A stretch of DNA of 64,000 nt, taken from positions 56,088 to 120,087 of the forward strand of contig DATIJN010000140.1 of assembly GCA_035478615.1 (NCBI GenBank), in the 5' to 3' direction. Below, piece after piece: positions 1 through 64,000 of the stretch. Below the pieces are notes generated by a model that did not search any database, had not been told where the DNA came from, and worked only from the letters and a program-made list of their open reading frames with translations. Position numbers and translations under genes: made by a program. Every line of letters begins with the position of its first letter. Positions within the stretch are counted from its first letter, which is position 1. This DNA is from Candidatus Saccharimonadales bacterium. GTDB lineage: Bacteria > Babelota > Babeliae > Babelales > Chromulinivoraceae.

Positions 1-63
1 ATGATTATTCGTTATGTTATAAAATTAGATGCTTATCATTATTTTGAAATTTGTCATAATTGA
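1..63 (+). CDS. Possible 3' end of a gene running off the left edge
   Basis: Frame open from position 1 to TGA at 61-63 (20 codons). Cannot be judged without upstream sequence. Confidence 0.15.
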   Translation: MIIRYVIKLDAYHYFEICHN

Positions 64-257
64 TAATGTTTAACTAAACATCCAGTCGTATTATTTAAAC
101 ATTCCCTGTAACAAGTTTCACAAAGAATACGTGTTGGTTTATAAGAATCTCCTTTATAATACATTCCTGTACCACTACAACATCTTGAATGTAGCTGATC
201 ACAACAATCACATATAAAATTACACGGAATACATCCTGTTTGATATTGATAATCCAT
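54..257 (-). CDS. Small Cys-rich protein, putative zinc-binding
   Basis: ATG-initiated 67-aa ORF with paired cysteines (CIPC, CDCC, CETC). Confidence 0.4.
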   Translation of the reverse strand: MDYQYQTGCIPCNFICDCCDQLHSRCCSGTGMYYKGDSYKPTRILCETCYRECLNNTTGCLVKHYQL

Positions 258-324
258 AATATAAATATTATTTTTAATTTATAAATTTTTTAATTTAAAT
301 CATTATTTTATGGGATAAAATGAA

Positions 325-570
325 TTACAATTTTATTACATGCTTAATCGTAACTAATAAATAGATTAATTCATCCGTAGTATATTCAAAAAGAATTTGA
401 CCAAAGCATTTAATATAACTTTTATTAATTACATTGGGTTTATAAAATTTAGTATTATACCTATGATTACAATTAAAATCATAATTTTTGAGTATCTTTT
501 TTAATTTGTCAAATTCATAAGTTTTTAATAATGTAACATAGTCAGCATTATCTTCAAAACAATCAGTCAT
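325..570 (-). CDS. Hypothetical protein
   Basis: ORF-track start at 639 is TTG; the first in-frame ATG is at 570. An AAAATTGA match lies on the minus strand at 636-643. Confidence 0.35.
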   Translation of the reverse strand: MTDCFEDNADYVTLLKTYEFDKLKKILKNYDFNCNHRYNTKFYKPNVINKSYIKCFGQILFEYTTDELIYLLVTIKHVIKL

Positions 571-649
571 AGAATAATGATATATCTTTACATAGTCGTC
601 ATGAATATATAACAAATTGTTAAAGTCAACATTTTTCAATTTTTTTAAA

Positions 650-2053
650 ATGAATCATTTTTATTATAATAATGATTATAATAAAATAAAAAAAATAAAA
701 AAAATGATTGAAGATGATGTGATGAAAAAAATAACCACAAAAGAATTAAAATCCATCAAATCAAAAAGCAAAAAATTTATATCCAATCCAATCATCTATG
801 ATAAACGATGGTATAATTATTTAGTACCAACACCTCCCTATAAATCACTTTTTGACGATTACAACATGGATGATTTAATAACCCATCTCGTTATTAAATA
901 TACAACACCAAATGATATTTCATTATATGCCTATTTCGACTCCTATGTTGAATTTTTTACCTATCAACAACATTTCAAACAACATCAAAGTTTTTACGAA
1001 ATTATACTTAATCATTATCAAAAACCCCATTTTGATATCGATATCAAATTAAATAAAATTGATAATTATTTAGTAGATGGTCAAATAACAATCGATAAAT
1101 TACATGACATTGGAAACAAACTCGTTGAAACAATGATTAAAAGTTGTTCAATCCTTTTACAACCCAACGTGTTAAATATTGACAATGATGTCTTACTTTA
1201 TACCTCTCATGGTGATGATCGCTTAAGTTATCACATCATTCTCAATCACTGGTGCCATGTAGATCATTTAGAAGCGAAAGCGTTTTACGACCAAGTGTAT
1301 CATTTAACATCTTGTTATTTAAATGGTCAATATGTCGAATTCATGGATCCAAATGTATATAAAACTAATCAATCATTTCGATTATTGGGTAGTCATAAAT
1401 ATGATAATAAACGGATTAAAAAATATGAATCCACATTTTTTTATAATAATCGTATGATTATTAATAATAATAATGATAAAATGAATCAATTAGCCGATTC
1501 ATTAGTTAGTTTTACTTCGGGTTGTCAATTATTACAATCATTTAAAAAACCAAATCACTTTGTTATGGTGCCACAGCGTGAATTAGATGAACAAGATTTA
1601 GATGAAATCCAACATTTACTAAATAAAGAATTTAAGGATTTATTTAAAATTAGAAAAATTCACCAAAATAAAATTTACTTATTGCGTAAAAAAGCGTATT
1701 ATTGTACGATATGTCACCGTACACATAAACATGAAAACCCGCGACTGATTATTTATAATGGTTGTGTGAAATGGGATTGCAGACGGAATGAAAGTGGTGA
1801 AAAGAAAATTTTAGGTTATTTATCGACCAATAAATCGATTACTGATCAAGACATTGTGTTTCAAAATGAAACCAAGAATGATGGCAATATGGTTTCATTT
1901 GGTGATTATCAAGTTGATTTAATCAATGATCAGATTATTACACCTATTAATACACCTATTAATACACCTATTAATACACCGATTATGAATTCACCAATTA
2001 TAAAAAGAAAAGTCCGCAAAAAATTAGCTCATGGTATTGTTGAAAATTGTTGA
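650..2053 (+). CDS. Archaeo-eukaryotic primase (AEP/prim-pol) superfamily protein with Cys/His finger
   Basis: AEP motifs in canonical order: PHFDIDIK (DxD), SHGDDRLSYHIIL (sxH), DPNVYKTNQSFRLLGSHK (hRhxGSxK). Followed by CTICHRTHKH...CVKWDC. Track start 617 is TTG; first ATG is at 650. Confidence 0.65.
   Translation: MNHFYYNNDYNKIKKIKKMIEDDVMKKITTKELKSIKSKSKKFISNPIIYDKRWYNYLVPTPPYKSLFDDYNMDDLITHLVIKYTTPNDISLYAYFDSYVEFFTYQQHFKQHQSFYEIILNHYQKPHFDIDIKLNKIDNYLVDGQITIDKLHDIGNKLVETMIKSCSILLQPNVLNIDNDVLLYTSHGDDRLSYHIILNHWCHVDHLEAKAFYDQVYHLTSCYLNGQYVEFMDPNVYKTNQSFRLLGSHKYDNKRIKKYESTFFYNNRMIINNNNDKMNQLADSLVSFTSGCQLLQSFKKPNHFVMVPQRELDEQDLDEIQHLLNKEFKDLFKIRKIHQNKIYLLRKKAYYCTICHRTHKHENPRLIIYNGCVKWDCRRNESGEKKILGYLSTNKSITDQDIVFQNETKNDGNMVSFGDYQVDLINDQIITPINTPINTPINTPIMNSPIIKRKVRKKLAHGIVENC
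1940..1987 (+). repeat. 12-nt in-frame tandem repeat (acacctattaat x3 plus a degenerate fourth) encoding TPIN repeats
   Basis: Read directly from the sequence; encodes TPINTPINTPINTPI in the primase C-terminal tail. Confidence 0.9.
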
Positions 2054-2058
2054 AAAAT

Positions 2059-2084
2059 AATATATACATGTAAAAGTATATATT
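2059..2084. terminator. AT-rich hairpin 3' of the primase gene
   Basis: aatatatac-N8-gtatatatt, 6 nt after the stop. Confidence 0.5.
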
Positions 2085-2107
2085 AATGCATTGTTTGTTG
2101 AAAAAAA

Positions 2108-2344
2108 ATGAACAAATTTATAAAAATTAAAATTAAAATGGGTATCGTTACGAGTAGTTTTGAATTAATTAATAGTTCGTTATATGAAGAAGTAATTACA
2201 AAATCACCTGATGGTACAATTGTCACAAAACGTAAAAATCCTTGGGTTGCAGGTATTAGTGCAGCAGGAGCAATCATGTTGCTCATAGTTCATATTGACG
2301 GTGGAACAGGTATGGTTTCAAAAGTGTTTGGAAAAATTAAATAG
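2108..2344 (+). CDS. Small hydrophobic protein (uncertain)
   Basis: ATG ORF of 78 aa with one hydrophobic segment (VAGISAAGAIMLLIV). It follows the hairpin at 2059-2084, with a near-AAAATTGA (AAAATTGT) at 2043-2050. Competes with an antisense ORF at 2083-2286. Confidence 0.3.
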   Translation: MNKFIKIKIKMGIVTSSFELINSSLYEEVITKSPDGTIVTKRKNPWVAGISAAGAIMLLIVHIDGGTGMVSKVFGKIK

Positions 2345-3221
2345 TTACAATGTCAATATCTGGATATCTGTATAAATGATAAGCAATTATTTCTTCCATT
2401 GTACTAATATCAACTTCAACATCACGATTATCGTTAACAATAGTAATTAAAAAATGATGATACATACAATAAAATAATAAATCACTATTAGTCAGAATTA
2501 TTTCATCATCAAATAAATCAGGATAATATTTGATTAATAATTTGTAATTTTTTAATATAATAGTAATAGCCTCATGATAATCATCCATATATGTCATGAG
2601 ATCATGAATAATCATTTTAGCTTTCATGGATGCATTTATAAAAAATTGCAACTTGTTCAATGGTATTTTTCTGTAGTATGTACGATGTTCATCTAAAAAT
2701 AAATTGACTAAAAATTCAACCGTTTCTAAATCAGTTAAAATGATTGATGATCGATAATCGTCAGGTGTATACATCCAAAATTCTAAATACATTTGATGAT
2801 TATTAAATTCAATATATGTATTAGCTTCAAAACGACCATATAATTTATCATTTTTATTAATATTCATTTCTTTTTCATTTTTTAATTTATCCATTATTTT
2901 ATTAGATATCAATGGACTAATTTTAGACATGTCACTAATGGTATTAATTATTCCATAATAAAATAGTTTATTAGATTGTTTAATAAATTCAACAACATGA
3001 TATGCTAATTGAATTAAACGATCAATAAAAATCAAATTATTTAATGTTAATTTGATATTTTTATAAATCTTAATGTGTAACTGGTTAAATTTCGTTATTA
3101 AAAACTGCTTGCTGTGACAAATGTTGCTATATTGTTTATTGATTTGACACATAGGATATAAATCTTGAATATCTGTATTGAGTAGTGTTTCATAAATAAT
3201 ATCATTTGTAACCTTATTCAT
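2337..3221 (-). CDS. F-box-like N-terminal domain protein
   Basis: N-terminus NDIIYETLLNTDIQDLYPMCQINKQYSNIC matches the motif shared by about 16 ORFs in this window. Confidence 0.6.
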   Translation of the reverse strand: MNKVTNDIIYETLLNTDIQDLYPMCQINKQYSNICHSKQFLITKFNQLHIKIYKNIKLTLNNLIFIDRLIQLAYHVVEFIKQSNKLFYYGIINTISDMSKISPLISNKIMDKLKNEKEMNINKNDKLYGRFEANTYIEFNNHQMYLEFWMYTPDDYRSSIILTDLETVEFLVNLFLDEHRTYYRKIPLNKLQFFINASMKAKMIIHDLMTYMDDYHEAITIILKNYKLLIKYYPDLFDDEIILTNSDLLFYCMYHHFLITIVNDNRDVEVDISTMEEIIAYHLYRYPDIDIVTI

Positions 3222-3243
3222 TTATTATTTTAATATATATATA

Positions 3244-3516
3244 TTAAAATAATTTACGCGGTTTTATATGCATTAAAATATCATCAATCGTATCATATAC
3301 ATTGTTTATGTCACTAATGTCGTAAACATCTTCATATCCATCAATCTCATTAACAAATGAAATTTCAAAATGATAATAATCATGAATAATGTTGATTTGG
3401 TAATTTGTCCATATGACATTGATTTGATTAAAATAATGAAAAACAGTTGGTTTTATTTCATATAAATCATATATACGTTGTTTGATATAGTTTTGAATAC
3501 GATATGTCATTGACAT
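3244..3516 (-). CDS. Hypothetical protein
   Basis: ATG ORF of 90 aa that does not overlap its neighbours. Confidence 0.45.
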   Translation of the reverse strand: MSMTYRIQNYIKQRIYDLYEIKPTVFHYFNQINVIWTNYQINIIHDYYHFEISFVNEIDGYEDVYDISDINNVYDTIDDILMHIKPRKLF

Positions 3517-3566
3517 TTTAATAATTATTATTTAATTATATAAATATCAATGACATTTTTATATAA

Positions 3567-4067
3567 TTAAATAATAATTTGATTCACACTCGCTAAATGT
3601 AATAAACTATAAAACAAATAAATATACAATAATTCTAAAGGTAATAATAGTAATGGTGCCCAAATGTTCACGCTACCAACCAACAACATTAAATAAAAGT
3701 AAATCAAGATAATGATAAATATAATCACCAACGCTGCATAAAAACTTTCATAAATATAAAACACAACTATCCATAATAAATTTAAATAATTAATCATGAC
3801 ATACCAGGGCCATAATGTTGTCACTGATGGCGCTAAATAAAATGTACCATAGCTAATAATAGACGCGATTAGCCATAACCCAGCAATAAGCCATGCATTT
3901 TGTGGAAACTTTTTAATCAATTCTTGATAAAATGGTTTTTGCGCGCCAATATAAGCAGCGATTAAAAATAATATGGTAATGATCAAGGATGAGATCAATA
4001 AAACCCATTGATCTGCAGTCGTTGGTAATAGACTGTATGTTTTATCTTCTATTATAACTTGTTCCAT
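3567..4067 (-). CDS. Multi-pass membrane protein (4-5 hydrophobic segments)
   Basis: 166 aa dominated by long hydrophobic, Trp/Tyr-rich stretches. Confidence 0.55.
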   Translation of the reverse strand: MEQVIIEDKTYSLLPTTADQWVLLISSLIITILFLIAAYIGAQKPFYQELIKKFPQNAWLIAGLWLIASIISYGTFYLAPSVTTLWPWYVMINYLNLLWIVVFYIYESFYAALVIIFIIILIYFYLMLLVGSVNIWAPLLLLPLELLYIYLFYSLLHLASVNQIII

Positions 4068-4075
4068 TTTTAATA

Positions 4076-4621
4076 TTAAAAATAATAATTGTTACAAATT
4101 GGTATTTGATTCAAATGACGATAATCTCTTTCCATTTGAAAACGATTATCATCGTCAACAAATGTAGCAAAACTATAATCTATAATGTAAATAGCGTTAA
4201 TATAATTATCCTTAGCGGATAACATGATATTATCACAATGCAAGTCATGATGTATAACACCATGTTGATGCATTAAATTAATTTGTTTGTAAATTAAATT
4301 ATACAATTCTTGACTAATACATTCGTTATATTGTAAAAATTCGCACAATGTTATACCATCAATTTTATCAATTACAATAAACCATTCAAGTGTTTTACGA
4401 CAATACCAGTATGCGTACACACGGGGACCGATACCATATTCACCCATTTGATGAGCAATTATCACTTCATCTTTATTAAATAAAGTAGCACGCACTTTTT
4501 TAATCGCATAGATACAATGAGGTTTACAAGCTGTAAATACTTTAGCACTGGCACCTTTACCAATTATATTTTTAATCACATATCCGTTTAAACAATCTTC
4601 GCTTGCTTGCGATTCATTCAT
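4076..4621 (-). CDS. Minimal protein kinase-like protein (Bud32/RIO-sized)
   Basis: GKGASAKVF (Gly loop), YAIKKV (VAIK Lys), HGVIHHDLHCDNIML (HxDxxxxN catalytic loop), IIDYSFA (DFG-equivalent). The ORF ends soon after, so there is no activation segment or C-lobe. Confidence 0.6.
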   Translation of the reverse strand: MNESQASEDCLNGYVIKNIIGKGASAKVFTACKPHCIYAIKKVRATLFNKDEVIIAHQMGEYGIGPRVYAYWYCRKTLEWFIVIDKIDGITLCEFLQYNECISQELYNLIYKQINLMHQHGVIHHDLHCDNIMLSAKDNYINAIYIIDYSFATFVDDDNRFQMERDYRHLNQIPICNNYYF

Positions 4622-4631
4622 TTTAAATAAT

Positions 4632-4653
4632 TATAATTTTAAACAAAATTATA
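4632..4653. promoter_or_regulatory. Palindrome in a head-to-head spacer (kinase / caspase-like)
   Basis: tataatttt-aaac-aaaattata; ends 1 nt before the ATG at 4654. Confidence 0.3.
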
Positions 4654-5409
4654 ATGACAGCGATACTCATGATATTTGATTATCATCAAAATCACGATGA
4701 CTATTTAGAAGGTGCTCGATTTGACTTACAATATATAACAGAATGGCTATTATTGTTAGATTTAAAAATTTACATTTTAACAGATATAATTGATTATCAA
4801 CACGATCATCGCACTATTGTTTATCAGGTTCATTCAACCGATGATTTAATAACATGTCTTTATGATATTACTAAAGTAATATCTAAACGGTTGTTTTTTT
4901 ATTATTCAGGACATAGTTATCCAACCAATGAGTTTTTACTACCAAACTTAAAACACCAATCTTTTAATATCATTAAAGATGTCATCTTGAAATACGAGGA
5001 TGTTTTGATGATGATGGATTGCTGTTATTCAAATTCCATACTATTCCTATTACCATTCAAATGGGTGACAAATCGATTTAAAATTAATAATTATAATCAA
5101 ATTGACGATTATGATAATCAAATTATTTTAATCACATCGTCGTCTGATCAAGAACGTTCAGCATCCACAAAATATGGATCTGTTTTTACACGCTGTTTTA
5201 TTAATTATTTACATTTGTACAAAAACAAAAAATTACTCAATTTAATAAACATGATTGACTCGATCAATCAAATGATGACAACGCAAATCAATCAAACGAT
5301 ATCTGTATATGCATCACATCATATTTATCCCTTATTACCCGTGTGGATATATCCACATCACTTAAATGTAATATATCATCCGTACTATCCAATTTTATTA
5401 ATACAATAA
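4654..5409 (+). CDS. Caspase/metacaspase-like (C14 fold) protein
   Basis: FFYYSGHSYP (His box) and LMMMDCCYSNS (Cys box) in the order and spacing of the caspase His/Cys dyad. Confidence 0.5.
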   Translation: MTAILMIFDYHQNHDDYLEGARFDLQYITEWLLLLDLKIYILTDIIDYQHDHRTIVYQVHSTDDLITCLYDITKVISKRLFFYYSGHSYPTNEFLLPNLKHQSFNIIKDVILKYEDVLMMMDCCYSNSILFLLPFKWVTNRFKINNYNQIDDYDNQIILITSSSDQERSASTKYGSVFTRCFINYLHLYKNKKLLNLINMIDSINQMMTTQINQTISVYASHHIYPLLPVWIYPHHLNVIYHPYYPILLIQ

Positions 5410-5636
5410 GTTTTTTTAGCACAAGACGGTGAATAAATGTTTACGTTAATTTTATTGTCATTATTATTATCATCATCGTTAATACAAAAAGTTTTCTTTG
5501 GTTGTGATGGTGAAAAAATGTTAATTTTAATAGCGTTATTATTTGGTATTACGCATGGTTGCTGCTTCTGATGATGATGATGTTTTTTTATCAACTTATA
5601 AACTTGACCATAATAACTTGTGACTTGATCAATCAT
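5385..5636 (-). CDS. Hypothetical protein with internal duplication
   Basis: KINIFSPSQPKKTFCIND / KINVNIYSPSCAKKTYCINK. Overlaps the convergent neighbour by 25 nt. Confidence 0.35.
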   Translation of the reverse strand: MIDQVTSYYGQVYKLIKKHHHHQKQQPCVIPNNNAIKINIFSPSQPKKTFCINDDDNNNDNKINVNIYSPSCAKKTYCINKIG

Positions 5637-5658
5637 TTTATTATAAAATTAATTATAA

Positions 5659-5678
5659 TTAATAACATATGTTATTAA
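5659..5678. terminator. Perfect 20-nt palindrome between tandem minus-strand genes
   Basis: ttaataacatatgttattaa abuts the stop at 5679. Confidence 0.5.
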
Positions 5679-5993
5679 TTAAACTGGTCTTACTAAGATT
5701 TTATTAGGACCGTATCCAAAAGTAATATAATATACTTTTTCGAATGGATTTTTATTGATTTTGACAGTCATGTTGAATAAATTAACAAATAATGGAAGAG
5801 CAACAGTATAAATATCATCCAACAATAACTGTTTCAAAAGACACAATTTCAATATTATTTTCCGATAAACCGTTTTATTTGCAGTCAATGCATAGTGTCT
5901 CCGGTGTTTACCACAAAAAGATTGATTTTTATATATTATATTAGTACAACGCACGCCTGTATTTGATATATAACCCTGACAATACAAGCTCAT
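5679..5993 (-). CDS. Hypothetical protein with N-terminal Cys motif
   Basis: MSLYCQGYISNTGVRCTNIIYKNQSFCGKHRR. The same C-x-G-x(n)-RC-x(n)-C-x2-H pattern starts ORF 38095-38268. Confidence 0.45.
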   Translation of the reverse strand: MSLYCQGYISNTGVRCTNIIYKNQSFCGKHRRHYALTANKTVYRKIILKLCLLKQLLLDDIYTVALPLFVNLFNMTVKINKNPFEKVYYITFGYGPNKILVRPV

Positions 5994-6065
5994 TTTTAGT
6001 CTAATTTTTTTATTTTCAAATCGTTTTTAAACATTGCACCTGAAGTGATGTCACATTATAATGTT

Positions 6066-6431
6066 TTAATATATAATATAATTGTAAGGAAAATTTGCGT
6101 TAGTAATACGTTTATAAAAATAATCGATAATCCATTGTGCAATATAATAAAGTTGATGTTCTAATTCATCAAACGTGAAAACGTGTCGCCAATGAATACT
6201 ATCCACATGAACCCAATTATCTGTCCATTTGTCGAAAATAAAAACGCGAATCATGTTATTGTTACTGTTATAAATATCAATATTAAATTCAATATTATCA
6301 ACAAAAGTAATAGTAATGATATTATCAAGTTGATAATAATCATAATCTACTTGTTTTATGTTTAATTGGCTATAAAACATGTTGATTAATTTATGACCGA
6401 TATGTTCGGCGCGCGATTGTGACATATACAT
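6066..6431 (-). CDS. Hypothetical protein, paralogue of 15676-16029
   Basis: Long identical blocks with the paralogue (FVDNIEF, WVHVDSI.WRHVFTFDELE, YYIAQWIIDYFY). Confidence 0.55.
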   Translation of the reverse strand: MYMSQSRAEHIGHKLINMFYSQLNIKQVDYDYYQLDNIITITFVDNIEFNIDIYNSNNNMIRVFIFDKWTDNWVHVDSIHWRHVFTFDELEHQLYYIAQWIIDYFYKRITNANFPYNYIIY

Positions 6432-6487
6432 TTTTATAAATATTTATAAAATATATAAACAATTATTGTGATAATAAAATAACCACC

Positions 6488-7078
6488 ATGAATAATTTGC
6501 AAGAATCATTAAAAAGATTAATCGCGGAAGACGCGATGACAATCAGTTCGTTAGAACTGCTCCTATCACCCGCGCCAATTTACATTCAAAATCCCACATT
6601 CTTAACCAATATTGTTGACGTTATCAACATTATTACGAAGGATAGGGATAATGATCAAAAATTTACCATCAATGATTTAATTGTATTAAGTAAAGATTTG
6701 GCCGCTTTATCAACATTGATTACCACAATCGTATTGTTGGTCAAATCATTGCCTGATATCAAATTAAATTATAAAGAACAAGATACCGAAGAATTTATTT
6801 ACAAAATTTTGGTATATATCTTTTTGGTTATTTTACCAACTAAAACGACAGTACAATTATCACAAGATGATAAATTAAACATTTTAAACGTATGCAATTT
6901 GATTTATGAATTTTTAATTCATTCTGGTTTATTAAAGGAAATTGTTAAAAAAGTAGCAGCATGGTTTAAGAAAGAGGTAGTAGTGTGTATTACATGTATT
7001 ACAAGTATAAGAAATAGACAAAGTGTTGTAGAGTCTAAAATGCCAAAATTAAAAGCACAATTATCTATGCGTATATAA
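6488..7078 (+). CDS. Hypothetical protein with hydrophobic segments
   Basis: ATG ORF of 196 aa. Confidence 0.5.
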   Translation: MNNLQESLKRLIAEDAMTISSLELLLSPAPIYIQNPTFLTNIVDVINIITKDRDNDQKFTINDLIVLSKDLAALSTLITTIVLLVKSLPDIKLNYKEQDTEEFIYKILVYIFLVILPTKTTVQLSQDDKLNILNVCNLIYEFLIHSGLLKEIVKKVAAWFKKEVVVCITCITSIRNRQSVVESKMPKLKAQLSMRI

Positions 7079-7106
7079 TATATAATTTATGATTCATAAT
7101 TATATA

Positions 7107-7943
7107 TTATATAAATATCTCAATATAAGTTAATTTTTGTAAAATAAGCCGTTCAATTTCCGGCGGCAATGCACTCAGTGGGTTGTGAGACAAATACAAT
7201 TGTTGTAAATGATGTAATTGACCCATTTCAGGCGGCAATGCACTCAGTTGGTTGTAAGTCAAAACTAAACATAGTAAAGCACTCAACTGACCGATTTCTG
7301 GAGGTAATGCATTTAGTTGGTTGTTTGACAAATACAATTGTTGTAAAGCCTCCAATTGACTGATTTCCGGCGGCAATGCACTCAGTTTGTTGTTTGATAA
7401 ATTCAATGTGTGTAAATGACTCAGCTGACCGATTTCCGGCGGCAATGCACTCAGTTGGTTGTTAGACAAATCCAACGTTTGTAAAACACTCAGCTGACCC
7501 AATTCCGGAGGCAATGCACTCAGATGGTTATATGACACATACAAATATTGTAAATTAATTAGCTTACCGATTTCCGGCGGCAATGCACTCAGTTGGTTGT
7601 ATGACAATGACAATAGTTGTAAATTAATCAAATGATCTATTTCGTGTGGCAATGCACTCAGTTGGTTGTGAAACAAATTCAAGTATTTTAAATGACTCAA
7701 CTGGCTAATTTCCGGCGGCAATACACTTAGTTTGTTGTTATGTAAATATAATTTTTGTAAATCACTCAGCTGGCAGATTACCGGAGGCAATACACTCAAT
7801 TTGTAGTTATGTATATCCATTATTTTACTCTGGTAAAGATGATCAATGGATTTATTTATATTTAATTTAAATTTTAAGTTTTCAAGTTGATAACATAATT
7901 TGATTAAATTTAGCCATGATTGATCGGATTTAAAACAAGACAT
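7107..7943 (-). CDS. Leucine-rich repeat protein (LRR body of a split F-box-LRR gene)
   Basis: About 9 tandem 23-aa units of the form LSALPPEIGQLSxLQxLxLSNNQ. The N-terminus MSCFKSDQSWLNLIKLCYQL aligns to residues 54-76 of the intact paralogue at 19878-20873. Confidence 0.7.
   Translation of the reverse strand: MSCFKSDQSWLNLIKLCYQLENLKFKLNINKSIDHLYQSKIMDIHNYKLSVLPPVICQLSDLQKLYLHNNKLSVLPPEISQLSHLKYLNLFHNQLSALPHEIDHLINLQLLSLSYNQLSALPPEIGKLINLQYLYVSYNHLSALPPELGQLSVLQTLDLSNNQLSALPPEIGQLSHLHTLNLSNNKLSALPPEISQLEALQQLYLSNNQLNALPPEIGQLSALLCLVLTYNQLSALPPEMGQLHHLQQLYLSHNPLSALPPEIERLILQKLTYIEIFI
7133..7781 (-). repeat. 69-nt coding tandem repeats (LRR units)
   Basis: Periodic ggcggcaatgcactcag... blocks visible in the DNA. 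Confidence 0.85.
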
Positions 7944-7951
7944 ATTCGTAT

Positions 7952-8092
7952 TTAATAAAATCGACAGTAAATTTGTTGATATAAATAATTTTTTTGTGTA
8001 TAAAATGCATGATTAACTTGACAAAATTGAAATATGATATCTAAATCCGATTGTAATAAAATTGCATCATAAACATCATCGATTAAGTACAT
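7952..8092 (-). pseudogene. Detached F-box-like N-terminal fragment of the LRR gene
   Basis: 46-codon ATG ORF MYLIDDVYDAILLQSDLDIIFQFCQVNHAFYTQKNYLYQQIYCRFY. It aligns to the N-terminus of 19878-20873 and is separated from the LRR body by a TAA plus a frame change. Confidence 0.5.
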
Positions 8093-8096
8093 TATA

Positions 8097-8120
8097 TTTA
8101 TCCTAAATAATTAGGATAAA
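8097..8120. terminator. Hairpin 3' of gene 8131-8652
   Basis: tttatcctaa-ataa-ttaggataaa. Confidence 0.5.
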
Positions 8121-8130
8121 TAAATCATTT

Positions 8131-8652
8131 TTATGATAATAAATTAATATAAACATATAATGCGTTGTATAATTGATAAATTGTATCATATAAAGATTGC
8201 GGTAATAATGCTGTTAATGTATATTCTTCATGTATGACCAATGGTGATTCTAAATTTATTAATATTGCATTAGCATGTAAATAGGTATATAAATAGAGTA
8301 CATCTTTGATACTATGTGGATTAAAATAACTTGTAAATAGTTTTAATAAATATTGGTTAGTCATGTATGTCGATTGATGATAATCAATACCACGTGATTT
8401 ATATATACTAAAAATATTCATCAAGTCGATATCGTCAATTTGATGATTGTTGATATCCGGTTTTTTTGACTTTAAATACGTGTTTAAAATGATTTTATCG
8501 TCTTTTTGTTTCATGTGATATAAAACGCTACCATGATTTGCCGTAACGTAACTGTAAATATCATCGTCGTCATGATACATCATCATATAATGTTTTGAAT
8601 GATTGATAATATCAAAATCATGGCGATAAATTATTGGATCGGTACTACTCAT
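8131..8652 (-). CDS. Hypothetical protein
   Basis: Track start 8682 is TTG; first ATG is at 8652 (MSSTDP...). Confidence 0.45.
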   Translation of the reverse strand: MSSTDPIIYRHDFDIINHSKHYMMMYHDDDDIYSYVTANHGSVLYHMKQKDDKIILNTYLKSKKPDINNHQIDDIDLMNIFSIYKSRGIDYHQSTYMTNQYLLKLFTSYFNPHSIKDVLYLYTYLHANAILINLESPLVIHEEYTLTALLPQSLYDTIYQLYNALYVYINLLS

Positions 8653-8695
8653 TTTATAATAAAAATGATTTAATTTTAACAAATTAAGATTAAAA

Positions 8696-9331
8696 ATGGA
8701 TTACGAATTGGAACGTTTATGGAGGATAAAACAAAATCAAATCAAAATGCTAAACGCACGCGGGTTTTATACAATTCATGAGGATTGGATATTAGATGAC
8801 AATTTGACAAGTAAAGAATTTAAACGTAAATTAGGTAATAATAATAATAATAAATCAATCCGTAAACTATTATATAGTAAATATGAAAAGCAAGATTCAA
8901 AAAATATTGTTGTTTATTATGTCGGATTGGAAAATAGTAAACAAATCAAAGTAGATTCTATTCGTGAATGTACAGAAGCAATGACCAATCATAATATGGA
9001 TGGTATTTTGATAATCAATTCGACGTTAAGCACTGAAGCTTTAAAACATACAAATTATATTACTGAACAACAACTGCAAATTTTTACCGAAGATGAATTA
9101 CTTATTAACATTACAGAACACGTTTTTCAACCATTATATTTTCCAATGACGATGAATGAATCGAATGATTATAAAAAAGAACACGGTAAAAATAAATTAC
9201 CCGGATTATTATTAAAAGATCCTGTGGCTAAATATTTTAATTTGAAAGTAGGACAAATTATCATAACACATACTGATTGTTATGACGATATGTTAACAGT
9301 ACGTATAGAACATGTTATTGTAATAAATTAA
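8696..9331 (+). CDS. DNA-directed RNA polymerase subunit Rpb5 (RPABC1) homologue
   Basis: N-terminal ELERLWRIKQNQIKMLNARGFY and C-terminal KLPGLLLKDPVAKYFNLKVGQIIIT match the conserved Rpb5 N- and C-domain signatures. Confidence 0.75.
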   Translation: MDYELERLWRIKQNQIKMLNARGFYTIHEDWILDDNLTSKEFKRKLGNNNNNKSIRKLLYSKYEKQDSKNIVVYYVGLENSKQIKVDSIRECTEAMTNHNMDGILIINSTLSTEALKHTNYITEQQLQIFTEDELLINITEHVFQPLYFPMTMNESNDYKKEHGKNKLPGLLLKDPVAKYFNLKVGQIIITHTDCYDDMLTVRIEHVIVIN

Positions 9332-9362
9332 TAAAGTTTAAAACTTTTATATTTTTAATAAA

Positions 9363-9971
9363 ATGTATCGTCATCTACTATTAAATCATTTACGATCAAG
9401 CCCGTATTACGAGTGTGATTATGATATACAAAATCGTAATGACATTATACATATTTGCAAACAACAACTTTATCGTTCACAACATGGTGAACATTGTAAA
9501 GCATTTATAAATATATTACATTTACTAGGTGTTCGCGGAGAATGTCATCATGAGCAATATGGTCGTGATGACTCGAAAAATGCATTGATCAGTATCATTA
9601 TCAAACACTTATCGGATATTATTAAAGATAATGAACAATCAGATAATAAACAACCTGAAAAACAAGTAGAAAAACAAGTGGATACAAAAATTGATAAACA
9701 AGTACCTTTGGATAAAACGGAAAAAGATAAAGATAATCATAATTTATTTAATATTAAATTGGAAAAGCCTGAAGATTTAGAAAAATTCGTATCCCAAACA
9801 ATCAATCTCATTTCTCCACAAAATGAACAATTACATCAATTGACCAATAGTTTGATGAAGATTTTTTTATCACCACAATCATCACAATCATCACAAACTG
9901 AAAATAAAACAACAACGTCGGATAAAACACAGCAAATTTTGGAAGAGGTGTTGAATCAACAAGAATTGTAA
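9363..9971 (+). CDS. Hypothetical protein with low-complexity Lys/Gln/Ser-rich C-half
   Basis: ATG ORF of 202 aa. Confidence 0.45.
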   Translation: MYRHLLLNHLRSSPYYECDYDIQNRNDIIHICKQQLYRSQHGEHCKAFINILHLLGVRGECHHEQYGRDDSKNALISIIIKHLSDIIKDNEQSDNKQPEKQVEKQVDTKIDKQVPLDKTEKDKDNHNLFNIKLEKPEDLEKFVSQTINLISPQNEQLHQLTNSLMKIFLSPQSSQSSQTENKTTTSDKTQQILEEVLNQQEL

Positions 9972-10002
9972 TTATTAAAATTTTAATAAATTTTAATATT
10001 AA

Positions 10003-10749
10003 ATGGGTGCTAGTATATCAACAAATTCAGTTAATTCAATGATTAGTAATAGTATTGATGTATTGAATACGTATGCACAAACTTGTGCTGTAAGTGGCAC
10101 AGGAGCACAAAATCAAATTATACTCAATGGATGTACATTAAAAGATGGTAGTAAAATTGATATATTGAATCAACAAGTCGTAAGTCAAAGTTGTATTACC
10201 AATGCAAATACACAAGTGGCTATATCATCGAGTGTGTCTCAGACAATGAGACAAGCTGCACAAGCTATTACACAACAATTTAGCTTCCCATCCATTGCCT
10301 CAGCGAATAATTTTATTCAAGATAGTATTACACTGGGTGATTTTATCAGTAATACTTATAACAGTAATTGTTCAACAAATATATCGCAAGGTAAAAATGA
10401 AATTGTTTGTAATGATAGTACGATTGATAATTCAATTATTCAAATTGAAGATTTTCAATCTGTCACACAACAATGTATTTTAAATGCGATAAGTAATTCA
10501 TCCATTTATAACACGGTGGTTAATGACTTACGACAAACGAGTGTTGCTAAACAGCAAGATACATTTGCAGCCATATTAGGTGTTATTGCTCTATTTTTAG
10601 CTATCGGTGCATGGTTCGTCATATCCATTGCACGTACTGATGCTGCGAAATGGCTTGTTGTATTTTTAGTTTTATTTTTTGTCCTGTCAAGTGTTATTTA
10701 TACAGCAACGGCTAAAGAACGTGGTAACTATCCTTATACTAAAGCTTAA
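10003..10749 (+). CDS. N-myristoylated membrane protein, poxvirus L1R/F9L-like
   Basis: Starts MGASIS (Gly2 myristoylation context), has conserved Cys pairs and a C-terminal pair of hydrophobic segments. This architecture fits the NCLDV core lipid-membrane protein. Confidence 0.55.
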   Translation: MGASISTNSVNSMISNSIDVLNTYAQTCAVSGTGAQNQIILNGCTLKDGSKIDILNQQVVSQSCITNANTQVAISSSVSQTMRQAAQAITQQFSFPSIASANNFIQDSITLGDFISNTYNSNCSTNISQGKNEIVCNDSTIDNSIIQIEDFQSVTQQCILNAISNSSIYNTVVNDLRQTSVAKQQDTFAAILGVIALFLAIGAWFVISIARTDAAKWLVVFLVLFFVLSSVIYTATAKERGNYPYTKA

Positions 10750-11422
10750 ACAATGACAAATTAGATTTAACCAAATTAAGGACGTGAATCAATGATTCAA
10801 AGTTGATATTTCCGTATTCTTCTAATATAAACAAGCTATATGGATCTAATTTATTATCAGTATAAACAGATAATGTTAATTCAAAATTAGGCTGTCTAGA
10901 AACATTAACATATTGACGTTTATTAATATAAACATCAATACCTATTTTATATTTATACGTAAATCCATATTTATCCAATTCTGCGTATAATATTTTAAGA
11001 TCAATATGTCCTCTGTCATTAGGAACACTTGAACGATTTTTTATCATACTCTCCCATCGATATAATTTCACCCATCCATTAAAATTTTTTGGTTGACGTG
11101 TGATTGGTAGATTGTCATGTTTGAATTTGTTTATCCAAAATGTATCATCACACAATAACATTAATTCTTTATTGGATGTACAAGTGTTAACTATAGTATT
11201 GATATCGCTTAGGATTAACGTTTCAAACAACATGTCATTTGGTAAAATTGATATTGATTGATTCTTTTTACTTTCTAAGCGTCGCAACTCTGTACGTAAA
11301 CTATATAAGTCTTTTTTTCCTAATTTTTCTACAATTTTTTTCTCAGACAAGCCATTGTACATCTTATATTGTTTTAAATTTTTCAAAACATCTGAACGTT
11401 TTAGAATGGATATATTATCCAT
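10739..11422 (-). CDS. SAP-like + F-box-like family protein (paralogue of 46865-47722 and 59208-60032)
   Basis: Shared N-terminal block (KxYNGLS...K...L) followed by LPNDMLFETLILSDINTIVNTCTSNKELMLLCDDTFW. Confidence 0.55.
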   Translation of the reverse strand: MDNISILKRSDVLKNLKQYKMYNGLSEKKIVEKLGKKDLYSLRTELRRLESKKNQSISILPNDMLFETLILSDINTIVNTCTSNKELMLLCDDTFWINKFKHDNLPITRQPKNFNGWVKLYRWESMIKNRSSVPNDRGHIDLKILYAELDKYGFTYKYKIGIDVYINKRQYVNVSRQPNFELTLSVYTDNKLDPYSLFILEEYGNINFESLIHVLNLVKSNLSLFKL

Positions 11423-11466
11423 TTATTTTATATAAAATGATTATATTTAATAAAAATTAAATATAA

Positions 11467-11685
11467 ATGGATGAATGTCATATGTGTCATGATAAAATAC
11501 ACCTGTATTACTGTATTCGTTGCAAACATTATTATTGTTCGTCGCACTTTCAAGTGCGATTGTACAACATTTATTGCGTTCATTGTGAATTAGACCAATT
11601 AAGTGACAAGATGCAACATGTTCATATTACAAAAAACAATGACATGGATATGTTGTGCGATAACATGACAAATATTAAACTTTAA
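11467..11685 (+). CDS. Small zinc-finger (B-box-like) protein
   Basis: CHMCHDK...YYCIRCKHYYCSSH...CVHC. Confidence 0.4.
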   Translation: MDECHMCHDKIHLYYCIRCKHYYCSSHFQVRLYNIYCVHCELDQLSDKMQHVHITKNNDMDMLCDNMTNIKL

Positions 11686-12622
11686 CAACTTCAAACAATA
11701 AAACATTGGCATTTTGATAAGGCGGGAATAAATTATCTGCTGGTAAATGATTCATGATTGGTACATTGGGTTGTAATCCTTGAGTTGGATCACCGTTTAC
11801 CCACGGATTAAATGTACCATTGCTACTACAATCAACACATCCGGTAGCTAATTTTAAATTATTTTGACCAAAATTAGCTCCCCATGGTCTTACCGATATA
11901 ATACCATCATTAGGTTGTGTGGTGGTGTTTGGATTTAATGAATTTACACCACTAACACCACTAGAACATGATGGAAATAATATAAAATACAAATTGGGAT
12001 AGTTTGTTGGCAAAAAATAAACCAACAAATCACTTTCAAACCAGCTACAATTAGAACTTGATCCATCATAACCAATCACTGCAGGTGTTGTACTATAACA
12101 CAAACCTGAAAAGCCTTCATTTAACCGTTGGTATCGTAAACGACCAGTAGGATCCGATGGATTATTGCGATTTTGTAAATAAAACCTGTTACCTAAACCA
12201 TAGACAAGGCTTTGGTTCGCATCACACCCTCCTGGAACTCCTTCACATTGTGAAGCTGATGAAAATTGATTTAAAATCCATTGACTGCGTGTATTACTTT
12301 TATCACCTGTAAATGTTACAGCATAAGCGTTTGGTCCATAATCATAAGGTATTAAACACGGTTGTCCAGCATTACTTAACTGAATTGTGGCACTTTGTTC
12401 CAAATATTGATTTATATTATCACCAGATAATATCGCTGGACGTATGACAACGGTATCACCATAATTAAACGGAGAGATTGGGTAATTATTAGCAAGTTGT
12501 TGTTGTAATATATAGACAATAATAGCTACCGCGCCGACTAATAATACAAATACCAATACGGATGTACTTATTGAACCTGTACTCGTTGATGAATTTATTT
12601 TATCTATATCTGTATCTGACAT
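11675..12622 (-). CDS. Type II membrane-anchored Cys-containing protein
   Basis: N-terminal hydrophobic anchor (VLVFVLLVGAVAIIVYIL) followed by a Gly/Asn/Ser-rich ectodomain. Confidence 0.55.
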   Translation of the reverse strand: MSDTDIDKINSSTSTGSISTSVLVFVLLVGAVAIIVYILQQQLANNYPISPFNYGDTVVIRPAILSGDNINQYLEQSATIQLSNAGQPCLIPYDYGPNAYAVTFTGDKSNTRSQWILNQFSSASQCEGVPGGCDANQSLVYGLGNRFYLQNRNNPSDPTGRLRYQRLNEGFSGLCYSTTPAVIGYDGSSSNCSWFESDLLVYFLPTNYPNLYFILFPSCSSGVSGVNSLNPNTTTQPNDGIISVRPWGANFGQNNLKLATGCVDCSSNGTFNPWVNGDPTQGLQPNVPIMNHLPADNLFPPYQNANVLLFEVVKV

Positions 12623-12691
12623 TTTTAATTATAATTATATAATTATTATAATTATAAAAAAATTAAAATATTTTTATTTACATAAATAACA

Positions 12692-13669
12692 ATGTCACAA
12701 CAAAAAGAAGTAAAGCAAATTAATTTGAATTCGAATGTCAATCGCGTGGCGAAATATATGTCAACGCAAACTGTTAATCCATGGGGAATAACTGCACAAA
12801 AAAAATTCATTTACACGGCAAACAATGGCAGTTTGACTATTGGTAAATATAATAGAAAAGGAAAATTAGATCTTGCTATTAATACGACTGGTGCTGGTAC
12901 TGGTCTTGTTAGTAATTTTAAATCATCTAACTTTCAAGGTGCTTCCCTCATCTTAGTCACCGAAAGTGGCACTATTGAAATTTATAAACCATCCGTTGAT
13001 CCAGCCAACACGGCTGTCGTTTTGACTGTACCTAATGGTATTTTGAAAGGCGTTACCATTGCTAAAAATAAGCTCTATGTTGCTAATTTTGCCGATATTG
13101 GTGTTGGTGGTGGCAATGTCATTATTTATGATTCTAATTTCAACTTTTTAAGTACGTTTACGGATGCTGATTTAATTGCTGAAGGATATTATCCATATAA
13201 TGTTTATGCTCATAAAAAATTAATTTATGTCGCTTTTGCGCTTAAAGATGGTTCGGATGGCGTCAAAGGTGAAGGATTTGGATACATTGATGTGTTTAAA
13301 CTTGATGGTACTTTTGTCAAACGATTGGTTAATAGAACAGGGCTTAACGAGCCATGGGGACTGTTGGTCAGCAAATGTGACAACTATTTATTAGTTGGTA
13401 ATTTTGGTGATGGTACTATTTCCATTTATGATAGGAAATGTGGTGATTTTATTGGCCAAGTCAGAGATTGCTATTGTAACATTTTGTATATTGACGGTTT
13501 ATGGGGTATTTATTATGATGTATGCAATGACGATATTCTTTTCGCTGCCGGTATTGATGATGAGGCAAATGGATTAATTGGAAGACTTACTAACTGTTGT
13601 GAAAAGTCATCTTCAAAATCTTGTAAATCATCTTCTTCATCTTCATCTTCTTCTAAATGCTGTCATTAA
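12692..13669 (+). CDS. Beta-propeller protein resembling the bacterial TIGR03118 family, with Ser/Cys-rich tail
   Basis: NPWGIT, LYVANF, LNEPWGLLVS, YLLVGNFGDGTISIYD, IDGLWGI, FAAGIDDEANGLIGRL match my recollection of TIGR03118 signatures (LLVGNFGDGrI, IDGLWaL, E.dGLfG). C-terminal tail is CCEKSSSKSCKSSSSSSSSSKCCH. Confidence 0.55.
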   Translation: MSQQKEVKQINLNSNVNRVAKYMSTQTVNPWGITAQKKFIYTANNGSLTIGKYNRKGKLDLAINTTGAGTGLVSNFKSSNFQGASLILVTESGTIEIYKPSVDPANTAVVLTVPNGILKGVTIAKNKLYVANFADIGVGGGNVIIYDSNFNFLSTFTDADLIAEGYYPYNVYAHKKLIYVAFALKDGSDGVKGEGFGYIDVFKLDGTFVKRLVNRTGLNEPWGLLVSKCDNYLLVGNFGDGTISIYDRKCGDFIGQVRDCYCNILYIDGLWGIYYDVCNDDILFAAGIDDEANGLIGRLTNCCEKSSSKSCKSSSSSSSSSKCCH

Positions 13670-13673
13670 ATTA

Positions 13674-13699
13674 TTTTTTAATTATATATAATTAAAAAA
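13674..13699. terminator. Perfect 26-nt palindrome between tandem plus-strand genes
   Basis: ttttttaattatatataattaaaaaa; its last A is the A of the next ATG. Confidence 0.5.
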
Positions 13700-14259
13700 T
13701 GGAAACTTTGAATGACGATGTTTTATTAAACATTATTCTTAATACACCAATCGAGGATTTAAATCGGTTATATGATACAAATCAAAAACTAAAACGTTTG
13801 TTAAACGCTACTAATACACTGCGTTTATTATCAAAACAGAATAACATTAATTATATGGATAATATGACATTTAAAGATTTTCTCATTGAATACTTTGATA
13901 TTTTCTTTTTCCCGAAATTAAATGAAAGTAAGTATTTGGAAGGGGAGTTGTTGCGGGCAGCTGTGGTGATTAGAAATAGATATCTTAATTCAGGAGACAA
14001 AATTATCCATTGTGACGATTATAGTGTTTCATGGATATGTCAAGCGAAGCGGTTTTTAGAACAAAATGGTTATCAAAAGGATATTGATTTGGTACCTATA
14101 AAAAACAAACAATATAAATTGTGGATTAATAGACTCATTCATAAAATTGTTCATTTAATATTATCAAAACATGGTGTTTACACACCTCTTGTCAAAGGAC
14201 ATGGATTTGAATCGATGAAAGTGAAAACCAGATATGACGACGATAGTTATGAATGGTAA
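13699..14259 (+). CDS. F-box-like N-terminal domain protein
   Basis: LNDDVLLNIILNTPIEDLNRLYDTNQKLKRLL. Confidence 0.55.
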   Translation: METLNDDVLLNIILNTPIEDLNRLYDTNQKLKRLLNATNTLRLLSKQNNINYMDNMTFKDFLIEYFDIFFFPKLNESKYLEGELLRAAVVIRNRYLNSGDKIIHCDDYSVSWICQAKRFLEQNGYQKDIDLVPIKNKQYKLWINRLIHKIVHLILSKHGVYTPLVKGHGFESMKVKTRYDDDSYEW

Positions 14260-14282
14260 ATAAAAATTATCATATTAAAATG

Positions 14283-14337
14283 TGTGCAATGACGGTGATG
14301 CGAATGGATTAATTGGAAGACTTACTAAATCTTCATC
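14283..14337 (+). pseudogene. Decayed remnant of the 3' end of a second TIGR03118-like gene
   Basis: tgcaatgacg...aatggattaattggaagacttactaa repeats 13523-13532 and 13568-13593 of the intact gene, with internal deletions. Confidence 0.45.
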
Positions 14338-14386
14338 TTATAATTATCATTATATTATAATGATAATTTTACACTTTTTTATTATA
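14338..14386. repeat. 49-bp repeat (copy 1) containing a terminator palindrome
   Basis: ttataattatcattatattataatgataattttacacttttttattata. The second copy at 15091-15139 differs at one base. Confidence 0.9.
14342..14368. terminator. 27-nt palindrome abutting the stop of 14369-14641
   Basis: aattatcattata-t-tataatgataatt. A one-mismatch copy lies at 15095-15121. Confidence 0.5.
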
Positions 14387-14641
14387 AAATTCTTCATATT
14401 TTATCGGATCACAATGAAATTGGGCTAATCGATCATAACGTTGCCATAAATAGTTTTTAACATTGACATCATCCGTTTCCTTATAAATTTTAACATATCT
14501 TGCTAAATTAGAAAATGTTATTTTATTTTCCTCTGATAATTCATAATAATGTTTATGAATACTATTCATAAAATATCTATCTTTTTCATCGTCATTCATT
14601 TCATTATATTGATAAAATTCATCTTTAACTTTATCTGCCAT
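14369..14641 (-). CDS. Hypothetical protein
   Basis: ATG ORF of 90 aa. Confidence 0.45.
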   Translation of the reverse strand: MADKVKDEFYQYNEMNDDEKDRYFMNSIHKHYYELSEENKITFSNLARYVKIYKETDDVNVKNYLWQRYDRLAQFHCDPIKYEEFYNKKV

Positions 14642-14690
14642 TTATAATGTTTATTTTAATATTTATAATATCGTTTTAAAATTAATCATG

Positions 14691-14915
14691 CCTGTAAATT
14701 TTAAAAAGTGCGCCGGCGAAAATTTTCCGAAAAATTTTCAATGAAAGAAAAAAGAAAGAAAATTGTGGAACCTGTAAATTTTAAAAATTACGCCAGCGAA
14801 AATTTTCCGAAAATTTTTCACTGACAGAAAAAAAGAAAGAAATATATTAAAATATAAAAAATCGGGAGCGTGAAATTTTCTTAAAAATTTTCACTGAAAG
14901 AAAAAAAAAGGAAAC
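14691..14915. repeat. About 80-bp tandem repeat, 2 full copies plus 1 degenerate, in an unusually long non-coding spacer
   Basis: cctgtaaattttaaaaa(gtg/tta)cgcc(g/a)gcgaaaattttccgaaaa(a/t)ttttca(a/c)tga(a/c)agaaaaaagaaagaaa at 14691 and 14771. A degenerate copy lies at about 14860-14915. Confidence 0.8.
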
Positions 14916-15090
14916 AATATAAAGAAATAAAACTATAATTATTCATCAACATTTCCATTATCGGCAGGGTAATTCGTTGTTAACCCGATCCAATTATATC
15001 AAAATAATAAACATTGTTATTCTATTGAACATATTAATCATGTTTTCAATAAAATAAACGAAACACAATCATTTGGTAGTTCTATTGATA

Positions 15091-15139
15091 TTATAATTAT
15101 CATTATCTTATAATGATAATTTTACACTTTTTTATTATA
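15091..15139. repeat. 49-bp repeat (copy 2)
   Basis: Near-identical to 14338-14386. Confidence 0.9.
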
Positions 15140-15638
15140 TAATTAATATAAGTTGATTGTAATAAATATGAGTTAAAAATTCTTGTAATGCATTATTTGA
15201 TAAAGTAATATTTAATTCACTGAAATCTTCAACGTCATAATCATAATAATATGTAGGAAAACTAATATAATCTAAATTAAAATTAATATTTATCACCTCA
15301 TGTTTTTTAAAAAATTCTAACGTTTTATCTCTATAAATAGTTTCACCATCGACATAAAAAGATAAAATTGATAGTTTATTCAATATATTAAAAAAATCAT
15401 TAAAAGTTTGATTTTTATTATTTAGTAATAATTTAATATCTATAATATCATCACGTGTTGATAAAATATTCATAATTCTATTTACCCTTTTATTCACTTT
15501 ATTCATTTTTCGTTTTAACATTGTATTGGTTTGACATAAATTTAAAATATATTTATTTGTTTGACATACTTGTCTTAATTCTCTTAAATTTAAATTTTCT
15601 ATAATTTTAACATTTGTATCTTCTATACCTGTTAACAT
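15135..15638 (-). CDS. F-box-like N-terminal domain protein
   Basis: NVKIIENLNLRELRQVCQTNKYILNLCQTNTML. Confidence 0.55.
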   Translation of the reverse strand: MLTGIEDTNVKIIENLNLRELRQVCQTNKYILNLCQTNTMLKRKMNKVNKRVNRIMNILSTRDDIIDIKLLLNNKNQTFNDFFNILNKLSILSFYVDGETIYRDKTLEFFKKHEVININFNLDYISFPTYYYDYDVEDFSELNITLSNNALQEFLTHIYYNQLILII

Positions 15639-15675
15639 TTTAATATAATAAAATTATATTAAAAACAATATTAAT

Positions 15676-16029
15676 TTAATACAAAATATACACATAAGGA
15701 TAAGTAGCATTAACAAGACGTTCATAAAAATAATCAATAATCCATTGTGCAATATAATACATTTGCTGTTCTAATTCATCAAACGTGAAAACATGTCTCC
15801 ATTCAATACTATCAACATGAACCCAAGTATCTGTCAATTTGTGGAAAATAAAAACACGAATGATATTACTGCGATAAATATCAATTTCAAATTCAATATT
15901 ATCAACAAAAATAATACTAATCACATCGTCGCGGTAATAATTATAATTTGGTTTTATAGAAAGTTGGGTATAAAACATGTTGACAATTTTTTTACCGATA
16001 CGTTTGGCGCGCGATGATTGTATGTCCAT
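15676..16029 (-). CDS. Hypothetical protein, paralogue of 6066-6431
   Basis: See 6066-6431. Confidence 0.55.
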   Translation of the reverse strand: MDIQSSRAKRIGKKIVNMFYTQLSIKPNYNYYRDDVISIIFVDNIEFEIDIYRSNIIRVFIFHKLTDTWVHVDSIEWRHVFTFDELEQQMYYIAQWIIDYFYERLVNATYPYVYILY

Positions 16030-16030
16030 T

Positions 16031-16055
16031 TTAATTTAAAACAATTTTAAATTAA
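16031..16055. promoter_or_regulatory. Palindrome in a head-to-head spacer
   Basis: ttaatttaaaa-caa-ttttaaattaa. Confidence 0.3.
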
Positions 16056-16062
16056 AACAAAA

Positions 16063-17499
16063 ATGAAGGATGAAAGTTTAATTCACTGGTGTAAGGAATT
16101 TTTAACGCCAAATGCTGTGATGATTAACATTGGTGCAGGAAGTGGATCTTATCCACTTTTACTCCATTCCTATTGTCAAACGATTCATGCCTTTGAAACC
16201 AATGAATTAATCACATTACATCAAAATATGATGAACAATCATATTCATAATGTTAAATTATATACATTGAATTATCCTATTGATCAATTAAATTTAACTG
16301 ATGTTAAATTAATCACATGTTATCATGATGATATGAATATTATTAATCATATTCTAAAAACGTTGAATATAAATAACTATCCGCCAATTTTATTTACCAA
16401 AAACATGGCGATAAGTGCTCTCCTTTTTAACCTTGGTTATCAAATACATCTTATTAACAATTATCCTGATGTTTTATTAGCAAGTGATCATGCACAATTT
16501 GATGTTGATCATGATGATCATCATGATCAACATTTACAACAATGTGATGACATCGTGTTAAGCTTTGTTGATGAACAAAAAAGAGATACAGCTATGAATC
16601 AATTATACCATTACATGGTTAAATTACCAGTTATTAAAACCATTTATTTAAATTGTCCGATGCCTAAAACACGTGTACCCAATAATCCATCCATTATTTA
16701 CGATGACGTTAATAAAACTTATCTATGCAACATACGGTATTCTAATTATGTTTACGATCCACATTTTCGATTTTTAGATGAACACAATATACATGTATCT
16801 GATCACGTCTTGATGACGTTGGATCAAGATTTTTGTATTCAAAATACAAAACAGATTGTTGATAAAACAAACAATGTGTATTATGACAGTTTTGTTTATG
16901 GTATCGATGATTTACGTTTGATTAATAAAACACAATTTATTTGTTCACATGGAAATTTTAATCAAAATAGACTTATCGAACAATGCCTTGGGACACTTGA
17001 TGAACATGGTCATGTCATTAAGTTAATACCATTAATCGGTCCTGTGAAAGGGCGGCATGAAAAGAATTGGTTACCCTTTTATCAACATGATAAATTATAT
17101 GTCATTTATATGATTCATCCATTCATGTTGTATGAAGTAAATCAAACAAATGGTAATTTAATACAAGTTAAAAATACATTTTTAAGTGATAAAAACTGCA
17201 GTGGATTTCGTGGAGGTAGTCCACCTATAAAATATAAATCTGGGTGGTTATCTTTGATTCATCAAGTGACTAAAAATCTTTGTTATTTTCACCGGTTTAT
17301 TTGGTTCGATGAAAATTTCACAACGATGAAACTATCCTTACCATTTTATTTTGAAACAAAAGGCATTGAATTTAGTTTGGGTATGTGTTATGATGGTAGC
17401 CATATCATCATAACACATTCTGTATGGGATAATCACGCGCGGATTATTGTAATTGATGAAGATATTATAAATGATTATTTGAAATTAAAAAATGATTGA
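16063..17499 (+). CDS. Fusion of an FkbM-type SAM methyltransferase-like N-domain with a GH130/GT108-like beta-propeller (mannoside phosphorylase/mannosyltransferase-like) C-domain
   Basis: N-domain: VMINIGAGSGSYPLLL...IHAFETN. C-domain: YGIDDLRLI, HEKNWLPFYQHDKLYVIY, FRGGSPPIKYKSGWLSLIHQV, YFHRFIWFDENF, IEFSLGMCYDG..IIITHSVWDNHARIIVI follow the blade pattern I recall for GH130/DUF377. Confidence 0.45.
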   Translation: MKDESLIHWCKEFLTPNAVMINIGAGSGSYPLLLHSYCQTIHAFETNELITLHQNMMNNHIHNVKLYTLNYPIDQLNLTDVKLITCYHDDMNIINHILKTLNINNYPPILFTKNMAISALLFNLGYQIHLINNYPDVLLASDHAQFDVDHDDHHDQHLQQCDDIVLSFVDEQKRDTAMNQLYHYMVKLPVIKTIYLNCPMPKTRVPNNPSIIYDDVNKTYLCNIRYSNYVYDPHFRFLDEHNIHVSDHVLMTLDQDFCIQNTKQIVDKTNNVYYDSFVYGIDDLRLINKTQFICSHGNFNQNRLIEQCLGTLDEHGHVIKLIPLIGPVKGRHEKNWLPFYQHDKLYVIYMIHPFMLYEVNQTNGNLIQVKNTFLSDKNCSGFRGGSPPIKYKSGWLSLIHQVTKNLCYFHRFIWFDENFTTMKLSLPFYFETKGIEFSLGMCYDGSHIIITHSVWDNHARIIVIDEDIINDYLKLKND

Positions 17500-17522
17500 C
17501 ATTGTAAAAAATAGGTACAAAA

Positions 17523-18281
17523 ATGGATACCACCATAACAATCACGTTTGGTGAATGCGTGGAAAATCATGCTGGTATGCAACAAATTGGAAATAAAAGT
17601 AATATTGGTTTAAGTGTTGATGAATTAAAAGAAGCGAAAACAAAGATTGAACAATGTGGTGTTAAAGTTGATGTTGAACTCATTCATTTAAATCAATACA
17701 ATAAAGGCGAAGGTGATGAAGCTGCTATATTGATTATAAGACAAGGCGCCAATGCATTGTTGCATGAATACAACAATGAGCAAGGTGCCAATGCCTTGTT
17801 ACATGAATACAACGATGTTAAATGGGATACGAAGGCAAAAATGAAAGGTAGAGTAGTAAATAAACGCGCAAGATTTAATATTTGTATGGCTGATGAATCA
17901 CAAACTGCCAATTATGAAGAAGGTAAAGGTACAGTGGTGTCGTTTGATGATTTACCATTGACAAAGAAGATACGAGCATTATTACCATTATGGTTTGGTG
18001 AAAAGACAAATAACTTGAATGCTGAAGGCAATTATTATTATAACAACAATTGTTTTATTGGATTTCATGGAGATTTTGAGAGAAGAATCGTGGTTGCTAT
18101 TCGACTTGGTAAATCGATGCCATTGTATTATCAATGGTATCATCATTGCAAGCCGGTAGGTGAAAGATGTGATTTAATGTTACATCATGGTGACATGTAT
18201 ATTATGAGTGATAAGGCGGTTGGACACGATTGGAAGAAGAGTAGTTTATTGACTTTACGTCATGCTGCAAATTATAAATAA
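17523..18281 (+). CDS. AlkB-like 2OG-Fe(II) dioxygenase
   Basis: IGFHGDFERRIVVAIRLG (HxD), DLMLHHGDMYIMSDKAVGHDW (second His), LLTLRHA (Arg) align with E. coli AlkB LSLHQDKDE / LLLEHGDVVVWGG..HG / NLTFRQA. Confidence 0.55.
   Translation: MDTTITITFGECVENHAGMQQIGNKSNIGLSVDELKEAKTKIEQCGVKVDVELIHLNQYNKGEGDEAAILIIRQGANALLHEYNNEQGANALLHEYNDVKWDTKAKMKGRVVNKRARFNICMADESQTANYEEGKGTVVSFDDLPLTKKIRALLPLWFGEKTNNLNAEGNYYYNNNCFIGFHGDFERRIVVAIRLGKSMPLYYQWYHHCKPVGERCDLMLHHGDMYIMSDKAVGHDWKKSSLLTLRHAANYK
17745..17816 (+). repeat. In-frame 39-nt tandem duplication (GANALLHEYNNEQ / GANALLHEYND)
   Basis: Read directly from the DNA and its translation. Confidence 0.9.
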
Positions 18282-18282
18282 A

Positions 18283-18666
18283 TTATATTTGAATCAATTT
18301 TAAACATAAGTATAGGTGTAAATCATCAACGAGTGGTAATAACTTTATGACTATAAATTTTTGAAAAAACATGTCATAAAATTGTGATCCTAATAAATCA
18401 TTTAATATTTTAATGTTTTTTAAACAAAGATGACAAAAAACAATATTATTAGTATAATACATATAATTATTATAATATATAGAGCAATAACAGTCATAAC
18501 CATAAATGACCGATTTGGGTAATTCATTTTCTTTTAAATAATTTAACATACACCGATACATATAGGGATTACTAATAATACGTTTGTTTATATAAAATGT
18601 GTTAGTTATTTTACTAAAATCAACAGGATTTATAAGATTATATAATATATGATAAATACGATTCAT
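18283..18666 (-). CDS. Hypothetical protein
   Basis: ATG ORF of 127 aa. An AAAATTGA match lies on the minus strand at 18698-18705, 32 nt upstream. Confidence 0.4.
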   Translation of the reverse strand: MNRIYHILYNLINPVDFSKITNTFYINKRIISNPYMYRCMLNYLKENELPKSVIYGYDCYCSIYYNNYMYYTNNIVFCHLCLKNIKILNDLLGSQFYDMFFQKFIVIKLLPLVDDLHLYLCLKLIQI

Positions 18667-18693
18667 ATTTTCATGTATGAAAATATAAATAGA

Positions 18694-19140
18694 TTAATCA
18701 ATTTTATGTTTATGTTGTATGATGAAACTGGAAATTTTTCGTTGTATAGGTAATAAACATTGCCAAAAACTATCCATTATTGTCATATCATTATTTATAA
18801 CATGACTATTTGTATCAATATAATCGTTAAAAATGATATTATCATTATCCGTTGTTGATTTTTCAACTATTGTTGATTTTTCAACTGTTGAAAAATCATC
18901 AATAGTTGATTTATCGAATAAATAACTATTAATCTCATTTAAGGTATGTTTCATTTTTGTTTGTAATTGATTAATCATCAGTGTATAATGTGAATCAACG
19001 TTTGTATCGATATGATCAAATAAGGGTACAGCCGCTTCTAATTGTTGTGTCGCTAAATAATAATCACTTTTATCAATCAACTCTAATGCATCAATATATA
19101 AATATTGAATTTTGATAATATTTTTTAAAGATTCATCCAT
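18694..19140 (-). CDS. Hypothetical protein
   Basis: ATG ORF of 148 aa with a short tandem STVEKSTIVEKST. Confidence 0.45.
   Translation of the reverse strand: MDESLKNIIKIQYLYIDALELIDKSDYYLATQQLEAAVPLFDHIDTNVDSHYTLMINQLQTKMKHTLNEINSYLFDKSTIDDFSTVEKSTIVEKSTTDNDNIIFNDYIDTNSHVINNDMTIMDSFWQCLLPIQRKISSFIIQHKHKID
18698..18705 (-). promoter_or_regulatory. AAAATTGA (minus strand) upstream of 18283-18666
   Basis: tcaatttt on the plus strand, 32 nt from the ATG. Confidence 0.35.
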
Positions 19141-19150
19141 TTATTTATTA

Positions 19151-19168
19151 AAATATAAATTTATATTT
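19151..19168. promoter_or_regulatory. Perfect 18-nt palindrome in a head-to-head spacer
   Basis: aaatataaatttatattt. Confidence 0.3.
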
Positions 19169-19170
19169 AA

Positions 19171-19839
19171 ATGGAGTTATATTGGTGGGGAATCATCATT
19201 TTATTTATATTAATCGTTGTCGCCATCATCATCATTGTATCTTTAAATCATGGTAATGTCATTGATATTATTAATCAATTACCAAGCTATAGGATTTATT
19301 ATCCTACAAATCAAACATATTTCGGTTTAACGAATATCAATATATTAAATAGAGCACCAGCAGCTATTCCCTATCCAGTGGGTACACAAGTTTGGCTACC
19401 TATTGTTACTTTAAGTAAAACACCAAATCTAGACCGATTTACATTTGTTACACAAACATCATCATTTGCCGAATTACAAGCAAATCAAAAATCTGTATTG
19501 TTAGTGAATACGATTTATAATCAAACTGGTATAGGATATCCTGTTTGTTCACCAACAGGTGGACAAGGTAATTGTACTAACCCCACAATTAGTAAGGTTG
19601 GTTATATTCAAATAACAGTAACACCGCCAAATCCTGATGAAGGATTTAATGTCATGATTCCAACAGGTGGGCCGAATAATTCGGTCGTTTTTACTTACAC
19701 TACTGTCGGAGAAAATATGTTTACGTTAACGACCGATAATGGTATGATTTCTGTTAGTGAAATTGGTACACCTATTTTTATTTTAAAAACAAATACCAAA
19801 TTTAAACCTGCTGTATTTCAACTTGTACCAATGACTTAA
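19171..19839 (+). CDS. Type II membrane-anchored protein
   Basis: N-terminal hydrophobic anchor WWGIIILFILIVVAIIIIV followed by a beta-rich Thr/Asn/Pro ectodomain. Confidence 0.5.
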   Translation: MELYWWGIIILFILIVVAIIIIVSLNHGNVIDIINQLPSYRIYYPTNQTYFGLTNINILNRAPAAIPYPVGTQVWLPIVTLSKTPNLDRFTFVTQTSSFAELQANQKSVLLVNTIYNQTGIGYPVCSPTGGQGNCTNPTISKVGYIQITVTPPNPDEGFNVMIPTGGPNNSVVFTYTTVGENMFTLTTDNGMISVSEIGTPIFILKTNTKFKPAVFQLVPMT

Positions 19840-19865
19840 AAAAAATGTTTAATTAAACATTTTTT
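19840..19865. terminator. 26-nt palindrome, module copy A
   Basis: aaaaaatgtttaattaaacatttttt; starts immediately after the stop codon (19837-19839). Confidence 0.55.
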
Positions 19866-19877
19866 AAACACAAAAAT

Positions 19878-20873
19878 ATGTTATATGTTGATTTAAACGA
19901 CGATGTCTTACGTGAAATTTTATCTCATGCGGATATCCAATCTGTATTCCGATTTTGTCAAGTCAACAAGACTTTATGTCATCAACATGATGATTGGTTT
20001 CGACACATTTATGACCGTTTATATAACCATACCGATATGTCTGTATTTAAAAATAAAACGTCTGAGATGACGTGGTTACAGTTGCTTAAACTATGTTATC
20101 AATTGTCTCGATTACTTATCCTACCTTTACTTAAAAATGTTACAATGAAAGAATTATATACGACGACAGAATTAAATTTATCTGACCGAAAAATCACAGT
20201 ATTACCGCCGGAAATTGGTCAATTGATAAATTTAAAACTATTAAATTTGTCAAACAACCAACTGAGTGCATTGCCGCCGGAAATGGGTCAGCTGAGTGCT
20301 TTACAACAATTGTCTTTGTCAAACAATAAACTAAGTGCATTGCCTCCGGAAATCGGCCAGCTGATTAGTTTAAAAGACTTGTTTTTGTCAAACAATCAAC
20401 TGAGTACATTGCCGCCCGAAATGGGTCAGCTGGGTGCTTTACAATCATTGTATTTACATAACAACAAACTGAGCGCGTTGCCTCCGGAAATCGGTCAGCT
20501 GAGTGCTTTACATCAATTGTATTTGGATAACAACCAACTGAGTACATTGCCTCCAGAAATAGGTCAGCTGATTAATTTAAAATACTTGTATTTGCATGAC
20601 AACCAACTGAGTACATTGCCGCATAAAATGGGCCAGCTGAATACTTTACGATATTTGGATTTGGATTACAATCAACTGAATATATTACTGCCGGAAATTG
20701 GTCAGCTGATTAATTTAGAATACTTGTATTTGTCAAACAACCAATTGATTACATTGCCGCCGGAAATTGGTCAGCTGACCGCTTTACAACAATTGACATT
20801 GGTTAAAAACAAATTATCATCGGTATTTAAAAATGAGTTAGAACAACAATTACCAAATACTTATATTATTTAA
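19878..20873 (+). CDS. F-box-like + leucine-rich repeat protein (intact)
   Basis: LNDDVLREILSHADIQSVFRFCQVNKTLC followed by about 9 x 23-aa LSALPPEIGQL... units. Confidence 0.75.
   Translation: MLYVDLNDDVLREILSHADIQSVFRFCQVNKTLCHQHDDWFRHIYDRLYNHTDMSVFKNKTSEMTWLQLLKLCYQLSRLLILPLLKNVTMKELYTTTELNLSDRKITVLPPEIGQLINLKLLNLSNNQLSALPPEMGQLSALQQLSLSNNKLSALPPEIGQLISLKDLFLSNNQLSTLPPEMGQLGALQSLYLHNNKLSALPPEIGQLSALHQLYLDNNQLSTLPPEIGQLINLKYLYLHDNQLSTLPHKMGQLNTLRYLDLDYNQLNILLPEIGQLINLEYLYLSNNQLITLPPEIGQLTALQQLTLVKNKLSSVFKNELEQQLPNTYII
20175..20814 (+). repeat. 69-nt coding tandem repeats (LRR units), inverted relative to 7133-7781
   Basis: Periodic ...ctgagtgcattgccgccggaaat... blocks. Confidence 0.85.
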
Positions 20874-21136
20874 ATAATACATATAATCACAATCGATGTA
20901 ATCATGGTTGCTGTTGTTGCAAAAATTGCAAATAATGTCTTTTTTGATAATAAATGGTGATTTAAATCATGTATATGATGATTTACATCAAGTATAGCAT
21001 CATTGACATCACTTACACCATGTTCAATTTTATTTAAATCGTGTTGTTGCTGATGTAAATGTTGATTTAATTCATATGAAAGATGGATGACATTTGTCAT
21101 TTCATCATGTAATTGTTTTAAATCATCATGAATCAT
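20870..21136 (-). CDS. Tail-anchored coiled-coil protein with Q-SNARE-like motif
   Basis: HQQQHDLNKIEHGVSDVNDAILDV aligns by eye with syntaxin-1A [24 protein letters not shown]. It is followed by SKK and a C-terminal hydrophobic anchor TLFAIFATTATMITSIVIICII. Confidence 0.45.
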   Translation of the reverse strand: MIHDDLKQLHDEMTNVIHLSYELNQHLHQQQHDLNKIEHGVSDVNDAILDVNHHIHDLNHHLLSKKTLFAIFATTATMITSIVIICII

Positions 21137-21140
21137 TTTT

Positions 21141-21166
21141 ATATCATATAAATATTTATATGATAT
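21141..21166. promoter_or_regulatory. Perfect 26-nt palindrome in a head-to-head spacer
   Basis: atatcatataaatatttatatgatat. Confidence 0.3.
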
Positions 21167-21173
21167 TGATAAA

Positions 21174-22400
21174 ATGGCTTCAAAACAAAAATTAAAGGAT
21201 GATGTTATTTATAAAAAAAAACAACATGAAAATGAATTACGTCATTTGATTTATCAAATATACGAAGGTATGACTGATAAAAATCATCACCCATTTATTA
21301 AAAATATCAAAAATCCAAAATCCTTATTAACAAGCCTTATAAAATTACACAATATGATTGGATTAGATGATATTAAAACATCCATTGCTAAACAAACTAC
21401 TTTTTTAATAAACAAATTAAATAAGGGTGATTTAAGTATGAAAATGTTAAATACAGTTCTTATGTCCGGACCTGGTACTGGGAAGACAACTGTAGGTATA
21501 TTGATGGCCGAAATATGGCATCATTTGGGGTTTTTAGATTTAGCTAGCAAAAATAATAATCAGTTATCTTTATTTTCTAAATTATCACATTATAACGAAG
21601 AAGTATTACAACTTTATGCAATCATGTTATTATTCGCAGCGAGATTAATATATCATGAGTTTTTACAACCCATGTATGTTAAATACGGTAATAAACTTAT
21701 TATCGGTATGATTGTGTTAATCACGACTGTCATTATTTTACTATATACGAATAGTGATGCATTGTTATTAACCAATCATAATCAGTCCATCATCACAATT
21801 ACTAGTCGTTCTGATTTTGTAGACATTTATTTAGGAACAACGGATAAAAAAACAGAAAAATTGTTAAGAAATAATATTGGTAAAGTGGTTTTTATTGATG
21901 AAGCGTATTCATTATATTCAGGACCGCAAGATATTTACGGTATGGAATGTTTAACTTGCATTAATAAATTCATGTCCGAACATGAAAATGAAATTGTTAT
22001 TATTTTTGCTGGTTATGAAGAAGATTTAAAAAACACGATATTTAAAGCACAAAAGGGACTAGCGCGGCGATGTATGTGGCATTTCAAATTGGATGATTAT
22101 AGTATCGAACAACTGTTCGACATTTTTGAACAAAAATTAAAAGATGAACATTTATCCATTTTAAAAAAAGACTATAATAAAATTAAAGATTATTTTGTCA
22201 ACAACAAAGATGCTTTTGTTTATGCTGGCGGTGACGTTGAAAAATTAATCTTTTTTTGTCAACTTAATCAAAATCAGTGTGACGTTGTTGATTATAAAAC
22301 CATAAAATGCGGTATTAAAGAATTGTATAAAAATAATCAAAAATTGATTAAAAATGATCATGATTGGTTACAAAAATTGAAGGAATTAAAAAATGTTTAA
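21174..22400 (+). CDS. AAA+ ATPase, CbbX/SpoVK-like, with hydrophobic insertion
   Basis: Walker A SGPGTGKTT; Walker B VVFIDEAYSL; FAGYEEDL and GLARRC downstream. An insert of about 84 aa lies between Walker A and B. Confidence 0.75.
   Translation: MASKQKLKDDVIYKKKQHENELRHLIYQIYEGMTDKNHHPFIKNIKNPKSLLTSLIKLHNMIGLDDIKTSIAKQTTFLINKLNKGDLSMKMLNTVLMSGPGTGKTTVGILMAEIWHHLGFLDLASKNNNQLSLFSKLSHYNEEVLQLYAIMLLFAARLIYHEFLQPMYVKYGNKLIIGMIVLITTVIILLYTNSDALLLTNHNQSIITITSRSDFVDIYLGTTDKKTEKLLRNNIGKVVFIDEAYSLYSGPQDIYGMECLTCINKFMSEHENEIVIIFAGYEEDLKNTIFKAQKGLARRCMWHFKLDDYSIEQLFDIFEQKLKDEHLSILKKDYNKIKDYFVNNKDAFVYAGGDVEKLIFFCQLNQNQCDVVDYKTIKCGIKELYKNNQKLIKNDHDWLQKLKELKNV
22373..22380 (+). promoter_or_regulatory. 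AAAATTGA upstream of the FNIP gene (second copy at 22340-22347)
   Basis: Exact octamers starting 53 and 86 nt before the ATG at 22426, inside the 3' end of the AAA+ gene. Confidence 0.35.
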
Positions 22401-22413
22401 TTAAACATTTTTT
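22388..22413. terminator. 26-nt palindrome, module copy B
   Basis: Identical to 19840-19865; contains the AAA+ gene stop codon. Confidence 0.55.
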
Positions 22414-22425
22414 AAATACAAAAAT

Positions 22426-23391
22426 ATGTTAGTGCCAGAAGAAATATTTAAACTCATTAATACTAAAAATGTTAATTTGTATAAAACATGCAAAGCGTTT
22501 TATGAATTTATCGATTTAGTTTATCAACGCGTAGAATACTCTTATTTAAATTTAAATAAAATTTATTTTACGTTTATTATCGTGGGTAATGATAATATCT
22601 ATAATAACGTGTATAAGTTAATCAATATTAATGATTTAAAATTATTACCACAGTTTAAACATTTAACACATTTAACATTTGATAAGTATTTTAATCAACC
22701 CATAGGATCTTGGCCACCTTATATAACACACTTAACTTTTGGTGATCATTTTAATCAACCCATAGGATCTTGGCCACCTTATATAACACACTTAACTTTT
22801 GGAATGAATTTTAATCAACGCATAGAAACATGGCCTACTCTTATCACTCACTTAACTTTTGGATTTTATTTTAATCAATCAATAGGCTCATGGCCACCTT
22901 TTATAACACACTTAACTTTTGGACATGATTTTAATCAACCCATCGGATCATGGCCCGCAAAATTGACACACTTAACTTTTGGAAATAATTTTGATCAACC
23001 CATCACATCATGGCCCGATAAATTGACACACTTAACGTTTGGATATAATTTTGGTCAACCCATCACATCATGGCCCGATAAATTGACACACTTAACTTTT
23101 GGATATTGGTTTAATCAACGCATAGAAACATGGCCTGCACAATTGACGCAATTAACGTTTGGATCATATTTTAATCAAAGCATAGAAACATGGCCTAATC
23201 TTATAACTCACTTAACTTTTGGTGTTTGTTTTAAACAACCCTTCACATCATTACCATCGCAGCTAAAATATTTAACATTATCAAAAAAGTATAATCATTA
23301 TGTACATATTAAAGTATTACCAACAAGTTTGATTCAAATTAATAAAGGTGATATAGTCATTACACAAGATATGTTAAACCGGTTAAGATAA
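22426..23391 (+). CDS. FNIP-repeat protein
   Basis: About 10 tandem 20-aa units ITHLTFGxxFNQPIGSWPPx (FNIP repeat pattern) after an F-box-like N-terminus. Confidence 0.75.
   Translation: MLVPEEIFKLINTKNVNLYKTCKAFYEFIDLVYQRVEYSYLNLNKIYFTFIIVGNDNIYNNVYKLININDLKLLPQFKHLTHLTFDKYFNQPIGSWPPYITHLTFGDHFNQPIGSWPPYITHLTFGMNFNQRIETWPTLITHLTFGFYFNQSIGSWPPFITHLTFGHDFNQPIGSWPAKLTHLTFGNNFDQPITSWPDKLTHLTFGYNFGQPITSWPDKLTHLTFGYWFNQRIETWPAQLTQLTFGSYFNQSIETWPNLITHLTFGVCFKQPFTSLPSQLKYLTLSKKYNHYVHIKVLPTSLIQINKGDIVITQDMLNRLR
22657..23281 (+). repeat. 60-nt coding tandem repeats (FNIP units)
   Basis: cacttaacttttgg...ttaatcaacccata... is repeated with 60-nt period. Confidence 0.9.
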
Positions 23392-23422
23392 ATTTAAATG
23401 TATTTTAACAAATAATCAACAA

Positions 23423-23518
23423 TCCATGATTACGATTACTAGTCGTTCTGATTTTGTAGACATTACAAAAGTTGAAGGAATTAACAAGTTAACATATTTT
23501 AACTACAAAAATATGTTA
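23423..23518 (+). pseudogene. Internally deleted remnant of a second AAA+ ATPase copy plus its terminator/promoter module
   Basis: 23423-23464 matches 21786-21827 at 39/42 positions. 23464-23518 is a degenerate copy of 22371-22431 (gene end, hairpin, acaaaaatATGtta). Confidence 0.5.
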
Positions 23519-23529
23519 ATACATATAAA

Positions 23530-24609
23530 TTACGCTATTAAAATAAAAGAAACCGTGGTAGACGCTGTATTGGTTGTACTACTATTTGGCGGTACTGTTA
23601 AGGCAGTAGGTCCATTACCAGAAGAAGCACATACGGCTAAAAAAGATCCAGAGGCAGCAACCACCAAAGCATCACCCACAATTTGAGATGTACCTGTGGC
23701 TCTACCTACATTACTATAAGTCAATGCGGTCATACCTACCAAAGTAGTCCCATAAAACAAAGTCATACCGCCATCCTCATTGATAGTAGCTTGAAATACT
23801 ATTTTATAAATTCCTGCAGTAGGAAGCGTAAACACTGTCCCAGATGCTGTAAAAGGACCTTGAATAGCAGTTGTCACGGTAATACCTATACCATTAACCA
23901 CTGTTCCTGAATAGGTAAAGGGTTGTCCAGAGGCAACTGTGGCTGGTTGTGACCCTGATTGAAAAAATTGAGAAGCACTTACTAATGACCCGGTCGGACC
24001 AGTGGCACCTAATGAACCGGTTGGGCCAGTGGCTCCTACACTTCCTTGTAATCCAGCAGGTCCAGTGGCACCTAATGAACCGGTTGGGCCAGTGGCTCCT
24101 ACACTTCCTTGTAATCCAGCAGGCCCAGTTGTTCCTATTTGTCCTGTAGGTCCTGTTGCTCCTACATTTCCTTGCAATCCAGCAGGCCCAGTTGTTCCTG
24201 TTTGTCCTGTAGGTCCTGTTGCTCCTACAATTCCTTGTACCCCAGCAGGCCCAGTTGTTCCTGTTTGTCCTGTAGTTCCTGTTGCCCCTACAATTCCTTG
24301 TAACCCAGCAGGCCCAGTTGTTCCTGTTTGTCCTGTAGGTCCTGTTGCTCCTACATTTCCTTGCAATCCTGCAGGTCCAATTGGTCCTGTTTGTCCTGTA
24401 GGTCCTGTTGCACCAGTATTAGAAGCGGTACCAGCAGGACCAGTTGGACCAGTTCTTCCAGTCGGTCCAGTTGGCCCTGTTGGACACTTACATTTTTTAT
24501 GTTTATGACATTTCTTCTTTTTATGACATTTCTTTTTGTGACAATGTCTGTCATTGTCATGGCATGGATCACATTTTGCTTCTTTAAGACATTTTGGACA
24601 GTCACACAT
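23530..24609 (-). CDS. Collagen-like protein with Cys/His/Lys-rich N-terminus and C1q/BclA-like C-terminal domain
   Basis: About 55 uninterrupted G-X-Y triplets. N-terminus is [41 protein letters not shown]. The C-terminal non-collagen beta-rich domain contains [16 protein letters not shown]. Confidence 0.8.
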
Positions 24610-24711
24610 GACTTGTTTTAATTATTATTAAACTTTTTCAATTAAGTGTCAATACAGTATTACCAAAAGTCATTATATAAAACATATTAAATAAAATATA
24701 ATTGAGTTAAA

Positions 24712-27560
<2,849 letters not shown>

Positions 27561-27587
27561 TAAAAAAAATATTATTTATTTATTAAA

Positions 27588-27890
27588 ATGTCATCAAATC
27601 ACAGTAATAGTCATAAAAAGATTATCAAAATGATTACTACTTCCGGTAACTTAGATAAACAATATCAAGATCATATTATTGATGCTAGCAATAATCATAT
27701 CAATTTAACTCTGCCGCAAATTCACGCAAGTGGTAAACATTTTCATATCACACGTAGCGATACAACTTTAAATGGCGTTATACTTATTGCACAACAGGGT
27801 AATACAATCAATGGTTCCGCATCCATTGCCATGTTACCGAATACAAAATATTATATCGTCAGTTATAATACAAATTATTATTTGTTATAA
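27588..27890 (+). CDS. Small beta-rich protein, tandem paralogue 1 of 3
   Basis: TSGNLD...IDASNNHINLTLP...NGV.L.A..GNTINGS.S..MLPN....VSYNTNYYLL is shared with the next two ORFs. Confidence 0.6.
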   Translation: MSSNHSNSHKKIIKMITTSGNLDKQYQDHIIDASNNHINLTLPQIHASGKHFHITRSDTTLNGVILIAQQGNTINGSASIAMLPNTKYYIVSYNTNYYLL

Positions 27891-27920
27891 AATGTTTTAA
27901 AAAATAAATTATAAATAAAA

Positions 27921-28202
27921 ATGTCATCCATTGCCATCATCCTTGTCACTTCTTCAGGCGATCTTAATAGTGATTACGAAGCTCATTTATTAGACGCAAC
28001 CAATAATGCTATTACTGCTAATTTGCCAGATTTTGCAGCTGATGGTGATAGTTATTTGTTAAGTAGAGTAGATACCAGTTTAAATGGTGTTACTGTTGTT
28101 GCACCATCTGGTAAAACCATTAATAATTCATCATCTGTAGCGATGTTACCTGGTAATAAATTCAGAGTTATTTCTTATGGTACTAATTATTACTTATTCT
28201 AA
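27921..28202 (+). CDS. Small beta-rich protein, tandem paralogue 2 of 3
   Basis: TSSGDLN...LDATNNAITANLP...NGVTVVAPSGKTINNSSSVAMLPGN..RVISYGTNYYLF. Confidence 0.6.
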   Translation: MSSIAIILVTSSGDLNSDYEAHLLDATNNAITANLPDFAADGDSYLLSRVDTSLNGVTVVAPSGKTINNSSSVAMLPGNKFRVISYGTNYYLF

Positions 28203-28229
28203 ATTATAATAAATTAATTATAATTTAAA

Positions 28230-28514
28230 ATGGCCTCATACGCCGTGACAACAATAACCACATCAGGTGATTTAAACACACATATTGAATTATTTTTAAT
28301 TGATGCTACAAACGGTTCAATCAATTGTCATTTACCTACCATCACAACAGATGGTAATTCTTATTTTTTTAAACGTACTGATTCTAATATATTATCTACA
28401 GTAACATTAACAGCTGATAAAGGAAATACCATTAATAATAATGCAACACATAATATAACATTGAATGATGGTATTAGAATAGTATCATATGATACAAATT
28501 ACATTATATTATAA
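28230..28514 (+). CDS. Small beta-rich protein, tandem paralogue 3 of 3
   Basis: TTSGDLN...[13 protein letters not shown]...[36 protein letters not shown]. Confidence 0.6.
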
Positions 28515-28531
28515 TATTAAATCTTATTAAA

Positions 28532-29086
28532 ATGCCTTATCATATAAGTAGTAGTAGTACTAGTAGTAGTGATGAAGATGATATTAGTATAATTAAATTT
28601 GTTGCAATACCTGGTCCTATTGGTCCGACTGGTGCTAGCGGAACTGGAACAATAGGAACGACTGGACCAACAGGTACTACTGGTGCGACTGGAACAACAG
28701 GTACTACTGGTGCAACTGGACCAACAGGTACTGTAGCCTGTTTAACAAGTGTTACTTATGCAGAGTTATTAACATTGATTGGTAGTCATGCTTTGGATGC
28801 TGGATGTAGTTATTTAATTAATGATTATCAAACGATAGATATCATACCAAATACAGTAGTGCCTGTGATTGGACCCATCGATCCATTAATTGTTCAAGCT
28901 GATACCAACAATACTATACATGAAGAAGCGATATCTCAAAATTTTCCTGCAGATAATATTTGGTATGAAGTGATGGATTCACGTGCTGTACCTCCACCTG
29001 GAAACCCAAAAACATTAACGGCTGATAAAATCATTAATAATAATGCATCATGTACACTTATAATTGATGAATATTGGTATAAATAA
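28532..29086 (+). CDS. Short collagen-like protein
   Basis: [25 protein letters not shown]-terminus, about 17 G-X-Y triplets, then a 110-aa non-collagen domain ending [12 protein letters not shown] (compare paralogue 3 [14 protein letters not shown]). Confidence 0.65.
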
Positions 29087-29087
29087 A

Positions 29088-29116
29088 AATGATTCATTAA
29101 AATTTAATGAATCATT
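29088..29116. terminator. Perfect 29-nt palindrome
   Basis: aatgattcattaaa-a-tttaatgaatcatt. Confidence 0.5.
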
Positions 29117-29119
29117 AAA

Positions 29120-29755
29120 ATGGAAAAATTCATCATAGCAGTAGAGGGATTAACTGGCGCTACAAAAACGACAACAATTTACAATATGCTTGTGCCTTTT
29201 TTTAAACAAAAGGGTTATAGTGTCATGGTGGTGGATGAACCAGTCAATTTATGGACAGATATATTATCCTTATTTTATAATGCACCCGCATTATACGGTT
29301 ATCAATTTCAAACCACCGTTTTATGCGATCGTCTTATCAATACGATCAACATGTTCAAAGAATATCCAGATACACACATTTTTATATTAGATCGAAGTAT
29401 TTTTACTGACAAAGTATTCATGCAAACATTGTATGAACAAGGAAAACAAACTGAATTAGAATGGAAAAATTATCAAAAACTTTGGTCATTGTTAAAACAA
29501 CTGATGCCATTTGAAATTAATCTCATTTTATATCTCGATTTACCCATTGATGATACATTTGAGCGTATTAAGATGAGAAAAAGAGAAGGTGAAGAACATA
29601 TTAATAAGGATTATTTATGTTTATTAAAGAAAAATCATGATTTGATCATTCACAACAGTCAACTGCATGTATTAACTGTTGATAATCACGAACAACTATG
29701 TTATAAAATATATAATTACTTAAATAATATAATTATAAATAAAAATGTCATCTGA
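29120..29755 (+). CDS. Deoxynucleoside kinase (dNK/dCK/dGK family)
   Basis: P-loop IIAVEGLTGATKTT, DRSIFTDKVF (ERS-type motif), LID-region RIKMRKREGE. Confidence 0.7.
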   Translation: MEKFIIAVEGLTGATKTTTIYNMLVPFFKQKGYSVMVVDEPVNLWTDILSLFYNAPALYGYQFQTTVLCDRLINTINMFKEYPDTHIFILDRSIFTDKVFMQTLYEQGKQTELEWKNYQKLWSLLKQLMPFEINLILYLDLPIDDTFERIKMRKREGEEHINKDYLCLLKKNHDLIIHNSQLHVLTVDNHEQLCYKIYNYLNNIIINKNVI

Positions 29756-29933
29756 TAAAATTGATATACATTTAGATATTGAAGATGATACAAAAAATAA
29801 TGACGATGAAAACTGGAAAATTTTATATACAACATTTTTTATCATTGGTGTATTTGTCTTTTTTTGGTTATTAGTAGCAGTTTTCAACAGTGACGACGTC
29901 ACTGTTACTGTTGTAGAAGAAAAAGAAGATTAA
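29745..29933 (+). CDS. Small single-pass membrane protein (uncertain)
   Basis: 62-aa ATG ORF with an acidic N-terminus plus FFIIGVFVFFWLLVAVF. Its start overlaps the dNK stop (ATGTCATCTGA). Confidence 0.3.
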   Translation: MSSDKIDIHLDIEDDTKNNDDENWKILYTTFFIIGVFVFFWLLVAVFNSDDVTVTVVEEKED

Positions 29934-30694
29934 ATAAATTGTTTAATCATATTTACCGTTTTAAAATGTGCATCATTATCCAATCGCCACACAAATAAAC
30001 CATAAAGTTGGTATTTTTTAATCAATTTAATTTTATCGCTTATCGTTTCATTTGTTTCTTCACCACTTTCAGTTTCAATACCTAATACCATTTTTTGATA
30101 TGGAAAACCGTAATGATGATAATCATTGATTAAATTTTCAATACTATGGATTGGCATCTGATATGACATGATGTGAATTTGATTGACAACATTTTTTATC
30201 AAGCCAACGGTTGCTGGATTATGAACATATGGCCATATGGCATGTGTTATATTGATTTTTTGATAACAAGACGTTATCAGTGTTAATAACGTTTTGTTAT
30301 AATCATTGATCGCTACAGTTTCCCAATCTAAATCTAACCCGTTTAATCGGTAACGATTAAGATATTTAAAAACACTTGTATTGAAAAGACGGGTATTTTT
30401 GGCTGCTGTTAAAAATCGTTCTTCACGTTCGTCGTACAACGATATATGCACTTCACCGTCAGGTTTATGTTGTTTATAGTAGGAAGCAACACGATGAAGT
30501 CTCTCATCATCTGTTACTCGTTCATTAAACATACGGCCATTTTCATCAAGATTAGAAAATGATATGATGATGCGATCAAACATGGACCATGGAATAGTAG
30601 TGTTGATGGTATTATTATAACCTTGATCGAAAATACCAAAATAGGCGTGAATTTTAAACGATGAGACGTAATAAAATAATAATAGTAATAACAT
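29930..30694 (-). CDS. Secreted GH18 (chitinase-like) domain protein
   Basis: N-terminal signal-like MLLLLLFYYVSS. NGLDLDWE corresponds to the GH18 DGxDxDWE catalytic motif (first Asp is Asn). Also HIMSYQM (MxYD-like) and GLFVWRLDND. Confidence 0.6.
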   Translation of the reverse strand: MLLLLLFYYVSSFKIHAYFGIFDQGYNNTINTTIPWSMFDRIIISFSNLDENGRMFNERVTDDERLHRVASYYKQHKPDGEVHISLYDEREERFLTAAKNTRLFNTSVFKYLNRYRLNGLDLDWETVAINDYNKTLLTLITSCYQKINITHAIWPYVHNPATVGLIKNVVNQIHIMSYQMPIHSIENLINDYHHYGFPYQKMVLGIETESGEETNETISDKIKLIKKYQLYGLFVWRLDNDAHFKTVNMIKQFI

Positions 30695-30775
30695 TTTACA
30701 AATTTAAAATGTTATTATTCTAATCATTTTTATACAAATACAATTTTTAGTAAAAAAGTATATATAAGAGTTAAA

Positions 30776-31792
30776 ATGATACATTTGGTTGATATATTAT
30801 CAAACAACAAAGAGGTTGTTGACGAAGTTATTAAAAGATTACGATGTGATGGTTATGTTTTTGTCCAACTTCCACCCGTCTTTATCAAACAAGTTGATGA
30901 ATGTAAAAAACAATTACAGTCCTTTTTAAATCTACCAATACAAAAAAAGTCCATGTACCATGTCGAACCAATTTTTGGCTACTCATCTTTTGACCACAAA
31001 GAAGTATTTAGATTCATGACTGGTACACGTATAAACGAAGTTATATGGCCACCATCATTTGATGCCATCCAACAACTAGCCTTTTTGCTAGATTCCATGG
31101 TACCCACGATTGTCAGTACATTGTTTGATAACGTGGTGATTGACAACAACCACATCCCATTCAAGAAATGGGCTATGTTAGACACAGTTTATTATAACAA
31201 TACAACAACAAGACCAAATAATTTAAACGTTGTTGAGCACTACGATGCAGGTTTGTTAGCCTTTTCATTCTTATCTACTGAACATGGTTTACAATTCAAA
31301 AATCAAAGTGGTGAGTGGATAGATTCACCGCGTGATTGTAGTATTGGCGTGATATGGGTTGGTGATGCAATCAGACAATACAAGTCAGATGATCACGCAG
31401 TGGGTATTCATCGTGTGGCAACTCACCATAAACCAAGATTAGCTATGTGGTACGAAGTGTGTACGTACGCGCAAGAACGTAAAGACTTGTTAAATGAAAA
31501 GTTTTATAGTTACCCGTACGAGTTAGAATTGTTGAAAAAAGAGGGGTATGAACCAGATCTAGCTGATGATGGTAGTATTAACCATTTTGTTAATACTAAT
31601 AACAATCAGTTTATTGGTATAAACGCTGCGAGTGAACTCACTACTGGTAGTAACAAAGTTGCAATTGGGGTGGGTGCTGGCATAAAAGCATTAATAGAAA
31701 ATACCACAGGGTCATCTAAGACTGATATAGGTTATAAAGCATTAAATAGAAATACAGGGCAGCCTAATATTGCTTATAGTCATTTTCATTAA
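30776..31792 (+). CDS. 2OG-Fe(II) oxygenase superfamily protein with Gly/Asn/Thr-rich C-terminal tail
   Basis: VEHYDAGLLAF (HxD), GLQFKNQSGEWIDSP, IGVIWVGDAI, HAVGIHRVA (distal His/Arg). Confidence 0.6.
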   Translation: MIHLVDILSNNKEVVDEVIKRLRCDGYVFVQLPPVFIKQVDECKKQLQSFLNLPIQKKSMYHVEPIFGYSSFDHKEVFRFMTGTRINEVIWPPSFDAIQQLAFLLDSMVPTIVSTLFDNVVIDNNHIPFKKWAMLDTVYYNNTTTRPNNLNVVEHYDAGLLAFSFLSTEHGLQFKNQSGEWIDSPRDCSIGVIWVGDAIRQYKSDDHAVGIHRVATHHKPRLAMWYEVCTYAQERKDLLNEKFYSYPYELELLKKEGYEPDLADDGSINHFVNTNNNQFIGINAASELTTGSNKVAIGVGAGIKALIENTTGSSKTDIGYKALNRNTGQPNIAYSHFH

Positions 31793-31794
31793 CG

Positions 31795-31823
31795 TATATA
31801 TTTATCAAATGAATAAATATATA
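31795..31823. terminator. Hairpin between convergent genes
   Basis: tatatatttat-caaatga-ataaatatata. Confidence 0.5.
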
Positions 31824-34592
31824 TCATTCAAATTGTAATTCTACACCATCACTGGTTTGTCTATAACCATAAATTTTTCGTTTATTTGAATGTATATCCT
31901 CGTGACATTTTTCACACAATACAACCAAGTTGTGTTTAACATTTTTATCAAATGGAATTTGATTCATTTTTTTAAATTCAGCTTGATGTGTGATATGATG
32001 CGTGATTAAGTTTTTAGTTGTTTGACAAATGGCACAATGGGTCATAACCACATCCGCATTAAAATGACTTTGTTTGAATTCTGTATTTTTATTTTTATTT
32101 AAAATAATATCACGGACTTGATAAGCATCTTGAATATAGCCAGGATCTAATCCTAAGAAACTAGCAATTTCTATACCGTATAAATTTGGTGATGGACCAT
32201 CCTTCAATTGACGTTCGTAAATCATTTTATGTTGTTCAATCGTCACTGCGATATGATTAATTTTAACATTTTTACATAATTTAATAATGTCAAGATGAAT
32301 TAAATCATGAAGATGTGACATCAGTATAAACGACGCGCGCGAATTTGATAAATATTTAACTAATGCTGCAATCAACCCAACTTGAGACGGGTATTCAGTA
32401 CCATTAGATAATTCATCACCGATGATTAACGCCGACGGGTCGGCAAAGGTCATAAATTCTTTCATTTTCAAAACTTCATTAATAAATAGGGATTTTTCTG
32501 CATAAATATCGTCACCACCGATCATCTTAATACCAATTTTTTTATAAATGCCATAGACAAAAGATTCGGCAGCGACATACATGCCCGCTTGTGCCATGAA
32601 AACACCAATACCAACTGATCTGCAAAATGTGCTTTTTCCAGCACCATTCACTGAAAAACACAACAATCCATCCACATCATCACCCAAATGACAATCATTC
32701 GGTATAAATTGAACATTGGTATTCACTTTCTCAACAATGGGATGTCTTAATTGTTTAGCATTGATAAATGATTTATCAACATTTTTTATAATGGGTTTGC
32801 AATATTTTTCTTCAACAGCCGTTTTAGCGTTACTTTTAATCACGTCAATGATATTGACATAGTGAACGATATCGTGAAACAACGTGTTATAAGTTGTTGA
32901 TAACTCATTTAACATTTGTAAATAGTAATTTTTAGTTAATAGGTTGATTTGATGTTGTGACTCGACAATTTTTTCCGAAATTTGTCTAATTTCTAAGCTA
33001 GACATTTTATAACCACTAGACTTACCAGTAAACTCTAAATTGGGATACAATTTTTGTAAAATTTTACGCTGCGCTTCCGTGATATGATATTGATAAATAC
33101 CGCTCGCTAGTGTTTTCGTTCCTTTTGATATATCTAATTTTAACGGTTCTGATTTACCAACAGCGTTGGCATAAATTTTAGCTAACTCATCCAATTTTTG
33201 ATGTAATTGGTTATTGTTGTCATACAACACATCTAAATCTACATATTGATTGCGATTAAATAAGGGCTTTATATAATCGTCATCCATATGAAATGCATTT
33301 GTCATGATGATTTTTGTTGTCAAATAAGTATAAAATGCTTGACATTGATTTATGATATCATCATGTAAATCATGAATGTTATATTTCTTTGATAAATGCA
33401 TTAATTTGATAATATGATCATAACTTTGTTCAAGATATTGACATTCACATGGATTTAACGTGTTTATATGAATTTTACGATGTAACTTTTCGATATTGAG
33501 AATGTGATTTAATACATTTTCAAATTCTTGATATACCGGTATCATCAATTCAATGTGTTGATATGATTTATTTATTGTATTTAAATCTGTACTTGGATTA
33601 AGTAATAATTGTTTTAAATAACCTTTACCACCAATGGTACTGGTATTGTTGATGATATTAAATAACGAATATCGATGCTTATCAATTAAATTGAGTTGCT
33701 CGATACAATTTTCAGATAATATAACAACATTGTTATTAGTCTTGATATGTGGTGGCGATAAACATAATAAAAAAGATGGATTAAATTCATTGATAAATTT
33801 TAACAACAAAACATAACAAATGATGGTTGATGGATACTTACCCAATCCTATATATTCAATAGCGGACAACATTTTGCTAGGAAAAATGTCAGATAGAAAT
33901 AAATTTTGAAATTGAATTTTTTTATAATCAGATGGTACTAAATTAAGGCGTAAATGATAAAGTTGATTAGTGAATTTAAGTTTATGAGCCAATTCGGATG
34001 GATCATCAATACATCCATCTGTATAAATGACAATTTGTTTTGGATCAATTTTTTCAACATAACTTATCATATTATGATAAGTCTTATTATTGTTGATATA
34101 ACAAATACTTTTTCCTGTTGATGATTCATAAGTACATATTTCTACATTATCAATAACATGTTTATCAAATTCAATGTATAAACATAAAATGATGTGATTA
34201 TCAATACATGTATCATCATCTTCAATGTCTGTTGCGCCAGAAATGATTTGTTTAAACACACGGGTTTTTCCTTTTGACTTTTTTACACCGCCATCTTGTT
34301 CCTGATCATAAACAACCACAATATAATTAGAATTGATCAGTTCTTTGGTATATTTTTTTAAACTATTGATCGGATAACCACCCGTATAAACATGAGTATC
34401 TTTAATACGTCTAAATGAAATACCCATCTGATCATAACAAATTTTTTTCATACGTTCTTTTGTTCCGTATAGTTGATAAAATCCACCCAATTGATAAAAT
34501 AGGGCTACCTTATCACCGTATTTATCAATATATTCTTCATCCAGTTTTAAATAATGATTGATGTATTCGTGATTGTTTTCATCATCGTCCAT
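31824..34592 (-). CDS. mutS7: MutS7-type DNA mismatch repair ATPase with C-terminal HNH endonuclease
   Basis: Walker A SVNGAGKSTFCRS, IIGDELSNGTE (DE box), MSHLHDL, then CAICQ...HHITH...NLVVLCEKCHEDIH (HNH). Confidence 0.85.
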   Translation of the reverse strand: MDDDENNHEYINHYLKLDEEYIDKYGDKVALFYQLGGFYQLYGTKERMKKICYDQMGISFRRIKDTHVYTGGYPINSLKKYTKELINSNYIVVVYDQEQDGGVKKSKGKTRVFKQIISGATDIEDDDTCIDNHIILCLYIEFDKHVIDNVEICTYESSTGKSICYINNNKTYHNMISYVEKIDPKQIVIYTDGCIDDPSELAHKLKFTNQLYHLRLNLVPSDYKKIQFQNLFLSDIFPSKMLSAIEYIGLGKYPSTIICYVLLLKFINEFNPSFLLCLSPPHIKTNNNVVILSENCIEQLNLIDKHRYSLFNIINNTSTIGGKGYLKQLLLNPSTDLNTINKSYQHIELMIPVYQEFENVLNHILNIEKLHRKIHINTLNPCECQYLEQSYDHIIKLMHLSKKYNIHDLHDDIINQCQAFYTYLTTKIIMTNAFHMDDDYIKPLFNRNQYVDLDVLYDNNNQLHQKLDELAKIYANAVGKSEPLKLDISKGTKTLASGIYQYHITEAQRKILQKLYPNLEFTGKSSGYKMSSLEIRQISEKIVESQHQINLLTKNYYLQMLNELSTTYNTLFHDIVHYVNIIDVIKSNAKTAVEEKYCKPIIKNVDKSFINAKQLRHPIVEKVNTNVQFIPNDCHLGDDVDGLLCFSVNGAGKSTFCRSVGIGVFMAQAGMYVAAESFVYGIYKKIGIKMIGGDDIYAEKSLFINEVLKMKEFMTFADPSALIIGDELSNGTEYPSQVGLIAALVKYLSNSRASFILMSHLHDLIHLDIIKLCKNVKINHIAVTIEQHKMIYERQLKDGPSPNLYGIEIASFLGLDPGYIQDAYQVRDIILNKNKNTEFKQSHFNADVVMTHCAICQTTKNLITHHITHQAEFKKMNQIPFDKNVKHNLVVLCEKCHEDIHSNKRKIYGYRQTSDGVELQFE

Positions 34593-34601
34593 GTTTATTT
34601 A

Positions 34602-34616
34602 CTTTTTGCCAAAAAG
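34602..34616. promoter_or_regulatory. 15-nt palindrome in the MutS7 / F-box gene head-to-head spacer
   Basis: ctttttgccaaaaag; repeated with one extra T at 35445-35460 upstream of the tandem paralogue. Confidence 0.3.
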
Positions 34617-34647
34617 TGTTTGTTTATCATTTTTTTTTGTTTATAAA

Positions 34648-35379
34648 ATGTTTGGCGGCGGTAAAACAATTCAAGATGTCGATGTACGTATTTTATTAGA
34701 TTTAGATATTCAATCTTTATCCAATCAATGTTTTACGAGCAAATTTGCTCATCAATTTTGTTCACAACAACAATTTTGGATTAATAAATACAATCATGAT
34801 CAACTGCCTTTATTTACACCATATCCAAATACCATTAAACAATGGATTGATGATTACAAATTGACATTAGAAGCATCCAATATCCTATTAGTCAATGAAA
34901 TTGAATTAACTAAAGAGGACCCGATTGATGATTTGATTGGTGTTATCAGTGTATACAAATTAGAAACTGTTTATACAAAAGTTTCTAAATTACCGATACC
35001 AGATCAATTGAAATCAGATATTCAATCTGATATCGGTAATGAATTACATGAAGATAATAGTCATTCACTACATTTTAAATATATCAATCATGATGAATAT
35101 GAATTACAATTTAGTGCTTATATTGAAACTGAAGATTATGATGAGGAAGTGTTGTATCCAATTCATATTGATCGTGCTAGTGCAATACAAATATTAAAAG
35201 TTATTTTAAATACTAAACTTGAAATTACTGATACAGAATTATTACCCTATCAACAAAACAAAGTTTATGAATATATTGATGAATATACACCAAAATATAT
35301 TCTTGATATTATTAATGAACGAAAGAAAATTTGGCAATACATTACCGAAAATCAAAACAAAAGTGTTGTTTTAATATAA
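34648..35379 (+). CDS. F-box-like family protein, tandem paralogue 1
   Basis: Track start 34573 is TTG; ATG at 34648 gives MFGGGKTIQDVDVRILLDLDIQSLSNQCF, matching the paralogue start. Confidence 0.6.
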   Translation: MFGGGKTIQDVDVRILLDLDIQSLSNQCFTSKFAHQFCSQQQFWINKYNHDQLPLFTPYPNTIKQWIDDYKLTLEASNILLVNEIELTKEDPIDDLIGVISVYKLETVYTKVSKLPIPDQLKSDIQSDIGNELHEDNSHSLHFKYINHDEYELQFSAYIETEDYDEEVLYPIHIDRASAIQILKVILNTKLEITDTELLPYQQNKVYEYIDEYTPKYILDIINERKKIWQYITENQNKSVVLI

Positions 35380-35491
35380 ATAATAAATATAATCAATATT
35401 AAATATTATATTTATTAAATATTATATTTATTAAATATATAGTACTTTTTTGCCAAAAAGTGATTGTTTATCATTTTTTTTTGTTTATAAA

Positions 35492-36250
35492 ATGTTCGGA
35501 GCCGGTAAAACAATTGAAGATGTCGATGTACGTATTTTATTAGATTTAGATATTCAATCGTTATCCAATCAATGTTTTGTTAATAAATACGCTAATAGAT
35601 TTTGTTCAAAACAACAATTTTGGATTAATAAATACAATCATGATCAACTGCCGATATTTAAACCTTATCCAACAACCATTAAACAATGGATTGATGATTA
35701 TAAATTGACATTAGAAGCATCCAATATCCTATTAGTCAATGAAATTGAATTAACCAAAAAAAATCCTATTGATATTAGAGTAGATAACTTAGAAAGGTTT
35801 TATGATAAAGTTTCTAAATTACCAATACCTGATCAATTTAAATCAATTATTCAATCCAGGGTCGGTAATTATATACATAAATTTAGTAATCATACACTAC
35901 AATTTCAATATATCAATCATGATAATTATCTATTACATTTTAATTCTTATAGTAAAATTGAAGATGATGAATATAATGAAAGTAATATTAATCGTGATGA
36001 TGCGATTAAAATATTAAAAGGTATTTTAAATACAAAACTTATTTTTACTGATGATGCGATTATATTAAAAGGTATTTTAAATACTAAACTTATTATTACT
36101 GATAATGACTTATTACCTTATCAACAAAACGAAGTTTATGAATATATTGATGAATATACACCAAATTATATTATTAATATTATTAATAACCGAAAAAAAA
36201 TTTGGCAATACATTACCGAAAATCAAAACAAAAGTGTTGTTTTAATATAA
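35492..36250 (+). CDS. F-box-like family protein, tandem paralogue 2
   Basis: Track start 35450 is TTG; ATG at 35492 gives MFGAGKTIEDVDV... Internal duplication DDAIKILKGILNTKLIFTD / DAIILKGILNTKLIITD. Confidence 0.6.
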   Translation: MFGAGKTIEDVDVRILLDLDIQSLSNQCFVNKYANRFCSKQQFWINKYNHDQLPIFKPYPTTIKQWIDDYKLTLEASNILLVNEIELTKKNPIDIRVDNLERFYDKVSKLPIPDQFKSIIQSRVGNYIHKFSNHTLQFQYINHDNYLLHFNSYSKIEDDEYNESNINRDDAIKILKGILNTKLIFTDDAIILKGILNTKLIITDNDLLPYQQNEVYEYIDEYTPNYIINIINNRKKIWQYITENQNKSVVLI

Positions 36251-36274
36251 TATAATCAATGTTAATTGATTATA
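36251..36274. terminator. Hairpin 3' of 35492-36250
   Basis: tataatcaa-tgttaa-ttgattata. Confidence 0.45.
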
Positions 36275-36276
36275 TT

Positions 36277-36453
36277 TTAATATATTTGACGCAATTCAAA
36301 TATAGTTAAACCAAAAGTCATTCTCATACATTTATCCCCTAATCTAAAACAAATATTGTTAGAATACATTAATTTTTCAAATATACTAGGTACTGTATAA
36401 TGACTATATTCCGATTCATAATAATGATGATCATCTTTAAATGTAATAATCAT
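36277..36453 (-). CDS. Possible 58-aa ORF below the track cut-off (or remnant)
   Basis: The frame is open for 82 codons (36280-36525) in an otherwise empty 270-bp gap; first ATG is at 36453. A convergent-terminator palindrome at 36251-36274 sits between it and the upstream plus-strand gene. Confidence 0.25.
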   Translation of the reverse strand: MIITFKDDHHYYESEYSHYTVPSIFEKLMYSNNICFRLGDKCMRMTFGLTIFELRQIY

Positions 36454-36521
36454 ATCTTTATAACCAGTTATTTTACCATATAATTTACCATGATTAAAAA
36501 AAAATAAAAATGGATCATTTT

Positions 36522-37619
36522 TTAATCAATATAGTAAATTTCCGGATCATTCGATATTTCGCACATCATACGCCACAAACGGTGATGATTTTGTAACGAA
36601 TCATTATTTTCAGCAATTTTAAATTCATCCATATCACATATATGTCCAACAAGTTGTAAATGCCGCCACAAACGATACTGTGTACCTAAACTACTAATAC
36701 GCCCGCGCACATCAAATGGTATTTTGTAGAAACTTTTTTGTGTCATTTGATAATGCCTTAATATCGTGTCTTTGAGATTTGTTAAATCGGGTAACTTCCA
36801 ATCCCAATAAATATGGCCAATCAGGTTGACATCTTCATAATAACTGGCATATCCAATATGTGATAATGCTTGACAAAGCATTTCTTTATTGGTATTTCCT
36901 TTTTTTCCTTTATCGTTGTATGGCATGGATTTAATATCATTTGATGTCGGTTTACCGCGTTGTTTGAAATACGTATCCAACTTTTGATAAATGATGGTTG
37001 GCGGGTTGTGTTGTAAACCTTGATACCTTAGTAATGCTTTAACAAAATTATCCATGTCATTTTCAGTATTCATATTTTGAATCTTTTGCCCCTCATTTGA
37101 TTTTGTTGTATTTAATAATTGATGTTCATTTAAACAATGTGGACATTTAATCATACCATTGGCAACATTGATTTGATAATCCAATGGTTTTTTACAATTG
37201 ACACAACAATCATGAACATTCATTTGCCGCGTAATATGTATCGTGTAATATTGTTTTGCCATTTTTAAATATTGATCAATTACTTTTAATGTCGATTCAT
37301 TATTAAATTTTAACATCCGATACTGTTCGATAAGTGGTTGTGATAATTGTAAATAATCATGAAGTTTTGTTAATTTGTTCACTCGGTCAATCTCTGCTTC
37401 AATCGATTGAATTTCAGCCAATGTTTCTTTTTTGGCATTAAATGTTTGTGGTTTTTGTTGTAATAACTTTAACATGTCTAATTTATCTGTTAAGGATGGT
37501 AATAGTTGCTTTTCGTTTGATAATGCTTTGGTAATAATGTCGTGTACCAAAGTGATATCATAATCATCAGTATACGTACATACAATCTTACTGATGAGAT
37601 TGTCTTGTTTTTTTGACAT
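36522..37619 (-). CDS. VLTF3-like (poxvirus A2L-type) late transcription factor
   Basis: Central zinc ribbon CVNCKKPL...IKCPHCLNEH and a conserved C-half (YWDWKLP, RLWRHLQLVGH). Track start 37631 is TTG; ATG is at 37619. Confidence 0.55.
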   Translation of the reverse strand: MSKKQDNLISKIVCTYTDDYDITLVHDIITKALSNEKQLLPSLTDKLDMLKLLQQKPQTFNAKKETLAEIQSIEAEIDRVNKLTKLHDYLQLSQPLIEQYRMLKFNNESTLKVIDQYLKMAKQYYTIHITRQMNVHDCCVNCKKPLDYQINVANGMIKCPHCLNEHQLLNTTKSNEGQKIQNMNTENDMDNFVKALLRYQGLQHNPPTIIYQKLDTYFKQRGKPTSNDIKSMPYNDKGKKGNTNKEMLCQALSHIGYASYYEDVNLIGHIYWDWKLPDLTNLKDTILRHYQMTQKSFYKIPFDVRGRISSLGTQYRLWRHLQLVGHICDMDEFKIAENNDSLQNHHRLWRMMCEISNDPEIYYID

Positions 37620-37701
37620 TTTTTTTAACAATGATTTTAATATTTTTAACTTGTTTGATTATGACATAACCGTTTAACGCGCTATTTGCTGTATATTAAT
37701 A

Positions 37702-38037
37702 TCATTTTAATTTAATAACTATACTTGGTTGATTATGACATAACCTTGTAATTGTTTCATATACTGTTTCTTTGCTAATGCGTTCCTTTTCCAATGCTTC
37801 ACTTTCAGATATTGCTGAAAGTATTCTATACTCTTCTTCTTGTTGTGCTGTATAATAGCTGTCTTCGATTATTTTTGACATGATATCGTAATCGTTTATT
37901 TCTTGCTGTTCTAAACTATCTGACAACACACGCTCATCCACATGTTGTCTAGATAATTGACGTGCTACTTCTTCATCTTTTTTAATATGATCCATTTTTT
38001 CTTGTTTTTCGTTTTTGATAATCCGATCAATATTCAT
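37702..38037 (-). CDS. Downstream half of an interrupted RING-like/UIM gene
   Basis: Contains a UIM-like EEEYRILSAISESE. It is in the same frame as 38095-38298, separated by one TAA and 19 open codons that encode ...ECPICRGEL. Confidence 0.45.
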   Translation of the reverse strand: MNIDRIIKNEKQEKMDHIKKDEEVARQLSRQHVDERVLSDSLEQQEINDYDIMSKIIEDSYYTAQQEEEYRILSAISESEALEKERISKETVYETITRLCHNQPSIVIKLK

Positions 38038-38094
38038 TGGTTGTTTAAAAATAAGCTCACCTCGGCATATGGGACATTCTTGCTTTCTTATATT

Positions 38095-38268
38095 TTAATG
38101 ATTACATATCAATTGACAATCCTCTTGTTTTTCAACAGTCATTAAACAAATAGAACAACAATCATCATTTGAAACCTGTGATTGATGATATCGACAGTAT
38201 GATGTATTCATACATTTGCGTCGACAACGTGTTTTATTTTTATTATATCCTAAACATAATTGTGACAT
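38095..38268 (-). CDS. Upstream half of an interrupted RING-like gene
   Basis: MSQLCLGYNKNKTRCRRKC...YCRYH then CCSICLMTVEKQEDCQLICNH followed by a stop. Likely start is the Met at 38268, by analogy to 5679-5993; the track start is 38298. Confidence 0.4.
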   Translation of the reverse strand: MSQLCLGYNKNKTRCRRKCMNTSYCRYHQSQVSNDDCCSICLMTVEKQEDCQLICNH

Positions 38269-38328
38269 TTTTGTTTTAAAAAAATAATATAACATCATTT
38301 TAAGACGATAACAATAAAATGATTGAAA

Positions 38329-38901
38329 ATGGTAAAATTAGAGGTAAAAATGAATAATTATAGAACAAATGTTCTATTCACGTTTGACAACAAACATCCA
38401 TCTAATTATAATATTAAACAATTACAAAAAACGTGTATTTATTTGGGTTTAGATTATCATTCTTTGAAAAAAAAACAATTATATAAACTGGTACTTCCTT
38501 ATTTTGTAGCCTATGATAATGTACCTAGAAGAATATGTATTATGTATCATGATAGGAAATACTACTCTAATATAGATAGGTCCCTGTTTACAGTATATAA
38601 AAACATAGAAAGAACATATTCAGATTCAAAAATAGATGTGTTTAAAATAATATCGGGTAATTTATATAAACATATAAGTTATAGTAAAATATTAAATAAA
38701 TGGGATGATGATAAATATGATGTTACAGATAAAATTCATCAAATTATAATCAATGTACACAAATTTTTAGATTTACAAAATTTATTTGTCATGTTAAAAT
38801 ATCTTAAAAAGCAAAATGTATTCATAAAAGATATATGTACATATATATTCCATATTTACTATACAAACTGTGATGAGATTGTTTATACTACTGTTTTATA
38901 A
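38329..38901 (+). CDS. Hypothetical protein
   Basis: Track start 38323 is TTG; ATGs occur at 38329 and 38350. Confidence 0.45.
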   Translation: MVKLEVKMNNYRTNVLFTFDNKHPSNYNIKQLQKTCIYLGLDYHSLKKKQLYKLVLPYFVAYDNVPRRICIMYHDRKYYSNIDRSLFTVYKNIERTYSDSKIDVFKIISGNLYKHISYSKILNKWDDDKYDVTDKIHQIIINVHKFLDLQNLFVMLKYLKKQNVFIKDICTYIFHIYYTNCDEIVYTTVL

Positions 38902-38926
38902 AAAATGATTAAAATAACTCATTTTT
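38901..38926. terminator. Hairpin 3' of 38329-38901
   Basis: aaaaatga-N10-tcattttt. Confidence 0.4.
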
Positions 38927-38935
38927 AATTAAAAA

Positions 38936-39184
38936 ATGGCGGCGCATTATATATGTGAGGAAATTGAAGAACTAATTAGAGACATGGATACATTAAGTAT
39001 CGATCAAATCAAAGAAAGATTGAAAAATATATTAATCAATCCGTGTGATCAATGTCATCAACGATGTGGCACAAAATCCATGCGTGGAAGCCAATTATTC
39101 CCAGAGACAATCAATACGCCAACCGAATCTCATTCGTTTGAGGTATGTGCTCATTGTCATTATGTTGTGTCTTGGTGTTTATAA
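38936..39184 (+). CDS. Small CxxC...CxxC protein
   Basis: PCDQCHQRCG...VCAHCHYV. Confidence 0.4.
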   Translation: MAAHYICEEIEELIRDMDTLSIDQIKERLKNILINPCDQCHQRCGTKSMRGSQLFPETINTPTESHSFEVCAHCHYVVSWCL

Positions 39185-39228
39185 ATAAACATAAATTAAT
39201 AATATATTATTATATTATTAATTATTAA

Positions 39229-39594
39229 TTAATCCGATTCAGAGCACGATTTGCTACAATGTTCTTCATTGACATTAGCATATTGAGAATATAAATGAAG
39301 AGCCATGTTCCATTCCATATGTGGTTTGTTGGTGCGATAATTCACTTGGTTATGAAATTTCCAAGTCCAAATAAACATACCCAATTTGTCATTTTTAAAA
39401 TCTTTTAACGGATGGTTTTTAATATATTCTAAGCTGTGTTTTTTACATACATCACAAGGAAAGTAATCAATGATTACTTTCAATGTTTTAATAAACGCAT
39501 CTTGTTGTTTATTCGTTTTAGCATGAAATGCTAATGTATGTATCACATTCCATGTACCAGGTCCAATATACTGTGGATTATTAGTATTACTCAT
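39229..39594 (-). CDS. Erv1/ALR-family sulfhydryl oxidase (poxvirus E10R-like)
   Basis: GPGTWNVIHTLAFH...YFPCDVCKKHSLEYI (CxxC redox motif in the Erv1 helix context). Confidence 0.7.
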   Translation of the reverse strand: MSNTNNPQYIGPGTWNVIHTLAFHAKTNKQQDAFIKTLKVIIDYFPCDVCKKHSLEYIKNHPLKDFKNDKLGMFIWTWKFHNQVNYRTNKPHMEWNMALHLYSQYANVNEEHCSKSCSESD

Positions 39595-39658
39595 TTACAT
39601 TGATAAATATTTATTTAAATAAATTTATATGATGATTCATATAAATTAAAAATGATAT

Positions 39659-40504
<846 letters not shown>

Positions 40505-40552
40505 TTATATATATATATATAAAATATATAAAAAATATATATTTTTGTAAAA

Positions 40553-41824
40553 TTATGATAAATTACCAAATACTGGTAAATGCATTTCACCATAATTACA
40601 TCCAGATACAGGATTGGTAATCACTTCATTAAAACTAGGAGCATAGGTTCCCATATGATTACCAAACGTGGTTATAATTCTATCATAAGCCAATCTAAAA
40701 CTACTGAAACAACATGTTCCAGATATAGCAGTTGATTGAATGACAGCTGGTGTTGTACCTAAAATATCAGAAATTAATTTTTGTGACGATCCATTTTGAT
40801 TGGTATCAGCCATCATAATAATTTGACTCGTAGTTTGAATACCAACTGTATTAAATGCATTTTGTAATCCAGATATATAACTATCACGATCGTGAGTAAA
40901 ATGGGAACCAACGACATAGACATTAAAATTAGATTGATTTTTTGATGTAAATTGTTGAATTAATGTTGGTCTACCATTTGCATCTGTACTATCAGCAATG
41001 CAAAATTTATAAGCATTACCAACGGGTTGCCACAGATTTTGATTATAAATTAAGGTAGTAACATCACCTGATGTGATTGGTCCAGAACCACAATGGCCAA
41101 CAATTTTAGTATAGTTAGATGGTGGTTGATATTGATCATATTCTAATTCAATGATATTTGCAAAATCAACATTTCTTGATACTATATTACTATTAATATA
41201 ATCTATCGCGACATTATAACAACATTGATTAGTAAAACATTGCCAATGTGGATTCCATTGGAATAAAGAAATGGCAGGACCATTATATTCAGGAGAACCA
41301 GATTGATGATGGCGTAATGTCATGCTACCACTTACTAATAAACCAGACATTGAATTTTGACTCGTCACAATACTTACATTTTGTATTTTATCAATGGTCA
41401 ATTTAAAACCTAATGGTAATATCACCGTAGTGGATACACCCGGTACGGAACCCACCGTACTGACTCCGATAATATTTGTCATAGTCATATCATCTGGGTC
41501 ACGAACCGATACACCAATAGTACGTTGACTTATATCATCACTAGGTTGATAAGTTAAATTTGCACCTATAAAATAAGTACCAGGCAATAATGTAAATGTA
41601 CCATTATAATACATAATATGTGAACCACTAATAAACCAATTGATAATTTGTTTTTGATTCGGCTCGATGAATTGATTGGTTACTACTCCTGATAGATTAG
41701 GAATTGGTTCAGGTTGTATTTGATTTTCTTCTTTGTTACGAAATATAAAATATAAAAAAATAACAATAGCAACAACAAAGACAACGACAACAAATATAAT
41801 TAATATGACAATACCATTATCCAT
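40553..41824 (-). CDS. Membrane-anchored protein: jelly-roll-like domain + endonuclease/exonuclease/phosphatase (EEP)-like domain
   Basis: N-terminal anchor IVILIIFVVVVFVVAIVIFLYFIF. C-half carries, in EEP order, LFQWN, NIIELE, VVGSHFTH, IIMMADTN, LAYDRII, GEMHLPV. Confidence 0.45.
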   Translation of the reverse strand: MDNGIVILIIFVVVVFVVAIVIFLYFIFRNKEENQIQPEPIPNLSGVVTNQFIEPNQKQIINWFISGSHIMYYNGTFTLLPGTYFIGANLTYQPSDDISQRTIGVSVRDPDDMTMTNIIGVSTVGSVPGVSTTVILPLGFKLTIDKIQNVSIVTSQNSMSGLLVSGSMTLRHHQSGSPEYNGPAISLFQWNPHWQCFTNQCCYNVAIDYINSNIVSRNVDFANIIELEYDQYQPPSNYTKIVGHCGSGPITSGDVTTLIYNQNLWQPVGNAYKFCIADSTDANGRPTLIQQFTSKNQSNFNVYVVGSHFTHDRDSYISGLQNAFNTVGIQTTSQIIMMADTNQNGSSQKLISDILGTTPAVIQSTAISGTCCFSSFRLAYDRIITTFGNHMGTYAPSFNEVITNPVSGCNYGEMHLPVFGNLS

Positions 41825-41850
41825 TTAAAATAATTATTAAATATAATTAT

Positions 41851-42552
41851 TTAATTATTTTTACCTTGCGCAATATACAACAACACACGTTCATTGGGTA
41901 ACCAATGATGTCCAGGATTGCGGACGAGTTGAACATACCATGTGGTTTGACTAGTAAAATCTTCTGGTTTTGCCTGATCTGGGGGATCAATTGTTCCCAA
42001 AGTAACATGATTACTACCCCAAGGTTTCGTCCAAGAACCACCAGCAGAAGTTTGTAAATAGTTTTTCAATGTGTTAATGGTTGACGCACCATATACCATC
42101 ATAATGACTAAATTTTTTGATTTGGCTTGTTTTACTTTTGTTGTAATTCCTGGTAATTGTAAATTCCATTGCGTATTATTCATTCTAAATCCTTGCATCG
42201 CATTGACTATACTATAATTTGATGGCATGGATTGTGATGGAAATAACGTCATATGATATCCACCATACTTTTTTGCCTCTTTGTTCAATGGTGGTTGTAT
42301 AGCAGGGACACAATATAAAGAATATTTAGTCGTTCCACCCAAATCTAATTCAATAGGCAATGGTTCGGCGTCGATGACGTCGGTTTCTTCGATATCGTCA
42401 TCCGCACCGATGATATCATCTTTGATATCATCCTTATTTGATGGTTGATGAACTAAATAAATAATTAAAATGATGATAGCAACAATGAATAAAATAAAAA
42501 CGATACCAATAATAAACCATATGGCATAATTTGGCGATTCTGTTTCGTTCAT
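41851..42552 (-). CDS. Membrane-anchored 2H phosphoesterase-like protein
   Basis: N-terminal anchor IWFIIGIVFILFIVAIIILIIYLV and an acidic linker. Two H-x-T-x motifs, GGYH(100)MTLF and SNH(182)VTLG, lie 82 residues apart. Confidence 0.5.
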   Translation of the reverse strand: MNETESPNYAIWFIIGIVFILFIVAIIILIIYLVHQPSNKDDIKDDIIGADDDIEETDVIDAEPLPIELDLGGTTKYSLYCVPAIQPPLNKEAKKYGGYHMTLFPSQSMPSNYSIVNAMQGFRMNNTQWNLQLPGITTKVKQAKSKNLVIMMVYGASTINTLKNYLQTSAGGSWTKPWGSNHVTLGTIDPPDQAKPEDFTSQTTWYVQLVRNPGHHWLPNERVLLYIAQGKNN

Positions 42553-42583
42553 TTATAATTATAAATTTTATAATTATAAATTT

Positions 42584-43231
42584 TTATATATTCATCATAA
42601 TACAAAATCCTTCAATCTGACACACCACATCAGCTAAATCATCTTTTTTTTTATTTTTTTTCAATAACGATAATGTATACTCGTCGTTTCGTTTTAACGA
42701 AAGTTCCGTTGCTTTTTCAACCGCCCATTTTTTCAATTCATTTTTATTACATTTCGGCGCGCCGAGCATTTTACCTTTTACTTTTGCATCTAATTCAATG
42801 ATTGACGGTAATAAGGGTAAATCTTTTAATGTTAATAAAAAATAACTTAAAATATGCTGAGCTACTCGCGTCGCTTGATAATTGGTTGGTAATTGTTTTT
42901 CAATCAATACGTAATGCGTACTAGCATAATACTCATGCAAATTATTTAATATATCATTAATATTATTATACATGTTATTTGCTTCAGCATGATCTATTGT
43001 TTTCATTTCCCATGGGGAAAATTTACCCGAGTATAAACAGACAACATTGTCACCTGTACGTTGTTCGACACGGATGGCTAAATTTTTAATTGCTGGATCG
43101 ATAGATATGAATTGTATTAAATCAGACTCCCAACATCGTTTTTTAATATCTGTGGTATGGGGATAATATAATGTGTATAAACTTTTACTAGGTTGTTGCG
43201 TTTTGGGAACTTGTAATCCATAATATGACAT
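42584..43231 (-). CDS. Holliday junction resolvase, poxvirus A22/RuvC-like
   Basis: FISIDPAIKNLAIRVE (first catalytic Asp strand), VLIEKQLP, KKDDLADVVCQIEGF. Confidence 0.65.
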   Translation of the reverse strand: MSYYGLQVPKTQQPSKSLYTLYYPHTTDIKKRCWESDLIQFISIDPAIKNLAIRVEQRTGDNVVCLYSGKFSPWEMKTIDHAEANNMYNNINDILNNLHEYYASTHYVLIEKQLPTNYQATRVAQHILSYFLLTLKDLPLLPSIIELDAKVKGKMLGAPKCNKNELKKWAVEKATELSLKRNDEYTLSLLKKNKKKDDLADVVCQIEGFCIMMNI

Positions 43232-43250
43232 TGATCGATTTATTTTAAAA

Positions 43251-43748
43251 ATGATGTCATTTTACCAAAATAAAATTAAAATGTTGTATCATGATCTATA
43301 TCGTAAAATTCTGTTATATTGTGATATAAATACCATTATGTCCTTTTATCTAACATCAAAAAAAGACCATTTTGATAAAGCATTTTGGTTACAAAAAATA
43401 ATACATGATGATCTATTCACAATCAATAATCAAATATGTATCAATGAATATCGTAAAATAAATCGCTGCCAAGAAATAGTAAATAAATATATCATGCAAA
43501 ATAAAACATTGACTATCAATAACAATAAAATTAAATCTAGCTTATTACCATATCATATCAAAATATTATGTGGTATATATAATCATTCCGCATACAGCTA
43601 TCATGATGATTATGATATTACAATAAATATAAATACATCTGATTATTATATATGTTATATAAAAGATAGATTTAACTGTCATGGTTTAACAACAAAAGCA
43701 ACAAAATTATTATTGCAATATCTAATCTATTTTAATCTAATTAAATAA
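43251..43748 (+). CDS. F-box-like N-terminal domain protein
   Basis: LYHDLYRKILLYCDINTIMSFYLTSKKDHFDKAFW. Confidence 0.5.
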   Translation: MMSFYQNKIKMLYHDLYRKILLYCDINTIMSFYLTSKKDHFDKAFWLQKIIHDDLFTINNQICINEYRKINRCQEIVNKYIMQNKTLTINNNKIKSSLLPYHIKILCGIYNHSAYSYHDDYDITININTSDYYICYIKDRFNCHGLTTKATKLLLQYLIYFNLIK

Positions 43749-43765
43749 TTTTGTATTATAATAAA

Positions 43766-45259
43766 ATGTTTAAACAAGATGATATAAAAAAAATAGAATA
43801 TGACCATATTGAATATCAAATACGATTCAACGACATGAATCGTACCCAATTTCAACACATGATAAAACATATTCAAAATCCTAACACGACCATATCAACC
43901 AATTATTACGATGTTAAAAATAATATTAAAAAAACCTATTTATTAACTGAACAAAATGAAGTAGAACATGAAACAATTCACTTTTATTGTAAAAAAACAA
44001 TACATACTATAAATCACCCCGATTATCCAATTTCTTTGTTGGTTCAACAAAATCAACCCACGATGGAAACGGATGATTTATCGTTAACGATAAATAAAGA
44101 TAAATTAAATTATCATTATATCATCAATGATGATATTACCTTAATATTATCTGAAACGACAATGGATATGATGACCACGTATCATATGAAAATACAATTT
44201 AAAAACACAGATTCATTAACTATTGTGAATGAAATGATTGTCAATCTATTGATGATGATGAATAATACAGAAGTATTGTATACAGAACATGAGCGGTTAT
44301 CTATGATTCATGATTGTTGCCATGCATTAAAAATACCATTATCTAACGATTTAGACAATGTATTTGTCAAATTACAACACATCAAATTAACTGATATCAA
44401 TCAGTTAACTGGTACATACGTTGTATCAAACAAAGCCAAAGGTACTCGTACATTACTTATATTTCATCATACAGGTATTTGGCTCGTTAAACCTAAACAA
44501 CCTTATCATTATAATTTGTTGTTAAAATATGATGATAATCATCTTTACCGTTATTTGATTAATTCTTGGCAATTAACCATTTTTGATGGCGATATCATAA
44601 AACCGTTAAACAAAACAGATTATGAATTTAACTACCGATATTGGTATTTAGCACATGATTGTTTAGTATTTAATCATCATGACATACGACATATGACATA
44701 CGATAAACGTATTGATTATGCTAAAACATGTCAAAAATTAATCACTTGGTATATTGAAGATGAATTTTTATGTTTTAGTTTAAAATCAACGCGTGGATTC
44801 ATTGCTGGAGATGCTGATATGGTTGATAAAATCAAATACATTATGACGATAGGCGAGGTGTTGAATTATGAACATACAGGTCTTGTTTTTACACCAAATA
44901 GTCAATATGATAATAATAAAACATATAAATTATATTACCCATCCCAAATTACTATTGATTTTGCTATCTATGATTCGGGAAATCCGAATCAGTTGAAATT
45001 ATACGTTTATGATCAAGAAAAAATGCAAGATGTGGAGTTTGTTGGTACACAACAACTCCCGTTTGACGAATCAATGATTTTACACTCATCTTTGATGCCT
45101 TATTATAATAATAATAAAATGATTGCTGAATGCCGCTGGGATCAAGTTTTAAACAAAATGGTATTTGTCAAAATAAGATCAGATAAATATGAACCAGATG
45201 ATATTAGATTAGTGATTGAAAATTGGCAAAATATCAATGATCCGATTATTGATTGTTAA
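43766..45259 (+). CDS. Degenerate paralogue of the capping-enzyme triphosphatase-guanylyltransferase module
   Basis: Collinear with residues 1-500 of ORF 51794-56551 (VVSNKAKGTRTLLIFHHTGIWLV vs VIAHKADGERHYLIYNPIGIWLV; ITIDFAIY..LKLYVYD vs ITIDFEIV..INLYVFD; IENWQNINDPI vs ESNWHDIHDPI), but catalytic residues are replaced. Track start 43751 is TTG; ATG is at 43766. Confidence 0.6.
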   Translation: MFKQDDIKKIEYDHIEYQIRFNDMNRTQFQHMIKHIQNPNTTISTNYYDVKNNIKKTYLLTEQNEVEHETIHFYCKKTIHTINHPDYPISLLVQQNQPTMETDDLSLTINKDKLNYHYIINDDITLILSETTMDMMTTYHMKIQFKNTDSLTIVNEMIVNLLMMMNNTEVLYTEHERLSMIHDCCHALKIPLSNDLDNVFVKLQHIKLTDINQLTGTYVVSNKAKGTRTLLIFHHTGIWLVKPKQPYHYNLLLKYDDNHLYRYLINSWQLTIFDGDIIKPLNKTDYEFNYRYWYLAHDCLVFNHHDIRHMTYDKRIDYAKTCQKLITWYIEDEFLCFSLKSTRGFIAGDADMVDKIKYIMTIGEVLNYEHTGLVFTPNSQYDNNKTYKLYYPSQITIDFAIYDSGNPNQLKLYVYDQEKMQDVEFVGTQQLPFDESMILHSSLMPYYNNNKMIAECRWDQVLNKMVFVKIRSDKYEPDDIRLVIENWQNINDPIIDC

Positions 45260-45271
45260 AATAAATAGTAT

Positions 45272-45279
45272 AAAATTGA
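45272..45279 (+). promoter_or_regulatory. AAAATTGA (Mimivirus early-promoter-type octamer) upstream of the GT25 gene
   Basis: Exact octamer ending 20 nt before the ATG at 45299. Chance matches are expected in DNA this AT-rich. Confidence 0.4.
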
Positions 45280-45298
45280 ATTATTTATTTTTAAAAAA

Positions 45299-45928
45299 AT
45301 GGAATGGCATGCAAAAATTGACAAATTGATATTTATCAATCTGGATTACCGTACTGATCGATATAATGAATTACTACAACAATTACACAACATTTCTTTT
45401 CCACAAGAAAAAATAATGCGTTTTTCAGCTTTACAAGGTAGTAGTGGTCCCGTTGGTTGTTGTTTAAGTCACGCCGCTGTATTAAAAAAAGCCCATGAGA
45501 TGAATTTAAATAATGTTTTAATTTTAGAAGATGATTGTAACTTTATTGAAGATGTTGATAATATTAATAAAACGATGAATTATTTTTTTAATACCATTGC
45601 ACCACTCGGATGGGATGCTTTTTTATTTCATTGTGGTAATATAAATATTGATCGTATCGATGATATCATGAATCGATGTTTATCGAGTTCTAACGCGGTT
45701 GCTTATTTAGTCACAAATAAAATCATGTTAGATTTAGCCAATTTAATTCAAGAAGGTGCTGAATTATTACATCAAACTGGTGCACATTGGCTTTATCAAA
45801 ATGATGTGGTATGGGATAAACAAATGTCTGTGAGTCAATGGTACTCACCGAATGAATCACTTTGTTATCAGAGACCAAGTTATAGCGATTTATCTGAAGA
45901 AGTTGTTGATCATCGTTACCCAGTATAA
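45299..45928 (+). CDS. Glycosyltransferase family 25-like
   Basis: IDKLIFINLDYRTDRYNEL, GCCLSHAAVLKKA, VLILEDDCNF. An exact AAAATTGA lies at 45272-45279. Confidence 0.65.
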   Translation: MEWHAKIDKLIFINLDYRTDRYNELLQQLHNISFPQEKIMRFSALQGSSGPVGCCLSHAAVLKKAHEMNLNNVLILEDDCNFIEDVDNINKTMNYFFNTIAPLGWDAFLFHCGNINIDRIDDIMNRCLSSSNAVAYLVTNKIMLDLANLIQEGAELLHQTGAHWLYQNDVVWDKQMSVSQWYSPNESLCYQRPSYSDLSEEVVDHRYPV

Positions 45929-45950
45929 AAACAAATATAACATATAAAAT

Positions 45951-46830
45951 ATGAAAATTATATATTCATATCCACCACCTGGCTATGTTGGATTTTGATG
46001 CAATAAAAACGGAAGTTTTTTACCCCATCATCAAATCTGATAAAACGTTAGCCATTCCTTACGGAGATGGTTTAGTTGAAGACGAACCTCAAAATAATGC
46101 TTATGATTATAATAAATATCACGAAGATATTTTATTAGCTGTACACTGTTACAGAAATGTCAAAACGGTTAAAAATCGTTTAATTTGTTTACCTTTGGAT
46201 GATGATATTTTTGAATATGGATTACCAATATATACTTAATCAACAAGCACCAAACGTTGACTTGACATGGCATGATAAAAAACCGCTAGTTTATTGGCGA
46301 GGAAATGGTAATATGCACACCTATCATAATCCCCGCGCAGCAATGGTGACTATGATGAATAATTATGAGCACGCCAATGTCCGATTTATAAGGACACGAG
46401 ATACCAAAGAATAAGATTGGAATACTCCCTATTTTGATAAACGTTATGATGGTTGGTATCAACCTGTACCACTTTCTGAATTTATAGAACATAAATATTT
46501 GTTAATGATTGATAATTATATTATCACGTCAGGTTTACAAGTCATTTTTGGCTGTGGTAGTGTTCCTGTTTTAATAACACATCCTGCTACACAATTTTGG
46601 TTCAAAGAACTTTAATACCCTTTGTCAATTATGTACCAGTTGATATTAATTTAAACGATTTGAAATCAACAATAGAATTGTTGATTAAAAATGACGAATT
46701 AGCTAAACGTATTGCCATTAACGCGAGGTCGTTTGATAATGCTGTATTTAATCCGACATACCAACGAGAATATATTGAATCACAGATTCGTGGTGATAAA
46801 ATGCCACCTATCGATGTATTATATATATAA
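45951..46830 (+). pseudogene. Fragmented GT90/CAP10-like glycosyltransferase gene
   Basis: Homologous pieces are spread over frames: 45951 (15 codons), 45985-46239, 46199-46414, an in-frame TAA at 46412 with the frame then open to 46614 (KYLLMIDNYIITSGLQVIFGCGSVPVLITHPATQFWF), and 46597-46830 (LIPFVNYVPVDINLNDLKSTIELL). Confidence 0.55.
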
Positions 46831-46833
46831 TAT

Positions 46834-46867
46834 ATCATATAAAGTATAAAACTGGTTTTATATTTTA
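46834..46867. repeat. 34-bp direct repeat, copy 1 (contains hairpin)
   Basis: atcatataaagtataaaactggttttatatttta; an identical copy lies at 47784-47817. Confidence 0.95.
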
Positions 46868-47722
46868 TGTACTATAATTATCAATATCAGGTTCTAATGT
46901 TAATATACCATTCACATCAGAAATAATATCATATTTATCAACAGTTCGTGTTTTATCAACAGCTAATGCTACACTAGCAAACAAGATATCTTCAATGTTT
47001 ATACGTGAACCTTTTAATGATTGTGATATGGTAACACTCATAAATGGATTATCAACTTTAATGTATTTTTTAGTTTTTAGTAGTGGTAACTTAGTTTTCG
47101 TTTTATCATTATACCATTGTTTAGGCTTTTCATACCACGTATCTTCGATATATTTAATGATGATAGTTGAATAAGGAACAGTAATCTGGGCTAATTCATG
47201 CAATATTTTGTTATCAAATTTAATTAAATATTCTACATAGTCTTCCAAATCAGAAGCCTTCTCAATTTTCTTCAGTGTATCACTGTCGAAAATTTTTGCA
47301 CCTAATTGAATTACTTTATCAAAATCGATATCATCCTTTTCTTTAAAAATTTCTGGTTCCCAATTAAATCCTCGACCACTAAGATAATAAGGACATATAG
47401 TATTTAAAACAATAAAGAAATCTTTCTTTAAATTTTCCCATTGTTGCTGATATGACTTTAAGTATTGTTTATTAATGGCGCGCGATTTTGTTATTGGTAA
47501 ATATGATGCGATTTCGCCAACAATTTCTTCTGGTATATTTACTTGTTCGGTGGTGGATTTAGCGTCTTTTGTGTCTTTTAAAGCAAGAATTAAATCAACT
47601 TTCTTGACTGTTTTTAAATTATATTTAAGTTTAATATCATTTTTGATATAATAATCTGATAAATTTTTGTATTCCTGTGTATAACGTAATTGTTCCAAAA
47701 TGATAGGAATTGTCTGTTCCAT
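46865..47722 (-). CDS. SAP-like + F-box-like family protein
   Basis: N-terminal block shared with 10739-11422 and 59208-60032, followed by IPEEIVGEIASYLPITKSRAINKQY. Confidence 0.55.
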   Translation of the reverse strand: MEQTIPIILEQLRYTQEYKNLSDYYIKNDIKLKYNLKTVKKVDLILALKDTKDAKSTTEQVNIPEEIVGEIASYLPITKSRAINKQYLKSYQQQWENLKKDFFIVLNTICPYYLSGRGFNWEPEIFKEKDDIDFDKVIQLGAKIFDSDTLKKIEKASDLEDYVEYLIKFDNKILHELAQITVPYSTIIIKYIEDTWYEKPKQWYNDKTKTKLPLLKTKKYIKVDNPFMSVTISQSLKGSRINIEDILFASVALAVDKTRTVDKYDIISDVNGILTLEPDIDNYST

Positions 47723-47783
47723 TTTATAATTATTTTAAATAAAAATAATCATTTTATCATGACAACATTAGACATAAGATACG

Positions 47784-47817
47784 ATCATATAAAGTATAAA
47801 ACTGGTTTTATATTTTA
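47784..47817. repeat. 34-bp direct repeat, copy 2
   Basis: Identical to 46834-46867. Confidence 0.95.
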
Positions 47818-47820
47818 AAA

Positions 47821-49404
47821 ATGCAATTTGACCATATTGATTTAAAAAACATAAATTATATTAATTTTCAATATTACAATGATATCATCACAAGTGACGA
47901 TTATGATACGAAGAAAGAATTCTTTGATGATGCTGGTAAAGAGCATTATCGTTTATTATCTTATTTATCAACACTAGTTAATCATAAAACAATCATTGAC
48001 ATTGGTACACATCGTGGTAGTAGCGCTTTAGCATTATCTTATAATATGAAAAACACTGTCATTTCGTTTGATATTGTGGATAATGTGACCAATCAACATA
48101 TCCGTAATCAAAAAAATATCATTTTGTTACATGAAAATATATTTAACGATTTATCTTTGTATCAATCACTATTATTATCATCACCAATCATATTGATTGA
48201 TATTGATCCTCACGATGGTGAACTGGAATATAAATTAGTCCAGTTTTTACACCAACATGAATATCAAGGATTAATTATATGTGATGACATTTGGCATTTT
48301 GAAAAGATGAGAAATCATTTTTGGTATCTGATTGATGATCAATACAAATTTGATGTCACAGAATTTGGACATTGGTCTGGTACAGGATTCATTACATTTA
48401 ATCCAATGTTGTTAAATGATTTAGCAAAATATAAATATGATAATAGTCATTGGACGCTAGTTACCGCTTATTTTAATTTAACAAAATGTCCCGATGCAAG
48501 TGATGACATTAAAAAACGTGATCAATCTTATTATTTACAACATGCGTATTCAACTTTATCATTACCACATAACTTGGTTGTTTATTGTGATGCTGAAAGT
48601 TATCCACTCATTAATCAAATACGGCCAACGTATTTGAAAAGTAGAACCGTTTACATTATAAAACAGTTTGATGAATTTAAAATTGATGATATTCAATTTG
48701 AATTATGGCGTAATAAAATTACAGAATCACGCTTTAATAAAATAAAATCAAATACACGTAATACACCAAGTTATTATTTATTTTGTTTATCTAGATACAT
48801 CATGTTACAAGAAGTGATGAAAAACAATTACTTTCATAGTACGCACTTTGCCTGGATTAATATATGTATTCAACGTATGGGGATTAATAATGTACGATTA
48901 TTACCATTGGCATTATCGGTGAATCGTGATCAATTTTCGACTTGTTATATTAATTATTTACCGAAAGATGTCGTTAACGACAACGAAGACTTTTGGCGTG
49001 TGGGTGCATGTACAATGTGTTCAGGTTTTTTCACAGGAAGAGCAGATTATATGCAACGCTTTTGTACAATATTGTTAGAAAAATTTATTTATTTTTTAAA
49101 GAAATTAAAATCTCATGCTGATGAACAATTATATTCACCCATTTACTTTGAAAATCCTGATTTATTTAGTTTTTATTATGGTGATTACACAAGTATGATC
49201 AGTAATTATGTATATGTTCACGATGATGCAAATAGTATCATTTATCAGTTTATTAATAGTAGTTTTATATTTCAAAACTATGCATTATGTAAAGAAGCTT
49301 GTGAATTTTTGATTCAATCTTTAAAATTAAAAAAATTACAGTTAGAACAAGTTGAATTTGAACATTTAGCTATGTTTCATTTATATTGTTTATTACTTGT
49401 ATAA
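47821..49404 (+). CDS. Fusion of a class I SAM methyltransferase-like N-domain with an HtrL/YibB-like (LPS-associated) C-domain
   Basis: IIDIGTHRGSSALALS...VISFDIV...ILIDIDPHDG. C-domain WTLVTAYFNL, PSYYLFCLSRY...FAWINICI, ADEQLYSPIYFENPDLF resemble my recollection of E. coli HtrL. Confidence 0.45.
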   Translation: MQFDHIDLKNINYINFQYYNDIITSDDYDTKKEFFDDAGKEHYRLLSYLSTLVNHKTIIDIGTHRGSSALALSYNMKNTVISFDIVDNVTNQHIRNQKNIILLHENIFNDLSLYQSLLLSSPIILIDIDPHDGELEYKLVQFLHQHEYQGLIICDDIWHFEKMRNHFWYLIDDQYKFDVTEFGHWSGTGFITFNPMLLNDLAKYKYDNSHWTLVTAYFNLTKCPDASDDIKKRDQSYYLQHAYSTLSLPHNLVVYCDAESYPLINQIRPTYLKSRTVYIIKQFDEFKIDDIQFELWRNKITESRFNKIKSNTRNTPSYYLFCLSRYIMLQEVMKNNYFHSTHFAWINICIQRMGINNVRLLPLALSVNRDQFSTCYINYLPKDVVNDNEDFWRVGACTMCSGFFTGRADYMQRFCTILLEKFIYFLKKLKSHADEQLYSPIYFENPDLFSFYYGDYTSMISNYVYVHDDANSIIYQFINSSFIFQNYALCKEACEFLIQSLKLKKLQLEQVEFEHLAMFHLYCLLLV

Positions 49405-49435
49405 TATAATACAAATTTAAATTGTATTATATTAT
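49401..49435. terminator. 13-bp stem hairpin
   Basis: ataatataataca-aatttaaat-tgtattatattat. Confidence 0.5.
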
Positions 49436-49447
49436 TATAATTAAAAA

Positions 49448-50650
49448 ATGAAACCTGTTACATTAATCAGTGGTATTAATAACATGTCTATTTTTTATTA
49501 TCAAAACAAAAAATTTTACTTTTTTGGTGATTTACATGAACAAAATCAACACAGTTGTGATCAAGAATACGCGTGCGATTATTTTAATTATGATTTTTCA
49601 CATGTTGAAACACATGGTTCATCATGTACAACCATCGGTCCTTTGTTATTTTATTGGTTTAACTATAATAATGCAAATGGGATTCATACTGATTTTTTGT
49701 TTGAAGAATCCTATACGAAAAAAAATGAAAGACAATACTATCAGTATTTTAAACAAATTGTTGATATTAGAAAATCTCAACACGTCAATGTTTTATCGAC
49801 GATATTTCCGCGCAAAGATATGAGTTGGTTAGCATTAACGGGTGCTCTATTACAACCATGTTTATATAAAAATAAGGACAAATGTAAATATCAGTATGTT
49901 CATATGCACAATGTCGATATCAGAGCGTTAGAAGGGGAAAAAGTGAGTCCATTTTCTCTCATTTTCCTCGAAGAGGAATTGCAGTCATTTTACCCACCCG
50001 ATATTAAAGATGAACTTATATTCATTGTAAAAACATTATTATATCGCTATCGTGATATTATTAAAGCGTTGGTTGATGATTATGATGACGATTTAAAAAC
50101 CATCTACGATGATTTATTTAAATCGTTATATTATCTAAAACCGATTTATCAACAACAGGTAAACTTAATGAAACAAATGTATATTAATAATACACATATC
50201 ATTGCGACAGAATTAAAAAAATTAAATTCAGGAATTAGACATAACATCATTAATTTCATCCTTCATTTATCCGATGATTACATCAAACCCATCATTGATC
50301 AATTTGATCAATGGATTAATAAATGGTTTTACTATTTCGACAATGAAACACCCGATGAACAATTGAATACCTTAACTTTATTACTAACAACATATATGAA
50401 TCATTTTACCGTTTTAGCTGCCTATACTATGGATATTTATGTTTTATGTAAGTTGTTTTTAGCGGAAGGTGATGATGTTATTGTTTATACCGGCGCATAT
50501 CATATTGAAGTTTATAATTTGTTTTTTAAACAATTGACTGAACCTATTTTTGAATCAAAAACATATGAGCATCGCAAATGTATTCAATTTGATCAATTAC
50601 CAAAGTATTTAAATGTGAATCAATTTCGTGAATTTTATTATATTATTTAA
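49448..50650 (+). CDS. Hypothetical protein
   Basis: ATG ORF of 400 aa. Confidence 0.5.
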   Translation: MKPVTLISGINNMSIFYYQNKKFYFFGDLHEQNQHSCDQEYACDYFNYDFSHVETHGSSCTTIGPLLFYWFNYNNANGIHTDFLFEESYTKKNERQYYQYFKQIVDIRKSQHVNVLSTIFPRKDMSWLALTGALLQPCLYKNKDKCKYQYVHMHNVDIRALEGEKVSPFSLIFLEEELQSFYPPDIKDELIFIVKTLLYRYRDIIKALVDDYDDDLKTIYDDLFKSLYYLKPIYQQQVNLMKQMYINNTHIIATELKKLNSGIRHNIINFILHLSDDYIKPIIDQFDQWINKWFYYFDNETPDEQLNTLTLLLTTYMNHFTVLAAYTMDIYVLCKLFLAEGDDVIVYTGAYHIEVYNLFFKQLTEPIFESKTYEHRKCIQFDQLPKYLNVNQFREFYYII

Positions 50651-50686
50651 TATAACATATTAGTACTATGCTAATATGTTATATTA
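50648..50686. terminator. 16-bp stem hairpin, copy 1 of a motif reused at 51265
   Basis: taatataacatattag-tactatg-ctaatatgttatatta. Confidence 0.5.
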
Positions 50687-50706
50687 TATATAAAATGATT
50701 AATTAA

Positions 50707-51267
50707 ATGAAAAATAATCAAAAAATGGATGATTGTTTAGGAGTCATTTTAAAATGGATACCATTGAAAAAATTGTTAACGTGGCGATGCGTATCAACAT
50801 CTATGAATCGTTGCATTGAAAAAACAATTAAAACCATGTCTGTTAGGGAATTAAGAAAACCTTTACGTACTATCATTCGTAGAAAAGATGTTCGATTATT
50901 AACATTATTAAATCACTTAATCAAACCTGATTATTTTTTATTTCGATTCGCATGCGCCAATCATCGAAATGATAAAATCATTCAACTGATGATTGAAACG
51001 CATGTCAATTTATTATGGATTGCTCATGTTATACGTACTCTTGATCATCTTCATTATAAGTTATTATTTACATTATTGAGATATGATGTCGATTTGTTTA
51101 TTAAAGTAGTTGGACAAGTAGTTGGACGATTATCAACACCCAAACATATAATCGTCTTACATTATGGTAGTGGTTTTGTGGTGGGACAAGATTGTTATAT
51201 GACATTTTTAAATCCTGTACCAAAAAGAACACCTCACGAATTTAAGTTATTAATGGATAATATTTAA
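50707..51267 (+). CDS. F-box-like N-terminal domain protein (Arg/Leu-richer than its neighbours)
   Basis: DCLGVILKWIPLKKLLTWRCVSTSMNRCI. Confidence 0.45.
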   Translation: MKNNQKMDDCLGVILKWIPLKKLLTWRCVSTSMNRCIEKTIKTMSVRELRKPLRTIIRRKDVRLLTLLNHLIKPDYFLFRFACANHRNDKIIQLMIETHVNLLWIAHVIRTLDHLHYKLLFTLLRYDVDLFIKVVGQVVGRLSTPKHIIVLHYGSGFVVGQDCYMTFLNPVPKRTPHEFKLLMDNI

Positions 51268-51294
51268 CATATTAGCACTTAGGCTAATATGTTA
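51265..51294. terminator. Hairpin, copy 2 of the same motif
   Basis: taacatattag-cacttagg-ctaatatgtta. Confidence 0.5.
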
Positions 51295-51308
51295 TATTAA
51301 AATTTGTG

Positions 51309-51755
51309 TTAGATAAATTTATATACATTTGGTGTATTGTTTTGAAACACTTCAAGCATTTGAACTTGCATAATTTCTGGATATTTTAATAATGTTAATT
51401 CATAAATATCACGATAATTGTTTCGTTTGAGAAATTGATACAATCGTTCATTTATTATCTGTTCTACCAATATAACATTGTAATTAAACTGTGGTGATTC
51501 TTGTTCAAACAAGTAAAGATAATGTCTAAACGATCCTTTGCCGCGCGCATGCTCATAAAAACTAATGTTTGAAATTTCTAACGTTTTATTGTTTGATTTA
51601 CCAAATAGATCCATTCGTTTAGTTGATCTTATATACATTTGTCCTTCAGGAACATCAAACCAATTGCTTTTTATATTTTCCAATGTTTTTAATATAGTGA
51701 TGACTATATTTTTTCTTAATTCATAAGTTGTTTCTTTATCATACACATCTTCCAT
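51309..51755 (-). CDS. Possible GNAT-type acetyltransferase
   Basis: Only a motif-A-like YEHARGKGSFRHYLYLFE supports the call; weak. Confidence 0.35.
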   Translation of the reverse strand: MEDVYDKETTYELRKNIVITILKTLENIKSNWFDVPEGQMYIRSTKRMDLFGKSNNKTLEISNISFYEHARGKGSFRHYLYLFEQESPQFNYNVILVEQIINERLYQFLKRNNYRDIYELTLLKYPEIMQVQMLEVFQNNTPNVYKFI

Positions 51756-51793
51756 TTATAATTATAAATATAAATATAAAATTATATTTATAA

Positions 51794-54700
51794 TTAAATC
51801 TTATGAAATAACCAGCAAGGTTGTGGATTTTTCGGTTGTTTATTATTATCAAATTCAGTATAACTAATTACTCCTAAAAATTCAGCATCGTCATGAATAT
51901 CAATGAAAATATCGACCATCTGTTCAGTATAGTTTGCTACATCTTTTATATCGTTAATAATAATCACCATGTGTCCGTTTTTATCTAAAACGTCCCACGA
52001 TTTATTAAGTGAAGCGATTAAGAAATCATCAAACCATGTATTTAAATCACGATTAAAAATGGATTGTGTTTCTTCATCTGTATATACTTCTAAATTGAAG
52101 TAAGGCGGGCTTGTTATAACGAGGTCATATGTCGTATTCTCTGGTAATATAGCGGTTTCAAACGATGATTGTATCATGATCAATTTATTTTTATCAATAC
52201 CAAAATGGTTAATGATGTCTTGATATTTTGGATGTAAACAACTGTTTGGATCAACGCCAACATACAAATCTACCCCAGCAGCCATAGCACCAATCAGTCT
52301 ATCACCCCATCCTGCTGAAAAATCAAGGATACGATGTGCCTTAAACATTTTAATAAATCCAACCACGATTGTTGGTCTGAAAGAGGTTACTTCGCCAGCA
52401 AGTCGATATATAGCTTCACGTAAACTATATTGACTTGTATTATGGTACCATTCTTGTGATTTTTGATAAACAAAATCCTTATTTTGTTGCCAGTAATCAT
52501 ATGGACTTAATGGTTGATCATATCGACGTGCTTTCATGCGACATTCATCGACAAAATAATCCGAAATGAGATTATATTTCAAATAATCTTCAGATTTGTT
52601 ATTAATTAATAAATGATTATATTTAAATTTTTTATTGATGTACCAATCACCTGTAATATTACGTATCGTATATGGCATGCGCACTGTTGTAAACTTGTAA
52701 TTTTTTAAATTTTTAAAACGTTTATCAATATCAAAAACATTGATACTGTATTTTTTATAGGGAAAGTCATCATACGGACTTTGAAAAACTTGATAGTAAA
52801 GACGCTGTGGATTATTATTTTGATAATAATCAAGGTAAATGGATTTAAGTTGATGTTTTGAAAATAGAGCGTCAATTTGTTGTTTTGTCATTAAATGAAG
52901 CGGATCTTCTTTTTCCTTTTCTTTTACATACCAAAATAGATGGATGAGTTCGATAAATTGTAAAAATGCATCAGTTTGATCGTCATCGTGTTCACGTATG
53001 ATAACAATCCCTCCAGGCATTAAAATACGCGCAACCTCATTCATGATGTGTAATCTATTGTCTGGTGGTATATGATGTAATACAGCAAACAATAATACAA
53101 CATTGACACTTTTATCAGGTAATGGAATATTTGAATTATCATAAGTTAAAACGGTCACATTATTTAATGTTGGTAATTTTTGATCAATCGCGTAAACATT
53201 TGATTTGTTTAAATGGTAGTATTCAGCCACAGCTGATACAATATCACCTTTTCCAGCACCAATATCAATTAATATCATATCAGATGTATTAAAATTTAAT
53301 GTTTTTAATATTTTATCAACACTTTTAACGCGGTCTTCAATACGCTCAGCCGATTTTGTTTTTTTTGTTAAAACCAATGAATTGAGCAAATTTTCTAAAT
53401 CTTGTTCAGGTTGTACGGAATTAAATAACATTTTAACCTTGGATAAAATATCAATAGGACTAGTATCGTAATGTTTTTTGATTGTATTGACTAATGCATG
53501 AACATAAAAATCAGATGGTGCATATAAATTGGATAACATTTCAAAAATAGGTTCATCAGATGGGATTAATGTTGATAAATCAATTTTTTGCTTATTAATC
53601 AAATTGATTAATTGATGATCAACGTGAACTTGATCAACATTCACTTTTTGTTTCAGTTTACTAATTAAATCGTCATTGTTGTCAAACAATGTTCTAATAC
53701 CTTCATCTTCTTGACTACCAATGACTTCGTAATGATTATTTAAATTTAATAATAATATGCTATATTTGTAAATATAGCTGTCATCACATTGATAGGTTGA
53801 TTTATATAATGTTAAATCTTCATCGTAAGTAAATAAAACAATATCAATCTGAATGAGATAAGATACTAAACTTAATAAATCATCGAGCGGTTGATTGGAT
53901 TGTAAATACCATTTTAAACCTGATAATGTGTAATCTTTTATCAATATTATATCGCCTTGGTTGATATAATTTAAAACTTGTTGTAATAATAGTTCAGCAA
54001 ATTGTCCATGATTGTAATTAATCCACACTTCTTTTGTTAATTTAGATGACAATTCAATCCTAAATTGTTTAATCAATGCGCTGCGTGTGATGGCGTCGGT
54101 TTGATTTTGATAATCTTCAGAATAGGCCATTAAAATCGCTGATAAAAATGAGTTATTTTTATCATTAACCGTACCTATTCTTACCATGTGTTTGTGTAAT
54201 AATGTATTAATGGGTTTGATATCGTTATTGGCTAGTGGTGATAGGCGATTAAAAACAATCATGGGATATTGAATATCAGGTAATTGTATATTATTTTTAT
54301 CGACAACAATATCTTTTATTTTTTGATAATAACCATAGGTGAATAATGATGAATAGGTTTTAGCATCATCGGATAATAACAATTCATCAGTTGCCCATCG
54401 TTGCTCAATTAATTCGATACCAAATTGACGTAATTTTTTAGTCAATAAAGGTAATGTCACTAAAAATTCCCATTGTTTATCAACAATGCCAGAAATTTGC
54501 GCACGCACAAATTGATTATCGTACAATGTAAATTGAGCATCATTTAAAATTAATGTGTCATGTTGTTTTAAATACGGTAGTAGTTTATCACCATCAATCG
54601 AAAAAAACACAATATAACCCCCCACTGCTAAATTATTGGCTATCGTGTTAGCAAGCGCTTGGACATGTTTATCCGATGCCCAGAAAAAAGATAATGATAA

Positions 54701-56551
54701 CATTAACGAGATGACATCAACTTTAGATTTAATAGTATTGGTAATAAGCTTCGTATCTTCACCCGTTGTATTGATTGTCACAACTTTATCAGCTAAGGCT
54801 GTTTTTGACAGCCTTTTTAATAATTCATCCAAATTTTTAGCGTTCGGTTCAACAGTAAAAACTTTTCCTGCTCCCGATTGGATCCATTTTTGAATATCAC
54901 CTCCTTTTCCCCCACCAATATCAAGTAACATATAATGATGTTTTATTTTTAATTGATTAAAATGAGGATATGGTGTTACAAGGCCATATAACAACTTTTT
55001 AATTTGATTATGATATTTTTTAACAAATTCTAATGTATCACCGATCAAGTCACTTTTTAATATCGGATCATGGATATCATGCCAATTTGATTCAGCGATA
55101 TCTAATTGATTGGGCCCTGATTTATCATGGCGTATTTTAAGCGGTTTTAATTTATGACAAAATTTGTCATAAAACGTTTCCACAATTTTATGATGATATA
55201 GCTGATAATCATCATAAAATGATTGATCAATCATATCATCCGATATTGGATAAAAGGGTACTTTTTTGTTTGTTTTCGTATCAAATACGTATAAATTAAT
55301 TTGTTGCTGATTATTTTTAACAATTTCGAAATCAATGGTTATTTTATGCGGTGGTTTCCACTTGCAAATATCAGGATAATTTAATAACTTTCTCTTAGAA
55401 AGAGGAAGTGTATGACTGTTATAATTGTAACGATTTGTTGGCGTGATGATAAAACCATCTTGTGGATAGGGTAATAAGAGTTGTTCCTGAAACAATGTTT
55501 TCATGACGTTATAAAACCCATTTAATGTGATTAAATGGGTTTCTTTTTTAACAAATTCATACAACATTGTTTTATCAACAATGGTATTAATATGATCACT
55601 GCGTGATTGTAAAGTATCATGACGTATATCTTGATCGTGGTAAATCAAACAATCATAAATCAATACATAATAAGTTACACCATTAATATCTTTAACCACT
55701 TCACATTCGTAAACATCTAATGATTTATAAATAGCAACAAGACGCGATGATGGTACTAATAAATTAAAATAATTTGATGATACTAACCAAATACCGATTG
55801 GATTATAAATTAAATAATGTCTTTCACCATCCGCTTTATGAGCAATGACATAATTTGTGATGGTGTTATTCACTATACCACCATTGATTAAATCAATATA
55901 TTTAATGTTTCTCGCTTTGGTTAAAATATCTTTACTCAAATGTTTAAGTCCTTTGAAACCTAAGATGGTATTCATTTGATTAATCAAATGATCAATATCA
56001 CGTTTTAATACAAAATTTTCCGATTGATTTATAATTTTATAAATGTATAAAATGGATTGAATAAAATTTTCAAAATGAAAATTTTTAATATCACCAATAT
56101 ATTCAAGTTCAATTTCGTAGGGTTGTTTTTTATTCATAACCATGGTTAAATCGGCGCGATAATGTTTATGAATCATGAATTGATGGCGTAATCGGTGTCT
56201 TGTGTGTATTGGCGAGCCTAAAGGATTATGGTTTAGTAATTTTGTTTCTTCACTGATACTGACAACAAATCCATATACATTTAAATAACGTGAATCATCT
56301 TTGATGCGTACTTTTTTCTCAAATGTCGATTCATTTTTGGTGACAATTTGCCTTACATGATCAGTAAATTGATATACGGTTGATTCTTCAAAAATCTCGT
56401 CAAAATGTTGTTGTAAATGTTTTAATAATAAATCATAGATTGAATGAATTTTGTATTCCGGTGTAATTTTAAATTTGACCTCAATTTCCAAATGGGACAA
56501 GTCTGATGGATTAATCGATACATCCGATAACAATTCATCAAAATTCAACAT
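51794..56551 (-). CDS. mRNA capping enzyme (TTM triphosphatase + guanylyltransferase + cap N7-methyltransferase) fused to an OTU-like module and two additional SAM methyltransferase domains
   Basis: HLEIEVKF (res 20-27) and YEIELE (145-150); HKADGER (K239), QDGFIITP, CKWKPPHKITIDF; MLLDIGGGKGGD (541-552); NDKNNSFLSAIL (796-807) ... NNHYEVIG (938-945); ILIDIGAGKG (1093-1102) + VVLLFAVLHHIP + MPGGIVII; ILDFSAGWG (1408-1416) + LVITSPPY (1477-1484). Confidence 0.85.
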   Translation of the reverse strand: MLNFDELLSDVSINPSDLSHLEIEVKFKITPEYKIHSIYDLLLKHLQQHFDEIFEESTVYQFTDHVRQIVTKNESTFEKKVRIKDDSRYLNVYGFVVSISEETKLLNHNPLGSPIHTRHRLRHQFMIHKHYRADLTMVMNKKQPYEIELEYIGDIKNFHFENFIQSILYIYKIINQSENFVLKRDIDHLINQMNTILGFKGLKHLSKDILTKARNIKYIDLINGGIVNNTITNYVIAHKADGERHYLIYNPIGIWLVSSNYFNLLVPSSRLVAIYKSLDVYECEVVKDINGVTYYVLIYDCLIYHDQDIRHDTLQSRSDHINTIVDKTMLYEFVKKETHLITLNGFYNVMKTLFQEQLLLPYPQDGFIITPTNRYNYNSHTLPLSKRKLLNYPDICKWKPPHKITIDFEIVKNNQQQINLYVFDTKTNKKVPFYPISDDMIDQSFYDDYQLYHHKIVETFYDKFCHKLKPLKIRHDKSGPNQLDIAESNWHDIHDPILKSDLIGDTLEFVKKYHNQIKKLLYGLVTPYPHFNQLKIKHHYMLLDIGGGKGGDIQKWIQSGAGKVFTVEPNAKNLDELLKRLSKTALADKVVTINTTGEDTKLITNTIKSKVDVISLMLSLSFFWASDKHVQALANTIANNLAVGGYIVFFSIDGDKLLPYLKQHDTLILNDAQFTLYDNQFVRAQISGIVDKQWEFLVTLPLLTKKLRQFGIELIEQRWATDELLLSDDAKTYSSLFTYGYYQKIKDIVVDKNNIQLPDIQYPMIVFNRLSPLANNDIKPINTLLHKHMVRIGTVNDKNNSFLSAILMAYSEDYQNQTDAITRSALIKQFRIELSSKLTKEVWINYNHGQFAELLLQQVLNYINQGDIILIKDYTLSGLKWYLQSNQPLDDLLSLVSYLIQIDIVLFTYDEDLTLYKSTYQCDDSYIYKYSILLLNLNNHYEVIGSQEDEGIRTLFDNNDDLISKLKQKVNVDQVHVDHQLINLINKQKIDLSTLIPSDEPIFEMLSNLYAPSDFYVHALVNTIKKHYDTSPIDILSKVKMLFNSVQPEQDLENLLNSLVLTKKTKSAERIEDRVKSVDKILKTLNFNTSDMILIDIGAGKGDIVSAVAEYYHLNKSNVYAIDQKLPTLNNVTVLTYDNSNIPLPDKSVNVVLLFAVLHHIPPDNRLHIMNEVARILMPGGIVIIREHDDDQTDAFLQFIELIHLFWYVKEKEKEDPLHLMTKQQIDALFSKHQLKSIYLDYYQNNNPQRLYYQVFQSPYDDFPYKKYSINVFDIDKRFKNLKNYKFTTVRMPYTIRNITGDWYINKKFKYNHLLINNKSEDYLKYNLISDYFVDECRMKARRYDQPLSPYDYWQQNKDFVYQKSQEWYHNTSQYSLREAIYRLAGEVTSFRPTIVVGFIKMFKAHRILDFSAGWGDRLIGAMAAGVDLYVGVDPNSCLHPKYQDIINHFGIDKNKLIMIQSSFETAILPENTTYDLVITSPPYFNLEVYTDEETQSIFNRDLNTWFDDFLIASLNKSWDVLDKNGHMVIIINDIKDVANYTEQMVDIFIDIHDDAEFLGVISYTEFDNNKQPKNPQPCWLFHKI

Positions 56552-56590
56552 TTGTATTATATGAAATAAATTATTAAATTTTAATCATTA

Positions 56591-56619
56591 TTTATATGAC
56601 TATTAAATAGTCATATAAA
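56591..56619. promoter_or_regulatory. 12-bp stem palindrome in the capping-enzyme head-to-head spacer
   Basis: tttatatgacta-ttaaa-tagtcatataaa. Confidence 0.3.
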
Positions 56620-56636
56620 TTTTATTATTATAATAA

Positions 56637-57122
56637 ATGCATATTGGTAATAGTGATGTCGAAGAAACTATTATATTACAATTACCCTATGACGATTTGA
56701 AAAAATTATGTCAATCTAATAAGATGATGTATTCTTTTTGTAAAACAAATAATGTATTACAGAGTCGGTTTCGTAGGATTAATGATATCATCAAATTTGT
56801 ATTTGATTCCATTCCAAAAACTGATTATGATTATCGATCATTTATACATGGTGATCATGTACATATTGATTTTATAATATCCAACACATTAACGGGTGAT
56901 CTTTTAAGCAATATCATGCGTAAACATCATATAAAATATAATTTAAGAAGTTTTAATAAATTTAATACATTGTCTATATTCTATTATAAATTTGATGAAT
57001 ATGCTATTTCAATAGAAATGTCAAACCCTAAATCGACTACTTATGTTTATGTTGATAAAGAAAAACTTATTCCACTTCTTTTTGAATTATTATATGATGG
57101 ATATATTATTTATATATCATGA
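56637..57122 (+). CDS. F-box-like N-terminal domain protein
   Basis: VEETIILQLPYDDLKKLCQSNKMMYSFCKTNNVL. Confidence 0.5.
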   Translation: MHIGNSDVEETIILQLPYDDLKKLCQSNKMMYSFCKTNNVLQSRFRRINDIIKFVFDSIPKTDYDYRSFIHGDHVHIDFIISNTLTGDLLSNIMRKHHIKYNLRSFNKFNTLSIFYYKFDEYAISIEMSNPKSTTYVYVDKEKLIPLLFELLYDGYIIYIS

Positions 57123-57376
57123 TAAATATAAATTATGTTAAATATTTCATCAATACGATCGTAAACAGATGAACGAGTTGCTATGGTTATCAACTCATTG
57201 TCATTCATCAAATTGTGAAGTATAAGCATGTATTGCATTTCAGTATTCATCATGATCGACAACAAATAATGATCAAATCTGATACTATAAATATCATCAT
57301 TACTATTTTCATCTATTGGTTTTTTGTTAGTAAATCCATAAATTTTATATTTAATATACGCTATTAAACTATTCAT
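57110..57376 (-). CDS. Hypothetical protein
   Basis: ATG ORF of 88 aa. Confidence 0.35.
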   Translation of the reverse strand: MNSLIAYIKYKIYGFTNKKPIDENSNDDIYSIRFDHYLLSIMMNTEMQYMLILHNLMNDNELITIATRSSVYDRIDEIFNIIYIYHDI

Positions 57377-57401
57377 TTAATATAGTAATTTAAAAAAATT
57401 T

Positions 57402-58157
57402 TTAAATTACAATTTGATTTAAATGATATGTCAAATCGTAAAGTAAATTGGGTTGTTTTAATAAAATTGATGCTTGTTCCACCTCAATCCACTGGCGATC
57501 ATTGACTTCTTTATGTTGTAAAAGGAGTGGTAATTGAGGTTCATGATCAATAACATAAACCCAACACCGTGTTTCAATCATTTTACAGGACAATGTTTTA
57601 ATCGTTTCCGTTATGATATAATCATTTGATATATAAACAGGTGGTGGTAATGTTATTTCGACTTCTTCTGTAAATTCTCGTATTGCACATAATAACCCAT
57701 CATTTTTATCTTCAGGACTCAATCGACCTTTAGGCCAAGTCCATTTTAATTCTTGATACGCTGGATTTTTTGATAAAACATCATCGATGATATTTTTGGA
57801 TTCCAAAAATCTCACATAACCATATTCTACATCTTTTTCATCTAAACCAATATGATTGATGCAAAATTCTGTATAATATTGTTTATCGTTGATGATTAAC
57901 TTTTTAAACATGTCATGTTCATTTAACGTCGTATTGGGTAGTAAAAGAGGTATTAATGATGGACGATAATATCCGGTTAGTATTAAAAGAGATTCTACAC
58001 TATGTAATCGTTGGACAACAATAACACGTTTTGTATTGATGGCATAAACGATTAATCCGTATGAAATTATTTTTGTATTTTCAAATGGTGTTTCGGTTAC
58101 AAGACGTGGATAAAAAATATGCACTTTTTTATCGTTATTATTATAATTATTAATCAT
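57402..58157 (-). CDS. Nudix hydrolase, Dcp2/poxvirus D9-D10-like (putative mRNA decapping enzyme)
   Basis: WTWPKGRLSPEDKNDGLLCAIREFTEEVEI matches the Dcp2 Nudix box WGFPKGK..x..E....CAIREV.EETGF. Confidence 0.7.
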   Translation of the reverse strand: MINNYNNNDKKVHIFYPRLVTETPFENTKIISYGLIVYAINTKRVIVVQRLHSVESLLILTGYYRPSLIPLLLPNTTLNEHDMFKKLIINDKQYYTEFCINHIGLDEKDVEYGYVRFLESKNIIDDVLSKNPAYQELKWTWPKGRLSPEDKNDGLLCAIREFTEEVEITLPPPVYISNDYIITETIKTLSCKMIETRCWVYVIDHEPQLPLLLQHKEVNDRQWIEVEQASILLKQPNLLYDLTYHLNQIVI

Positions 58158-58161
58158 TTAG

Positions 58162-58181
58162 TAAACTTAATAATAAGTTTA
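58162..58181. promoter_or_regulatory. Palindrome in a head-to-head spacer
   Basis: taaactta-ataa-taagttta. Confidence 0.3.
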
Positions 58182-58207
58182 AATAAATTTGTTTATTAAT
58201 TAAAATT

Positions 58208-59143
58208 ATGTCCAATACTGATTTGTTTGATCGAGAAATCAAAGCTTTATTTGATCAATCTATTGAAACATTAACAGAACGTTATGGTAGTACGGTCATC
58301 GGTAAAGGTAAAAAAGAAATCACTTGTTTAAATCGATACAAAGCGATTTATAAGGCGATGACACCATCCGAATTTCATGATGATTTTAAAACACTTTTTG
58401 AAAAAAAGAAAAGTGTCATATTGAAATCACTCGATGATGATACATGGTTGAAAAATGATAATATCGTGATTAAATTTGGTGAAAAAATTAAAGCATTACG
58501 TGATAAATGTGAAAATATTAAAATTATGCTATCCAATATTTACAATGCTGCTCTTGAATTGCAAGAAATGACAAAAAATAATTTAGAAGATTTGAGTGAA
58601 AATTTAGTTTCTGATATCGTTGCAACCACTGGTAAAAACTTAATAAGACCACCCATCATTTTATTACATTTATTGCGTATTTTTTATGCCATTGTCGATG
58701 ATGAAGATAAAATACAACTTGCACCGCTTATCAATACGTTGGAGACAGAGCTGAATGTTAAAAACCGCACTATTAAAAATACAATCATACAATCGGCAGC
58801 CGCCGATAATAATTCAAATGCTGTAGATGGTATTGCTTCTATATTCAATATGGTTACTTCTGCCTTAAAAAATGCAGGTGTTGCTATGCCTGATGAAATT
58901 CAAGCACCAACAACACAACAATTTAGCGATATTATTTCTTCTTTTGCTAATAATGAAGGTATTAAAACGGCTTTTCAAGGTATAGCACAAGCGTTAAATA
59001 CGAGCGGATTAAATGGTGGCACCGAATTGAACAATTTAAATCAATTTGCACAAAATGCTTTACAAAATATTTTAAAACCTGATACGTTACAAATGGTTAA
59101 AGAATCAGTTTTACAAACGGCTGAAATTGCAAAGGAATCATAA
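58208..59143 (+). CDS. Hypothetical protein
   Basis: ATG ORF of 311 aa. Confidence 0.5.
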   Translation: MSNTDLFDREIKALFDQSIETLTERYGSTVIGKGKKEITCLNRYKAIYKAMTPSEFHDDFKTLFEKKKSVILKSLDDDTWLKNDNIVIKFGEKIKALRDKCENIKIMLSNIYNAALELQEMTKNNLEDLSENLVSDIVATTGKNLIRPPIILLHLLRIFYAIVDDEDKIQLAPLINTLETELNVKNRTIKNTIIQSAAADNNSNAVDGIASIFNMVTSALKNAGVAMPDEIQAPTTQQFSDIISSFANNEGIKTAFQGIAQALNTSGLNGGTELNNLNQFAQNALQNILKPDTLQMVKESVLQTAEIAKES

Positions 59144-59207
59144 AAATTTATTAATATGATTATATTTATTGTTAATATAATCATAATGACAAAGGTTGCC
59201 ACATGTT

Positions 59208-60032
59208 TTACATACCCATCCATACCTCGCTAAATGTATATTTTCTTATAAACAACAATTTTTTAATAATTTTATATTTATCCTTCACATTCTCCAAATG
59301 TTGTAAAGTATAATTGATATAGTCGTAAAAATGATTTGGTAATATTAATTCGTTTTCTGTATCCAACACAGATTTGTGATTTTTTAAGCCGTAATCCGCG
59401 ATTACTTCTACAACGGGTACGAGTGGAAAAGTTAATAAGGCTTGATCGATATTAATTGATTTTAATCCTTGTAATTTTTTAAGGTTGTTATCTTCATATG
59501 AATTATAAATAAATTCATGAATTTGAAGATACACACGTCGTATCATACTATCAAATAACAATTCAGCATTCACCCATTTAGGATATTGTTTATCAATCGG
59601 CCACGTTTCAGATACCAAATTAACAATATGAGTATATAAATCATTAAGTATTTGACTTAAATTTAAATTTGGTAGTAATTGGATATTATTTTTTGTACTT
59701 TTAATTAAAATTTGTTTTAACAAATCATTGTTTTTACAAACATGTTGATTGGTTTGTTTATCAGTTTTGCATAAATTTTTCAAATCTACATAATCTAACG
59801 TGGATAAATAATCAATGTTAAGAGAAGCAATGTATGCTAAATTTGGTTGGCTAAACTTTGGTTGATTAGTTTGTATTAACGTAATTTCCCTCGCGTAATC
59901 ATCTTTTTTAACGGTATTTAATTTATATTTATCTTTTAACATTTTATCAATATAATGTTTTGACAATCCGTTATAGGTTTTTGTTGATTGTAATATTTTC
60001 AACATATCCACAACGGTTACTTTGTTTGACAT
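59208..60032 (-). CDS. SAP-like + F-box-like family protein
   Basis: VDMLKILQSTKTYNGLSKHYIDKMLKDKYKLNTVKK then DYLSTLDYVDLKNLCKTDKQTNQHVC. Confidence 0.55.
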   Translation of the reverse strand: MSNKVTVVDMLKILQSTKTYNGLSKHYIDKMLKDKYKLNTVKKDDYAREITLIQTNQPKFSQPNLAYIASLNIDYLSTLDYVDLKNLCKTDKQTNQHVCKNNDLLKQILIKSTKNNIQLLPNLNLSQILNDLYTHIVNLVSETWPIDKQYPKWVNAELLFDSMIRRVYLQIHEFIYNSYEDNNLKKLQGLKSINIDQALLTFPLVPVVEVIADYGLKNHKSVLDTENELILPNHFYDYINYTLQHLENVKDKYKIIKKLLFIRKYTFSEVWMGM

Positions 60033-60072
60033 TTTACCATAAAAAAAAAATAAATTTGATCAATATTAATTT

Positions 60073-60369
60073 TTATACATATTCAACAGAATTTAATGAT
60101 TGAGATTCATCAGATTCATAAACGTTTTTAATTTCAAATTTTGTAATTTCTAAACATGTTTTAATCGGCATTTTAATATAAAATTTATTATTAAACTTTT
60201 CACATGTCATAATCATGAAACGCTCTGTAAATCCATCATCAATATAAGTATTCGTAATCATAGCACCAATGAGTTTGTTTGCTAATTGATGTTGGTTACT
60301 TTTTAAACATTTACATCCATCATAATTATAATTAATGATTTGGCAATATGGACATACGTATCTATTCAT
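60073..60369 (-). CDS. Hypothetical small protein
   Basis: ATG ORF of 98 aa with N-terminal CPYC...CKC. Confidence 0.4.
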   Translation of the reverse strand: MNRYVCPYCQIINYNYDGCKCLKSNQHQLANKLIGAMITNTYIDDGFTERFMIMTCEKFNNKFYIKMPIKTCLEITKFEIKNVYESDESQSLNSVEYV

Positions 60370-60424
60370 ATTTATCTTAACCTATTTAATTTTTTTTAAA
60401 CAAAATACATATAAATTGATTACT

Positions 60425-60442
60425 TTGATTAAATTTAATCAA
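60425..60442. promoter_or_regulatory. Perfect 18-nt palindrome in a head-to-head spacer
   Basis: ttgattaaatttaatcaa. Confidence 0.3.
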
Positions 60443-60452
60443 AATAATACAA

Positions 60453-60830
60453 ATGTGTTATTTTAATCAATTACCATTTGAATTAATTGCAACTATATTA
60501 AAACCATTAGAACCAAGTGATTGGATGCATGTTAAAGCAACGTGTAAGCAACAATTGGATACATTATCCAATATTTTATTGTTAAATCAAATGATGCCAT
60601 TTACCAATTGTCATCATCATGACAATTGGTTATACAATCTTCGTCATACTTGCAAAGTTTGTAAACATATAAAACAAATTTGGTATGATTATTTATGTTA
60701 TGATTGTTATTTATATCACGAACAATGTTGGAAATGTGGAGATTCATTTGTTACCAATTGTAAAACAATTCATTGTCATGAAATACATTTTACGTATTGT
60801 TGTGATACTTGGTATCCGTTTGAAGATTAA
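60453..60830 (+). CDS. F-box-like + Cys/His-rich finger protein, tandem paralogue 1
   Basis: PFELIATILKPLEPSDWMHVKATCKQQLDTLSNILLLNQ is identical in both copies. Confidence 0.55.
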   Translation: MCYFNQLPFELIATILKPLEPSDWMHVKATCKQQLDTLSNILLLNQMMPFTNCHHHDNWLYNLRHTCKVCKHIKQIWYDYLCYDCYLYHEQCWKCGDSFVTNCKTIHCHEIHFTYCCDTWYPFED

Positions 60831-60859
60831 TGATTCCATTTTATAAAATTATCATATAA

Positions 60860-61267
60860 ATGTTACATTTTCCATTTGAATTAATAGCAACTATATTAAA
60901 ACCATTAGAGCCGAGTGATTGGATGCATGTTAAAGCGACGTGTAAGCAACAATTGGATACATTATCCAATATTTTATTATTAAATCAAATCATGCCATTT
61001 ACAAATTGTCATCATCATGACGATTGGTTATACAGACTTCGTCATACTTGCAAAGTTTGTCAAAAATTAAGCATTCATTTGTATTATTTATGTTTTGATT
61101 GTTATATTCAACATGAAATGTGTTGGTCATGTAGTTATTCATTTGTTACAAATTGTAAAACGATTCATTGTCACGAACGACATTATACTTATTGTAACGA
61201 TTTAGGCGGTATGCCATGTATTAATGTTGATTGGAGTGAATATGATGAATCTGATGAATCTGATTAA
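60860..61267 (+). CDS. F-box-like + Cys/His-rich finger protein, tandem paralogue 2
   Basis: See 60453-60830. Has an acidic tail, SEYDESDESD. Confidence 0.55.
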   Translation: MLHFPFELIATILKPLEPSDWMHVKATCKQQLDTLSNILLLNQIMPFTNCHHHDDWLYRLRHTCKVCQKLSIHLYYLCFDCYIQHEMCWSCSYSFVTNCKTIHCHERHYTYCNDLGGMPCINVDWSEYDESDESD

Positions 61268-61292
61268 TAAAATAAATTTTGTTTATTAAAAT

Positions 61293-61997
61293 ATGTATGT
61301 TATTATCCTAAATCATTATACTAAAGCTAATGATACAAATTTATCATCATTAAAAAACTTATTCCATGATTCATTTTACAACATTGACATTTTAAAACTT
61401 GACGAACATGTTAAAGTATCCGACACTTTAACAATTCAAGAATGTGATGAAGTGATATTGTTTAAAAAAGCATTAAAGTTGGCTAAACATCAATCTAATC
61501 CAACGTTAATCATCAAAGATAACAGTATTTGTTTTAAATCTTGTATTAAAAATGATATTATCACTGCGTTACAATACGAAGCGGATTGTTATTTTTTATG
61601 CGCATGGCAAGAATCGTGTTATCAATATGTGCATATTGATAACACATCCATGAAATGGACGAACGGCTCACCAGCAGTACAAGCACTCCTATTACAACCC
61701 CACACAATAAATCGTTTTTACAAAAAAATAAAACATAACCAATCGATTTCAACTTGTTTGTTGCAGATGATTAAAAAATACAAATATAAATGTATATCAT
61801 TTTACCCCAACTTAATTGAATTTGATATCCGATTGGCTACATCAAATGATGATTATTTAAAATTAAATCGTTATTTAGAAGATATCAATAGCGATAGCGA
61901 ATCTGATCAAACGACAGTGTGGATATTTTTATTTGCTATATTGATTATCTTGTTGGTTATTTTGGTACCTTATTTCAAACGCCATAGAACACTTTAA
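61293..61997 (+). CDS. Divergent GT25-like protein with C-terminal membrane anchor
   Basis: MYVIILNH..., LIIKDNSICF (compare LILEDDCNF in 45299-45928). C-terminal anchor is VWIFLFAILIILLVILVPYF. Confidence 0.4.
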   Translation: MYVIILNHYTKANDTNLSSLKNLFHDSFYNIDILKLDEHVKVSDTLTIQECDEVILFKKALKLAKHQSNPTLIIKDNSICFKSCIKNDIITALQYEADCYFLCAWQESCYQYVHIDNTSMKWTNGSPAVQALLLQPHTINRFYKKIKHNQSISTCLLQMIKKYKYKCISFYPNLIEFDIRLATSNDDYLKLNRYLEDINSDSESDQTTVWIFLFAILIILLVILVPYFKRHRTL

Positions 61998-62023
61998 AAA
62001 TGATTGATTAGTCAATCATTTTT
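61996..62023. terminator. 12-bp stem hairpin
   Basis: aaaaatgattga-ttag-tcaatcattttt. Confidence 0.5.
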
Positions 62024-62051
62024 TAAAATTAAATGTTTTTTTATTTTATAA

Positions 62052-64000
62052 ATGGATGTTGAATTACAAGTTTATCAACCTGATTTGGTTGATTATTTAA
62101 ATCAACACCAATTGATTAATTTGAATCCACGTTATGCTTTAATCAATTACGATATTAAATTGTTAAAAGATGTGTATGACAAAATGGATAAAGTTGATTT
62201 TCTTGATTTATGCCCACGTAAAACGTTGGATATTAATACATTATTTTTCAAACAAACCAATGTGCAAATTGAATTAGGTACAACGCCTAAATTTACTGAT
62301 TCTATTGTAGCATTTGATACGCAAATGGTGGCATCAAATGATGTACCTATGCAAATTTTATTCAATGATGATTCAATGGAAGTGATTGATTTGGCTACAG
62401 TGGCTATAGAACTTGGTATTAAAGTGAATATGAATCAAAATACATTGATTAAATATTGTAAAGATAACAATGTAGATGGTTATTTGACGTTTGTCAAATA
62501 TGATCCGACTTTTCATAAAACACCATTTACGGATGTCATTAATGATATAAAAAATAATACATCGTTGATGCCTACTTTTTATATCATGAATGACAAAAAA
62601 TATGGCATTACAAAGTTGAAAAATTTAAGTTTAATAAAATCACATGTTAATAAATTATTTAACATATTATTGTGTAAGATTGAACATTTAGTTTATCAAA
62701 CATATCATTTTAAATTAAAACCAATATTACTTGATAAAGTTTTATTTAAACAATTATCACTGATCGATGATGGTGGTGAAGACCATCCTTTATCTATTAT
62801 TTTTGATACAAAAAAGACATCTTATTTTAATTTACTCCTATTAGATAAAACCAATTTAACTGACCCATGTGCTATTAATATTGAAGAGATTGTCAATATT
62901 GAAGAGATTGTCAATATTGCCAATATTTCCAATTTAGAAGTATTTACATCGATGATCATGATTCATGATCATGTCTATAAAACTGAAAATATATTTGACA
63001 CGTTGTTAACAAAAATAGCGGTAAAGTTTAAAATACATCCGTTTGTATTTATACATTATCAATTTATTTATCAAATACCTGGTTATGAACAATACACATT
63101 ATTATTATTAAATATGTATTATAAAAACAAAGATGATATTATTCGTATTATAAGAAATATTGATAAAAAGATAATCAACCAAATACATCGTCGTTATCGT
63201 GAAACTGCAAAAGGAATGAAGAAGACACAAGTGAATTTTATTAATTTACAATACATTCCCTCTGTTTATGACATAATAATAGATATCATTTTTAGTAAAT
63301 TAAATCGAATGAATTATACTCATGCTGTAAATATAATCACCGGTGTTAAAGATGATAAACATATTTACAATTATTTTAATTTGGATAATTTCTACCACCA
63401 CACCATCACACACCAATTTAACAAAGCAAAAATATTGTATCAATATTTATTGAATGATATAACAACATATAAAAAATCACCAACCATTCATTTAAAATTT
63501 TTTAAATGGGTTGCTAAACTAAACGGTGATGATCATATTGTTGAATTTATCAACAACAAAATTGTTGATATTTATGATGTTTATAAATCCTATATCGGTG
63601 GTAAAATTTTATTCAATACATTATTTGATTTTTTAGGTAGTGATGATATTTATGTTTATTATCGTGATTTGGCTGAAATTTATAACATCAACCCCTATTT
63701 ATTAGCCAGTTATTATGATATCACATTGTTAAATGATTTTGAATCATATAGATTAGATAAAATTAAAAATAACATCAATACATTTGATGAGTTAGTTGTA
63801 AAGTTAGAAAGATTAAAAGTGCAAATCATCATCGTGAAGGCAATGACTTTGATTGCTGATTATTATCAACTTAATAAAACGATGAATGATATAAAAAAGT
63901 TTTTACTTTTTTATGTTGAAAAGCTAATCACAAATGATTTAAATTTAATCAATTCAAAAACAAGACAAATTATCATTGATAATCAATTTAATTGGTATCA
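62052..64000 (+). CDS. Large hypothetical protein, 5' part (runs off the right edge; absent from the ORF track)
   Basis: ATG at 62052. I translated 649 codons to the window end without meeting a stop. Confidence 0.6.
   Translation, partial: MDVELQVYQPDLVDYLNQHQLINLNPRYALINYDIKLLKDVYDKMDKVDFLDLCPRKTLDINTLFFKQTNVQIELGTTPKFTDSIVAFDTQMVASNDVPMQILFNDDSMEVIDLATVAIELGIKVNMNQNTLIKYCKDNNVDGYLTFVKYDPTFHKTPFTDVINDIKNNTSLMPTFYIMNDKKYGITKLKNLSLIKSHVNKLFNILLCKIEHLVYQTYHFKLKPILLDKVLFKQLSLIDDGGEDHPLSIIFDTKKTSYFNLLLLDKTNLTDPCAINIEEIVNIEEIVNIANISNLEVFTSMIMIHDHVYKTENIFDTLLTKIAVKFKIHPFVFIHYQFIYQIPGYEQYTLLLLNMYYKNKDDIIRIIRNIDKKIINQIHRRYRETAKGMKKTQVNFINLQYIPSVYDIIIDIIFSKLNRMNYTHAVNIITGVKDDKHIYNYFNLDNFYHHTITHQFNKAKILYQYLLNDITTYKKSPTIHLKFFKWVAKLNGDDHIVEFINNKIVDIYDVYKSYIGGKILFNTLFDFLGSDDIYVYYRDLAEIYNINPYLLASYYDITLLNDFESYRLDKIKNNINTFDELVVKLERLKVQIIIVKAMTLIADYYQLNKTMNDIKKFLLFYVEKLITNDLNLINSKTRQIIIDNQFNWY
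62880..62915 (+). repeat. In-frame 18-nt tandem duplication (IEEIVN x2)
   Basis: attgaagagattgtcaat occurs twice in tandem. Confidence 0.9.

Follow-up and report, generated by a model that had tools for sequence, protein, structure and literature searches.

The 64,000-nucleotide stretch of DNA analysed here (the window) is a Mimiviridae-like giant-virus contig that has been binned into a bacterial MAG: it encodes a capping enzyme, MutS and VLTF3, an NCLDV capsid gene sits on another contig of the same GC class, and the bin as a whole is made up of two GC populations. On the minus strand, at exactly the position given in the earlier note (20870-21136), lies an ORF for a protein of 88 aa, flanked by a convergent F-box/LRR gene and a divergent AAA-ATPase gene; the region that carries it is single copy within the assembly. 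A derivation of this region from the duplicated terminator-promoter cassette of the window is rejected for that reason, and also since the palindrome here differs in sequence. Its surroundings are a variable accessory region with F-box/LRR and FNIP-repeat genes. The features of the locus are:

20870..21136, minus strand: the 88-aa ORF, stop codon included, read from Met1 (MIHDDLKQLHDEMTNVIHLSYELNQHLHQQQHDLNKIEHGVSDVNDAILDVNHHIHDLNHHLLSKKTLFAIFATTATMITSIVIICII; from the ORF list, codon usage and predicted helix)
20870..21100, minus strand: alternative 76-aa reading from Met13 (ATG 21098-21100), suggested by the position of the promoter-like box
20963..21121, minus strand: SNARE-like heptad motif, residues 6-58, layers -7..+8 being L L M V S L L Q L I V V I V I L
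21047..21049, minus strand: codon of Gln30, candidate zero-layer residue at heptad position d (best of 34 offsets)
21077..21079, minus strand: codon of Ser20, a small residue at layer -3, compare G/S/A in Qb and Qc SNAREs
20936..20962, minus strand: juxtamembrane linker, residues 59-67, NHHLLSKKT
20873..20935, minus strand: predicted C-terminal transmembrane anchor, residues 68-88 (LFAIFATTATMITSIVIICII), with no luminal tail (from hydrophobicity and predicted helix)
21128..21140, minus strand: 13-nt match to the virus's fixed-distance promoter-like box (AAAAATGATTCAT), containing the Met1 ATG
21141..21166, no strand: 26-nt perfect palindrome (ATATCATATAAAT/ATTTATATGATAT) between the divergent starts of the 88-aa ORF and the AAA-ATPase gene
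20864..20879, no strand: 16-nt perfect palindrome (TATTATTTAAATAATA) whose centre falls where the stop codons of the 88-aa ORF and the F-box/LRR gene overlap

The ORF is a real gene with codon usage typical for the virus. Its in-frame codon-usage log-odds are +0.40 bits per codon, compared with 0.32 +/- 0.10 for long genes of the same virus and -0.96 +/- 0.39 for wrong frames, and the other five frames across it are strongly negative; an ATG-initiated ORF of at least 76 codons occurs in 1.3% of random 300-nt stretches with the local composition. At the 3' end, the 16-nt palindrome looks like a shared 3'-end-formation hairpin serving both convergent genes, a role suggested by the “hairpin rule” of Mimivirus.

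Where translation begins is less clear. Because Met1 falls within the promoter-like box, the start codon is uncertain, and the protein may therefore be 76 aa long. No promoter box was found upstream of Met1, while Met13, the next in-frame ATG, lies 39 nt from the promoter-like box; the 27 occurrences of the 11-mer box include 14 of promoter type, 2 plain starts and 3 ambiguous cases. Met13 is probably the true start, which would drop layers -7 and -6 of the heptad motif and leave layers -5..+8.

AlphaFold2, run on the single sequence, models the protein as one helix over residues 2-87 (pLDDT 93.9). One heptad register runs through residues 2-65, with I, L, V or M at 16 of its 19 a/d positions, and the 18 layers of the heptad core follow without a break; S20 and Q30 are the only polar residues in it. 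The a/d positions from residue 6 to residue 58 read LLMVSLLQLIVVIVIL and form 16 layers (-7..+8) with no stutter, the extent of a SNARE motif (~53-60 residues). Beyond layer +8 (L58), the 9-residue linker leads into the most hydrophobic stretch of the protein (residues 68-88, Kyte-Doolittle mean 2.35 over residues 70-88), which also ends it, an arrangement found in SNAREs (a TMD ~8-12 residues past layer +8, after a basic linker). The earlier note had described a heptad region followed by SKK and a terminal hydrophobic anchor, and the heptad register, the hydrophobicity and the AlphaFold2 helix all bear this out. Among the 3,257 ORFs of the 1.6-Mb assembly, no other joins a long heptad core to a tail anchor.

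The heptads were also said to be unusually rich in histidine, as indeed they are: 12 His lie within the first 66 residues (18%, versus 3.5% in the virus's ORFs), all of them at b, e, f or g positions, and they form HxxxH and i/i+7 pairs on the exposed face (H28/H32, H56/H60, H32/H39, H53/H60 and H54/H61). At pH 7.4 the calculated net charge is about -6, and at pH 5.5 it is about +4. Given this surface and the calculated shift, the formation of a SNARE bundle by the protein could be dependent on pH or on metal ions.

The earlier note proposed that the protein is a Q-SNARE mimic, aligned by eye with the zero-layer region of syntaxin-1A. The register expected of such a protein is present: Q30 lies on core position d, with hydrophobic residues at -3 and +4 relative to it, in the phase of Q226 of syntaxin-1A, and among 34 offsets the one that puts it at layer 0 scores best with each of the Qa, Qb and Qc profiles and with the pooled one. 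We then scored packing with a heuristic of our own, the RMS change in layer side-chain volume when the helix is substituted into three solved SNARE complexes, whose reference motifs were verified against the PDB chains. Again, the Q30 offset alone fits well (19.4 Å3, versus 32.5 for the runner-up), and it does so in one slot. Substituted as Qc, the protein gives an RMS of 19.4 Å3 (13.4 and 15.8 Å3 in the two endosomal complexes), well inside the range of natural same-class swaps (10.5-38.4 Å3), whereas as Qa, Qb and R it gives 38.6, 35.4 and 42.5 Å3 and behaves like a wrong-class helix (35.5-63.1 Å3 for wrong-class swaps). Shuffling the core residues reproduces the Qc fit with p = 0.0002 over 16 layers and p = 0.0006 over layers -5..+8, and none of 146 natural coiled-coil-like proteins fits the Qc slot equally well. 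On a core-only PSSM the protein scores 17-19 bits, more than any of the 62 natural coiled-coil proteins in the assembly and as much as true SNAREs reach when their own class is withheld. S20 supplies the G, A or S that Qc helices carry at layer -3 to complement the Phe of Qa and the Met of R, and the protein also has a Qc-like pattern of sizes at the other layers, as judged by a volume proxy against three PDB-verified Qc motifs.

The likeness to syntaxin-1A itself did not hold up as well. The protein shares with the H3 domain of this Qa-SNARE the heptad phase around the central Gln, and the alignment was described correctly (identities at Q, I, E, V and D, with conservative I/L, D/N and R/K); its surface identities, however, are no better than those of shuffles that keep composition and heptad position (p = 0.38-0.43; 0.43 for the surface match to syntaxin-1A). 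Qa helices carry Phe at layer -3 where this protein has Ser, it has no Habc domain, and its 38.6 Å3 as a Qa helix falls in the wrong-class range. More generally, the surface residues of the protein show no SNARE-specific signal above shuffles (p about 0.4). The comparison with Bet1 and Sft1 in size and layout was the more apt one, the core fitting the Qc class.

Significant similarity to SNARE profiles, whose absence the earlier note had named as refuting its proposal, was not found. With Pfam, neither the whole protein nor residues 1-66 matched a SNARE-type family (PF05739, PF00957, PF12352, PF09753 and PF03908) even at E <= 10; the ORF is absent from the matches of a six-frame PF05739 search of the assembly; and our own Qa, Qb, Qc and R class HMMs reached E = 8 at best. 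In a phmmer search of the PDB the sole match was syntaxin 7 (E = 0.54), in a register four heptads off. The Pfam result weighs less because Pfam also overlooks the PDB-verified SNAP-25C motif and leaves Stx8 (15.8 bits) under the cut-off; even so, minimal Qc-SNAREs give faint Use1, Sec20 or Synaptobrevin matches where this protein gives none, a control that, for BET1, GS15, Sft1 and yeast Bet1, is indicative only. A Foldseek search of the PDB with the AlphaFold2 model returned no matches, as expected for a single helix, and NCBIfam and PHROGs returned only generic coiled-coil noise.

Nor did relatives of any kind appear. No homologue was found by a word-indexed search of 5.8 billion clusters, by exhaustive phmmer against 1.84 billion representative proteins, or by pattern scans of IMG/VR and JGI metagenome contigs. 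The neighbouring AAA-ATPase has many homologues at 45-59% identity and the MutS of the window has relatives at 47-61%; in eight neighbourhoods of such genes, ~110 kb of the closest related viral contigs, there was no tail-anchored heptad ORF and no phmmer match. These searches thus yielded no orthologues or paralogues among eukaryotic or viral SNAREs. What stands of the Q-SNARE proposal is the Qc-like core geometry, the register and the anchor; the syntaxin likeness and the profile similarity do not. The proposal is in this sense partly supported: the core of the protein is Qc-like, not syntaxin-like, and homology to SNAREs is without support.

The closest known counterparts in layout are the minimal Qc-SNAREs (Bet1, Sft1 and BET1L (GS15)), which likewise amount to about one SNARE-length motif joined by a short basic linker to a TMD at the C-terminus. 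In the Qc motifs of syntaxins 6 and 8 (PDB 2NPS chain D and 1GL2 chain D), too, the layer 0 Gln stands at d; syntaxin 6 has Ser at layer -3 as this protein does, and no layer of the protein departs in side-chain volume by more than 29 Å3 from syntaxin 8 or by more than 27 Å3 from syntaxin 6. Unlike the minimal Qc-SNAREs, the protein has no Pfam, HMM or significant PDB match to SNAREs, its surface is unrelated and 18% His, it lacks any N-terminal extension, and with the Met13 start it may miss layers -7 and -6.

About 80 SNAREs have been described in giant viruses, most of them with a TMD, the Mimivirus Qbc-SNARE L657 being one example, and some assemble in vitro with neuronal SNAREs (Khalifeh, Neveu & Fasshauer 2022, Traffic, PMC9546365). 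They were found with SNARE HMMs at E < 1e-4, can be assigned by profile to Qa, Qb, Qc or R, and have the appearance of repeated transfers from host to virus; the proposal for them is that, once translated in the cytosol, they insert into host membranes and disturb host trafficking, and do not serve as entry fusogens (PMC9546365). The protein described here is likewise encoded by a member of the Nucleocytoviricota and shares the TMD that most of them have, but it is invisible to profiles and has no relatives.

Chlamydial IncA and Legionella SNARE-like effectors such as LseA offer another parallel: in these pathogen proteins, too, heptads resemble the layers of SNAREs, and the proposed role of the motif is to engage or inhibit SNARE bundles of the host. 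IncA is a hairpin-anchored protein of the inclusion membrane, a topology that differs from that of the 88-aa protein. LseA and its relatives, unlike the 88-aa protein, are detectable with HMMs, and most Legionellales SNAREs lack a TMD and rely on CAAX lipidation instead (PMC9546365).

A SNARE mimic is plausible, and the reading that we tentatively put first, at somewhat under even confidence, is that of a tail-anchored Qc-SNARE-like viral protein acting in host SNARE bundles. The gene belongs to an uncultured Mimiviridae-like giant virus, and its product, a tail-anchored protein of 76 or 88 aa with a single helix, would be made in the cytosol of the host; the anchor, moderately hydrophobic and with no luminal tail, would probably be inserted post-translationally into ER-type endomembranes. 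The cytosolic helix has a minimal Qc-SNARE core geometry (of the Bet1, syntaxin-6 or syntaxin-8 type), with Gln at layer 0, a small Ser at -3 and the smaller Val where Qc side chains are small. Most likely, it would then take the place of Qc in a four-helix bundle whose Qa, Qb and R helices come from host SNAREs, and host vesicle fusion would be driven or blocked, for example for membrane recruitment to the viral factory. We infer the SNARE pairing, target membrane, timing and host of the protein, and likewise that the host would be amoebal and the function factory-directed. Against this reading, no partner SNAREs, Sec1/Munc18 or Rab genes were found in the assembly with PF05739, PF00957, PF12352, PF00995 and our own HMMs, and its lone Ras-family gene is a Ran homologue. 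The AAA-ATPase neighbour was considered as an NSF-like SNARE disassembly factor and rejected, being of the CbbX/SpoVK/EccA type.

The strongest alternative, itself a real though doubtful possibility, is that the protein is a tail-anchored coiled coil that forms homo-trimers or homo-tetramers for the virus's own use and is unrelated to SNAREs, such as a scaffold, a spacer or a pH- or metal-responsive part of the virion's inner membrane or the membranes of the factory, in which the core Ser and Gln would be ordinary polar core positions. Bulky beta-branched residues at a and d favour three- and four-stranded homo-oligomers, and the core of this protein is almost wholly bulky I, L and V at both positions. 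The lack of any SNARE family profile similarity, the orphan status (as is typical for structural or accessory genes specific to one lineage), a very His-rich surface that is atypical for the SNARE motifs compared and the lack of trafficking partners encoded nearby all speak for it as well. It does not account for the finding that both polar residues and four Val are placed as a Qc helix needs them, to a degree that core shuffles rarely reach and that the 146 natural coiled-coil proteins do not; the number of layers and their spacing to the TMD also match minimal SNAREs, the 59 residues from layer 0 to the C-terminus being equal to those of human BET1 (an indicative comparison only).

It is unlikely that the protein is instead a tail-anchored coiled-coil adaptor for some other host or viral factor, outside any four-helix SNARE bundle (as a tether, as a protein of membrane contact sites or as a His-rich helix that binds metal). 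The exposed His pairs are compatible with metal binding, the calculated charge changes sign between pH 7.4 and 5.5, and the accessory setting of the gene among F-box/LRR and FNIP-repeat genes would suit such a role; nothing positive points to any specific partner, however, and the Qc-like layer pattern would have to be coincidence. A non-functional, fortuitous ORF in an AT-rich spacer between the F-box/LRR and AAA-ATPase genes would be in keeping with the orphan status, the missing promoter box upstream of Met1 and the frequency with which such ORFs arise in random stretches, but it is very improbable against the gene-like codon usage in one frame of six, the promoter-like box and terminal palindrome that flank the ORF, and an 18-layer amphipathic heptad with a 21-residue anchor, unexpected in random sequence and present once in the assembly.

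Beyond the Qc-SNARE-like reading preferred above lies a bolder form of it, to which we give little credence, slightly less than to the adaptor: a virus-specific minimal Qc-SNARE, diverged past recognition or arisen by convergence or de novo, in which only the buried layer code is kept and a His coat makes entry into the bundle switchable by pH or metal.

What the protein means for giant viruses depends on which of these readings is correct. A homo-oligomeric membrane coiled coil would be another lineage-specific orphan of modest interest, while a real SNARE would be a His-rich, HMM-undetectable variant of the viral SNAREs already described in 2022. Giant-virus SNAREs have so far been found by homology only and taken as captured host genes; if the Qc-SNARE-like reading is true, viruses are able to keep or evolve SNARE mimics that escape HMM searches, and a layer-geometry screen would be able to find them. 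At 76-88 aa the protein is small enough for synthesis and for direct in vitro SNARE-assembly and liposome-fusion assays, and it would offer a natural minimal scaffold for what a SNARE helix needs beyond core packing, and for histidine gating. Should the bolder form prove true, the protein would represent a kind of conditional SNARE, fusogenic or inhibitory, that is undescribed in cells or viruses, and profile-based censuses would undercount the SNAREs of viruses.

The assembly (GCA_035478615.1) is filed as a prokaryote genome of 1.6 Mb in 156 contigs, 97% complete with 3% contamination by marker genes. Its contigs form two GC populations, five of them (C113, C125, C132, C140 and C141; ~0.42 Mb together) at ~29% and the rest at ~33-35%, and an NCLDV major-capsid gene (PF04451, 58.6 bits) lies on C113. 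The window, on C140, encodes a large mRNA-capping enzyme/methyltransferase, MutS and VLTF3, as well as collagen-repeat proteins, an F-box/LRR protein and a FNIP-repeat protein. Given this gene content, the capsid gene and the GC split, the window is part of a giant virus: it is Mimiviridae-like (Imitervirales-type) DNA misbinned into a bacterial MAG, and the assembly is a chimeric bin whose five ~29% GC contigs are giant-virus DNA. The closest relatives of the MutS are on metagenomic contigs (47-61% identity); the "amoebal" host of the earlier note is an assumption.

The 88-aa ORF at 20870-21136 (-) is present exactly as quoted in that note and is a real gene. In frame, its codon usage has a log-odds of +0.40 bits per codon (long genes of the virus, 0.32 +/- 0.10; wrong frames, -0.96 +/- 0.39), and the five other frames of the stretch score -0.42 to -1.52. 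The region is single copy in the assembly and no remnant of the cassette duplicated in the window. The architecture previously described is borne out: I, L, V or M occupies 16 of the 19 a/d positions of residues 2-65 in a single register (the remaining six score 1-9), S20 and Q30 are the only polar core residues, and the hydrophobicity peak, the C-terminal anchor, falls at residues 68-88 and terminates the protein. AlphaFold2 (single-sequence) predicts one continuous helix over residues 2-87 (mean pLDDT 93.9). The soluble part is indeed His-rich (18% vs 3.5% across the virus), with all 12 His at b/e/f/g heptad positions and a calculated side-chain charge moving from -5.7 at pH 7.4 to +4.3 at pH 5.5. 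Scanned for a tail anchor together with hydrophobic residues at 12 or more of 16 heptad layers, the assembly yields this ORF alone.

Gene boundaries in the window are marked by perfect palindromes, which resemble hairpins of the kind that direct 3'-end formation or regulation:

20864-20879 (no strand): 16-nt perfect palindrome centred on the overlapping stops of the ORF and the convergent F-box/LRR gene
21141-21166 (no strand): 26-nt perfect palindrome between the ORF start and the divergent AAA-ATPase gene, differing in sequence from AAAAAATGTTTAATTAAACATTTTTT
19845-19870 and 22390-22415 (no strand): 26-nt palindrome AAAAAATGTTTAATTAAACATTTTTT, two copies, each directly ahead of a gene start

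The viral contigs (e.g., C140 and C113) also carry a promoter-like box, (A/T)AAAAATGATT(C/A)A, at sharply fixed spacing (peak -34) ahead of AAAAATG(G) starts; AAAATGAT occurs in 81 of 380 upstream regions, where ~12 are expected. The motif recalls the early-promoter octamer of Mimivirus, AAAATTGA. One match overlaps the ORF:

21128-21140 (-): 13-nt box match AAAAATGATTCAT, enclosing the Met1 ATG

At box+34 there is an ATG in another frame (MK*); the next one in frame, Met13, is found at box+39. The 11-mer AAAATGATTCA has 27 occurrences on the viral contigs: 14 promoter-type, 2 plain starts, 8 neither and 3 ambiguous, this ORF being one of the last. Because the box contains ATG, naive ORF calling lengthens some viral genes by 10-12 codons. 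We consider Met13 the probable start rather than Met1, with two points counting against it: its +39 spacing misses the peak, and true starts most often have the context AAA-ATG-A (67 of 476 ORFs). The Met13 reading gives 76 aa and lacks SNARE core layers -7 and -6 (numbered with Q30 as layer 0).

Sequence comparison gives no evidence that the protein is a SNARE. The profile search proposed earlier came back empty: neither the full-length protein nor residues 1-66 drew a SNARE-type family from Pfam at E <= 10, only scattered coiled-coil noise (E >= 0.009); a six-frame search of the assembly with PF05739 did not list the ORF; and HMMs from 12 reference SNARE motifs (checked against PDB chains at ~1.7-1.9 bits per residue) reached E = 8 at best. 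NCBIfam and PHROGs gave noise, Foldseek with the lone helix gave no match, and the sole match in a PDB sequence search was syntaxin 7 (E = 0.54), in a register four heptads off that of the earlier note. Homologues were absent from a word-indexed search, from 1.84 billion representatives (E <= 0.001), from IMG/VR and JGI metagenome contigs, and from beside AAA or MutS homologues (~110 kb from the most closely related viral contigs); judged by these searches, the protein is an orphan. The Pfam negative is weakened because the same library gives no PF05739 report for the PDB-verified SNAP-25C motif and just 15.8 bits for Stx8. Bet1, GS15 and Sft1 (indicative controls) also fall below cut-off but still draw faint Use1, Sec20 or Synaptobrevin matches, and our protein draws none.

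The resemblance to SNAREs lies in the core. Aligned ungapped on the zero layer to the 12 verified motifs, layers -7 to +8 read LLMVSLLQLIVVIVIL, non-hydrophobic at -3 (Ser) and 0 (Gln) only. Layer -3 of the reference motifs is G, S or A in Qb and Qc, Phe in Qa and Met in R; syntaxin 6, whose layers read LVILSILQLFLTLVLV, has a small residue there, as does our protein. The register chosen by eye, with the central Gln at layer 0, stands: of 34 offsets, position-specific scoring ranks it first with the Qa, Qb, Qc and pooled profiles alike. The absolute score is ~0 bits; true SNAREs, when scored with their own class withheld, span -18 to +23 bits, an interval that includes it. Randomising the surface residues leaves the score unchanged (p = 0.38-0.43), so the proposed residue match to syntaxin-1A ("IDRIE versus LNKIE") carries no weight; shuffling core residues lowers it (p = 0.0055 for Qc, 0.011 pooled). 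The core-only score, 17-19 bits, is higher than for any of the assembly's 62 other coiled-coil-like proteins and no lower than for true SNAREs whose own class was withheld.

For class, the protein was swapped for each helix of the neuronal, late-endosomal and early-endosomal complexes and the side-chain volume change taken per layer, a heuristic of our own on three reference complexes that gauges compatibility, not binding.

RMS side-chain volume change on swapping
Protein as Qc: 19.4 Å3 (29.1, 13.4 and 15.8 in the three complexes)
Protein as Qb: 35.4 Å3
Protein as Qa: 38.6 Å3
Protein as R: 42.5 Å3
Natural same-class swaps: 10.5-38.4 Å3
Natural wrong-class swaps: 35.5-63.1 Å3

Core shuffling seldom equals the Qc fit (p = 0.0002 for 16 layers, 0.0006 for layers -5 to +8), no window among the 472 from 146 natural coiled-coil-like proteins matches it (best 23.9), and the fit is good with Q30 at layer 0 only (next best offset 32.5). 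The likeness to Bet1 and Sft1 drawn earlier also survives: Qc is likewise the best slot for Bet1-family controls, which carry Ser at -3, and human BET1, like our protein, has 59 residues from layer 0 to the C-terminus (these controls are indicative only). The protein is SNARE-shaped, specifically Qc-shaped.

No SNARE partner adjoins the gene; the divergent AAA ATPase was considered as NSF and rejected, being of the CbbX/SpoVK/EccA type. Other features nearby are:

17523-18281 (+): 252-aa protein with weak AlkB-like similarity to 2OG-Fe(II) oxygenases (E = 5e-4, which misses the Pfam cut-off)
21174-22400 (+): the AAA ATPase; a long hydrophobic insert separates Walker A from the Walker B region, and metagenomic homologues are many (45-59% identity)
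23426-23686 (+): short ORF repeating the "ITITSRSDFVDI" segment of the AAA ATPase, which suggests a truncated duplicate
23530-24609 (-) and 25800-27560 (+): collagen-triple-helix repeat proteins (GxT/GxQ repeats); one collagen-repeat protein of the window has a Cys/His/Lys-rich N-terminus
25715-27100 (-): 461-aa ORF, antisense to and overlapping the 586-aa collagen-like gene, probably a repeat artefact

Synaptobrevin, V-SNARE_C and Sec1 genes were not found in the assembly, which counts for little because the bin holds just ~0.42 Mb of virus. The one Ras-family gene on the viral contigs is a Ran homologue, a full-length Ran-type small GTPase (C141, 10290-10847, +; 189 bits to Ran in the PDB, ~93 to Rabs) with the -34 box ahead of it; Ran genes in viruses were reported chiefly from Pithoviridae (PMC9546365).

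Virus-encoded SNAREs are already known: ~80 giant-virus SNAREs are HMM-detectable, most with TMDs, and some complex with neuronal SNAREs (PMC9546365); interference with host trafficking is favoured over a role in entry (PMC9546365; see also PMC11915834). That our protein is a SNARE-like Qc mimic is a tentative reading, held at somewhat under an even chance: in its favour are the architecture, the register, class-specific layers unmatched by shuffles or natural coiled coils, and the precedent of the known giant-virus SNAREs, and against it stand the missing homology signal, an unrelated His-rich surface, the lack of orthologues for conservation and a possibly shortened N-terminus. The bulky beta-branched core is also compatible with a homo-trimer or homo-tetramer, and a homo-oligomeric viral membrane coiled coil is a serious possibility that we hold a little less readily. 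Some other tail-anchored adaptor or metal-binding helix is unlikely, and a non-functional ORF very improbable, since the codon usage matches that of real viral genes.

Because neither profile similarity nor relatedness was found, the protein is not to be filed in the SNARE family, and it can be described as SNARE-shaped. Should the SNARE-like reading be false, it would be an ordinary lineage-specific orphan membrane protein; should it be true, it would be something new, an orphan that profiles do not see, a minimal Qc-like helix whose His-coated surface switches charge.

Follow-up and report, generated by a model that had tools for sequence, protein, structure and literature searches.

What would a giant virus do with two neighbouring genes for membrane-anchored phosphoesterases, and are the two linked by more than their position? 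The window, a 64,000-nucleotide stretch, comes from an AT-rich Mimiviridae-like giant-virus contig that was deposited as a 'Candidatus Saccharimonadales' MAG. MutS, VLTF3, capping enzymes, Erv1 and collagen-like genes are viral neighbours of the pair; the Erv1 thiol oxidase gene lies two genes away. The two genes, like all features given below, are on the minus strand, in tandem and in the order ORF B to ORF A. ORF B (233 aa; 41851..42552, stop included) encodes a predicted N-terminally anchored 2H-fold phosphoesterase, and ORF A (423 aa; 40553..41824, stop included) a transmembrane (TM) anchor, a beta insert and a predicted Cys-rich EEP-fold phosphoesterase. An AT-rich spacer of 26 bp (41825..41850) runs from the ORF B stop to the ORF A start. 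Both reading frames were found as given in the preliminary description of this DNA, with every motif quoted there at the residue named. A perfect 15-bp tandem repeat (AAAATTTATAATTAT, two copies; 42555..42584) just in front of the ORF B start codon (ATG) is a candidate promoter element. A search upstream of both genes for shared promoter motifs (AAAATTGA, TCTA and ATAATTAT) gave nothing above generic AT-richness.

Each protein was proposed to start with a strongly hydrophobic anchor, and this was borne out. The Kyte-Doolittle mean over a 19-mer reached 3.93 at the N-terminus of ORF A (span aa 4-28; 41741..41815) and 3.73 at that of ORF B (span aa 9-34; 42451..42528). AlphaFold models both segments as single long helices, covering residues 3-31 in ORF A and residues 9-34 in ORF B (pLDDT >90 in the latter).

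Behind its anchor, ORF B (AF2 model pLDDT 87.9) carries a D/E-rich, poorly conserved acidic linker that is predicted to be disordered (aa 35-70; 42343..42450; pLDDT <50 at aa 40-66), followed by the predicted 2H catalytic domain (aa 71-233; 41854..42342; pLDDT >95). Two H-phi-T-phi motifs, and no others, are present: H100-M-T-L (42244..42255), which opens strand 101-110 in the model, and H182-V-T-L (41998..42009), within strand 181-187. Finding at least two H-phi-[TS]-phi motifs by chance is rare, occurring in a fraction of 0.003 (0.3%) of shuffles of the domain. Comparison of the model with the PDB by Foldseek returned 2H proteins for all of the best 29 matches, among them LigT, YjcG, Usb1, the rotavirus VP3 PDE and Acb1, at modest scores (E 1.1e-3 to 6e-2, TM-scores 0.45-0.57, probability up to 1.0). 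Matches in BFVD agreed with this assignment. The structural neighbours include the rotavirus VP3 PDE, MHV ns2, the torovirus pp1a PDE and phage Acb1; LigT, YjcG and Usb1 rank highest, ahead of these viral antagonists. Model and motifs thus point to a divergent 2H (two-histidine) enzyme, a fold assignment that is moderate but consistent.

The motif histidines are conserved in orthologues, as the preliminary description required of a 2H enzyme. All 21 relatives have H100 and 19 of the 21 have H182, the other two (P0086 and P0087) having Tyr instead; T102 hardly varies, and position 184 is occupied by Thr or Ser among close relatives. The family is small: its search, over 1.84 billion cluster representatives, found no more than 19 relatives, and scans of IMG/VR and GTDB genomes added no further loci. 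A TM anchor was found in 12/21 members and is absent from one close orthologue and from all distant relatives. A 226-aa second gene beside P0019 (locus L005), considered as a possible ORF B paralogue, proved on comparison not to be one.

Sequence profiles told less. Searches of Pfam, NCBIfam and PDB sequences with the single ORF B protein and with family profiles gave nothing but TM-driven noise and matches below threshold, and the curated 2H profiles (PF13563, PF02834, PF22547 and others) did not match the window ORF B. PF22547 (2H-SAK) appeared below threshold in 4/21 relatives, at 14.6-16.6 bits for a cut-off of 27; these faint matches were co-linear, spanning model positions 13-122 of 124.

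ORF A (AF2 pLDDT 84.6) is built of three parts. Anchor and catalytic domain are separated by an insert (aa 44-173; 41306..41695) predicted to be all-beta, with about 10 strands, at moderate confidence (pLDDT ~60-80); GTFTLLPGTYFIGANLTY lies within it at position 75. The jelly-roll proposed earlier for this half of the protein may apply to the insert. The insert is poorly conserved, was seen in one other protein only (P0002, locus L001) and had no match in Pfam or PDB sequences. Kinship with the head domain of the collagen-like protein encoded next to the pair was also considered, and was dropped because the two showed no similarity. The predicted EEP catalytic domain (aa 183-423; 40556..41278; pLDDT >90) contains eight cysteines, including two CC doublets, and the six motifs WN190, IELE225, SHFTH307, ADTN339, YDRI380 and MHLPV414 in the canonical EEP order. 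Motif VI departs from the canonical S-D-H, in which Asp is adjacent to the catalytic His: ORF A reads G-E-M-H-L-P-V (family consensus E-F-H-x-P-V), its acidic residue being two positions before the His.

Structure comparison upheld the proposed EEP assignment of this half. Foldseek returned 201 PDB matches at E<=1e-3, all of them EEP proteins among the matches listed, the best being Nocturnin (4.8e-12), DNase I (1.5e-11) and TDP2 (7.9e-11); PDE12 and ANGEL2 also matched, the five together falling between 5e-12 and 1e-9. The C-terminal domain is thus unambiguously predicted to have the EEP fold. Of the best 50 structural neighbours, all but one have nucleic acids or nucleotide phosphates as substrates; the sugar phosphatase Bt3783 (4c1r) is also among the structural matches. 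These best 50 include no sphingomyelinase or inositol 5-phosphatase, which disfavours the lipid second messengers named earlier as a possible target, and a lipid phosphoesterase was rejected on these structural neighbours as the primary explanation of ORF A.

At the sequence level ORF A, as single protein or as family profile, matched nothing at threshold in Pfam, NCBIfam or PDB sequences. PF03372 was not detected in the window ORF A and matched just 2/74 of its relatives (best E 0.0019). A faint NCBIfam match to MnuA (E 0.069) was seen, and in a sub-threshold search profile matches to TDP2 put H308 on the SHLE motif of that protein and D340/N342 on its GDTN. A PF28423 annotation of ORF A, 'Epiregulin_C (weak)', was dropped, as the TM helix is the most likely source of this match. 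Since neither protein reaches any Pfam threshold, both represent undescribed divergent families, and their folds are established by structure comparison only. A profile match to 2H or EEP families had been expected for both; the faint PF22547 and PF03372 matches in some relatives fall short of this, which at the sequence-profile level formally speaks against the preliminary description.

The catalytic positions of ORF A are well conserved across its 74 homologues. H308, D340, N342, D381 and R382 are invariant, and N191, E226, H311 and H415 nearly so (N191, E226 and H415 at least 90%). With the catalytic residues of ORF B likewise conserved, both enzymes are probably active. Six of the eight EEP-domain cysteines are conserved throughout the family, and strong N-terminal anchors are present in every member of the viral clade. 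Outside the window, members of the family come only from a few giant-virus contigs and from eukaryotes of dinoflagellate type; about 60 members are GC-rich and eukaryotic (Effrenium, Polarella, MMETSP dinoflagellates). These eukaryotic homologues typically have a signal-like N-terminus and a C-terminal TM segment. Some relatives carry a short collagen-like GPTGP stretch between anchor and catalytic domain, and one, P0045, is named EEP domain-containing in UniRef. Scanning IMG/VR with the family gave no further loci, and a scan of JGI metagenomes gave only GC-rich, eukaryote-type homologues on short contigs.

Are the two genes linked? They are adjacent in three different arrangements, in a small sample with many short contigs: in the order of the window (window/L006), in tandem from A to B (L002) and head-to-head with a 32-bp spacer (L008). 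The spacers of adjacent pairs measure 26-34 bp; at L001 the two genes are 2.4 kb apart. Adjacency kept through three rearrangements is hard to explain without selection. Two proteins, P0093 (851 aa; on a giant-virus-like contig) and P0099 (883 aa), join a PF03372 EEP domain (E 2.6e-13 and 4.6e-17, respectively) to an ORF B-like C-terminal 2H domain. The P0093 EEP domain was considered as a member of the ORF A family; hhalign shows no relation between the two, so the fusion backs the linkage at the superfamily level only. The association of ORF A with ORF B rests on the three adjacency arrangements together with independent EEP-2H fusion proteins. In more distant relatives the pairing was not seen: four remoter ORF A homologues (L010-L013) had no ORF B in the flanking sequence available, and P0019, P0084 and P0086 had no EEP or ORF A gene nearby. 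Taken together, these results indicate that the two genes are evolutionarily linked, within the closest clade. Synteny and co-conservation, which the preliminary description set as a check, appear to hold there and are not general.

In which compartment would the enzymes work? The charges flanking both anchors are nearly neutral, and the charge-difference rule weakly favours N-in/C-out for both. Eight cysteines in the EEP domain, six of them family-wide, suggest an oxidising compartment, and this Cys-rich domain, together with the type-I-like eukaryotic homologues, suggests an exoplasmic location for ORF A. DNase I is an example of a secreted, disulfide-bonded EEP enzyme. In poxviruses, a thiol oxidase forms disulfides in the cytoplasm. 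The distant ORF B relatives and the EEP-2H fusions have neither signal peptide nor anchor and look cytosolic, which suggests a cytosolic location for the 2H domain. With exoplasmic ORF A homologues and cytosolic-looking ORF B relatives, topology could place the two enzymes apart.

The reading we prefer, to which we give about an even chance, is that the pair forms a two-step module for processing nucleotide or RNA-end phosphoesters on a viral or ER-derived membrane. Both enzymes would act in succession, at the same membrane, on one ribonucleotide-type substrate such as an oligonucleotide, a cyclic nucleotide or an RNA end. First the 2H enzyme, acting without metal, would cut or open a bond between ribose and phosphate and so make or use up a 2',3'-cyclic phosphate. 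What is left, a phosphodiester or a terminal phosphate, would be hydrolysed by the EEP enzyme with Mg. Known reactions fit such a sequence of steps: a 2',3'-cyclic phosphate is what 2H phosphoesterases leave behind, the 2-5A that they attack is also a substrate of the EEP enzyme PDE12 (PMC8406329), and another EEP enzyme, ANGEL2, takes off terminal 2',3'-cyclic phosphates (PMC9525292). The purpose of such a module may be to silence nucleotide-based immune signals of the host or to recover phosphate and nucleotides.

Two other readings, as good as each other, appear unlikely. In one, the module would destroy a host nucleotide immune messenger, 2',5'-oligoadenylate-like or a cyclic oligonucleotide, which the 2H enzyme would linearise or cleave and the EEP enzyme would degrade completely at the signalling membrane. 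Viral 2H PDEs are widespread and commonly aimed at immune nucleotides (bioRxiv 10.1101/2025.08.21.671373), and immune antagonists (rotavirus VP3 PDE, MHV ns2, torovirus pp1a PDE, Acb1) are among the structural neighbours of ORF B, as is the 2-5A-degrading PDE12 among those of ORF A (PMC8406329). The best matches of ORF B are nevertheless the housekeeping enzymes LigT, YjcG and Usb1 rather than the viral antagonists, and the ORF A family is composed mostly of eukaryotic membrane proteins that are apparently exoplasmic, an unobvious place for cytosolic messengers. A specific form of this idea, in which a membrane-tethered 2H-then-EEP line removes the nucleotide second messenger of an antiviral pathway in protists, possibly alveolates, and the fusions are its single-chain version, is more doubtful still.

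Salvage of phosphate and nucleotides, the other of these two and no more probable than messenger destruction, would make the pair an auxiliary metabolic module acquired from a host of alveolate or dinoflagellate type. In an exoplasmic or lumenal space, the 2H enzyme as a 2',3'-cyclic-nucleotide phosphodiesterase and the EEP enzyme as a phosphodiesterase/phosphatase would turn RNA breakdown products into nucleosides and phosphate for virus replication. The dinoflagellate-rich membership of the ORF A family, the signal-like N-terminus and C-terminal TM segment of its eukaryotic homologues, the conserved cysteines, the presence of secreted DNase I among the best structural matches and the weak N-in/C-out preference of both viral anchors all agree with this. 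It sits less well with the lack of signal peptides in ORF B relatives of eukaryotes and in the fusion proteins, and the Erv1 enzyme encoded two genes away could make disulfides in the cytoplasm instead. That the functions are unrelated, the genes being neighbours merely as membrane proteins of one expression class, with ORF A acting on lipids or sugars and ORF B as an RNA-repair-type cyclic phosphodiesterase, is improbable: co-occurrence confined to one clade, a fusion-protein EEP domain from a different family and the match to Bt3783 would fit, but adjacency, with 26-34 bp between the genes, has survived three rearrangements, P0093 and P0099 are independent fusions of these two superfamilies, and the best 50 matches of ORF A lack sphingomyelinases and inositol 5-phosphatases.

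Returning to the two-step module, we note that the pair is concrete and assayable, and so suited to a substrate hunt. Viral 2H phosphodiesterases are now mined as markers of nucleotide-based immune conflicts, and a membrane-anchored 2H enzyme coupled to an EEP enzyme, as neighbour or fusion, in a giant-virus lineage would extend this theme to protist viruses. Messenger removal, if true, would point to undescribed nucleotide-based immune signalling in unicellular eukaryotes; salvage, if true, would make the pair a novel type of auxiliary metabolic module, apparently common to dinoflagellate-type hosts. Present Pfam models miss both families, which could enter annotation resources. The earlier statement that no equivalent had been described stands for the pair, within the literature searched, and must be qualified for its 2H member, as divergent viral 2H phosphodiesterases are already an active research topic.

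How does the pair compare with known systems? Like the EEP superfamily (the CCR4-like Nocturnin, PDE12, ANGEL2 and CNOT6L; DNase I and TDP2), ORF A is predicted to form a four-layer alpha/beta sandwich and keeps the catalytic order N191, E226, H308, D340-x-N342, D381 and H415, its SHF-H and ADTN aligning with SHLE and GDTN of TDP2. It differs in having E-x-H rather than S-D-H in motif VI and in adding eight cysteines, a TM anchor and an extra beta domain.

ORF B resembles the 2H superfamily (LigT/ThpR, YjcG, Usb1, the rotavirus VP3 C-terminal domain, coronavirus ns2/NS4b and Acb1) in overall fold, as judged by its best 29 PDB matches, in a domain size of ~160 aa and in its two H-phi-T/S-phi motifs, each of which the model places on the central beta-strand of one lobe. 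It is viral, as are VP3, ns2 and Acb1, and its nearest profile, PF22547 (2H-SAK), stays below threshold (16.6 bits at best, cut-off 27). It has an N-terminal TM anchor and an acidic linker, and domains of its type are paired or fused with an EEP enzyme. To our knowledge, none of the 2H enzymes compared has an anchor with such a linker.

A close parallel to the pair is provided by the fusions P0093 and P0099, which come from giant-virus-like metagenomic contigs. Their EEP domain is canonical PF03372 and not detectably related to the ORF A family; they carry an uncharacterised middle region of ~300 aa and no TM anchor, and the second 2H motif of P0099 is degenerate (H-I-Q). What they share with the window is the combination itself, the two superfamilies that are encoded there by neighbouring genes being united in one protein.

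The two consecutive minus-strand genes of the preliminary description were recovered from the ORF list as ORF B (41851-42552, 233 aa) and ORF A (40553-41824, 423 aa), with an AT-rich spacer of 26 bp between them. Their motifs fall where they had been placed, with HMTL at 100 and HVTL at 182 in ORF B, and WN190, IELE225, SHFTH307, ADTN339, YDRI380 and MHLPV414 in ORF A. Both N-termini are strongly hydrophobic (Kyte-Doolittle 19-mer means of 3.93 for ORF A, aa 4-28, and 3.73 for ORF B, aa 9-34), and AlphaFold models this stretch as a single long helix in each protein. The whole gap between the end of the upstream gene, stop codon included, and the start codon of ORF B is taken up by a perfect tandem direct repeat of 15 bp (AAAATTTATAATTAT x2, 42555-42584), which may be a promoter element. 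ATAATTAT is present twice in the spacer upstream of ORF A. A k-mer check for promoter signals upstream of the two genes revealed general AT-richness and nothing more.

The surrounding genes encode a MutS, a VLTF3-like late transcription factor, an Erv1/ALR thiol oxidase, a GT25 glycosyltransferase, two capping-enzyme-type proteins and three collagen-repeat proteins, a set typical of Mimiviridae-like giant viruses. One capping-enzyme-type gene (43751-45259, plus strand) encodes a guanylyltransferase-like protein of 502 aa; the other (51794-56551, minus strand; 1585 aa) fuses a capping-enzyme C-domain to a cap N7-methyltransferase and a further methyltransferase domain. The collagen-triple-helix-repeat genes lie immediately downstream of ORF A (39659-40504, minus strand), at 23530-24609 (minus) and at 25800-27560 (plus). 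Long antisense ORFs within them, e.g., 40143-40550 (plus) and 25715-27100 (minus), are probably repeat artefacts. The 215-aa gene next upstream of ORF B (42584-43231, minus strand) matches Ydc2/RuvC-type Holliday-junction resolvases only faintly (E 0.25) and may represent the resolvase core gene of giant viruses. GC content is 25-33% nearly everywhere (∼29%), rising up to 43% at 26-28 kb because of collagen repeats. The identical deposited proteins, P0001 and P0013 (VLG50_08040 and VLG50_08045), are annotated as hypothetical and assigned, with their 158.6-kb contig, to a MAG labelled 'Candidatus Saccharimonadales bacterium'. Since gene content and ∼29% GC fit a Mimiviridae-like giant virus, this label probably arose by misbinning or contamination.

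The C-terminal half of ORF A had been read as an EEP domain. Its AlphaFold model (pLDDT 84.6 overall, >90 in aa 185-423) matched 201 PDB entries at E≤1e-3, and the best 50 of these were all EEP-fold; EEP matches include Nocturnin (4.8e-12), DNase I, TDP2, PDE12, ANGEL2, CCR4, ExoIII and the LINE-1 endonuclease. A first search found 12 homologues and a C-terminal-domain profile 73, one of which is named EEP domain-containing in UniRef. Across the resulting 74 sequences, H308, D340, N342, C371, C372, D381 and R382 are invariant, while conservation reaches 90% or more at W190, N191, H193, E226, H311, H415 and several cysteines. A profile of these 74 sequences, run against PDB sequences, gave 15 matches, all sub-threshold, including 12 to TDP2 and one to 3l1w, itself an EEP-fold match of the model by Foldseek; the alignments place SHF-H of ORF A on SHLE and ADTN on GDTN. 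We regard the EEP assignment as secure at the level of fold and active site. The family is nonetheless a divergent one, since the Pfam EEP profile PF03372 was detected in only 2 of the 74 members (E 0.0019), motif VI reads E-x-H where canonical EEP enzymes have S-D-H, and the EEP domain carries eight cysteines. Searching curated families with the ORF A sequence gave no match beyond TM-driven noise and a faint hit to the EEP-type membrane nuclease MnuA. A precomputed label, PF28423 'Epiregulin_C (weak)', is most likely a TM artefact.

About 14 of the 73 homologues are AT-rich proteins of giant-virus type, and the remainder come from dinoflagellate transcriptomes or genomes (Effrenium, Polarella, MMETSP) or GC-rich (51-68%) metagenomic contigs. 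Because the family alignment (A5; loci L016-L025) joins AT-rich giant-virus contigs (26-41% GC) to GC-rich dinoflagellate-type sequences, it suggests that genes have passed between these viruses and a host lineage of alveolate-like type, and hints at the host.

ORF B relatives numbered 7 by word-indexed search and 19 by exhaustive HMM search; with only 19 among 1.84 billion cluster representatives, the family is rare. H100 is conserved in 21/21 sequences and H182 in 19/21, and two H-phi-[TS]-phi motifs arose by chance in 0.3% of shuffles of the domain. In the AlphaFold model (pLDDT 87.9 overall, >95 in aa 70-233) each motif lies on a central strand, and the acidic linker (aa 40-66) is disordered. 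The best 29 PDB matches by Foldseek were all 2H proteins, including LigT, YjcG, Usb1, rotavirus VP3 PDE and Acb1, at modest E values (1.1e-3 to 6e-2) and TM-scores of 0.45-0.57. A viral structure library agreed (torovirus pp1a PDE, VP3, Acb1, a Hyperionvirus 'HXTX phosphoesterase' and a Fadolivirus NUDIX fusion). No Pfam 2H model reached threshold for the family; the commonest weak match, PF22547 (2H-SAK), was found in 4/21 members at 14.6-16.6 bits (cut-off 27), and its alignment is co-linear over nearly the whole model, both motifs included. We assign ORF B to the 2H fold, active site included, with good but not absolute confidence. The two exceptions at H182, P0086 and P0087, carry Tyr in place of the second catalytic His. 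Assembly GCA_034680565.1 holds both a canonical ORF B homologue (P0018, L001 8001-8633) and the anchored divergent paralogue P0086 (L014 10001-10735), in which the Tyr-bearing 2H domain may be inactivated or repurposed.

Linkage of the genes was scanned on relatives' contigs, using all six-frame ORFs and HMMs of both domains. At the four loci with the closest ORF A homologues (59-67% identity), the pair is in B-to-A tandem in the window/L006 (26-bp spacer), in A-to-B tandem in L002 (34 bp), head-to-head in L008 (32 bp; here the ORF B copy lacks the TM anchor), and convergent, 2.4 kb apart, in L001. Adjacency that outlives three rearrangements argues for selection. Beyond these loci the pairing was not seen: no ORF B lay in the available flanks of L010-L013 (ORF A 45-55% identity) and no ORF A or EEP neighbour on the contigs of P0019, P0084 and P0086. 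IMG/VR and GTDB scans added no further loci. The association is real but confined to one clade, and the contigs that show it are few and for the most part short.

Two distant ORF B relatives, P0093 (851 aa; giant-virus-like contig) and P0099 (883 aa; second motif H-I-Q), begin with an EEP domain of PF03372 type (E 2.6e-13 and 4.6e-17), followed by a ∼300-aa middle region and a C-terminal ORF B-like domain. Since their EEP domain has no detectable relation to the ORF A family, they are a 'Rosetta stone' at superfamily level only, and as such independent support for linkage. The middle region (aa ∼400-680 of P0093) is conserved in P0099 and also precedes the 2H domain of P0092 (L007 10001-12556). 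It has no Pfam match, and knowing its identity could show which pathway is involved.

Every member of the viral ORF A clade has a strong anchor at its N-terminus; eukaryotic members mostly have a weaker, signal-like N-terminus, and ∼30 a strong C-terminal TM segment. Signal-like N-termini, C-terminal TM segments and conserved cysteines suggest that the EEP domain is exoplasmic or lumenal. The close ORF B clade is anchored, and its acidic C-terminal flanks weakly favour an N-in/C-out orientation. Anchor and signal peptide are both missing from P0083, the L008 copy, all distant relatives and the fusions, suggesting cytosolic enzymes. In poxviruses a viral oxidase forms disulfides on the cytosolic side, and by analogy the viral Erv1 oxidase two genes downstream could let them form there.

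The all-beta region predicted at moderate confidence between anchor and EEP domain (aa 44-173) is present only in the window protein and P0002. It matched no known domain in Pfam, PDB sequences or the neighbouring collagen-like protein, so that the earlier 'jelly-roll' label is a guess. In the viral homologues P0002, P0005-P0008 and P0011, a short collagen-like GPTGPxG stretch separates anchor from EEP domain, at the position of the insert. L002 has a collagen-head-like ORF (95-481) just upstream of the gene pair. These features hint at a stalked, possibly trimeric display of the enzyme.

ORF A and ORF B combine membrane anchors and evolutionary linkage with two conserved active sites, each from a different phosphoesterase superfamily. 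Enzymes of the 2H group work without metal and leave or open 2',3'-cyclic phosphates. With Mg2+, the EEP enzyme PDE12 breaks down 2-5A, a 2H substrate too (PMC8406329), and another, ANGEL2, removes terminal 2',3'-cyclic phosphates (PMC9525292). We consider it an evenly balanced proposal that the two enzymes form a two-step line acting on an oligonucleotide, a cyclic nucleotide or an RNA end, in which ORF B would cleave or open a ribose-phosphate linkage and ORF A would hydrolyse the remainder. As specific readings of its purpose, destruction of an immune messenger and salvage of nucleotides or phosphate rank about equal, each rather unlikely by itself. A lipid substrate, also raised earlier, is disfavoured by the lack of any sphingomyelinase or inositol phosphatase among the best 50 of 201 structural neighbours of ORF A.

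In our literature search, we found neither a giant-virus 2H enzyme like ORF B described, nor a membrane-anchored 2H enzyme, nor a 2H-EEP pair. A 2025 preprint shows great diversity among viral 2H PDEs, which can often be recognised by structure only (bioRxiv 10.1101/2025.08.21.671373), and ORF B fits among them as a new lineage. ORF A represents a divergent family of EEP enzymes that is also new, and the new elements are the pairing or fusion of the two enzymes and their anchoring.

Follow-up and report, generated by a model that had tools for sequence, protein, structure and literature searches.

The window analysed here, a stretch of 64,000 nucleotides from a contig of an uncultured giant virus that is now filed as a bacterial genome bin, carries two genes of the capping-enzyme type (Table 1). 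The longer one encodes a catalytically intact enzyme with eighteen orthologues of 1388–1952 aa. The shorter one, 6.5 kb away, is an ORF whose product is identical to NCBI HSW76986.1 and whose likely start is the ATG at 43766, since Met1 is invariant in a 15-sequence alignment of the family. In this 497-aa paralogue a nucleotidyltransferase domain is followed by an OB domain, the order found in mRNA guanylyltransferases (GTases), and the C-terminus comes right after the OB domain, with no methyltransferase domain. PF01331 passes the Pfam cutoff (31 vs 29.6 bits), and comparison with PDB profiles gave matches to the human and mouse GTases with E about 1e-12.

Table 1. Positions in the window of the 497-aa paralogue, its domains and motifs, and the 1585-aa capping enzyme.
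Feature	Coordinates	Strand	Remarks
Paralogue ORF	43766..45259	+	Complete, 497 aa plus stop
Triphosphatase-like domain (triphosphate-tunnel beta-barrel), aa 1–165	43766..44260	+	Profile-profile comparison, model strands, fold matches
TPase motif A remnant HIEYQIRF	43805..43828	+	Canonical xxExExKF; E16 retained, second Glu is Gln18
Basic tunnel residues K55 and K56 (NIKKT), K76, K111 and K113 (INKDKLN)	43922..44110	+	Cet1 R458 equivalent is Asn115
TPase motif C remnant YHMKIQF	44180..44200	+	Canonical YExExE; three Glu gone (H140, K142, Q144)
GTase-like nucleotidyltransferase domain, ~aa 200–400	44363..44965	+	Pfam PF01331 at aa 213–381, PDB profile, folds
Motif I K-A-K-G	44432..44443	+	Lys nucleophile K223 and Gly retained, Asp replaced by Lys225
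Motif III F-D-G-D	44582..44593	+	Asp-Gly retained; ribose-contacting Glu is Asp, variable across the family
Motif IV H-T-G-L-V-F	44873..44890	+	Essential Asp replaced by Thr371
Motif V YKLYYPSQITIDF	44924..44962	+	First Lys K388 retained, second Lys is Tyr390
OB-fold domain, aa 401–497, with C-terminal Cys	44966..45256	+	Pfam PF03919 at 22 bits (below cutoff), hhalign
Motif VI KIRSDK, aa 469–474	45170..45187	+	Intact, inside the OB-fold domain
Capping enzyme, 1585 aa	51794..56551	-	Catalytically intact; TPase, GTase, N7-methyltransferase, then further domains

An earlier note on this DNA had described the ORF as collinear with residues 1–500 of the capping enzyme and had quoted peptides from it (HIEYQIRF, YHMKIQF, KAKG, HTGLVF and YKLYYPSQITIDF), all of which, like the ORF itself, lie where it had placed them. 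The collinearity was confirmed by BLASTP against the 1585-aa enzyme (95.9 bits, E=1e-24 and 27% identity, aa 198–495 vs aa 208–498) and, over the full length, by comparison of the family profile with capping-enzyme aa 1–500 (99.9% probability, E=1.5e-32, 1–497 on 1–499). The triphosphatase (TPase) part taken alone also showed significant similarity to the canonical N-terminal domain in a profile-profile comparison over 193 columns (99.8%, E=1e-28). Compared with the trifunctional capping enzyme of giant viruses (mimivirus R382 type), the paralogue is homologous over the whole TPase–GTase module, with identical domain order, but it is without the methyltransferase; the glutamates of motifs A and C, the aspartates of motifs I and IV and the second lysine of motif V are replaced, and two loops of the canonical enzymes are deleted, GGIVGN before motif I and PLxxRxL between motifs IV and V.

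The AlphaFold model of the paralogue (pLDDT 77, pTM 0.70) has a tunnel part of eight strands within aa 15–145, followed by a helix, and in this predicted structure the fold of both domains is retained. The best PDB match of the model was vaccinia D1 (4cke), which was aligned over both domains (~570 aligned columns, E=2.5e-15, identity ~11%). D1 is catalytically active and has a methyltransferase, whereas the paralogue has no methyltransferase and is predicted to be inactive. The model also matched the crystal structure of the mimivirus TPase (2qy2, E=7e-7), the PBCV-1, yeast and human GTases (including 1ckm, 3s24 and 1p16) and the vaccinia polymerase complexes 8p0j, 6rie and 6rfl. Paralogy with the TPase–GTase module is therefore borne out by BLASTP, by the profile comparisons and by the fold matches.

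A residue census was carried out on 22 paralogues and 146 canonical enzymes, with Cet1 numbering cross-checked. A phmmer search of PDB with the N-terminus of the window capping enzyme gave no matches, and Cet1 was reached with a 14-sequence profile; K409, E433, R454, K456 and R458 were mapped directly, and the equivalence of R393, a region misplaced in that alignment, comes from spacing only. Cet1 is inactivated by a single mutation at any of its three metal ligands, and so is the mimivirus enzyme (PMC10201420). The metal-ligand set (Cet1 E305, E307 and E496) is incomplete in the window protein (E16 and Q18; H140, K142 and Q144), and the E496 equivalent is retained in none of the 22 paralogues, 15 of which have a lysine there. 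The E433 equivalent survives in 3/22, and fewer tunnel glutamates are left in the window copy than in most of its relatives. The basic residues of the tunnel are largely kept, mostly as Lys rather than Arg, at the R454 equivalent in 20/22 and at the proposed R393 equivalent (spacing only) in 21/22. In the window protein the gamma-phosphate-binding sites corresponding to Cet1 R393 (matched by spacing), K409, K456 and R458 hold K55, K76, K113 and Asn115, respectively, and K111, the R454 equivalent, is a further basic residue near these sites.

A similar division runs through the GTase-like domain. In motif I, which reads K223-A-K225-G-T-R in the window protein and not KxDGxR, the Lys nucleophile and the Gly are present in all 22 paralogues, an Arg or Lys follows in 21/22, and the Asp has become Lys in 21/22. 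The Glu position of motif III, occupied by Glu in 145/146 canonical enzymes, holds Glu in ten paralogues, Asp in six and other residues in six, and the Asp of motif IV, found in 146/146 canonical enzymes, is replaced by Asn (12), Thr (2), Ser (1) or Glu (1) and retained in six. Motif V has kept its first Lys in 19/22 paralogues and its second in none (145/146 in canonical enzymes), the replacements being mostly uncharged and largely hydrophobic; the window protein has T371-G in motif IV and K388-L-Y390 in motif V. The Arg and Lys of motif VI (RxDK) are each retained in 20/21, and similar residues of the paralogue occupy the positions in motifs IIIa and IV with which Pce1, the fission-yeast GTase, stacks on the guanine base. 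The decay is selective, with the loss falling on the metal and transition-state residues; what has been kept is the Lys nucleophile, motif VI and the basic residues of the tunnel. The earlier statement that every catalytic signature is altered goes too far: K223, G226 and R228 of motif I, D274 and G275 of motif III, K388 of motif V and R471, D473 and K474 of motif VI are intact. No intact KxDG or ExE/ExExE set occurs elsewhere in the protein, and the loss of catalytic residues extends over the 22 family members rather than being private to the window genome.

The family consists of 22 full-length metagenomic proteins with conserved blocks, the relatives standing at 34–45% identity. When 1.84 billion representatives were searched, a clear gap separated its core, scoring 446–653 bits, from the canonical enzymes, none of which exceeded 265 bits, and its members formed a monophyletic group with a bootstrap of 100/100. 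Outside the classical motifs the family has conserved blocks of its own: LYT (aa 171–173), YEFNYxYW, LNYxH and a C-terminal Cys. The paralogue and an active enzyme of ~1500 aa occur together on one contig in the window and in one assembly each in GCA_040384245.1, GCA_034680565.1 and ERZ27297441. A scan of IMG/VR returned canonical capping enzymes only (22–27% identity) and no further family member, and a metagenome scan added a single locus (P0016), so that the family is rare. A MutS7 search gave no named relative by which the lineage could be placed in a virus family.

Retention under purifying selection, as proposed earlier, is supported by the 22 diverged members and by a dN/dS of 0.12 for the closest pair, P0010 and P0017 (0.19 in the TPase part and 0.08 in the GTase part), values that are approximate since dS is ~1.1, near saturation. 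Between the window and its relatives, the only pairs to which the rate comparison applies as same-assembly gene pairs are unreliable, identity was 37–39% for the paralogue and 43–48% for the active module; the paralogue has diverged only slightly faster. In one assembly pair the paralogue was 76% identical and the active module 55%, which suggests mixed strains.

Eight longer relatives have C-terminal tails that match only aa 605–744 of the N7-methyltransferase (E down to 1.5e-21) and gave no Pfam methyltransferase match. The early-branching relatives carry a relic of the C-terminal half of the N7-methyltransferase. On the stem of the family KxDG became KxKG and three features disappeared: the SAM-binding half of the methyltransferase, the metal-ligand Glu of the triphosphatase tunnel and the second motif V Lys. 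Later branches, that of the window protein among them, went on to lose what was left of the methyltransferase as well as the Asp of motif IV and further glutamates of the tunnel. The duplication is old and lineage-wide, since the family is monophyletic (100% bootstrap) and its early branches have the relic methyltransferase half, and the neighbouring gene is not its source. A recent tandem or local duplicate was considered and rejected, as the family profile scores other canonical enzymes at up to 265 bits and the clade of the window enzyme (P0139, P0148) at ~150 bits. A neighbour-joining tree placed the paralogue clade as sister to the ~1500-aa enzymes of the lineage with a bootstrap of only 30%, a placement that may be due to long-branch attraction. 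The picture of a pseudoenzyme retained after duplication, given in the earlier note, thus stands as regards paralogy, residue loss and purifying selection; the duplication is older and the decay more partial than it had implied, and inactivity is predicted from the residues.

The paralogue is probably a pseudoenzyme that selection has maintained and that binds RNA 5' ends or guanine nucleotides but catalyses no reaction on them. Hydrolysis of the RNA 5' triphosphate and GMP transfer would both be abolished, and the two disabled pockets would serve to bind a guanine nucleotide or the 5' end of an RNA, whether triphosphate or cap. The protein may then be a partner, itself non-catalytic, of the machinery for viral transcription and capping, with capping itself presumably performed by the fully intact 1585-aa enzyme. 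The link to transcription is suggested by analogy and by loose synteny with VLTF3 and Evr1/Alr. The geometry of the pockets and the charge of the tunnel are predictions from the alignment. The pattern of selective decay favours, among the roles suggested previously, that of a cap- or RNA-end-binding factor over a purely structural one. A narrower and more tentative version would make the protein a specialised reader of RNA 5' ends, free of catalysis, in which a metal-free, Lys-lined tunnel would be combined with a guanine-nucleotide or cap pocket formed with the former nucleophile Lys and motif VI. Such a reader would keep hold of nascent transcripts by their triphosphate or capped ends, pass these ends on or shield them, possibly as a subunit of the transcription apparatus or in protection from host sensors and decapping.

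Several observations could also fit a purely protein-binding subunit with no nucleotide or RNA ligand, serving as an allosteric partner or scaffold of the capping enzyme or RNA polymerase or as a structural protein of the virion, much as vaccinia D12, methyltransferase-like but inactive, activates D1. In its favour, the family-specific blocks lie outside the classical motifs, the gene in three genomes lies near those for Evr1/Alr (virion morphogenesis) and VLTF3 (late transcription), and the polymerase complexes matched by the model contain the vaccinia capping enzyme as a structural component. This explanation nevertheless gives no account of why ligand-contacting residues are conserved while metal and transition-state residues vary, and is considered unlikely. 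Among ten neighbouring ORFs a Pfam scan found no functional link (collagen, GT25, HtrL/YibB or no match), the mimivirus early motif AAAATTGA was not enriched (27 observed vs 22 expected), and none of the upstream 8-mers stood out.

Simple cap binding would not seem to require that the nucleophile Lys and motif VI be so strictly conserved. Motif VI acts in step 1, where it orients the leaving pyrophosphate, and with this motif conserved there is scope for residual or rewired catalysis. A rewired nucleotidyltransferase would still form lysyl-NMP, although the nucleotide or the acceptor might be a different one; the Lys in motif I would make up for the missing second motif V Lys, and the dead tunnel would just hold the substrate end. 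Conservation of the nucleophile, the Gly and Arg of motif I, the Asp-Gly of motif III and the R-x-D-K of motif VI in 20–22 of the 22 members agrees with this, and the fixation of Asp to Lys in 21/22 suggests a selected function rather than drift. KxKG alone is no proof of inactivity, since some active RNA ligases tolerate a non-Asp third position in motif I (KxNG in yeast Trl1, KxHG in T4 Rnl2). However, the family varies at the motif III Glu and motif IV Asp, which are otherwise invariant or nearly so, a sign that the constraint on catalysis has been relaxed. All 22 members have lost the second motif V Lys; in Pce1 both motif V lysines contact the phosphate (PMC4066402). A still active enzyme is considered improbable. 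A functionless, decaying pseudogene or annotation artefact is hardly credible: the many lost catalytic residues and the greater loss of tunnel glutamates in the window copy would fit, but the ORF is intact, 22 full-length relatives share conserved blocks, dN/dS is low and divergence is only slightly above that of the active module.

The favoured reading of a non-catalytic binding protein has precedents among known systems. In vaccinia, D1/D12 has catalysis-independent roles in transcription termination and intermediate initiation, and D12 shows that an enzyme fold can serve as an inactive partner; D12 derives from a methyltransferase fold and the paralogue from the TPase–GTase module. The m3G-cap-binding domain of snurportin-1 has a GTase-like nucleotidyltransferase fold and binds the cap non-catalytically; to our knowledge the conserved Lys nucleophile and motif VI are both absent from it. 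Snurportin-1 (3gjx) was only a weak structural match, at rank 47 among the fold matches (E=2e-6, TM about 0.25), and is without the TPase and OB parts of the paralogue. In the trypanosome RESC1–RESC2, the inactive tunnel of RESC2 holds an RNA 5' triphosphate without hydrolysing it (PMC10201420), which is the mechanism proposed for the N-terminal domain of the paralogue. These Cet1-like proteins have likewise lost the metal-ligand glutamates and retained basic residues, but they have no detectable sequence relationship to the paralogue and no fused GTase-like domain, and they belong to a cellular editing complex rather than a virus.

No description of such a capping-enzyme paralogue was found in the published literature. 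Capping enzymes belong to the core genes of giant viruses, and the usual view is of one gene with a catalytic product. The family represents a second evolutionary outcome, in which a whole duplicated capping enzyme was stripped stepwise of its methyltransferase and catalytic residues and was retained by purifying selection with the ligand-holding residues left intact. If the binding model is true, a viral case would join the few dead tunnel or GTase folds that read RNA 5' ends (RESC2, snurportin-1), and giant viruses would seem to use a hitherto unrecognised component in transcription or in the handling of mRNA; if the narrower reader model is true, the virus would encode a factor for binding 5' ends that arose from its own capping enzyme. 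In giant-virus phylogenomics, members of the paralogue family can be mistaken for a second capping-enzyme marker.

Related viruses of the Mimiviridae also have extra capping-enzyme-like genes, encoding short GTase-like second proteins of similar length, in the klosneuvirus-like Fadolivirus (A0A7D3QVR8), Gaeavirus (A0A3G5A3S7) and Yasminevirus (A0A5K0U9G8) and in ChoanoV1 (A0A5B8IGZ1) and Tetraselmis virus (A0A2P0VN36). None of the five was among the named sequence matches of the paralogue, and their structural overlap with it was partial only (query TM-score about 0.3, rmsd 15–21 Å); the short Mimiviridae GTase-like proteins are probably a separate family.

An earlier note described the 497-aa paralogue as collinear with residues 1-500 of the capping enzyme, its triphosphatase-guanylyltransferase (TPase-GTase) module, and on re-check the ORF, every quoted peptide and every nucleotide position proved correct. 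BLASTP paired aa 198-495 of the paralogue with 208-498 of the capping enzyme (95.9 bits, E = 1e-24) and left the N-terminus of the paralogue unaligned; a profile of 15 family sequences extended the alignment to the full length, 1-497 on 1-499 (probability 99.9%, E = 1.5e-32). The N-terminal 195 residues reached a probability of 85.9% against the single capping-enzyme sequence and 99.8% (E = 1e-28) once 14 canonical N-terminal domains were combined into a profile. In addition, a Pfam PF01331 match scored above its cutoff and a PDB profile search returned human and mouse guanylyltransferase (E ~1e-12). The AlphaFold model (pLDDT 77, pTM 0.70) showed eight strands and a helix in residues 1-165, with nucleotidyltransferase and OB domains after them; its top PDB match was vaccinia D1 over both domains (E = 2.5e-15, ~570 columns), with a further match to the mimivirus triphosphatase crystal structure 2qy2 (E = 7e-7). 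The collinearity is thus real, the agreement of BLASTP, profile, Pfam, PDB and model matches establishing both paralogy and fold.

Among 5.8 billion protein clusters only 15 relatives of the paralogue were found, all of them metagenomic and sharing 34-45% aa identity with it. In an exhaustive family-profile search covering 1.84 billion representatives a score gap was evident, with the core family at 446-653 bits and canonical 1000-1500-aa capping enzymes, matched end to end, at ≤265 bits; a few relatives of 589-620 aa (P0019, P0020, P0022 and P0027) scored ~220-320 bits, overlapping the best canonical scores. IMG/VR and JGI metagenome scans contributed one extra locus only. The family is distinct and rare; none of its members is from a named virus, and no description of such a capping-enzyme-derived paralogue was found in the literature. 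Neighbour-joining of 111 TPase-GTase modules placed all 22 family members in one clade and the ~1500-aa enzymes of the lineage in another, each monophyletic in 100 of 100 bootstraps; in the best tree the two clades were sisters, with a support of only 30%. One of the two branches of the family consists of short forms (423-533 aa), among them the window protein, and the other of long forms (~590-740 aa). The long-form tails gave no methyltransferase match in a Pfam scan; they match only residues 605-744 of the N7-methyltransferase of the window enzyme (E down to 1.5e-21) and lack its SAM-binding half, which indicates that the family ancestor was a full trifunctional enzyme whose methyltransferase was lost in two steps.

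Residue counts were taken from a MAFFT alignment of the 22 paralogues with 146 canonical enzymes, independent of the family profile, and Cet1 numbering was set by profile-to-PDB alignment. Canonical E146, E148 and E150 correspond to Cet1 E492, E494 and E496, R118, R120 and R122 to R454, K456 and R458, K80 to K409, E102 to E433 and, by spacing only, R67 to R393. The metal ligands of Cet1 are E305, E307 and E496, and mutating any one of them inactivates both Cet1 and the mimivirus enzyme (PMC10201420). At the E496 position no paralogue keeps Glu and 15 of 22 have Lys, while the equivalents of E305, E307 and E433 are kept in 11, 18 and 3 of 22, respectively, and that of E494 in 10 (3/15 short forms and 7/7 long forms). 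In the window paralogue E16 is the sole survivor of six acidic tunnel positions. The basic tunnel residues mostly persist, with Lys instead of Arg; the site is basic in 21/22 at the R393 position proposed by spacing, in 14/22 at K409 and in 20/22 at R454, and K113, the equivalent of Cet1 K456, is nearly invariant in the family alignment.

In the GTase-like domain, the nucleophile Lys and the motif I Gly are present in all 22 paralogues, the motif I Arg position holds Arg or Lys in 21, and the motif I Asp is replaced by Lys in 21. Motif III Asp-Gly is retained and its Glu position varies (Glu in 10, Asp in 6 and other residues in six); motif IV Asp is found in six, with Asn in 12 and Thr in the window protein. 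The first motif V Lys is kept in 19/22 and the second in none, and motif VI Arg and Lys in 20/21 each. The same residues, motif I Arg excepted, are present in 142-146 of the 146 canonical enzymes. The two motif V lysines of fission-yeast Pce1 touch the phosphate of GMP, whose base is packed between side chains of motifs IIIa and IV (PMC4066402); the corresponding positions in the paralogues, Tyr/His before Asp-Cys and Leu-Ile/Val-Phe, are still aromatic and aliphatic. Residue loss is selective: metal and transition-state residues are gone or variable, whereas the fold and the residues in contact with ligand have been preserved. Stem losses are common to all members, more are found in the short clade and most in the sub-branch of the window protein (P0001-P0003), a stepwise pattern expected if catalysis ended early. 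Almost all short paralogues also have a Cys at one of their final four positions (...PIIDC-stop at 45242-45259 (+) in the window), and a gene for the thiol oxidase Evr1/Alr lies near such a paralogue in three genomes (the window, L011 and L014); a disulfide role for this Cys is speculation.

Judged on these residues, the paralogue is probably a pseudoenzyme that descends from the capping enzyme. The simplest account is that it would bind an RNA 5' triphosphate, a cap or a guanine nucleotide without catalysis, working alongside the viral transcription and capping apparatus. Its tunnel, lysine-lined and often with Lys at a former metal-ligand position, would be unable to bind the catalytic metal, and its GTase-like pocket appears to retain the residues holding the nucleoside, ribose and beta/gamma-phosphates without two residues needed for transfer. 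Precedents exist for both halves: the inactive Cet1-like tunnel of RESC2 holds the guide RNA 5' triphosphate, and snurportin-1, among the fold matches of the paralogue, binds a cap through a GTase-like fold. The vaccinia capping enzyme, too, has a structural role in polymerase complexes (PDB 8p0j, 6rie and 6rfl, among the fold matches of the model). Less probably, the protein could be a pure protein scaffold or virion component. A rewired, still active enzyme would fit the invariant Lys, the conserved motif VI and the fixed Asp-to-Lys change; against it stand the variation at motif III Glu and motif IV Asp and the absence of the second motif V Lys from every member.

Purifying selection, for which a dN/dS comparison had been proposed in the earlier note, was borne out in the closest family pair with DNA, P0010 and P0017 (76% aa identity), with dN = 0.138, dS = 1.12 and dN/dS = 0.12 (0.19 for the TPase-like and 0.08 for the GTase-like part), values that are approximate because dS is close to saturation; pN (0.13) was far below pS (0.58). 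A decaying pseudogene is excluded. Compared with three other assemblies, the window shows 37-39% aa identity for the paralogue and 43-48% for the active TPase-GTase module, and mean root-to-tip distances are 1.17 for paralogues and 0.87 for active enzymes; in evolutionary rate the paralogue is only a little ahead of the working enzyme. A paralogue and an intact enzyme of ~1500 aa coexist on one contig in the window genome and within one assembly in GCA_040384245.1, GCA_034680565.1 and ERZ27297441.

Features of the window around the paralogue.
Feature	Position	Strand	Remark
MutS7-like gene	31824-34592	-	C-terminal nuclease-like region
VLTF3 homologue	36522-37631
Evr1/Alr homologue	39229-39594
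215-aa ORF	42584-43231	-	no Pfam match
165-aa ORF	43251-43748	+	directly upstream, ends 17 nt before paralogue ATG; no match in Pfam scan
Paralogue, 497 aa	43766-45259	+	HSW76986.1
Capping enzyme, 1585 aa	51794-56551	-

The window is AT-rich (GC 25-38%) and its 158,632-bp source contig is filed at NCBI as a 'Candidatus Saccharimonadales' genome bin. This is mis-binning, since the MutS7-like, VLTF3, Evr1/Alr, capping enzyme, collagen and FNIP repeat genes are those of a giant virus. Six relatives of the MutS7 protein share 47-61% identity with it, the next ones being at ~30%, and none of these relatives is from a named virus, placing the source in a deep, uncultured, mimivirus-like lineage. Synteny around the paralogue is loose, yet recurrent: Evr1/Alr is found ~4 kb away or closer in both the window and L011 and next to the paralogue in L014; the window and L014 also have VLTF3 in the neighbourhood. 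The 215-aa neighbour is conserved, and L011 has a 59% identical counterpart close to its paralogue. In the window, the early-promoter octamer of mimivirus, AAAATTGA, was not enriched (27 observed against 22 expected), nor did any upstream 8-mer stand out; one copy of the octamer (45272-45279) precedes the ORF at 45299 by 20 nt.

Short second proteins of 301-491 aa, annotated as capping-enzyme adenylation domain, were also seen in BFVD for Fadolivirus, Gaeavirus, Yasminevirus, ChoanoV1 and Tetraselmis virus 1, the Mimiviridae concerned including klosneuvirus-like members. Their predicted structures overlap the paralogue model only partly (query TM-score ~0.3), and they may represent additional GTase-like genes that arose independently.

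The intact enzymes of the lineage (the window enzyme at aa 235-287, P0164-P0179, P0139 and P0148) have all catalytic residues, with motif III reading [EKDIR][CATSV]-E (YECE in the window), not D-G-E, and a variable Arg position in motif I, KADGxR (R5, D6, H5, F2, T1). Among 127 giant-virus enzymes outside the lineage, motif I Arg is present in 126 and motif III Gly in 123, and the degenerate paralogues retain these ancestral residues (Arg/Lys in 21/22 and Gly in 22/22). In most canonical capping enzymes of giant viruses the methyltransferase is followed by an OTU-protease-like block, GDGxCFxH; the Cys and His of this block are lost in the lineage, where it reads NDKNNSFLS in the window enzyme (~aa 795-815) and IGC-SDLLD in three orthologues. 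Two more methyltransferase-like regions follow this block in the 1585-aa enzyme, at aa 1079-1236 and ~1400-1585.

Follow-up and report, generated by a model that had tools for sequence, protein, structure and literature searches.

The Mimivirus capping enzyme R382 (MimiCE; TPase structures 2qy2/2qze) carries a TTM triphosphatase, a guanylyltransferase and an N7-methyltransferase, in this order, in one chain. Its length of 1170 aa (PMC10578482) confirmed the value of about 1170 aa given for the trifunctional enzyme in an earlier reading of the present locus from its letters (the sequence-only reading). Capping enzymes followed by an OTU domain are also already known, and public records carry the name 'mRNA capping enzyme with OTU-like cysteine protease'; the metagenomic giant-virus proteins of Marseillevirus LCMAC102 (A0A481YUA0) and Pithovirus LCPAC404 (A0A481ZCB2) have this order. 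The class I enzymes Tgs1/MimiTgs and PCIF1 have motif I before an (S/D/N)PP(W/F/Y) motif IV, which is SPPW, the catalytic motif, in hTGS1 and DPPW in MimiTgs (PMC2709555). An OTU fold and cap-forming enzymes are likewise joined in one polypeptide in tymovirus-like and betaflexivirus-like replicase polyproteins. There, the OTU domain actively processes the polyprotein and also acts as a deubiquitinase, next to capping domains of alphavirus-like type.

A single ORF encodes a multidomain capping enzyme

The window, that is, the whole stretch of 64,000 nucleotides that was analysed, contains the features listed in Table 1. The uninterrupted ORF of the sequence-only reading was borne out, with start, codons and stop all present, and lies on the minus strand, which had not been stated. 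Each quoted motif was found at its residue in the translation, and all six modules were real: TTM triphosphatase (TPase), guanylyltransferase (GTase), N7-methyltransferase, OTU fold and two further methyltransferases, MT2 and MT3. NCBI entry HSW76996.1 is exactly the same protein. Seventeen further full-length relatives (1388–1617 aa, 48–53% identity), obtained from independent assemblies (NCBI, ENA, JGI, Logan), aligned end to end with the window protein, and the fusion order was kept in 18 sequences. On balance, the gene probably encodes the principal enzyme for mRNA capping in an AT-rich giant virus (Nucleocytoviricota) as one chain of 1585 residues, in which MT2 and MT3 are read as further cap methylation. 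Compared with R382, the window protein has the same order of the first three modules but exceeds it by 415 residues and has MT2 and MT3 in addition. The relationship between the two is distant: a phmmer search with the complete window protein gave no match to 2qy2 at E<=1. As for an OTU fold in R382 itself, R382 was absent from the top 50 BFVD fold matches of the OTU module.

Table 1. Features of the capping-enzyme locus, with positions in the window
Feature	Residues	Position	Strand	Basis
Complete ORF, multidomain mRNA capping enzyme		51794..56551	minus	ATG, 1585 codons plus stop; ORF list, translation
TTM RNA 5'-triphosphatase	1-225	55877..56551	minus	Profile match to 2qy2; acidic strands
GTP-RNA guanylyltransferase	226-505	55037..55876	minus	mRNA_cap_C; nucleophile K239 in KADG
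Cap guanine-N7 methyltransferase	506-744	54320..55036	minus	PF03291; motif I LLDIGGGKGGD
OTU fold, putative pseudo-protease	757-970	53642..54283	minus	AlphaFold and Foldseek; hhalign
Linker and N-terminal lead-in of MT2	971-1069	53345..53641	minus	Mostly helical, poorly conserved
MT2, class I Methyltransf_11/23/25 type	1070-1262	52766..53344	minus	Pfam; motif I LIDIGAGKG
MT3 N-terminal subdomain	1263-1392	52376..52765	minus	FPYKK...RYDQ...LRE..Y; pLDDT about 80-90
MT3 catalytic domain	1393-1585	51797..52375	minus	AlphaFold pLDDT 84.9, pTM 0.86; Foldseek
Perfect 15-nt inverted repeat, 8-nt loop, overlapping the stop codon		51759..51796	.	Candidate transcript 3'-end hairpin; repeat search

The two acidic strands of the TPase (HLEIEVKF, residues 20-27, and YEIELE, 145-150) contain five invariant glutamates, E22 and E24 in LEIEVKF and E146, E148 and E150 in YEIELEY. 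A TPase profile built from 12 clade members matched the mimivirus capping-enzyme TPase 2qy2/2qze/3bgy (E=3.6e-7), with both acidic strands aligned to 2qy2, and S. pombe Pct1 4pn0 (E=2.5e-4), while the Pfam match to PF02940 was sub-threshold (0.005). The GTase showed KADG (239-242), DGFIITP (365-371), KWKPPHKITIDF (397-408), CKWKPP and RHDKSGPN. K239, D241, G242, D365, G366, K397, K399, R474 and K477 were invariant and D476 was nearly so; Pfam mRNA_cap_C spanned residues 414-503 (1.6e-6), and PF01331 was annotated on homologues. The N7-methyltransferase, with MLLDIGGGKGGD at 541-552 in its motif I region, was matched by PF03291 over residues 510-671 (1.8e-10) and by Ecm1 1ri1 and human RNMT in the PDB. 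It was the most conserved module, with a mean pairwise identity of 0.64. Together, TPase, GTase and N7-methyltransferase would follow the canonical pathway from pppN-RNA to cap 0 (m7GpppN).

Related capping enzymes and the sister clade

The sequence-only reading had counted the OTU segment among the extensions of the trifunctional enzyme; it is, however, not special to this protein. Most relatives, at about 1000–1250 aa, consist of a capping enzyme plus OTU, and MT2 plus MT3 is the only clade-specific addition. Among the 150 best representative OTU-profile matches, 103 of the 141 new proteins also had a capping region, and a Foldseek search of BFVD matched capping-OTU proteins of metagenomic giant viruses with E from 5e-13 to 7e-9. 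The relatives P0019, P0025, P0026, P0028, P0032 and P0367, among others, have the same capping-then-OTU order as the window protein. However, all these capping-OTU proteins, those of the metagenomic giant viruses included, keep a DG(S/N)C Cys box and an HY(E/D) His box and end after the OTU, whereas the window clade lost the nucleophile and gained both methyltransferases.

A sister clade, P0017 (1528 aa) and P0018 (1952 aa), shares the capping region, a Cys-less pseudo-OTU and MT2 with the window protein, at 39–40% identity from TPase through MT2 (alignment A1; 40–42% by BLASTP). Its C-terminus has a PCIF1-like domain with NPPY (PF12237, 4e-28) instead of MT3, and P0018 has an additional domain of the FtsJ 2'-O-methyltransferase type (3.6e-18).

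The second and third methyltransferases

Similarity to known folds continued past residue 750, where the OTU fold, MT2 and MT3 were all found. The linker before MT2 had no match in the Pfam scan and a mean pairwise identity of 0.35, and its part up to residue 1010 was helical in the AlphaFold model of residues 745-1010. MT2 carries ILIDIGAGKG (1093-1102), D1123, VVLLFAVLHHIP (1151-1162), MPGGIVII (1178-1185), LHHIP and an invariant REH-D and H..WY cluster. It was matched by Methyltransf_23 (5e-18), _25 (5.5e-17) and _11 (1.2e-16) in Pfam. MT2 also occurs as a stand-alone family of 250–360 aa, and one stand-alone homologue lies two genes away from the gene of an 840-aa capping enzyme. We infer that the MT2 target is not a K-D-K-E type 2'-O-methylation.

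The family of MT3 is a large one of stand-alone methyltransferases from giant viruses, with 761 members at E<=1e-3 and 100% query coverage in most of the 120 matches listed. In these stand-alone proteins, the N-terminal subdomain (mean pairwise identity 0.63) and the catalytic domain always occur together. The catalytic domain carries ILDFSAGWG (1408-1416, within motif I ILDFSAGWGDR), motif II GVDPN and LVITSPPY (1477-1484), in which motif IV is TSPPY with S1481 and Y1484. The canonical motif of the family is [ST]-[SCA]-P-P-[YF]; in the fused clade, the first proline was often swapped (TSFPY, TSMPY, TSTPY) and motif I was variable at its last glycine, which may reflect relaxed catalysis. Apart from this glycine, the SAM-binding motifs of MT2 and MT3 were largely preserved. 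Both are real methyltransferases and as conserved as the N7-methyltransferase (0.60–0.63 against 0.64, with MT2 at 0.60).

The kinship of MT3 with Tgs1 or PCIF1 that its motif IV had suggested was not supported. The Pfam scan gave no match to PF09445 or PF12237, and neither Tgs1 nor PCIF1 was among the PDB entries matched by the profile at E<=10 or among the 50 best fold matches; when MT3 was aligned by hhalign to the sister clade's module, which is genuinely PCIF1-like, the probability was 0.2%. MT3 shares the class I fold and the motif order with Tgs1/MimiTgs and PCIF1 but has no family-level similarity to them, nor a specific one to any other cap methyltransferase, and has its own 130-residue N-terminal subdomain.

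Possible roles of MT2 and MT3

The domain composition suggests that the window protein may methylate the 5' end of viral mRNA beyond cap 0. MT2 and MT3 would act on the cap itself or on the nucleotides transcribed first, with the 5' end still held by the enzyme. The MT3 target would most likely be an exocyclic amine, either N6 of an adenine next to the cap or N2 of the guanine in the cap, because motif IV is S-P-P-Y. The hypermethylated cap proposed in the sequence-only reading is plausible; it is supported by the domain fusion and by the sister clade, because PCIF1-like and FtsJ domains stand there at the place of MT3. This demonstrates that C-terminal positions of the enzyme do serve to accommodate methyltransferases that modify the cap.

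Alternatively, MT2 and/or MT3 could have a small molecule or a protein (e.g., of the virion or of translation) as substrate and be fused for co-expression or co-packaging only. Consistent with this, MT3 weakly matched PRMT1 and PRMT3 (1e-3 to 3e-2), MT3-family proteins were repeatedly fused to GNAT acetyltransferases, as was the full-length homologue P0013, which is also compatible with a protein substrate, and stand-alone MT3 genes had no capping-gene neighbours at the loci examined. The MT2 profile matched only generic type-11 methyltransferases in the PDB (best 3dh0, 2.6e-8), e.g., phosphoethanolamine N-MTase. However, the conserved fusion order and the undisputed cap-modifying domains at the same position in the sister clade argue for the cap, and Foldseek placed MT3 among class I RNA or small-molecule methyltransferases (E about 1e-8), the best being mostly RNA methyltransferases (MnmM, aTrm4, aTrm11, METTL5). 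We consider non-cap substrates unlikely.

It is improbable that MT3 is a DNA N6-adenine or N4-cytosine methyltransferase fused by chance, although NCBI names one family member a DNA methyltransferase (compare the database name 'site-specific DNA-methyltransferase') and PF01555 is precomputed on many members. The N6_N4_Mtase match in Pfam (0.02, 15.3 bits) was below the threshold of 26.7. The Thermus modification methylase 2zie, a DNA N4/N6 methylase and, with PRMT1, the best PDB sequence match, aligned around SPPY (1e-4) over only about 78 residues. Moreover, MT3 has motif I before motif IV, opposite to the beta-class order of PF01555/2zie, and its partner in the conserved fusion is an RNA-end-modifying enzyme.

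The OTU module

The AlphaFold model of residues 745-1010 (pLDDT 84.4, pTM 0.80) and homology to intact modules identified the OTU-like segment as a true OTU fold. All of the top 50 Foldseek PDB matches were OTU deubiquitinases, the best being OTUD2 4boz (3.3e-6), and hhalign against Cys/His-intact OTU modules of capping enzymes, one of which exceeds the Pfam OTU threshold, gave a probability of 99.6% (E=9e-25). In this alignment, S801, within NDKNNSFLSAIL (796-807), was placed on the catalytic Cys, as had been proposed, and H940, within NNHYEVIG (938-945), on the His. The codon of S801 is TCA (54149-54151), and that of H940 lies at 53732-53734. Cys and His were both intact in 139 of the 177 OTU module matches and in none of the window clade, whose members show S, D, N or H at 801 and either H, Q, K or G or a gap at the site of the His. 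The whole clade is without the catalytic Cys, and the pseudo-protease reading is therefore the best one. The domain descends from a seemingly active cysteine protease/deubiquitinase of many related capping enzymes by loss of the nucleophile, and may have been retained for a non-catalytic role, as a spacer or for docking.

In some relatives with a papain fold, Ser can serve as the nucleophile, and in the window protein a Ser, a His and an acidic residue stand at the canonical positions. A serine-type triad Ser801-His940-Glu942, making the module a self-processing protease or a deubiquitinase, is nevertheless very unlikely. H940 and E942 were kept in the window protein but not clade-wide. The residues found at 801 are typical helix N-cap residues, and the predicted helix begins exactly there; the OTU is also the least conserved folded module (mean pairwise identity 0.37), and nothing resembling a conserved cleavage site stood out between the domains, short of a systematic search. 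BFVD fold matches of the OTU included the replicases of Lentinula tobamo-like virus and Darwin betaflexivirus; compared with such replicases, the window protein has an OTU without a nucleophile and shows no sign of processing.

Single-chain status and hairpins near stop codons

A merger of several genes by assembly error or frameshift, which the sequence-only reading had raised, is excluded at the level of sequence data because the 17 full-length relatives come from independent assemblies in four archives; one relative on a 209-kb contig is likewise one single gene, a hairpin lies directly past the stop codon, yet two shorter palindromes lie inside the GTase-coding part, and no supporting point was found, the only short 'MT2-MT3' protein (P0041) being truncated by its contig end. 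The window contained 23 perfect palindromes with stems of at least 13 nt, against 0 in five Markov controls. Seventeen of them were in non-ORF DNA, which makes up 16% of the window, and 12 were within 40 nt of an ORF stop.

The capping gene is a single gene, almost certainly on a viral contig

The capping ORF ran from an ATG start through 1585 codons to a stop, as checked in the ORF list and the translation. Its product can be divided into TPase (residues 1-225), GTase (226-505), N7-MTase (506-744), OTU-fold (757-970), second methyltransferase (MT2, about 1070-1262) and third methyltransferase (MT3, 1263-1585) modules. All of the motifs quoted in the sequence-only reading were found in the translation at the residues given for them. 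The G+C content of the window was about 28%, and the window carried hallmark giant-virus genes, encoding a VLTF3-like factor, MutS, collagen-repeat proteins and an F-box/LRR protein. An identical protein is deposited at NCBI as HSW76996.1, a "methyltransferase domain-containing protein" of Candidatus Saccharimonadales bacterium, on a contig of 158,632 bp. With a giant-virus gene set in the window, the contig is almost certainly viral and was mis-binned.

Sixteen sequences of 1388-1617 aa (P0001-P0016), from NCBI, ENA, JGI and Logan assemblies, were retrieved when 5.8 billion proteins were searched. Their identity to the query was 43-51% over 98-100% by BLASTP and 48-53% in the alignment of full-length relatives. 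The merger of several genes by a frameshift was rejected, because these 16 relatives came from separate archives, P0001 was a single gene within a 209-kb contig, and the stop codon of the capping ORF was overlapped by a perfect 15-nt hairpin at 51759-51796. The sole short protein consisting of MT2 and MT3 (P0041, 491 aa) was likewise rejected as a split-gene variant, since its gene was cut by the contig end.

The first three domains form a predicted cap-0 core

The assignments of the TPase, GTase and N7-MTase domains were solid. In TTM RNA 5'-triphosphatases the tunnel is lined by two beta strands rich in glutamate, an ExExK strand towards the N-terminus and an ExExE strand towards the C-terminus, and both strands bind metal. 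The corresponding strands LEIEVKF (E22, E24) and YEIELEY (E146, E148, E150) were invariant in 19 sequences, and in the window clade (the window protein and its full-length relatives) they aligned with LEFEVSF and YELELE of the mimivirus TPase structure 2qy2. A profile of the first 232 residues matched the mimivirus TPase (2qy2, 2qze and 3bgy, E=3.6e-7) and S. pombe Pct1 (2.5e-4) in the PDB, with both acidic strands aligned, while the single sequence reached only a sub-threshold 0.005 with Pfam PF02940. The domain therefore belongs to the Cet1/Pct1/MimiCE type (MimiCE being the mimivirus trifunctional capping enzyme), both by its glutamate strands and by its similarity to characterised members.

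Guanylyltransferases are recognised by a KxDG motif I with the lysine nucleophile, by motifs III, IV, V and VI, and by a C-terminal OB domain. The motifs KADG (K239), YDCL (D300), DGFIITP, CKWKPP and RHDK were invariant or nearly so in the alignment of relatives, PF03919 (mRNA_cap_C) scored above threshold (1.6e-6) and PF01331 was recorded on homologues, which places the domain among the mRNA guanylyltransferases of the covalent nucleotidyltransferase group. The third domain is a cap N7-MTase: PF03291 matched residues 510-671 with 40.9 bits against a cut-off of 26.6 (E=1.8e-10), and motif I (LLDIGGGKGGD) was largely invariant. These families convert pppN to ppN, then to GpppN through a lysyl-GMP intermediate, and finally to m7GpppN. 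By family knowledge, domains 1 to 3 would thus make cap 0.

The OTU module has lost its catalytic nucleophile

Direct sequence scans gave no support for an OTU domain: Pfam and NCBIfam scans of residues 680-1070 returned no OTU match even at E<=10, and a 19-sequence profile of the module returned no match among PDB sequences. The assignment was instead made from structure prediction and intermediate sequences. The AlphaFold model of residues 745-1010 had a pLDDT of 84.4 and a pTM of 0.80, and its first helix began exactly at S801. When this model was searched against the PDB with Foldseek, all of the top 50 matches were OTU deubiquitinases, the best being OTUD2 (E=3.3e-6; target-normalised TM 0.5-0.6), and the matches included yeast Otu1, nairovirus vOTUs (among them the CCHFV vOTU), OTUD1, A20, Cezanne and OTULIN. 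The predicted structure thus settles residues 745-1010 as an OTU fold, although the Pfam model PF02338 itself did not recognise the window protein.

Five distant capping-enzyme homologues (P0019, P0025, P0026, P0028 and P0032) carried the same module after the N7-MTase with intact Cys (DGSCLIHA) and His (HYE) boxes, and the P0026 module scored 23.6 bits with the Pfam OTU model, above its gathering cut-off of 23.3 (E=8.1e-5). A profile-profile comparison of the window-clade modules with the Cys/His-intact modules gave a probability of 99.6% (E=9e-25) and aligned S801 with the catalytic Cys of the intact modules and H940 with their catalytic His. Together with the fold matches, this alignment showed that the earlier reading of NDKNNSFLSAIL and NNHYEVIG as OTU-like boxes was correct.

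The nucleophile itself was missing, and the catalytic His was not conserved across the clade. At the N-terminus of the first helix, where the D-G-x-C box holds the nucleophile, S801 aligned to the Cys, and this position was S, D, N or H in the window clade. These four are classical helix N-cap residues. At the second box the window protein had H940-Y-E942, but the position was H, Q, K, G or a gap across the clade. Among 177 module matches in the proteins collected here, 139 kept both Cys and His, and none of these belonged to the window clade or to its sister clade (P0017 and P0018). A sequencing error at codon 801 was rejected, as TCA needs two changes to reach a Cys codon. Of the folded parts of the protein, this module had the lowest conservation (mean pairwise identity 0.37). 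From the clade-wide loss of the Cys-His pair, the distance of TCA from a Cys codon and this low identity, we concluded that the module is a probable pseudo-protease retained for a non-catalytic role; its persistence after loss of the nucleophile in the window clade points to a role other than proteolysis.

The OTU module is not an extension peculiar to this protein. In 1.84 billion representative proteins, the OTU-module profile had 1958 matches at E<=1e-3, of which 1132 reached E<=1e-10. Among the best 150 matches, 103 of the 141 new proteins also matched the capping-core profile; these were mostly 1000-1250 aa long with the OTU module C-terminal, compared with 1388-1617 aa for the form fused to MT2 and MT3. 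Two BFVD entries, from Marseillevirus LCMAC102 and Pithovirus LCPAC404, were already named "mRNA capping enzyme with OTU-like cysteine protease", and the BFVD fold matches of the OTU model included the capping enzymes of Orpheovirus and Pithovirus sibericum (E from 5e-13 to 7e-9 for capping entries). By these counts and entries, the OTU module is the common state in such enzymes. Neither the capping core nor its fusion to OTU is new; the fusion is known from database names, and a literature search on OTU and capping enzyme found no paper discussing it. Giant-virus capping enzymes widely carry an appended OTU domain that is essentially uncharacterised. The same fold was also matched within BFVD proteins annotated as "VETF-like early transcription factor large subunit", which come from genomes of pithovirus-, marseillevirus- and iridovirus-like type, so OTU domains seem to have been attached repeatedly to the giant-virus transcription machinery.

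MT2 and MT3 are conserved methyltransferases of different families

Class I SAM methyltransferases of this group share a GxGxG motif I and an acidic motif II. MT2 belongs to the Methyltransf_11/23/25 group, with Methyltransf_23, _25 and _11 scoring 65.8, 62.7 and 61.6 bits, respectively, each above its cut-off (5e-18 to 1e-16). Its invariant residues were DIGAG (motif I), D1123, LHHIP, and a cluster of R-E-H-x-D and H..WY. A profile of MT2 against the PDB matched only generic type-11 enzymes, so its substrate was not indicated. PF01728 (FtsJ/RrmJ 2'-O-MTase) reached 16.9 bits against a cut-off of 24.1 and covered motif I only (1080-1126), and the invariant residues do not suggest a K-D-K-E tetrad. 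Stand-alone MT2 proteins were 250-360 aa long, with about 40 close relatives. One stand-alone homologue (8001-8759 on contig L004) lay two genes away from the gene of an 840-aa capping enzyme (9495-12017), and another lay two genes away from an XRN 5'-3' exonuclease gene (contig L003, 11208-14153).

The AlphaFold model of MT3 (pLDDT 84.9) showed a class I fold behind a 130-residue subdomain. Its fold matches were generic, the best being RNA methyltransferases (3eey, MnmM, aTrm4, aTrm11 and METTL5; about 1e-8). MT3 has the amino-methyltransferase type of motif IV, and the catalytic motif of hTGS1 is SPPW (PMC2709555). The kinship with Tgs1 or PCIF1 proposed for MT3 was not supported. Neither PF09445 (Tgs1-type cap guanine-N2) nor PF12237 (PCIF1-type cap-adjacent adenosine-N6) was found on the window protein, no Tgs1 or PCIF1 chain appeared in the MT3 profile search of the PDB at E<=10, and the resemblance to Tgs1 was limited to the four-residue SPPY. 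Separately, P0031 was dropped as a Tgs fusion: PF09445 stood in its precomputed list, and on rescanning the match lay only on the N7-MTase motif I (553-604).

A search for the MT3 family returned 761 proteins at E<=1e-3, and most of the listed matches covered 100% of the 323-residue query with 35-66% identity. MT3 is a member of this family, which includes the Satyrvirus protein P0133, by its N-terminal subdomain and the motifs SxGWGDRL, GVDP and SPPY...QS; the stand-alone giant-virus "FPYK...SGWGDR...SPPY" methyltransferases have no curated name. In a 27-sequence alignment, motif I (SxGWGDRL) and motif IV ([ST]-[SCA]-P-P-[YF]) were strongly conserved. Members of the fused clade often had another residue at the first proline of motif IV (TSFPY, TSMPY, TSTPY); the window protein has TSPPY. 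No capping or RNA-processing gene was found near stand-alone MT3 genes in two long Satyrvirus contigs (L001 and L002). A GNAT acetyltransferase was fused to eight stand-alone MT3-family proteins (P0081, P0083, P0094, P0097, P0098, P0114, P0128 and P0158), and one was also N-terminal in P0013, a full-length capping homologue.

MT2 and MT3 were conserved at the level of the N7-MTase (mean pairwise identity 0.60-0.63 vs 0.64), which argues that both are working enzymes.

MT2 and MT3 as putative cap modifiers

The sister clade, P0017 (1528 aa) and P0018 (1952 aa), kept the TPase, GTase, N7-MTase, pseudo-OTU and MT2, with 39-40% identity in the alignment of full-length relatives and 40-42% by BLASTP. 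In the place of MT3, these proteins had a PCIF1-type domain with an NPPY motif (PF12237, 6e-26 and 4e-28, respectively), and P0018 had an additional FtsJ-type domain (3.6e-18). The PCIF1 and FtsJ types are families of cellular cap-adjacent m6Am and ribose 2'-O-methyltransferases. Because these domains occur in the sister clade, the C-terminal end of the capping enzyme appears to be a slot that has repeatedly recruited cap-modifying methyltransferases. Up to four methyltransferase domains were thus present in one capping enzyme of the sister clade. Homology of MT3 to the PCIF1-like module that takes its place was rejected by profile comparison.

From domain fusion and analogy, the best reading is that MT2 and MT3 are cap modifiers. 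The two domains may instead act on a protein or DNA substrate. In the PDB, the best matches of the MT3 profile were a Thermus N4/N6 DNA methylase (1e-4, in the SPPY region only) and PRMT1 (1e-3). MT3 does not belong to the beta class of DNA N6/N4 methyltransferases: PF01555 scored 15.3 bits against a cut-off of 26.7, and ILDFSAGWG at 1408 precedes SPPY at 1481, opposite to the beta class, in which motif IV (DPPY) comes before motif I.

If MT2 and MT3 are cap modifiers, the architecture suggests that, after cap-0 synthesis, the nascent 5' end would be handed along the chain, MT3 would methylate an exocyclic amine (at N6 of an adenine next to the cap or at N2 of the cap guanine), MT2 would contribute one further methyl group, and the role of the dead OTU would be that of a spacer or docking domain. 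We regard this picture as a whole as reasonably probable. A more specific version is tentative, and possible rather than probable: MT2 and MT3 would each be a novel type of cap or cap-adjacent methyltransferase, and with the N7 domain they would let one processive chain put several methylations on the 5' end, for example m7G with N6-methyladenosine or N2-methylguanosine and a further base or ribose methylation. The dead OTU would then be a scaffold that passes the 5' end from the cap-0-forming to the modifying domains. If so, by Rosetta-stone logic, hundreds of stand-alone MT2-like and MT3-like giant-virus genes would be cap-modifying too.

We came across no earlier account of a Cys-less OTU combined with two extra methyltransferases, nor of the sister form that bears PCIF1-like and FtsJ domains. 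The fusion is a first functional lead for these two orphan giant-virus families, of 761 MT3-like and about 40 close MT2-like sequences. Giant-virus capping enzymes serve as models and as reagents for capped mRNA; a natural single chain with three methyltransferase domains would be a compact means of making modified caps and a way into the "self" marking of viral mRNA.

Hairpins and neighbouring genes

The whole window contained 23 perfect palindromes with stems of at least 13 nt, compared with none in five Markov-shuffled controls. Non-ORF DNA makes up 16% of the window and held 17 of the palindromes; for 12 of the 23, an ORF stop was no more than 40 nt away. The arrangement is reminiscent of the "hairpin rule" that governs the 3' ends of mimivirus transcripts (PMC4402537). 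The two palindromes inside the capping ORF may be due to chance or may give rise to internal transcript ends. The lineage cues diverge: the hairpins suggest mimivirus-like transcription, whereas the best OTU fold matches were pithovirus and marseillevirus-like entries.

Positions of the capping gene, palindromes and neighbouring genes in the window
Feature	Position	Strand	Description
Capping enzyme ORF	51794..56551	-	
Palindrome	3224-3253		
Palindrome	7072-7113		
Palindrome	22386-22415		
Palindrome	50648-50686		
Palindrome	51759-51796		
Internal palindromes	55185-55220, 55514-55542		In GTase-coding part of capping ORF; perfect 13-nt stems, e.g. AAACCCATTTAAT/ATTAAATGGGTTT
Palindrome	56590-56620		In 85-bp divergent intergenic region upstream of capping gene; perfect 15+15 nt (ATTTATATGACTATT/AATAGTCATATAAAT)
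Stand-alone TPase-GTase paralogue	43751-45259	+	27% identity over 319 aa, E=1e-25; Pfam mRNA_cap_enzyme 3e-7
NUDIX-domain protein, 251 aa	57402-58157	-	1.4e-4; about 850 bp upstream of capping gene, same strand
Collagen-triple-helix-repeat protein	23530-24609	-	5e-25
Collagen-triple-helix-repeat protein	25800-27560	+	1.3e-29; at local G+C peak of 43% (26-28 kb)
MutS homologue, 922 aa	31824-34592	-	Domains I, III and V

In the stand-alone paralogue, KADG was changed to KAKG, DGFIITP to TGLVFTP, CKWKPP to YKLYYPS, LEIEVKF to IEYQIRF and YEIELEY to YHMKIQF. These changes make the catalytic motifs look degenerate, and the protein may be a pseudo-capping enzyme that has no activity. The NUDIX protein is a candidate decapping enzyme, and a divergently transcribed ORF of 161 aa lay between its gene and the capping gene. 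The MutS homologue could aid phylogenetic placement of the virus. Immediately next to the full-length homologue P0001, an AlkB-like 2OG-Fe(II) oxygenase was encoded (contig L006, 10714-11658).
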